Source of the DNA: a virus
IMG/VR virus record: IMGVR_UViG_3300045988_003400
Coordinates: 1-6,302 of that record
Length of the DNA stretch: 6,302 nucleotides
Reading direction: 5' to 3' (one strand)
Position 1 is the first letter of the stretch. Every line of letters starts with the position of its first letter. The position numbers and the translations under genes are program-made. The notes under the pieces are model-generated. The model saw only the letters and a program-made list of their open reading frames with translations. It made no database searches and was not told the origin of the DNA. Positions 1 through 6,302 of the stretch are shown here, piece after piece.

Positions 1-55
1 CTGGTCGTTGGTGGTCTACTTCTTTAACTAATTCTGATGATTCTGCTAGTTATAC
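1..55. repeat. Terminal redundancy: left copy of an exact 55-nt direct repeat marking a circular 6,247-nt genome
   Basis: Nt 1-55 (ctggtcgttggtggtctacttctttaactaattctgatgattctgctagttatac) are identical to 6248-6302. The capsid reading frame is continuous across the implied junction. Confidence 0.9.
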
Positions 56-1322
56 TCAGCAGTATATTCAAAATAATACTGTAAATCTTTTTCCTCTTTT
101 GGCTTATCAGAAAATCTATCAAGATTTTTTCCGTTGGTCTCAATGGGAGAATGCTAATCCGTCGTCTTATAATGTTGACTATTATTCGGGCGTCAGTCCT
201 TATCTTGTTAGTTCTTTACCTTCTGCTTCTGACGCTTATTGGAAGTCTGATACAATGTTTGACCTCAAGTATTGTAACTGGAACAAGGATATGCTGATGG
301 GTGTTCTCCCGAATTCACAATTTGGCGATGTCGCTGTTATTGATATTTCTGATTCTGGCACTTCTAATATTGTTTTAGGCTCTAATGATAAAAAGAGTAC
401 GGTAGCTATTGCATCTGCTGTAACTTCTAATACTGTTCCGGTTCCTTTCTTCGCTTCTCAGGCTTCTTCTTCTAATGCTTTACCTGTAGGCTCTACGCTT
501 CGTGCTGACTTGTCCTCTTTAAAGTCTCAATTTACGGTTCTTGCACTTCGTCAGGCTGAAGCTTTACAACGTTGGAAAGAAATCAGCCAATCTGGTGATT
601 CCGACTATCGTGAACAAATTCGTAAACATTTTGGCGTTAACTTGCCCCAGGCTCTTTCCAATATGTGCACCTATATCGGTGGTATTTCCCGTAATCTTGA
701 CATCAGTGAGGTTGTTAACAATAATCTTGCTGCCGAAGGTGATATTGCCGTTATTGCCGGTAAAGGTGTAGGTGCTGGTAATGGCTCATTTACATATACT
801 ACCAATGAGCATTGTGTTGTTATGTGTATTTATCATGCCGTTCCTTTGCTTGATTATTCTATTACTGGTCAAGATGGACAGCTATTGGTTACTGATGCCG
901 AATCTTTGCCGATTCCGGAGTTCGATAATATTGGCATGGAAGTTCTTCCCATGACCCAGATATTCAACTCTCCGCTCGCTACCGCTTTCAACTTGTTTAA
1001 TGCCGGATATAATCCCCGTTACTTCAATTGGAAAACTAAGCTTGACGTTATCAACGGTGCGTTTACTACTACCCTGAAGTCTTGGGTCTCTCCGGTTTCC
1101 GAATCTTTGATTTCCGGTTGGGCACAATTTGGCCATTCTACTCCTAATCCTGAAACTAAGGTTGCTTTGAACTATAAGTTCTTCAAGGTCAATCCTTCTG
1201 TTCTTGATCCTATCTTTGGCGTTAAATCTGATTCTACTTGGGACACTGACCAGCTTTTGGTTAATTCTTATATTGGTTGCTATGTTGCCCGTAACTTGTC
1301 TCGCGATGGTGTACCTTACTAA
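1..1322 (+). CDS. VP1: Major capsid protein VP1 (phiX174 F homolog), C-terminal portion; 5' part is at 5728..6302
   Basis: The frame is open from nt 3 (codons at 3, 6, 9...) to TAA at 1320-1322, and is in phase with 5728.. once 6,247 nt is subtracted. The track ORF 99..1322 is only the part after an in-frame TTG. Capsid-family motifs are LLAYQKIYQDFFRW and ALRQAEALQRWKE...DYREQIRKHFGV. The combined product is 613 aa. Confidence 0.93.
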   Translation, partial: GRWWSTSLTNSDDSASYTQQYIQNNTVNLFPLLAYQKIYQDFFRWSQWENANPSSYNVDYYSGVSPYLVSSLPSASDAYWKSDTMFDLKYCNWNKDMLMGVLPNSQFGDVAVIDISDSGTSNIVLGSNDKKSTVAIASAVTSNTVPVPFFASQASSSNALPVGSTLRADLSSLKSQFTVLALRQAEALQRWKEISQSGDSDYREQIRKHFGVNLPQALSNMCTYIGGISRNLDISEVVNNNLAAEGDIAVIAGKGVGAGNGSFTYTTNEHCVVMCIYHAVPLLDYSITGQDGQLLVTDAESLPIPEFDNIGMEVLPMTQIFNSPLATAFNLFNAGYNPRYFNWKTKLDVINGAFTTTLKSWVSPVSESLISGWAQFGHSTPNPETKVALNYKFFKVNPSVLDPIFGVKSDSTWDTDQLLVNSYIGCYVARNLSRDGVPY

Positions 1323-1336
1323 AATTTATTTTAATT

Positions 1337-1819
1337 ATGATTGGAAAGTTTAATTCTTTGAATGTTCTGGAACAAGGTTCTGAACTTATTCCCAATGTTT
1401 CTCCGGATGCTTTTGCCGTTGCTCCTCAGATTGATTCGACCGAGGAACTTCGTGTTGAAATTGATGAAAGTGACGAAACCCGTCCGGTACGTTATACCTC
1501 TGATATTCGTTTGATTCTTCATACTAAGGACTTGGCTTCTCGTGCTGGTCTTGCTGTTGCTTCTAAGTTCGGTCATGACCGTCAGTCTGCGTCTCAGATT
1601 CAACAGATTATGGATAAGATGTCTGATGAAGACCTTCTGAGTACGGTTCGTTCCCGTCATATCCAGTCTCCTTCTGAGATTATTGCCTGGTCTAAAGAAT
1701 TATCTGCTTATGCTGAAAATCTTGAAGCTCAGGCACAGGAATTGATTGATATTGAAACTGCTAAACAAGATGCAGAAAAAGCGGCTGCTGCTCCCGCTGA
1801 TGCTGCTTCCTCTGAATAA
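1337..1819 (+). CDS. Hypothetical acidic 160-aa protein; possibly an internal scaffolding (VP3-like) protein
   Basis: The ATG lies 14 nt after the VP1 stop. The stop overlaps the VP2 start (TAATG at 1817-1821). Third-position T bias matches the other genes. The product is acidic with an Ala/Glu-rich helical C-terminus. It sits between VP1 and VP2. The function is inferred from size and position only. Confidence 0.65.
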   Translation: MIGKFNSLNVLEQGSELIPNVSPDAFAVAPQIDSTEELRVEIDESDETRPVRYTSDIRLILHTKDLASRAGLAVASKFGHDRQSASQIQQIMDKMSDEDLLSTVRSRHIQSPSEIIAWSKELSAYAENLEAQAQELIDIETAKQDAEKAAAAPADAASSE

Positions 1820-2967
1820 TGGGTCTTCTTGGTTCAATCGCTGGTGGTCTCCTTGGTATTGGTTCTTCTGCTATTCAGAATTCACAGAATAGGCAGAATG
1901 TCCAGGAGACCAACCGGACGAATTATCAAATCAATCAAATGAATAACCAGTTTAACGAGCGTATGGCGATACAGCAGCGTAATTGGCAGGAGAATATGTG
2001 GAATAAGGAAAACGCTTATAATACTGCTTCTGCCCAGCGTCAACGTCTCGAAGAGGCTGGTTTAAATCCTTATCTGATGATGAACGGAGGTTCTGCTGGT
2101 GTTGCTCAGTCTGCTGGTACTGGTGCTACTGCTTCATCTTCTGGGAATGCTGTTATGCAACCTTTCCAGGCTGATTATTCCGGCATAGGTTCTTCCGTTG
2201 GTAATATCTTTCAGTACGAGCTGATGCAGTCTGAAAAGTCTCAATTGCAAGGTGCTCGACAACTTGCTGATGCTAAGGCTATGGAAACCCTTTCTAATAT
2301 TGATTGGGGTAAACTTACTAATGAAACCCGTAGTTACTTGAAATCGACTGGACTGGCTCGTGCTCAACTTGGTTATGCTAAGGAGCAACAGGAAGTTGAT
2401 AATATGGCGATGACAGGTCTTATTATGCGTGCTCAGCGTTCTGGTATGCTTCTCGACAATGAGGCTAAAGGTACTTTGAACAAATATCTTGACCAACAAC
2501 AACAGCTTGACCTAAATGTTAAGGCTGCGGATTATTATCAGCGTATGTCTGCTGGTTATCTTTCTTATTCTGAGGCTAAAAAAGCTTTGGCCGAAGAGCT
2601 TTTAGCGGCTGCTCGTACTCGTGGTCAGAATATTACGAATAAAGTTGCCTCTCGTATTGCTGAATCTCAAATTGCTGCTAATATTGCGGCTAACGAATCT
2701 TCTGCGGCTTATCATAATGAAGAGCTCAGATTGGGTCTTCCTCAAGACAATGCTCGTAGTAAGAATATTGAGGAATGGTATCGTTCTAGAAATGAAAAGA
2801 AAAGGTATAAGTATTATGATGCTGATAAATGGGTCGACTATGGCACTAGCATTGGTAATACTATAGGTAACTTCTTACCTCGTAGGGTTATTTCTAAGTC
2901 CTTTTCTCGTTCTATTAACCATAACTCTAACACTGGTTCTAATACTAATTATAACTACAATTATTAG
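1819..2967 (+). CDS. VP2: Minor capsid / DNA pilot protein VP2 (phiX174 H analog)
   Basis: The 382-aa product has a Gly-rich hydrophobic N-terminus (MGLLGSIAGGLLGIGSSAIQ) and a Q/N-rich segment. It carries the motif YNTASAQRQRLEEAGLNPYLMM, which is characteristic of gokusho/alpavirus VP2 proteins. The middle is long and predicted helical. The stop is TAG at 2965-2967. Confidence 0.88.
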   Translation: MGLLGSIAGGLLGIGSSAIQNSQNRQNVQETNRTNYQINQMNNQFNERMAIQQRNWQENMWNKENAYNTASAQRQRLEEAGLNPYLMMNGGSAGVAQSAGTGATASSSGNAVMQPFQADYSGIGSSVGNIFQYELMQSEKSQLQGARQLADAKAMETLSNIDWGKLTNETRSYLKSTGLARAQLGYAKEQQEVDNMAMTGLIMRAQRSGMLLDNEAKGTLNKYLDQQQQLDLNVKAADYYQRMSAGYLSYSEAKKALAEELLAAARTRGQNITNKVASRIAESQIAANIAANESSAAYHNEELRLGLPQDNARSKNIEEWYRSRNEKKRYKYYDADKWVDYGTSIGNTIGNFLPRRVISKSFSRSINHNSNTGSNTNYNYNY

Positions 2968-2995
2968 TTATATACGTTAGTCCTTTAAAGACATT

Positions 2996-3026
2996 ACCCG
3001 GCCGTATTCGATGCGTGCCGGGTTTT
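2996..3026 (+). terminator. Candidate intrinsic terminator hairpin ending the late (VP1-VP2) transcript
   Basis: The stem pairs 2997-3006 with 3012-3022: CCCGGC/GCCGGG plus CGTA/TGCG, with T3016 bulged and one G.T pair. The loop is 5 nt (TTCGA). TTTT follows at 3023-3026. It starts 29 nt after the VP2 stop. The T tract is short, and the hairpin could instead belong to the ssDNA structure described below. Confidence 0.5.
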
Positions 3027-3027
3027 G

Positions 3028-3335
3028 CTGCTTGGAGTAACTTCCGGCAACCGCGCGAAGCGTGGTTATACACCTCCTGAATTCCGGGAGACCCCGTCGA
3101 CTGGAATCAGAGCCGTTAGGCTATAGTACTGCCTTCCTTAAAACTTGATGCTTGCAACGCGTAAGCAATTTCCCGGAGAGCCTCTCTCTACCGTCGCTGC
3201 TATACCCTTTAAAATATAAATTGGCGAAGCCTACATGAGTTTGCCCGAAGGGAAAGCTATTCACCTCATAGCTTTCAGTCTCCTCTTGTCTTATATACGC
3301 AAACTCACAGACCAGCCTGCCACCCATATAGCTTA
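3028..3335 (+). other. G+C-rich, hairpin-dense non-coding element; candidate replication-origin / ssDNA-structure module
   Basis: Hand count gives 147 G+C in 3031-3330 (49%), against 40/100 in coding nt 101-200 and 16/80 in 3341-3420. Helices with stated pairings:
- 3049-3056/3060-3067
- 3077-3085/3103-3110 (A3080 bulged)
- 3111-3114/3119-3122
- 3149-3155/3161-3167
- 3223-3225/3229-3231
- 3236-3244/3299-3307 (9 bp, long range)
- 3252-3260/3268-3276 (9 bp, perfect)
There is no plausible + strand ORF. Confidence 0.6.
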
Positions 3336-3366
3336 TTGTTTATTAATGTTAATATTTACGTTGACA

Positions 3367-3399
3367 TTTGTTTTTTTTCAAACGTTTATTATATATTTG
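3367..3399 (+). promoter_or_regulatory. Bacteroides-type promoter (-33 TTTG, -7 TAnnTTTG) for the rightward operon
   Basis: TTTG at 3367-3370 and TATATTTG at 3392-3399 are separated by 21 nt, matching the published Bacteroides consensus and its 19-21 nt spacing. The region is AT-rich. The first ATG of the downstream ORF is at 3417, which implies a short leader. Confidence 0.55.
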
Positions 3400-3416
3400 C
3401 TCTGTCTTTAAAAACA

Positions 3417-3614
3417 ATGTCTAATTTAAATTGTAAATGTATGGAAAAGTTTTATTTGTGCTCTGTGCAGTCTAAGGTGAATCCCACTCAGAATGAGACT
3501 GTTCTTGTTTCTGTTGAGGATATTTCTGAGTTTGTATCTTCATGTATGGCTCCTGATTGTGTTATTATTGTTTCAAGTTGTTCAACCTTTAACAAACTTC
3601 CTGATGAAAAGTGA
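3417..3614 (+). CDS. Hypothetical 65-aa Cys-rich acidic protein
   Basis: This is the first ATG in the 3336..3614 open frame; the upstream part begins at TTG and overlaps the promoter. Third-position T bias is strong, as in the other genes. Six Cys are present (CKC...C...C..PDC......SC). The stop is TGA at 3612-3614. I recognise no family. Confidence 0.5.
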   Translation: MSNLNCKCMEKFYLCSVQSKVNPTQNETVLVSVEDISEFVSSCMAPDCVIIVSSCSTFNKLPDEK

Positions 3615-3693
3615 AACTAAATCTAAAATCTGGTCTGCGATTATTGCAGCTGCTGTTAGCCTTCTTACGTCTATTTCTCAAATATTTTCGTAA
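3604..3693 (+). CDS. 29-aa single-pass membrane peptide; candidate holin/pinholin-like or signal-anchor segment
   Basis: The ATG at 3604 overlaps the end of the upstream ORF (ATGA context). The product MKSETKSKIWSAIIAAAVSLLTSISQIFS has a charged N-terminus followed by an Ala/Ser/Ile-rich hydrophobic stretch. It lies directly upstream of, and in frame with, the M15 peptidase. Its small size makes the coding call uncertain. Confidence 0.45.
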   Translation: MKSETKSKIWSAIIAAAVSLLTSISQIFS

Positions 3694-3696
3694 GTC

Positions 3697-4005
3697 ATGA
3701 ATCCGGCACTAATGCAATTTATCGAATGGCTCCTTCGTTGGAATATTCATTTCTCGGTTACTTCTGCTCTTCGTACTAAGAAAGAAAATGAAGCGTGTGG
3801 AGGTTCTGAGAATTCCCAACACTTAACAGGCGATGCTGTTGATCTGAAGCCTCTTGGTTCTTCAGTAGATTCTTTTATATTGAAAATCAAAGAATCTGGT
3901 TTTAAGTTTGATCAACTTATAAGATATCGTACGTTTGTTCATATATCCTTTGCTCGTGGTCGTAATCCTCGTCAAATGGAACTTAATTTTACCGATAAAA
4001 AATGA
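3697..4005 (+). CDS. Zinc D-Ala-D-Ala carboxypeptidase-like peptidase, M15 family (Peptidase_M15_3/M15A-like); probable endolysin
   Basis: The 102-aa product contains TSALRTKKENEACGGSENSQHLTGDAVDL and a later FVHISF. These match the SxxR...GG..SxH..G.A.D ... H zinc-ligand (H, D, H) signature of M15 peptidases. The stop overlaps the Rep start (ATGA at 4002-4005). Confidence 0.82.
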   Translation: MNPALMQFIEWLLRWNIHFSVTSALRTKKENEACGGSENSQHLTGDAVDLKPLGSSVDSFILKIKESGFKFDQLIRYRTFVHISFARGRNPRQMELNFTDKK

Positions 4006-5699
4006 TTACTAAGGAATTACAGAATAAGCTAGTTACTCGTTGTCAGAATCCTCGTACGGTTGTCAATAAGTATACACATGAGCCCGTTGTTGTTTCTTGT
4101 GGTTCTTGCCCTTCGTGTGTTCTTCGTCGTTCCGGAATCCAGACTAACCTGCTTACTACTTATTCTGCTCAATTCCGTTATGTATACTTTGTTACTCTTA
4201 CTTATGCTCCTTGCTTTCTTCCTACTTTGGAAGTTTCGATTGTTGAGACTTGTACGGATGATGTTGCGGATGTACCCTGCTTTCCTGATATCAATGATTT
4301 GGACGCTGGTGACCCTAACACTTATATGTTTGGTTTTCGCAGCGTTCCTCGTTCCTCTTCTGTTAGGTTAAAAAATTCTACTGTAGAACGTACATTCAAA
4401 GACCCTGAGATAAGGTTTTCTTACTCCATGAAGCCTAAGGACTTGCTTTTTATTCTCAACAAAGTTAAGCATAATGTTCCGAATAGAATTCCTTATATTA
4501 ATAATCGTGACCTTGATTTGTTTTTGAAACGTTTAAGAAGTTATTATAGAGATGAAAAACTACGTTACTACGCTGTATCAGAATACGGACCCACGAGTTT
4601 CCGCCCGCATTGGCATCTGTTATTGTTTTCCAATTCCGAGCGATTCTCGCAAACTGTTTGTGAAAATGTATCTAAAGCTTGGTCTTACGGACGTTGTGAT
4701 GCGTCACTCTCGAGAGGATTCGCAGCACCGTATGTTGCGTCGTATGTTAATAGCTTTGTCGCTTTACCCGACTTTTATACTCAGATCCCAAAAGTGGTGC
4801 GACCTAAGTCCTTCCATTCCATTGGATTTACCGAATCAAATCTCTTTCCTGGAAAGGTACGAATTGCCGAAGTTGACGAAGTTGCCGATAAGTGCCTTGA
4901 TGGCGTCCGCGTTGAACGCGATGGCTATTTTCGAACAATTAAACCTTCTTGGCCGTATCTCCTTCGATTATTCCCCCGATTTTCGGACGCTATTCGTAAA
5001 TCTCCATCGAGTGTTTACCAGTTACTTTTTGCTGCGTTCACAGCGCCCGAACGCGTCATTCGTAGCGGATGCGCTGATATAGGATGTGATCCGTTTGGTG
5101 AAAGTCCCAATCAAAGTGTTTTGTCTTTTTGTAAATATTATTTAAATTATGTAGATAGTTATGGAAAATCAAATGAACATAGGAGCTTACTCTCTCCTAA
5201 GGCGAATTTACCGCATAGTGATATTCTCATTCTTACTGAATGTCGTTTGTATGATGGTGTTGATCTGGAACCTCTTCATCGTCTCTCCCGTGTGTACCGC
5301 TTTTTCCTCGGAATTTCTAAATTTATTCGAACGTATTCAACAAATGGATGCTCAGAACTCTTCTGGTCCAGCGGCACTCCTGGAGGAGAACTCTTTTGTC
5401 GAGAAAGATTTTTGCGAATAATCTCCGAGAAAATAGTTGAATTCTGGAATCGTTATGATTACAATCGTCTTGTGGATTTTTATCAAACTTTGGAAGATTC
5501 AAATGATAAGGAGTTGGTAGACTTTGAGCTTCGTAACTATTCCTTCCGTTATAATAGGTCTGTCCGTGATAAGGAAAAACCTTACCATGAATTGCCTCTT
5601 GTTCGTCGTTTGGCTGCCGCTTCATTGATGAAATGTAGGGATAAGGTTAAACATAAGAAGGTTAATGATTTGTTCGGTATTTTCTCTTATCAGAATTAA
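4002..5699 (+). CDS. VP4: Rolling-circle replication initiator protein VP4 (HUH endonuclease; phiX174 A analog)
   Basis: The product is 565 aa. An N-terminal Cys cluster reads CGSCPSC. Motif I is FVTLTY (nt 4188-4205). Motif II is RPHWHLLLF, with HWH at nt 4608-4616. Motif III is the two-tyrosine YVASYVNS, with Y codons at 4731 and 4743. The stop is TAA at 5697-5699. Confidence 0.93.
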   Translation: MITKELQNKLVTRCQNPRTVVNKYTHEPVVVSCGSCPSCVLRRSGIQTNLLTTYSAQFRYVYFVTLTYAPCFLPTLEVSIVETCTDDVADVPCFPDINDLDAGDPNTYMFGFRSVPRSSSVRLKNSTVERTFKDPEIRFSYSMKPKDLLFILNKVKHNVPNRIPYINNRDLDLFLKRLRSYYRDEKLRYYAVSEYGPTSFRPHWHLLLFSNSERFSQTVCENVSKAWSYGRCDASLSRGFAAPYVASYVNSFVALPDFYTQIPKVVRPKSFHSIGFTESNLFPGKVRIAEVDEVADKCLDGVRVERDGYFRTIKPSWPYLLRLFPRFSDAIRKSPSSVYQLLFAAFTAPERVIRSGCADIGCDPFGESPNQSVLSFCKYYLNYVDSYGKSNEHRSLLSPKANLPHSDILILTECRLYDGVDLEPLHRLSRVYRFFLGISKFIRTYSTNGCSELFWSSGTPGGELFCRERFLRIISEKIVEFWNRYDYNRLVDFYQTLEDSNDKELVDFELRNYSFRYNRSVRDKEKPYHELPLVRRLAAASLMKCRDKVKHKKVNDLFGIFSYQN

Positions 5700-5727
5700 A
5701 TAGTGTTTAATTTTTTAATGTTTTTTT

Positions 5728-6302
5728 ATGGCTTCTTACACTGGAATGTCCAATCTCCAGAATCATCCTCACCGTTCTGGATTCGATATTGGACGTAAAA
5801 ATTGCTTTACTGCAAAGGTTGGTGAGCTTCTCCCTGTCTATTGGGATATATCAATGCCCGGTGATAAATATCGGTTTAACGTTGAGTATTTTACTCGCAC
5901 TCAACCTGTTGAAACATCTGCTTATACTCGCGTTCGTGAGTACTTTGATTTTTATGCTGTGCCGTTACGTCTTCTTTGGAAGTCTGCTCCTTCTGTATTG
6001 ACACAAATGCAGGATGTTAATCAGATTCAAGCGTCGTCTTTGACACTGAATTTGGCTTTGGGTTCTTATTTACCCTCTCTAGCTCTTAATGTTTTAGGCT
6101 CTGCTTCTGTTCGTTTGAATGGAGGTTCCACGTCTCCTGGTAATAGTTCAGGTTTCTCAAATTCATTTGGTTTTTCTCGTGCAGATTGTTGTTATAAACT
6201 TTTGAGTTATCTTGGTTATGGTAACATTATGAAGGATGTCCCTTCTTCTGGTCGTTGGTGGTCTACTTCTTTAACTAATTCTGATGATTCTGCTAGTTAT
6301 AC
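5728..6302 (+). CDS. VP1: Major capsid protein VP1, N-terminal portion (runs off the window end and continues at nt 56 of the circle)
   Basis: The ATG at 5728 is the first start after an in-frame TAA at 5716-5718. There is no stop before the window end. The translation MASYTGMSNLQNHPHRSGFDIGRKNCFTAKVGELLPVYWDISMPGDKYRF...REYFDFYAVPLRLLW is a typical microvirus capsid N-terminus. The ORF track missed it because the stop lies beyond the window. Confidence 0.92.
   Translation, partial: MASYTGMSNLQNHPHRSGFDIGRKNCFTAKVGELLPVYWDISMPGDKYRFNVEYFTRTQPVETSAYTRVREYFDFYAVPLRLLWKSAPSVLTQMQDVNQIQASSLTLNLALGSYLPSLALNVLGSASVRLNGGSTSPGNSSGFSNSFGFSRADCCYKLLSYLGYGNIMKDVPSSGRWWSTSLTNSDDSASY
6248..6302. repeat. 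Terminal redundancy: right copy of the 55-nt repeat
   Basis: Exact identity to nt 1-55. Confidence 0.9.

Follow-up and report, generated by a model that had tools for sequence, protein, structure and literature searches.

The sole large non-coding gap of the microvirus genome analyzed here as a window of 6,302 nt contains a structured element that folds into about ten helices, with P1 to P6 forming a 5′ module and P7 to P10 forming a 3′ module. The structure of the element is kept far beyond chance. Based on the comparison of related sequences, we consider it likely, with a rough probability of 0.6, that the element is a cis-acting replication region in the encapsidated single-stranded DNA (ssDNA) and that its 5′ module serves as a complementary-strand origin. 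What the analysis itself shows is the conserved structure, the folding strand, the class of loop motifs, the portability of the 5′ module, and the constant position on the T-rich strand; priming, the priming enzyme, and the role of the 3′ module are what we infer.

Genomic setting of the element

The 6,302-nt record represents a circular microvirus genome of 6,247 nt, with bases 1 to 55 recurring at 6248 to 6302. All genes of the window are carried by the + strand (Table 1). The nearest relatives in GenBank were the faecal microviruses Dulem 236, Dulem 257, bajarodmic 1134, and bajarodmic 410, with approximately 83% identity. The first-pass annotation had described a G+C-rich, hairpin-dense segment in the only large non-coding gap of the genome, and this description was confirmed. 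The gap spans 2968 to 3417 (450 nt), and the remaining gaps are 14, 3, and 28 nt. The G+C content was 49.0% at 3028 to 3335 and 54.6% at 3045 to 3207, versus 40.2% for the 6,247-nt genome.

The hairpin located past the pilot gene, which had been described as terminator-like, probably terminates the capsid-scaffold-pilot operon and lies outside the element. Its stem covaried in relatives (CCCGAC/GTCGGG, CCCAGT/GCTGGG, and TCCGGC/GCCGGA), which upholds the hairpin itself, but a simple terminator scanner did not call it because just four T residues come after the stem. In a clade in which the element is reversed relative to the genes, this hairpin was missing before the element and no gene preceded the element on the element strand. 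Therefore, the hairpin is a feature of the gene rather than of the element.

The site claimed as the only good promoter, located downstream of the element, was kept in relatives as TATATCTTTG. We take this site to match the Bacteroidota promoter consensus, which reportedly goes back to Bayley et al. 2000. Both the promoter label and that of terminator depend on weak matches to a consensus, and a sigma-70 scan did not call the site because its spacer is too long. A simple scanner found no promoter between the terminator-like hairpin and the element and no terminator past the element.

Table 1. Coordinates of genes, context features, and parts of the structured element in the window
Feature	Position	Strand	Description
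Capsid gene	5728 across the junction to 1322	+	Name from annotated relatives
Scaffold gene	1337-1819	+	Name from annotated relatives
Pilot gene	1819-2967	+	Name from annotated relatives; stop at 2965-2967
Context hairpin	2997-3026	+	CCCGGC...GCCGGG (2997-3002/3017-3022), then TTTT; 30 nt past the pilot stop
5′ module	3031-3208	+	Domain of several hairpins that P1 closes; no family member lacks it, distant clades included
P1	3045-3048/3193-3196	+	CGGC pairs with GTCG; closes the 5′ module; 97.7% of cells pair
P2	3049-3067	+	8-bp hairpin AACCGCGC-GAA-GCGTGGTT; invariant G-T wobble at 3053/3063; holds the GCGNAGC mini-hairpin
Motif TTAWACACC	3066-3074	+	TTATACACC here; unpaired, 3′ of P2; invariant in alignments
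P3	3077-3110	+	4-bp plus 6-bp helix with one bulged A, then conserved tandem G-A/A-G mismatches and a distal mini-stem
P4	3111-3122	+	Mini-hairpin AGCC-GTTA-GGCT
Joiner	3123-3147	+	ATAGTACTGCC...CTTG; unpaired; TATAGTA and CTTG near-invariant
P5	3148-3162	+	4-bp hairpin ATGC/GCGT with conserved loop TTGCAAC; 99.4% of cells pair
P6	3175-3189	+	Variable hairpin GGAGAG-CCT-CTCTCT; 76.7% of cells pair, some compensatory changes
Motif copy CTAWACMCC	3200-3208	+	Second copy, 3′ of P1; CTATACCC at 3200-3207
Linker	3209-3221	+	A/T rich; between the modules
3′ module	3222-3313	+	Main clade and mar62 only
P7	3223-3231	+	GGC-GAA-GCC
P8	3236-3244/3299-3307	+	9-bp long-range helix; encloses P9 and P10
P9	3244-3252	+	Mini-hairpin CCCGAAGGG
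P10	3252-3260/3268-3276	+	Perfect 9-bp hairpin; loop TCACCTC at 3261-3267
Unpaired stretch	3277-3298	+	CAGTCTCCTCTTGTCTTATATAC; conserved
Promoter-like site	3367-3399	+	Bacteroidota type; TTTG at 3367-3370 and TAnnTTTG (TATATTTG) at 3392-3399; ahead of the small ORFs
Small ORFs	Starts 3418 and 3442	+	Downstream of the gap
Peptidase gene	3697-4005	+	Name from annotated relatives
Rep gene	4002-5699	+	Name from annotated relatives

Conservation of the fold

The fold energy of 2968 to 3420 had a z score of -4.4 against dinucleotide shuffles, with RNA and DNA parameters alike, and that of 3028 to 3335 had a z score of -2.8 with DNA parameters. Ten helices were placed by hand on an alignment of 43 sequences. 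All the helices named in the first-pass annotation, which had claimed at least seven, were among them. Across the 43 homologues, 96.8% of the 2,579 helix cells paired, versus 33 to 43% when the partners were slid, and double-sided (compensatory) changes were found at 13 pairs, versus 1 to 4 in the slid controls. The observed covariation score was matched by none of 500 shuffles.

With the cutoff relaxed to E ≤ 10, a covariance-model scan of the gap (2968 to 3417) against Rfam 15 still gave no matches, and neither a tRNA nor a tmRNA was detected, so that a known RNA family and a tRNA were rejected. Protein coding was also rejected. Among 99 relatives, the open reading frame at 3235 to 3411 on the + strand ranged from 19 to 100 aa and that at 3121 to 3327 on the - strand from 1 to 116 aa, and neither was conserved. 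Of the three outcomes that the first-pass annotation had named as refuting its reading, none was seen: covariation was strong, no open reading frame was conserved, and Rfam gave no matches. A further small hairpin, P0 (GGAG/TTCC, 3034 to 3045), was dropped as unsupported because several relatives showed mismatches.

Variation within the two modules

P2 was the best-conserved part of the element. The N of its loop was T in 31, A in 9, and C in 3 sequences, and G in mar40; the closing C-G pair was invariant, and a compensatory change from C-G to T-A was found in mar62, mar45, L095, and L112. The unpaired TTAWACACC motif on its 3′ side has one match in the window, versus 0.26 expected by chance, and no variant, variant B and Dulem 262 included, lacked the CTAWACMCC copy behind P1. 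Both copies are candidate primer-initiation or protein-contact sites.

Most positions of P3 showed several pair types (CTGA/TCAG, CCGA/TCGG, CACA/TGTG, CTAA/TTAG, and AATT/AATT), and its distal loop in relatives was often cGTTAg, cGTAg, or cGATAg. The P4 loop was GTTA, GTCA, GCCA, GAA, or GTA, indicating interchange of 3-nt and 4-nt loops, and the P4 stem was swapped for ATTCAC-GAA-GTGAAT in mar62 and mar45. Support for P1 was weak because its variation was wobble only (CG, 25; TG, 18), and P5 likewise varied by wobbles only, with C-G versus T-G at two pairs (30:13 and 23:20). P6 is optional and was missing from CCTCTAATCTC variants. The linker carried extra hairpin modules of 48 to 134 nt in six IMG/VR relatives (L006, L022, L024, L026, L031, and L043).

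In the 3′ module, P7 covaried in four forms (GGC/GCC, GAC/GTC, GGT/ACC, and GAT/ATC). P10 changed from G-C to T-A in 19 of the 43 sequences and its stem was rewritten in mar62; its loop consensus, TTACCTC, was near-invariant in relatives. This module accompanied the 565-aa Rep type only, and no counterpart was found in the reversed clade or in Dulem 262. Such clade restriction, together with the invariant loop of P10 on its covarying stem, is what a site read by the phage's own Rep would be expected to show. The 3′ module could be the Rep (+) origin or a second, accessory priming signal.

Folded strand and loop chemistry

To assign the folded strand, we compared G-T and A-C cells in the 43-sequence alignment. 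G-T cells outnumbered A-C cells by 227 to 27, or by 190 to 11 without P6, and three G-T pairs were invariant across the alignment. This excess indicates that the folded strand is the + strand of the window. Nearest-neighbor energies with either RNA or DNA parameters did not favor the element strand over its complement. A choice of strand by minimum free energy was rejected as uninformative because the complement folded slightly better with both parameter sets; GNA loops receive no bonus in the energy model. The G-T wobbles make up approximately 9% of the helix cells and drift freely with C-G, which is typical of RNA; C-to-T change in ssDNA would also give them.

Five hairpins, namely P2, the P3 tip (P3c), P4, P7, and P9, carried cGNAg or cGNNAg loops. 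The P7 and P9 loops were cGAAg, cGTAg, or cGGAg, and P4 and the P3 tip alternated between cGNAg and cGNNAg (GTTA, GTCA, GCCA, and GATA). By a hand tally of the loop lists, the tetraloops were about 48 GNYA versus 2 GNRA. In the window, the mini-hairpin motif occurred four times inside the element (3054 to 3062, 3111 to 3122, 3223 to 3231, and 3244 to 3252) and once in the remaining + strand. Across 45 genomes, its density was 8.1 per kb in the element; outside the element, it was 0.18 per kb on one strand and 0.43 per kb on the other.

GCGNAGC and GCGNNAGC are extraordinarily stable DNA mini-hairpins with a Tm of 76 to 89°C, and the RNA version, r(GCGAAAGC), has a Tm of just 39°C (Hirao review, PMC13037366). 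According to the same review, such mini-hairpins are present at the primase origins of G4 (GCGAAAGC) and St-1/alpha3 (GCGTTAGC), at the RSF1010 ssiA (CCGAAGG), and at the N4 single-stranded promoters (PMC13037366). Our motif scan recovered GGCGTTAGCC at 5047 to 5056 of alpha3, in the G-H gap. The loops of the element thus appear to obey the DNA mini-hairpin rule and not the RNA GNRA rule, which favors a role in ssDNA. Tandem G-A pairs and GNA loops occur in RNA too.

Distribution and exchange of the 5′ module

Homologues were searched by pattern and BLAST, for which the sequence conservation was high enough, and ninety-plus related microvirus genomes carried the element. Using blastn, it was found in 15 phage records; an exact scan with the P2 core gave 45 IMG/VR contigs of microvirus size, to which a looser core pattern added no further IMG/VR members. 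The P2 core was also present in 59 metagenome contigs, mostly from human gut. Two independent core patterns gave no matches in 185,579 bacterial and archaeal genomes, and blastn gave none in the PLSDB plasmids, indicating that the element is microvirus specific. A captured host gene was rejected, with both core patterns empty in those 185,579 genomes. An attachment site was also rejected: in the integrated relatives L106 and L092, the att core is a distinct 27- to 28-nt repeat located downstream of the element, and the window lacks it. The flanks of these two relatives contain gyrA and a uspA-like gene.

The 5′ module was shared between phages with little else in common. Its sequence in the window matched that of L095 and L108 with 88.5% identity over 174 nt, and tblastn found no protein similarity between the window and these genomes. 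Dulem virus 262 showed 97.7% identity in a 43-nt core of the 5′ module and 37% identity over 79 aa in Rep. In addition, a variant 5′ module with a 120- to 130-nt insert was common to L026 and L043 of the main clade and to L036 and L079 of the reversed clade. Near-identity of the module in phages without detectable protein similarity suggests recognition by a host factor, which would most likely read the 5′ module as a complementary-strand origin.

Orientation and base composition

The element is on the gene strand in most genomes. In mar45, mar40, L036, L079, L095, L108, and L112, it is located downstream of Rep and antisense to all genes, and the lineage-specific G-T wobbles of these reversed genomes still fell on the element strand. 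Regardless of gene orientation, 91 of 91 genomes had the element on their T-rich strand (84 same-strand and 6 opposite-strand genomes with computed composition, plus mar40). At 4-fold sites of the coding strand, the base frequencies were T.634, A.119, C.164, and G.083 in the 84 same-strand genomes and A.588, T.120, C.130, and G.163 in the 6 opposite-strand genomes, the latter becoming T.588, A.120, C.163, and G.130 when read on the element strand. The mirrored skew was also seen at first codon positions and in non-coding DNA, indicating a strand-wide bias and not a codon preference. An excess of NNT codons and synonymous T in ssDNA phages has been put down to C-to-T change on the single strand (PMC3278643).

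The simplest reading of these patterns is that the element is always on the packaged strand, which would then be the T-rich strand. By the same reasoning, the mar45-like microviruses would encapsidate the strand complementary to their mRNAs and thus be negative-sense Microviridae, a tentative proposal to which we give slightly less than even odds. This lineage comprises 139 GenBank records by capsid similarity, and the coding strands were A rich in 6 of the 6 sampled. When mini-hairpins were counted in the intergenic gaps of six more A-rich genomes, reversed polarity received weak support, mostly from mar60, in which the gap behind Rep is again packed with cGNAg hairpins of the antisense strand. 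In spite of its A-rich coding strand, the cultured gokushovirus phiMH2K is assumed to be positive sense, and T-richness is therefore no proven marker of the packaged strand. Only one reversed clade stands behind the T-rich-strand argument; modules exchanged by homologous recombination would retain their orientation, so that the acquisitions are not independent. The first-pass annotation had favored a DNA-level role in the packaged strand, which is in line with the loops, the strand fixed by the wobbles, and the T-rich-strand position.

Proposed function and alternatives

We propose that the hairpins of the element would form once the phage has injected its circular ssDNA and that the very stable cGNAg and cGNNAg mini-hairpins would keep single-strand-binding protein away. 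A host priming enzyme (DnaG primase, the PriA primosome, or RNA polymerase) could then recognize the 5′ module, and a short RNA primer made there would allow the host polymerase to turn the single strand into the double-stranded replicative form. No motif characteristic of any one priming system was recognized in the element. The 3′ module may act as the Rep (+) origin or as an accessory priming signal, and the whole gap would then be akin to the multifunction intergenic region of the filamentous Ff phages.

Priming of the complementary strand might not be the main job of the element, which could instead provide a Rep nick site (the viral-strand origin), a signal for rolling-circle packaging or termination, or both, on the packaged strand. 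The T-rich-strand position is predicted equally well by such a role. A near-invariant 7-nt loop on a covarying stem, as in P10, is the usual look of an HUH-Rep nick hairpin, and the restriction of the 3′ module to one Rep type points the same way. In addition, CTTGAT at 3144 to 3149, which overlaps the end of the joiner, resembles what we take to be the phiX174/pC194 nick motif, CTTG/ATA. However, the next base after CTTG was A, C, or G, and CTTA and CTTT were also seen, which would argue against a nick site at this position. The 5′ module was moreover 72 to 98% identical among phages whose Reps could barely be aligned (31% over 51 aa and 37% over 79 aa), and this fits a host factor better than Rep. 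Packaging in microviruses is tied to Rep-driven synthesis, and we know of no microvirus packaging signal, which also speaks against a packaging role. A main job other than priming is therefore unlikely in our view. The Rep-origin and priming roles are not exclusive, and the 3′ module may well be the (+) origin.

A structured noncoding RNA (ncRNA), expressed from its own gene or as a read-through 3′ untranslated region of the structural operon and acting in trans or stabilizing the mRNA, would fit the covariation with frequent G-U-compatible wobbles, the conserved unpaired joiners that stand between covarying stems as in complex RNAs, and the z score of -4.4 with RNA parameters. The reversed orientation could also point to an independent ncRNA gene, but in the reversed clade such an RNA would be antisense to every gene, and there are practically no reports of genes on the complementary strand in this family (PMC3394797). 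The empty Rfam scan at E = 10, the GNYA instead of GNRA tetraloops, the interchange of triloops and tetraloops, the start of the element right behind a terminator-like hairpin with no promoter between, and the lack of a terminator after it all argue against an ncRNA, which also gives no reason for the constant T-rich-strand position. We regard it as distinctly improbable. Near-identical 5′ modules in unrelated phages and a modular make-up with optional inserts would also be expected of selfish, non-autonomous mobile DNA without a phage function, for example a hairpin-ended element moving via ssDNA. This is very improbable, given that each genome had a single copy, which invariably lay in the main intergenic gap and in the same place within each clade, and that no member of the clades sampled via the core pattern lacked the element. 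Neither terminal repeats nor a target-site signature nor empty sites were observed, and the element was missing from the 185,579 genomes searched with two patterns and from plasmids.

Significance

Microviruses are among the most abundant gut phages, and outside the phiX174/G4 group we know of nothing on how they convert single into double strands. The element provides a concrete candidate for a second-strand origin, with defined helices, loops, and boundaries backed by cross-genome comparison. The near-identity of the 5′ module across phages with unrelated proteins suggests that replication signals travel as cassettes between microvirus lineages. If antisense packaging in the reversed clade is true, the portable 5′ module would mark the packaged strand, and polarity in the family would be set by an exchangeable origin cassette and not by gene orientation. 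Genome orientation, annotation, and the reading of strand-specific virome libraries would then change for the whole clade.

Comparison with known systems

The Ff phages (f1/M13) have an intergenic region in which neighboring hairpin modules serve different functions of the single strand, namely the packaging signal, the minus origin primed by RNA polymerase, and the plus origin. The gap studied here is similar in being one structured, non-coding region, several hundred nucleotides long, of the strand that would be packaged, but Ff phages belong to an unrelated virus family and their region has no homology to the element. In the phiX174-type PriA site, one hairpin of approximately 55 nt serves to activate the PriA ATPase, and we are aware of no sequence consensus for PriA assembly sites of this type.

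Closer to the element are the primase origins of the Bullavirinae G4, St-1, alpha3, and phiK, which are likewise intergenic hairpin clusters on the microvirus virion strand, if the strand assignment of the element is correct. These origins contain a mini-hairpin of the GCGNNAGC type, and the element has counterparts in GCCGTTAGGC (P4) and GCGAAGC (P2 and P7); it thus shows the G4-type trait of a hairpin cluster with a GCGNNAGC or GCGNAGC mini-hairpin, with N free. In contrast to the Bullavirinae origins, the element is about twice as long, has four to five mini-hairpins and not one, and consists of two modules with optional inserts. Its host is probably Bacteroidota-like, whereas the Bullavirinae origins function in E. 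coli. A blastn-short comparison of both modules with alpha3 gave nothing, and there was no sequence homology to the G4, St-1, or alpha3 origin.

Conserved intergenic hairpins with compensatory substitutions in uncultured roodoodoo- and reekeekee-microviruses have been proposed as candidates for minus-strand initiation (PMC9865509). Therefore, the statement of the first-pass annotation that no such element had been defined holds for this lineage but not for the idea. Those microviruses have one or two simple hairpins of 13 to 64 nt, compared with about ten helices in two modules, and with evidence on the folding strand, for the element, which very distant clades have in common.

The single-strand origins of plasmids (ssoA, ssoU, ssoT, and ssoW) and of ICEBs1 (sso1) are orientation-specific, folded, non-coding regions of 150 to 300 nt that are active only as ssDNA, and they are interchangeable cassettes read by host enzymes (PMC4595007). 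The 5′ module, with approximately 165 nt and several hairpins, is similar to them. Orientation specificity was found as well (T-rich strand, 91/91; G-T:A-C, 227:27), with the packaged strand being deduced. A plasmid single-strand origin as such was rejected, as blastn gave no match to any plasmid in PLSDB. Origins of the ssoA type have a conserved CS-6 motif (TAGCGT/A) in a terminal loop, plus an RSB site. A resemblance of the element to CS-6 is coincidental: TAGCGT occurs only where the N of the P2 loop is T (31/43), the window has AAGCGT, and since this N is free, CS-6 is not conserved in the element. Altogether, the element has no homology to the origins known so far and would add a further type to the known class of single-strand origins.

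Genome form and integration

The two ends of the window carry an exact 55-nt repeat, which indicates a circular genome of 6247 nt that was cut within the capsid gene. Integrated proviruses of the same microvirus clade were found in two metagenome contigs (L106 and L092), and the chromosome carrying them is Bacteroidota-like. The proviruses are flanked by gyrA and a TPR gene on one side and by a uspA-like gene on the other, and direct repeats, ATTATATTAAACATAATCCTGATATTG and ATTTATATTAAACATTCTCCTGATATTG, lie at their ends. Because no integrase was evident in either provirus, integration through host Xer-type recombination is a possibility.

In Dulem 257, bajarodmic 1134, bajarodmic 410, mar62 and L045, the element is followed 70-100 nt further 3' by the att-core motif, TATATTAAACATTCTnCTGATATTG. 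In the window and Dulem 236, this motif was deleted, as seen in the comparison with L005, L006, L007, L002 and L045. Judged from this deletion, the window genome is probably incapable of integration.

Region downstream of the element

A promoter-like site, which we take to be of the Bacteroidota type, consists of TTTG, a 21-nt spacer and TATATTTG. It is kept in the relatives, lies 5' of the small ORFs of the window and agrees with a Bacteroidota host. One of these ORFs is Cys-rich and is conserved in relatives from its second ATG (ATGGAAAAGTATTATTTGTG).

Coordinates of features in the window and compared sequences
Feature	Sequence	Position	Remark
Terminal repeat	window	1-55 and 6248-6302	exact
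Inter-module linker	window	3209-3221	
Compared att-core region	window	3336-3417	motif deleted
Promoter-like site	window	3367-3399	
Small Cys-rich ORF	window	3418-3614	second ATG at 3442
Provirus direct repeats	L106	about 3925-3951 and 10405-10432	element-oriented
Rep ORF/element overlap	L054 (mar45)	4540-4611	antisense to element
Rep ORF/element overlap	L008 (mar40)	1032-1067	antisense to element
Capsid-fused ORF	L083	1342-5208	element-oriented

Variation among relatives

Optional inserts of 48-134 nt occupy the linker between the 5' and 3' modules in six relatives (L006, L022, L024, L026, L031 and L043) and are themselves rich in hairpins (GTCGC-TTG-GCGAC, TCCGAAGGA and GCGCGAAGCGC). The same insert is also present in L036 and L079 of the reversed clade. 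In mar45 and mar40 of this clade, the annotated Rep ORFs overlap the element on its antisense side by 36-70 nt, and the C-terminal Rep residues encoded there probably reflect a forced overlap or an extension that arose by accident.

The contig L083 encodes a 1289-aa ORF in which the capsid protein is fused to a long N-terminal region that begins like a signal peptide, reflecting either a chimeric assembly or a genuine capsid extension. The contigs L097, L061 and L075 are assembly artefacts: L097 is a palindrome in which the element occurs twice, in opposite orientations, and L061 and L075 are concatemeric.

Strand composition

In a capsid-defined gut microvirus lineage of 139 GenBank records (listed genomes mar45, mar40, L036, L079, L095, L108, L112 and L120-L125), 4-fold sites of the coding strand were A-rich (A, 46-66%; T, 6-23%), mirroring the composition of ordinary microviruses. 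The cultured gokushovirus phiMH2K is likewise A-rich and G-poor at these sites (A,.45; C,.25; T,.24; G,.07), whereas Chp2 is T-rich (.52).

Follow-up and report, generated by a model that had tools for sequence, protein, structure and literature searches.

A candidate two-gene lysis cassette in a gut-type microvirus genome: a 29-residue membrane peptide gene beside an M15 peptidase gene

Gene order around the peptidase

The window is a 6,302-nucleotide stretch of viral DNA (positions 1 to 6,302 of IMG/VR record IMGVR_UViG_3300045988_003400). Based on the sequence and the ORF list, it contains a small ORF that runs from an ATG at 3604-3606 to a TAA at 3691-3693 and encodes MKSETKSKIWSAIIAAAVSLLTSISQIFS (29 aa). 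After a single GTC codon, a 102-aa peptidase ORF begins at ATG 3697, in the same phase, and ends with TGA at 4003-4005. The first-pass annotation had described this arrangement of two ORFs in a shared phase, and it was borne out. The ATG of the replication initiator (Rep) gene overlaps the peptidase stop codon (ATGA, 4002-4005), so the four ORFs between 3417 and 5699 form one tightly coupled string. The features of the locus are the following.

3367-3399, plus strand: candidate Bacteroides-type promoter, TTTG ... TAnnTTTG (pattern TTTG-N17-23-TAnnTTTG), 18 nt before the first ORF of the string
3417-3614, plus strand: small acidic Cys-rich ORF, 65 aa from ATG 3417 (dN/dS 0.19 in its own frame, 60 relatives)
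3604-3693, plus strand: gene for a predicted 29-aa single-pass membrane peptide, candidate holin-like lysis peptide (conservation, dN/dS, hydropathy)
3691-3696, plus strand: stop-start junction, TAA plus one spacer codon GTC (3694-3696), putatively of the termination-reinitiation type; the stop is kept in relatives
3697-4005, plus strand: gene for a 102-aa Peptidase_M15_3 protein, candidate endolysin (Pfam, PHROG, zinc triad, AF2, Foldseek, dN/dS)
4002-5699, plus strand: replication initiator (Rep) gene (ORF list; PF23343 and PHROG 942 matches)

The promoter pattern occurs three times in the window, against 0.32 matches expected; the consensus is the one in the Bacteroides promoter literature. 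A sigma-70 promoter scan found nothing on the plus strand of the window, Rfam and tRNA scans of the window had no hits, and an NCBIfam search gave no match. The Cys-rich ORF is present in GenBank relatives as a "hypothetical protein" of 57-58 aa, and the first 11 nt of the peptide gene lie within its 3' end. It has no match in Pfam, PHROG or NCBIfam, and a fold search with its single-sequence AF2 model (pLDDT 72) gave no informative match.

A close relative of the virus is a prophage in Bacteroides (Logan contig from SRR29785387), which shows that the host genus of this relative is Bacteroides. A scan of genome contigs with the peptidase profile found no prophage of this clade, only distant homologues (partial, 33-53% identity) in Bacteroidales and Alphaproteobacteria. 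A Bacteroides-infecting microvirus isolate exists and is a possible model (PMC13064476).

Two separate genes under purifying selection

On the evidence of sequence profiles and a structure model, we predict that the 102-aa protein is a peptidoglycan-type zinc peptidase of clan MD (Peptidase_M15_3, LAS fold). The M15 homology suggested by the first-pass annotation held in a profile search: the protein matches Peptidase_M15_3 (PF08291) at 51.1 bits (cut-off 23.2, E=1.7e-13) and the PHROG 894 "endolysin" family at E=2.2e-18. The protein was also said to lack a signal sequence and to be N-terminally short, and both points are correct. There is no hydrophobic N-terminus (maximum Kyte-Doolittle value, KD, 0.66), and the Pfam match spans profile positions 32-108 of 108. 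Homologues in dsDNA phages and other microviruses have approximately 35-50 additional N-terminal residues (FTxxEF...GIDN).

The predicted zinc ligands, an H-x6-D...H triad, are H42 (3820-3822), D49 (3841-3843) and H82 (3940-3942). Neither H42-x6-D49 nor H82 varies across 49 relatives or dsDNA-phage endolysins, and they belong to a larger set of residues that are invariant from microviruses to dsDNA-phage endolysins (S23, R26, N31, G36, S40, H42, A47, D49 and H82). In alignments, H42 and D49 correspond to H66 and D73 of the phage T5 L-alanoyl-D-glutamate peptidase, and they also line up with the NSRHxxGxAxD motif of 1lbu. The position three residues before the third zinc His is Thr79, as in the homologues of phages KS9 and Siara, whereas the T5 enzyme has an acidic residue there, presumably Asp130. 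The invariant Asp72 (FDQLI) is a candidate replacement for this acidic residue near the third His.

The AF2 model of the peptidase (pLDDT 92.9, pTM 0.83) has a LAS (hedgehog / DD-peptidase) fold. The top Foldseek matches in the PDB were 1lbu, hedgehog N-domains, the LysB4, RB49 and T5 endolysins, Ply500, VanY and LdcB, with E values of at least 1.4e-3 and TM about 0.5; matches to M15 peptidases in BFVD reached E=6e-12 and TM 0.85. The structural neighbours also included M15 domains that form part of large tail or virion proteins of tailed phages. The closest solved relatives by sequence, both marginal, are the T5 enzyme (2mxz, E=0.0095) and ChiX (5opz, E=0.037). The peptidase gene is under purifying selection (dN/dS 0.20).

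The 29-aa ORF is a real gene under strong purifying selection. We used our own scripts to survey 94 related peptidase-bearing microvirus genomes and found the peptide ORF intact in 92 (68 of the window clade, 23 of a sister clade, clade B, and the genome mar62). The exceptions are mar63, which has the peptidase without such an ORF, and L026, in which the ORF is disrupted. The dN/dS of the peptide ORF is 0.09 in its own frame, versus 1.7 and 1.2 in the other two frames, and the entropy is 0.43 at third codon positions, versus 0.13 and 0.04 at positions one and two. Only 16 peptide variants are encoded by 56 distinct DNA sequences. Conservation is higher in the peptide than in the peptidase, both in amino-acid identity (94% versus 75%) and in dN/dS (0.09 versus 0.20), and the synonymous divergence of the peptide ORF is about half (pS 0.24 versus 0.49). 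All 63 IMG/VR contigs matched by a degenerate DNA pattern for the peptide also carry the peptidase (63/63). The occurrence of a hydrophobic small ORF does not by itself exceed chance, because this T-rich genome has many such off-frame ORFs; the conservation of the peptide ORF, unlike its hydrophobicity, does exceed chance. A tblastn search of a phage collection with the 29-aa peptide, a short and low-complexity query, returned nothing.

We also considered a 66-aa, two-helix version of the peptide that starts at ATG 3493, and rejected it. Its in-frame 5' extension has a dN/dS of 0.96, as for non-coding sequence, and the overlapping Cys-rich frame has a dN/dS of 0.19. The upstream in-frame ATG is absent from 22 of 66 relatives, and the position of the preceding stop differs among them.

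The GenBank relatives examined label the downstream gene "peptidase" and leave the 26-30-aa ORF unannotated. In Dulem viruses 226, 238 and 243, the annotated peptidase CDS is extended by 21 codons at its 5' end and overwrites it. This is a systematic annotation gap, with the small ORF missed or, in some records, buried under a peptidase CDS that has been drawn too long.

The N-terminus of the peptide is basic (MKSETKSK, net charge +2) and is followed by a predicted amphipathic transmembrane helix at about residues 9-28 (nt 3628-3687). The Ala/Ser-rich, weakly hydrophobic transmembrane segment that had been noticed at first pass is indeed present: the best 19-residue Kyte-Doolittle mean is 1.75, just over the classical cut-off of 1.6, and hydropathy values for the helix are 1.75-1.88 over 19 residues (KD19) and 1.95-2.11 over 17 (KD17). 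The hydrophobic moment exceeds that of 99.6% of shuffles, with a polar stripe formed by S11-A15-S19-T22-Q26. Peptides from four lineages share this architecture of a basic N-terminus, an amphipathic helix and an i/i+4 stripe of small or polar residues.

Other gene arrangements also occur. Dipodfec virus UOA04_Rod_499 and bajarodmic virus 429 encode a conserved, similar peptide of 26 aa and no peptidase, in the order small acidic ORF, peptide, then Rep. The two are 77% identical at the nucleotide level, and the changes in the peptide ORF are mostly synonymous or conservative. The peptide can therefore evidently function without the enzyme. A degenerate DNA pattern for the peptide of this lineage found nothing in IMG/VR. 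In bajarodmic viruses 465 and 146, a conserved 29-aa transmembrane ORF overlaps the 3' end of a full-length peptidase gene.

The junction between the two genes varies among relatives. All 92 relatives that have the peptide ORF end it with a stop, either TAA or TAG. Of 66 window-clade loci, 57 have a 3-nt spacer, and the others have one of 9, 12, 13, 15, 16, 32 or 56 nt; in five loci of this clade, spacers of 13, 16, 32 or 56 nt put the two ORFs out of frame, and four relatives carry 2-4 in-frame stops. In clade B, the peptide ORF is always in the +1 frame and overlaps the peptidase ORF at an ATGA (-4 nt). The peptide ORF of mar62 is also in another frame than the peptidase, again with an ATGA overlap. 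Among relatives, the peptidase keeps MN... as its N-terminal start. No fused peptide-peptidase ORF was found among the database members of the peptide's clusters, all of which share the same C-terminus. The shared frame in the window turns out to be a one-in-three event, a lineage-specific accident of the 3-nt spacer, and we propose that TAA-GTC-ATG is a termination-reinitiation junction, not a read-through site.

These observations bear on two further suggestions of the first-pass annotation. One was that read-through of the stop would give a 133-aa, SAR-type anchored peptidase. A SAR endolysin carries its helix covalently within the enzyme, and here every relative encodes the helix and the enzyme in separate ORFs. 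Programmed read-through calls for a conserved in-frame ORF behind a single leaky stop, a pattern that the relatives do not have. Across the sequences compared, read-through as a conserved mechanism is refuted by the conserved TAA or TAG, the extra stops, the frame-shifting spacers and clade B. The other suggestion, a recently split gene, is refuted as well, given that the stop is kept in all 92 ORF-bearing relatives and that there is no fused ORF; moreover, a mini-peptide is also encoded in the lineage whose enzyme is full-length. We likewise rejected the peptide as the missing N-terminus of the M15_3 domain, because the family segment that the enzyme lacks (FTxxEF...GIDN) is hydrophilic and does not resemble the peptide. 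The 29-aa ORF and the peptidase ORF are separate genes, both under purifying selection and tightly linked across two clades.

A possible lysis cassette and its alternatives

Microviruses other than phiX174 are, in part, among the most abundant phages in the mammalian gut. The first-pass annotation rightly mentioned earlier reports of M15 peptidases in metagenomic Microviridae: Roux et al. proposed in 2012 that the M15_3 peptidases encoded by gut Alpavirinae and Gokushovirinae are endolysins (PMC3394797). On neighbouring genes, that paper mentions only an adjacent "unknown" ORF in five of 11 genomes. The peptidases were later termed "lysis-associated accessory genes" (Kirchberger et al. 2022, PMC9239249), and neither paper (PMC3394797, PMC9239249) names a membrane partner. 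We found no account of the peptide partner in the literature. The peptidase itself has been known since 2012.

With moderate confidence, we propose that 3604-4005 is a two-gene microviral lysis cassette in which a holin-like mini-peptide is translationally coupled to a peptidase. A pair of this type, holin-like protein plus endolysin, was among the options raised at first pass, and it gains support from conservation, selection, linkage and the dsDNA-phage cassettes with the same enzyme family. The 29-residue peptide would insert in the cytoplasmic membrane with its short basic N-terminus inside, and its helix, through the Ser/Thr/Ala/Gln stripe, may oligomerise and permeabilise or depolarise the membrane in a holin-like or viroporin-like manner. 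The 102-aa zinc peptidase has no export signal and would accumulate in the cytoplasm; having no hydrophobic segment, it needs help to cross the membrane. Given access by the membrane lesion, it would cut peptide stems or cross-links of peptidoglycan, and virions would be released from the Bacteroides host. The termination-reinitiation junction would keep the two products co-expressed. We infer membrane insertion and topology of the peptide, hole formation, the muralytic activity of the peptidase and its dependence on the peptide.

Several observations count towards this cassette: the linkage in 92 of 94 genomes, frame-specific selection, co-carriage in 63 of 63 contigs, coupling-type junctions, a peptidase of an endolysin family, a peptide architecture shared by four lineages, the ORF of bajarodmic viruses 465 and 146, and the Bacteroides prophage. 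Some properties of holins are also present, in that the peptide is a small phage membrane protein with, by hydropathy, at least one transmembrane domain. It is adjacent to the enzyme gene in 92 of 94 genomes, with a 3-nt spacer or ATGA overlap, as for co-expression, in 75 of 89 loci. The charged, hydrophilic C-terminal tail of holins is absent: the peptide ends one or two residues past the helix, and its charges (K2, E4, K6, K8) are all N-terminal. The peptide has no match to described holin families in Pfam or PHROG at E<=0.1, and its best PHROG match, phrog_443 "holin", is not significant (E=0.13). At 29 aa, it is roughly half as long as the smallest holins known to us. These points (tail, size, family match) count against the cassette, as does a linkage that is not absolute. 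The very high conservation of the peptide is unusual for holins, and it could reflect a specific host target. No spanin-like outer-membrane function is evident in this genome, and M15 domains also occur in virion-associated entry proteins; both points count against the cassette too, as does the need for a one-helix 29-mer to let an 11.7-kDa enzyme pass.

The main caveat is the similar peptide in peptidase-less relatives, which means that the peptide may lyse alone. A broader idea, which we hold only tentatively and consider somewhat improbable, is that the 26-30-residue peptides of Bacteroides-type gut microviruses, encoded beside the M15 peptidase or in its stead, are a new minimal lysis protein family able to kill or permeabilise Bacteroides alone, the endolysin being modular and exchangeable.

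The best surviving alternative to the cassette, though an unlikely one, is that the mini-peptide is itself the lysis protein, like phiX174 E or the Sgl proteins of ssRNA phages, and the peptidase an optional add-on. The peptide would then either inhibit murein precursor synthesis or export at a membrane step or act by disrupting the membrane itself, and the peptidase, acquired later, would be an accessory that hastens or finishes wall breakdown, for example in slow-growing gut cells. The peptide is within the size range of the smallest Sgl proteins. A 26-aa peptide of the same architecture occupies the same slot in the peptidase-less UOA04_Rod_499 and bajarodmic virus 429, and the greater conservation of the peptide than of the peptidase is expected if it fits a conserved host target. 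In reviews, ssDNA phages are described as lysing by a single non-enzymatic protein, an Sgl (PMC10707117), and Microviridae carry peptidase genes sporadically, as accessories gained by horizontal transfer (PMC3394797, PMC9239249). However, peptide and peptidase of the window clade are strictly co-inherited and coupled (63/63), mar63 keeps the peptidase without the peptide, and family searches found no homology of the peptide to any known Sgl. A signal-less peptidase would be useless after the burst, yet its dN/dS is 0.20. Amurin or Sgl phages have no muralytic enzyme in the genome; here a peptidase is present, and UOA04_Rod_499 and bajarodmic virus 429 may be of the enzyme-free type.

It is quite improbable that the peptide has a role unrelated to lysis, as a membrane tether or regulator in replication or assembly, in superinfection exclusion, or as a leader ORF for the peptidase and Rep. 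Such a role would fit its position in a coupled string with Rep as the last gene, and directly before Rep in the peptidase-less relatives, and the pS of 0.24 versus 0.49 hints at extra constraint at the nucleotide level. Selection at the amino-acid level and the conserved amphipathic transmembrane design argue instead that the peptide acts in the membrane. Further, in two other lineages a similar ORF lies at the 3' end of the peptidase gene and not before Rep, and lysis cassettes likewise pair a membrane protein with a peptidase of this family.

Very improbable is a peptidase that is not an endolysin but an entry-associated or non-lytic wall-remodelling enzyme, with the peptide as a coincidental neighbour. 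The M15 domains of large tail and virion proteins among the structural neighbours, and the absence of the N-terminal segment of canonical family members, are consistent with such an enzyme. The product is a free 102-aa protein, though, the closest characterised context is a holin-endolysin-spanin cassette, and the tight linkage to a membrane peptide would be left unexplained; we also know of no microvirus virion component of this kind. Finally, a read-through product, a recent gene split or a sequencing error at 3691 would suit the same-phase TAA-GTC-ATG layout and the SAR-like Ala/Ser-rich helix, and can be practically dismissed in view of the junctions of the relatives described above (a conserved stop switching between TAA and TAG, extra stops or frame-breaking spacers, another frame with ATGA overlap in clade B and mar62, a conserved MN... 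start and no fused cluster member).

The 2012 endolysin proposal left open how a signal-less enzyme reaches the wall, and the peptide provides a two-gene hypothesis for this step. A conserved 26-30-aa peptide coupled to the enzyme in about 98% of relatives makes the hypothesis concrete and testable by simple expression. Should the peptide act in this way, no smaller holin-like protein would be known, and it would offer a compact lysis or permeabilisation tool for Bacteroides. If the peptides lyse alone, they would be smaller than any known holin-like or single-gene lysis effector, and microviruses would then span one-gene to two-component lysis.

Comparison with known lysis systems

The type I toxin TisB is a pore-forming, depolarising membrane peptide of 29 aa. 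The microvirus peptide resembles it in size and in its predicted amphipathic single transmembrane helix, and an oligomeric pore is possible for it too. Unlike TisB, it has a different genetic context, with no antisense-RNA control evident at the microvirus locus, and the two are not homologous.

Among lysis proteins of tiny phages, phiX174 E and the ssRNA-phage Sgl proteins (e.g., LysM) are also very small membrane proteins with one helix. E is a 91-aa MraY inhibitor that requires no enzyme, and its ORF is overprinted within gene D. In contrast, the microvirus peptide ORF is free-standing except for an 11-nt overlap and is normally paired with a muralytic-type enzyme. The peptide has no sequence similarity to E or to any PHROG lysis family.

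Phage 21 has the pinholin S21-68, a 68-aa protein with two transmembrane domains, and the endolysin R21, which has its own SAR anchor. The microvirus peptide is likewise a small membrane protein with a weakly hydrophobic helix rich in small residues, and depolarisation, rather than the formation of large holes, could be its job as well. The microvirus enzyme differs from R21 in that it has no hydrophobic segment; the helix is a separate 29-aa product.

A pairing of a holin-like protein with an M15 enzyme is found in Serratia marcescens, where the L-Ala-D-Glu endopeptidase ChiX depends on its holin-like partner (ChiW). The zinc ligands of ChiX and of the T5 peptidase align with those of the microvirus protein, and the similarity is remote.

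The dsDNA-phage cassettes with the same enzyme family come closest. In two of the three examined, the holin gene is directly upstream of the homologous peptidase gene: Burkholderia phage KS9 (gp41/gp42) and Bacteroides phage BS-TP2 (gp5/gp6), with a 2-nt gap or a 4-nt overlap between holin and peptidase. The cassettes of KS9 and Stenotrophomonas phage Siara (gp26-30) also include spanins, whereas the microvirus has no evident spanin. The holins of the three phages are 104-149 aa with multiple features, compared with 29 aa, one helix and no charged tail at the C-terminus for the microvirus partner, and the microvirus peptidase lacks the N-terminal ~40 residues of the tailed-phage enzymes. The enzymes of KS9, BS-TP2 and Siara are 31-42% identical to the microvirus peptidase, have no signal peptide, and share with it the motifs S..R...N...G...S.H..G.A.D...DQLI...H.

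Genome organization and the gene string at 3417-5699

The window holds the whole of a circular microvirus genome. An exact 55-nt direct repeat at the two ends (1-55 and 6248-6302) is overlap from circular assembly; counted once, it leaves a genome of 6247 nt. If the ends are joined untrimmed, the capsid gene acquires a spurious frameshift. The closest GenBank genomes, with ~80% nucleotide identity, are faecal microviruses from lemurs (Dulem viruses 236 and 257) and rodents (bajarodmic viruses 1134 and 410). Every gene is on the + strand.

Features of the window
99-1322 plus the 3′ end of the window, +: major capsid gene, spanning the junction
1337-1819, +: internal scaffold gene, by synteny with annotated relatives
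1819-2967, +: DNA pilot gene
~370 nt between the DNA pilot gene and the Cys-rich ORF: ORF-free block
3417-3614, +: small Cys-rich ORF
3604-3693, +: 29-aa ORF (mini-peptide)
3697-4005, +: peptidase gene
4002-5699, +: Rep gene

The Cys-rich ORF contains the mini-peptide ATG within its final 11 nt, and Rep begins at an ATG that overlaps the stop of the peptidase gene, so that 3417-5699 forms a single tightly coupled gene string. Ahead of it, 3367-3399 matches a Bacteroides promoter consensus and is a candidate promoter.

The Cys-rich ORF encodes an acidic protein of 65 aa from ATG 3417 and is under purifying selection (dN/dS 0.19); family and fold searches with it returned no match. It is kept in both peptidase-bearing clades (the window clade, or clade A, and a second clade, B) and in peptidase-less relatives, always just upstream of the mini-peptide or Rep. 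The ORF-free block includes ~350 nt (2994-3345) with GC up to 55%, vs ~35-40% in the rest of the genome, and 80-91% nucleotide identity in >45 relatives, about as conserved as the surrounding coding DNA. From 19 sequences, RNAalifold predicts a structure of 76 pairs; compensatory double changes occur at 10 (for example UA/CG 12:7, CG/GC 11:8, GC/AU 10:8, and GC/UA 10:9). The predicted structure would be specific to the + strand, given its many G-U pairs. Rfam and tRNA scans of the window gave no match. The block may act as a structured RNA, or it may fold within the packaged ssDNA, for instance as a complementary-strand origin.

The mini-peptide gene and its junction with the peptidase

The mini-peptide, MKSETKSKIWSAIIAAAVSLLTSISQIFS, has an N-terminus of net charge +2 and a single moderately hydrophobic Ala/Ser-rich helix (best 19-residue Kyte-Doolittle mean 1.75), much as the first-pass annotation described it. 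Re-reading the sequence and the ORF list also bore out its coordinates and the shared phase of the two ORFs: ATG 3604, TAA 3691-3693, GTC 3694-3696, ATG 3697, and TGA 4003-4005.

We gathered relatives via the peptidase (13 from GenBank and 80 from IMG/VR) and inspected the DNA 5′ of each peptidase start. In the window clade, 68 genomes encode MK[SN]ETKSKIW[SA]A[IV]IAAAVSLLTSI[AS]QIFS or a near-identical variant. Clade B, where the peptidase is ~50% identical, encodes M..N[IL]W[KR]I[IV]IGAVSAALGY[IV]LN[AS][IL]GL in 23 genomes, and Microvirus mar62 has an intermediate form. Window-clade variation falls mainly at third codon positions (entropy 0.43, vs 0.13 for first and 0.04 for second positions), and 56 distinct DNA sequences encode 16 peptides. 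Read in its own frame the ORF has a Nei-Gojobori dN/dS of 0.09; the alternative frames give 1.7 and 1.2, and the peptidase gives 0.20. The peptide is therefore the better conserved of the two products (mean amino-acid identity 94% vs 75%). We are highly confident that the mini-peptide ORF is a real gene. Its synonymous divergence (pS) is about half that of the peptidase (0.24 vs 0.49), which suggests an added nucleotide-level constraint, for example translation coupling or local structure.

A longer ORF of 66 aa from ATG 3493 was rejected: its added part is neutral in that frame (dN/dS 0.96), the overlapping Cys-rich frame is constrained instead (dN/dS 0.19), and the upstream ATG is absent in many relatives. 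Public protein collections already include the 29-aa product, named 'hypothetical protein [Microviridae sp.]'. We checked the annotation of 14 GenBank relatives from clades A and B, and not one gives it a separate ORF. In Dulem viruses 226, 238, and 243 (loci L009, L010, and L013; 1138-1200), a 124-aa GenBank 'peptidase' CDS starts at an upstream in-frame ATG, and its 21 extra codons are the mini-peptide ORF in another frame; this CDS is probably a mis-annotation.

The first-pass annotation had also raised stop read-through to a SAR-type endolysin, or a split gene. The relatives refute both, and peptide and peptidase are almost certainly separate genes. The peptide stop is kept in all 92 intact ORFs, as TAA or TAG by turns. 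The 3-nt spacer that puts the ORFs in phase is the commonest window-clade state, found at 57 of 66 loci. Elsewhere in the clade, spacers of 9, 12, or 15 nt contain more in-frame stops, one locus (L033) has four stops from tandem TCGTAA repeats, and five loci break the phase (13, 16, 16, 32, and 56 nt). In clade B and mar62 the peptide TGA overlaps the peptidase ATG (ATGA), a +1 relationship. Comparison for fusion found the parts separate: no database member of the peptide clusters runs into the peptidase, and the longer members are N-terminal over-calls with the same C-terminus. The junctions are of the termination-reinitiation kind. Small tandem duplications of TCGTAA(N) cluster at the stop-start junction (equivalent to 3688-3699), a hotspot seen in seven loci (L018, L024, L031, L033, L041, L050, and L056); the duplications produce two to four consecutive stops or frame changes and leave both ORFs undisturbed.

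Host and related lineages

One relative (L109; Logan SRR29785387, 1250-7790) lies on a 17.9-kb contig, with a peptidase 82% identical and the same peptide ORF. On one side it is flanked by a TPR-protein gene; on the other, a universal-stress-protein gene has 88-91% identity to its counterparts in Bacteroides intestinalis and B. stercorirosoris. This relative is therefore an integrated prophage of Bacteroides, and it is single-copy. Its homology to the window ends at ~3362, so the attachment site falls after the structured block and before the promoter that precedes the small-ORF/lysis/Rep string. The prophage encodes no integrase. The most similar cellular peptidase homologues found are in Bacteroidales, and Alphaproteobacteria also matched. 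Given this prophage and the Bacteroidales homologues, the Gram-negative envelope is the relevant context.

Similar peptides occur in other lineages. Dipodfec virus UOA04_Rod_499 (L120, 4480-4560) and bajarodmic virus 429 (L123, ~902-982) lack the peptidase and share a conserved 26-aa TM peptide, M[NS]KVWKEI[IV]RA[FI][VI]TAAISVLTTLGIM. Its position matches that of the mini-peptide, with the small acidic ORF before it and Rep after it; it overlaps the acidic ORF stop and ends ~10 nt ahead of Rep. Bajarodmic viruses 465 (L110, 1163-1252) and 146 (L114, 1143-1232) have a conserved 29-aa TM ORF 3′ of a full-length M15 peptidase, and MT135365 (L115, 1109-1201) has a possibly similar one; across these lineages the TM ORF is 29-30 aa and the peptidase 140-160 aa. 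The downstream ORF overlaps the peptidase stop via ATGAAAAGTAA, a junction also found upstream of the window's peptide gene. The pairing thus recurs in another arrangement in bajarodmic viruses 465 and 146. Dulem virus 245 (L119, 4176-4373), also without a peptidase, encodes a 65-aa protein with a mini-peptide-like N-terminus (MKITSQQWIEIVKLISTFVVGVITCLF), a lipobox-like VQAC, and a Ser-rich tail, and this may be an extended mini-peptide homologue or a different lysis solution.

A possible lysis pair and its known counterparts

The 102-aa product is a Peptidase_M15_3 by profile search (far over the Pfam threshold, E=1.7e-13) and matches PHROG 894 'endolysin'. As the sequence had suggested at first reading, it has no hydrophobic N-terminus by hydropathy and is N-terminally short: the Pfam match starts at profile position 32, and tailed-phage and other-microvirus homologues have ~35-50 further N-terminal residues with an FTxxEF...GIDN segment.

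Since the peptidase lacks an export signal, something must breach the cytoplasmic membrane, and the adjacent, co-expressed, strongly selected peptide is the obvious candidate. Peptides of all lineages have a short basic N-terminus, from which the positive-inside rule predicts an N-in, C-out orientation. The helix hydrophobic moment exceeds that of 94-99.9% of shuffles across lineages, and the window peptide has an S11-A15-S19-T22-Q26 stripe of small or hydroxyl/amide residues at i/i+4 spacing, with analogous small/polar stripes elsewhere. Such an amphipathic striped helix would fit the design of oligomeric pore-lining helices. We favour, at roughly even confidence, a miniature holin/endolysin-like pair. 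This part of the earlier proposal stands on a conserved, selected, and coupled peptide gene beside an endolysin-family enzyme; its holin side found no family match in profile searches, and the peptide lacks the charged C-terminal tail and size of classical holins. These mechanistic steps are inferred; much firmer are the conclusions that the two genes are separate and that the peptide gene is real.

Linkage of the two genes is strong and not absolute: mar63 has the peptidase without the peptide, and the L026 copy of the peptide ORF is disrupted. Because UOA04_Rod_499 and bajarodmic virus 429 keep the 26-aa peptide without a peptidase, the mini-peptide may be the older component and may by itself serve for single-gene lysis, the peptidase being a modular addition; we consider this rival less likely than the pair.

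Peptidases of the M15_3 family were reported in gut Alpavirinae and Gokushovirinae and proposed as endolysins (Roux et al. 2012, PMC3394797), in line with what the first-pass annotation had supposed for metagenomic Microviridae. Kirchberger et al. (2022, PMC9239249) and later work count them among lysis-associated accessory genes. We found no description of a membrane-peptide partner in the full-text literature, where journal coverage is partial. The enzyme half is already known, and the mini-peptide and its coupling to the enzyme appear undescribed. The favoured mini-peptide/peptidase pair makes microvirus lysis in Bacteroides directly testable.

An AlphaFold model of the peptidase from 49 sequences is confident (pLDDT 92.9). 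Its PDB matches are weak (best E 1.4e-3, TM-scores ~0.5), the top ones mostly LAS-type: 1lbu, hedgehog N-domains, LysB4, RB49 and T5 endolysins, Ply500, and VanY/LdcB. Among predicted viral structures it matches microvirus and tailed-phage M15 peptidases strongly (best E 6e-12, TM 0.85). H42-x6-D49 and H82 are invariant. In the phage T5 L-alanoyl-D-glutamate peptidase, H42 and D49 align to H66 and D73, both zinc ligands, and they also align to the corresponding motif in 1lbu, the Streptomyces Zn DD-peptidase. The T5 enzyme has an acidic residue at -3 from the third His, whereas the window peptidase has Thr, as do its tailed-phage homologues. Invariant Asp72 in the shared FDQLI motif could plausibly replace the acidic residue of T5. 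Burkholderia phage KS9 and Bacteroides phage BS-TP2 each carry a homologous gene with an endolysin annotation, directly preceded by a holin gene, whereas Stenotrophomonas phage Siara has two holin/antiholin genes downstream of its endolysin. KS9 and Siara also encode spanins.
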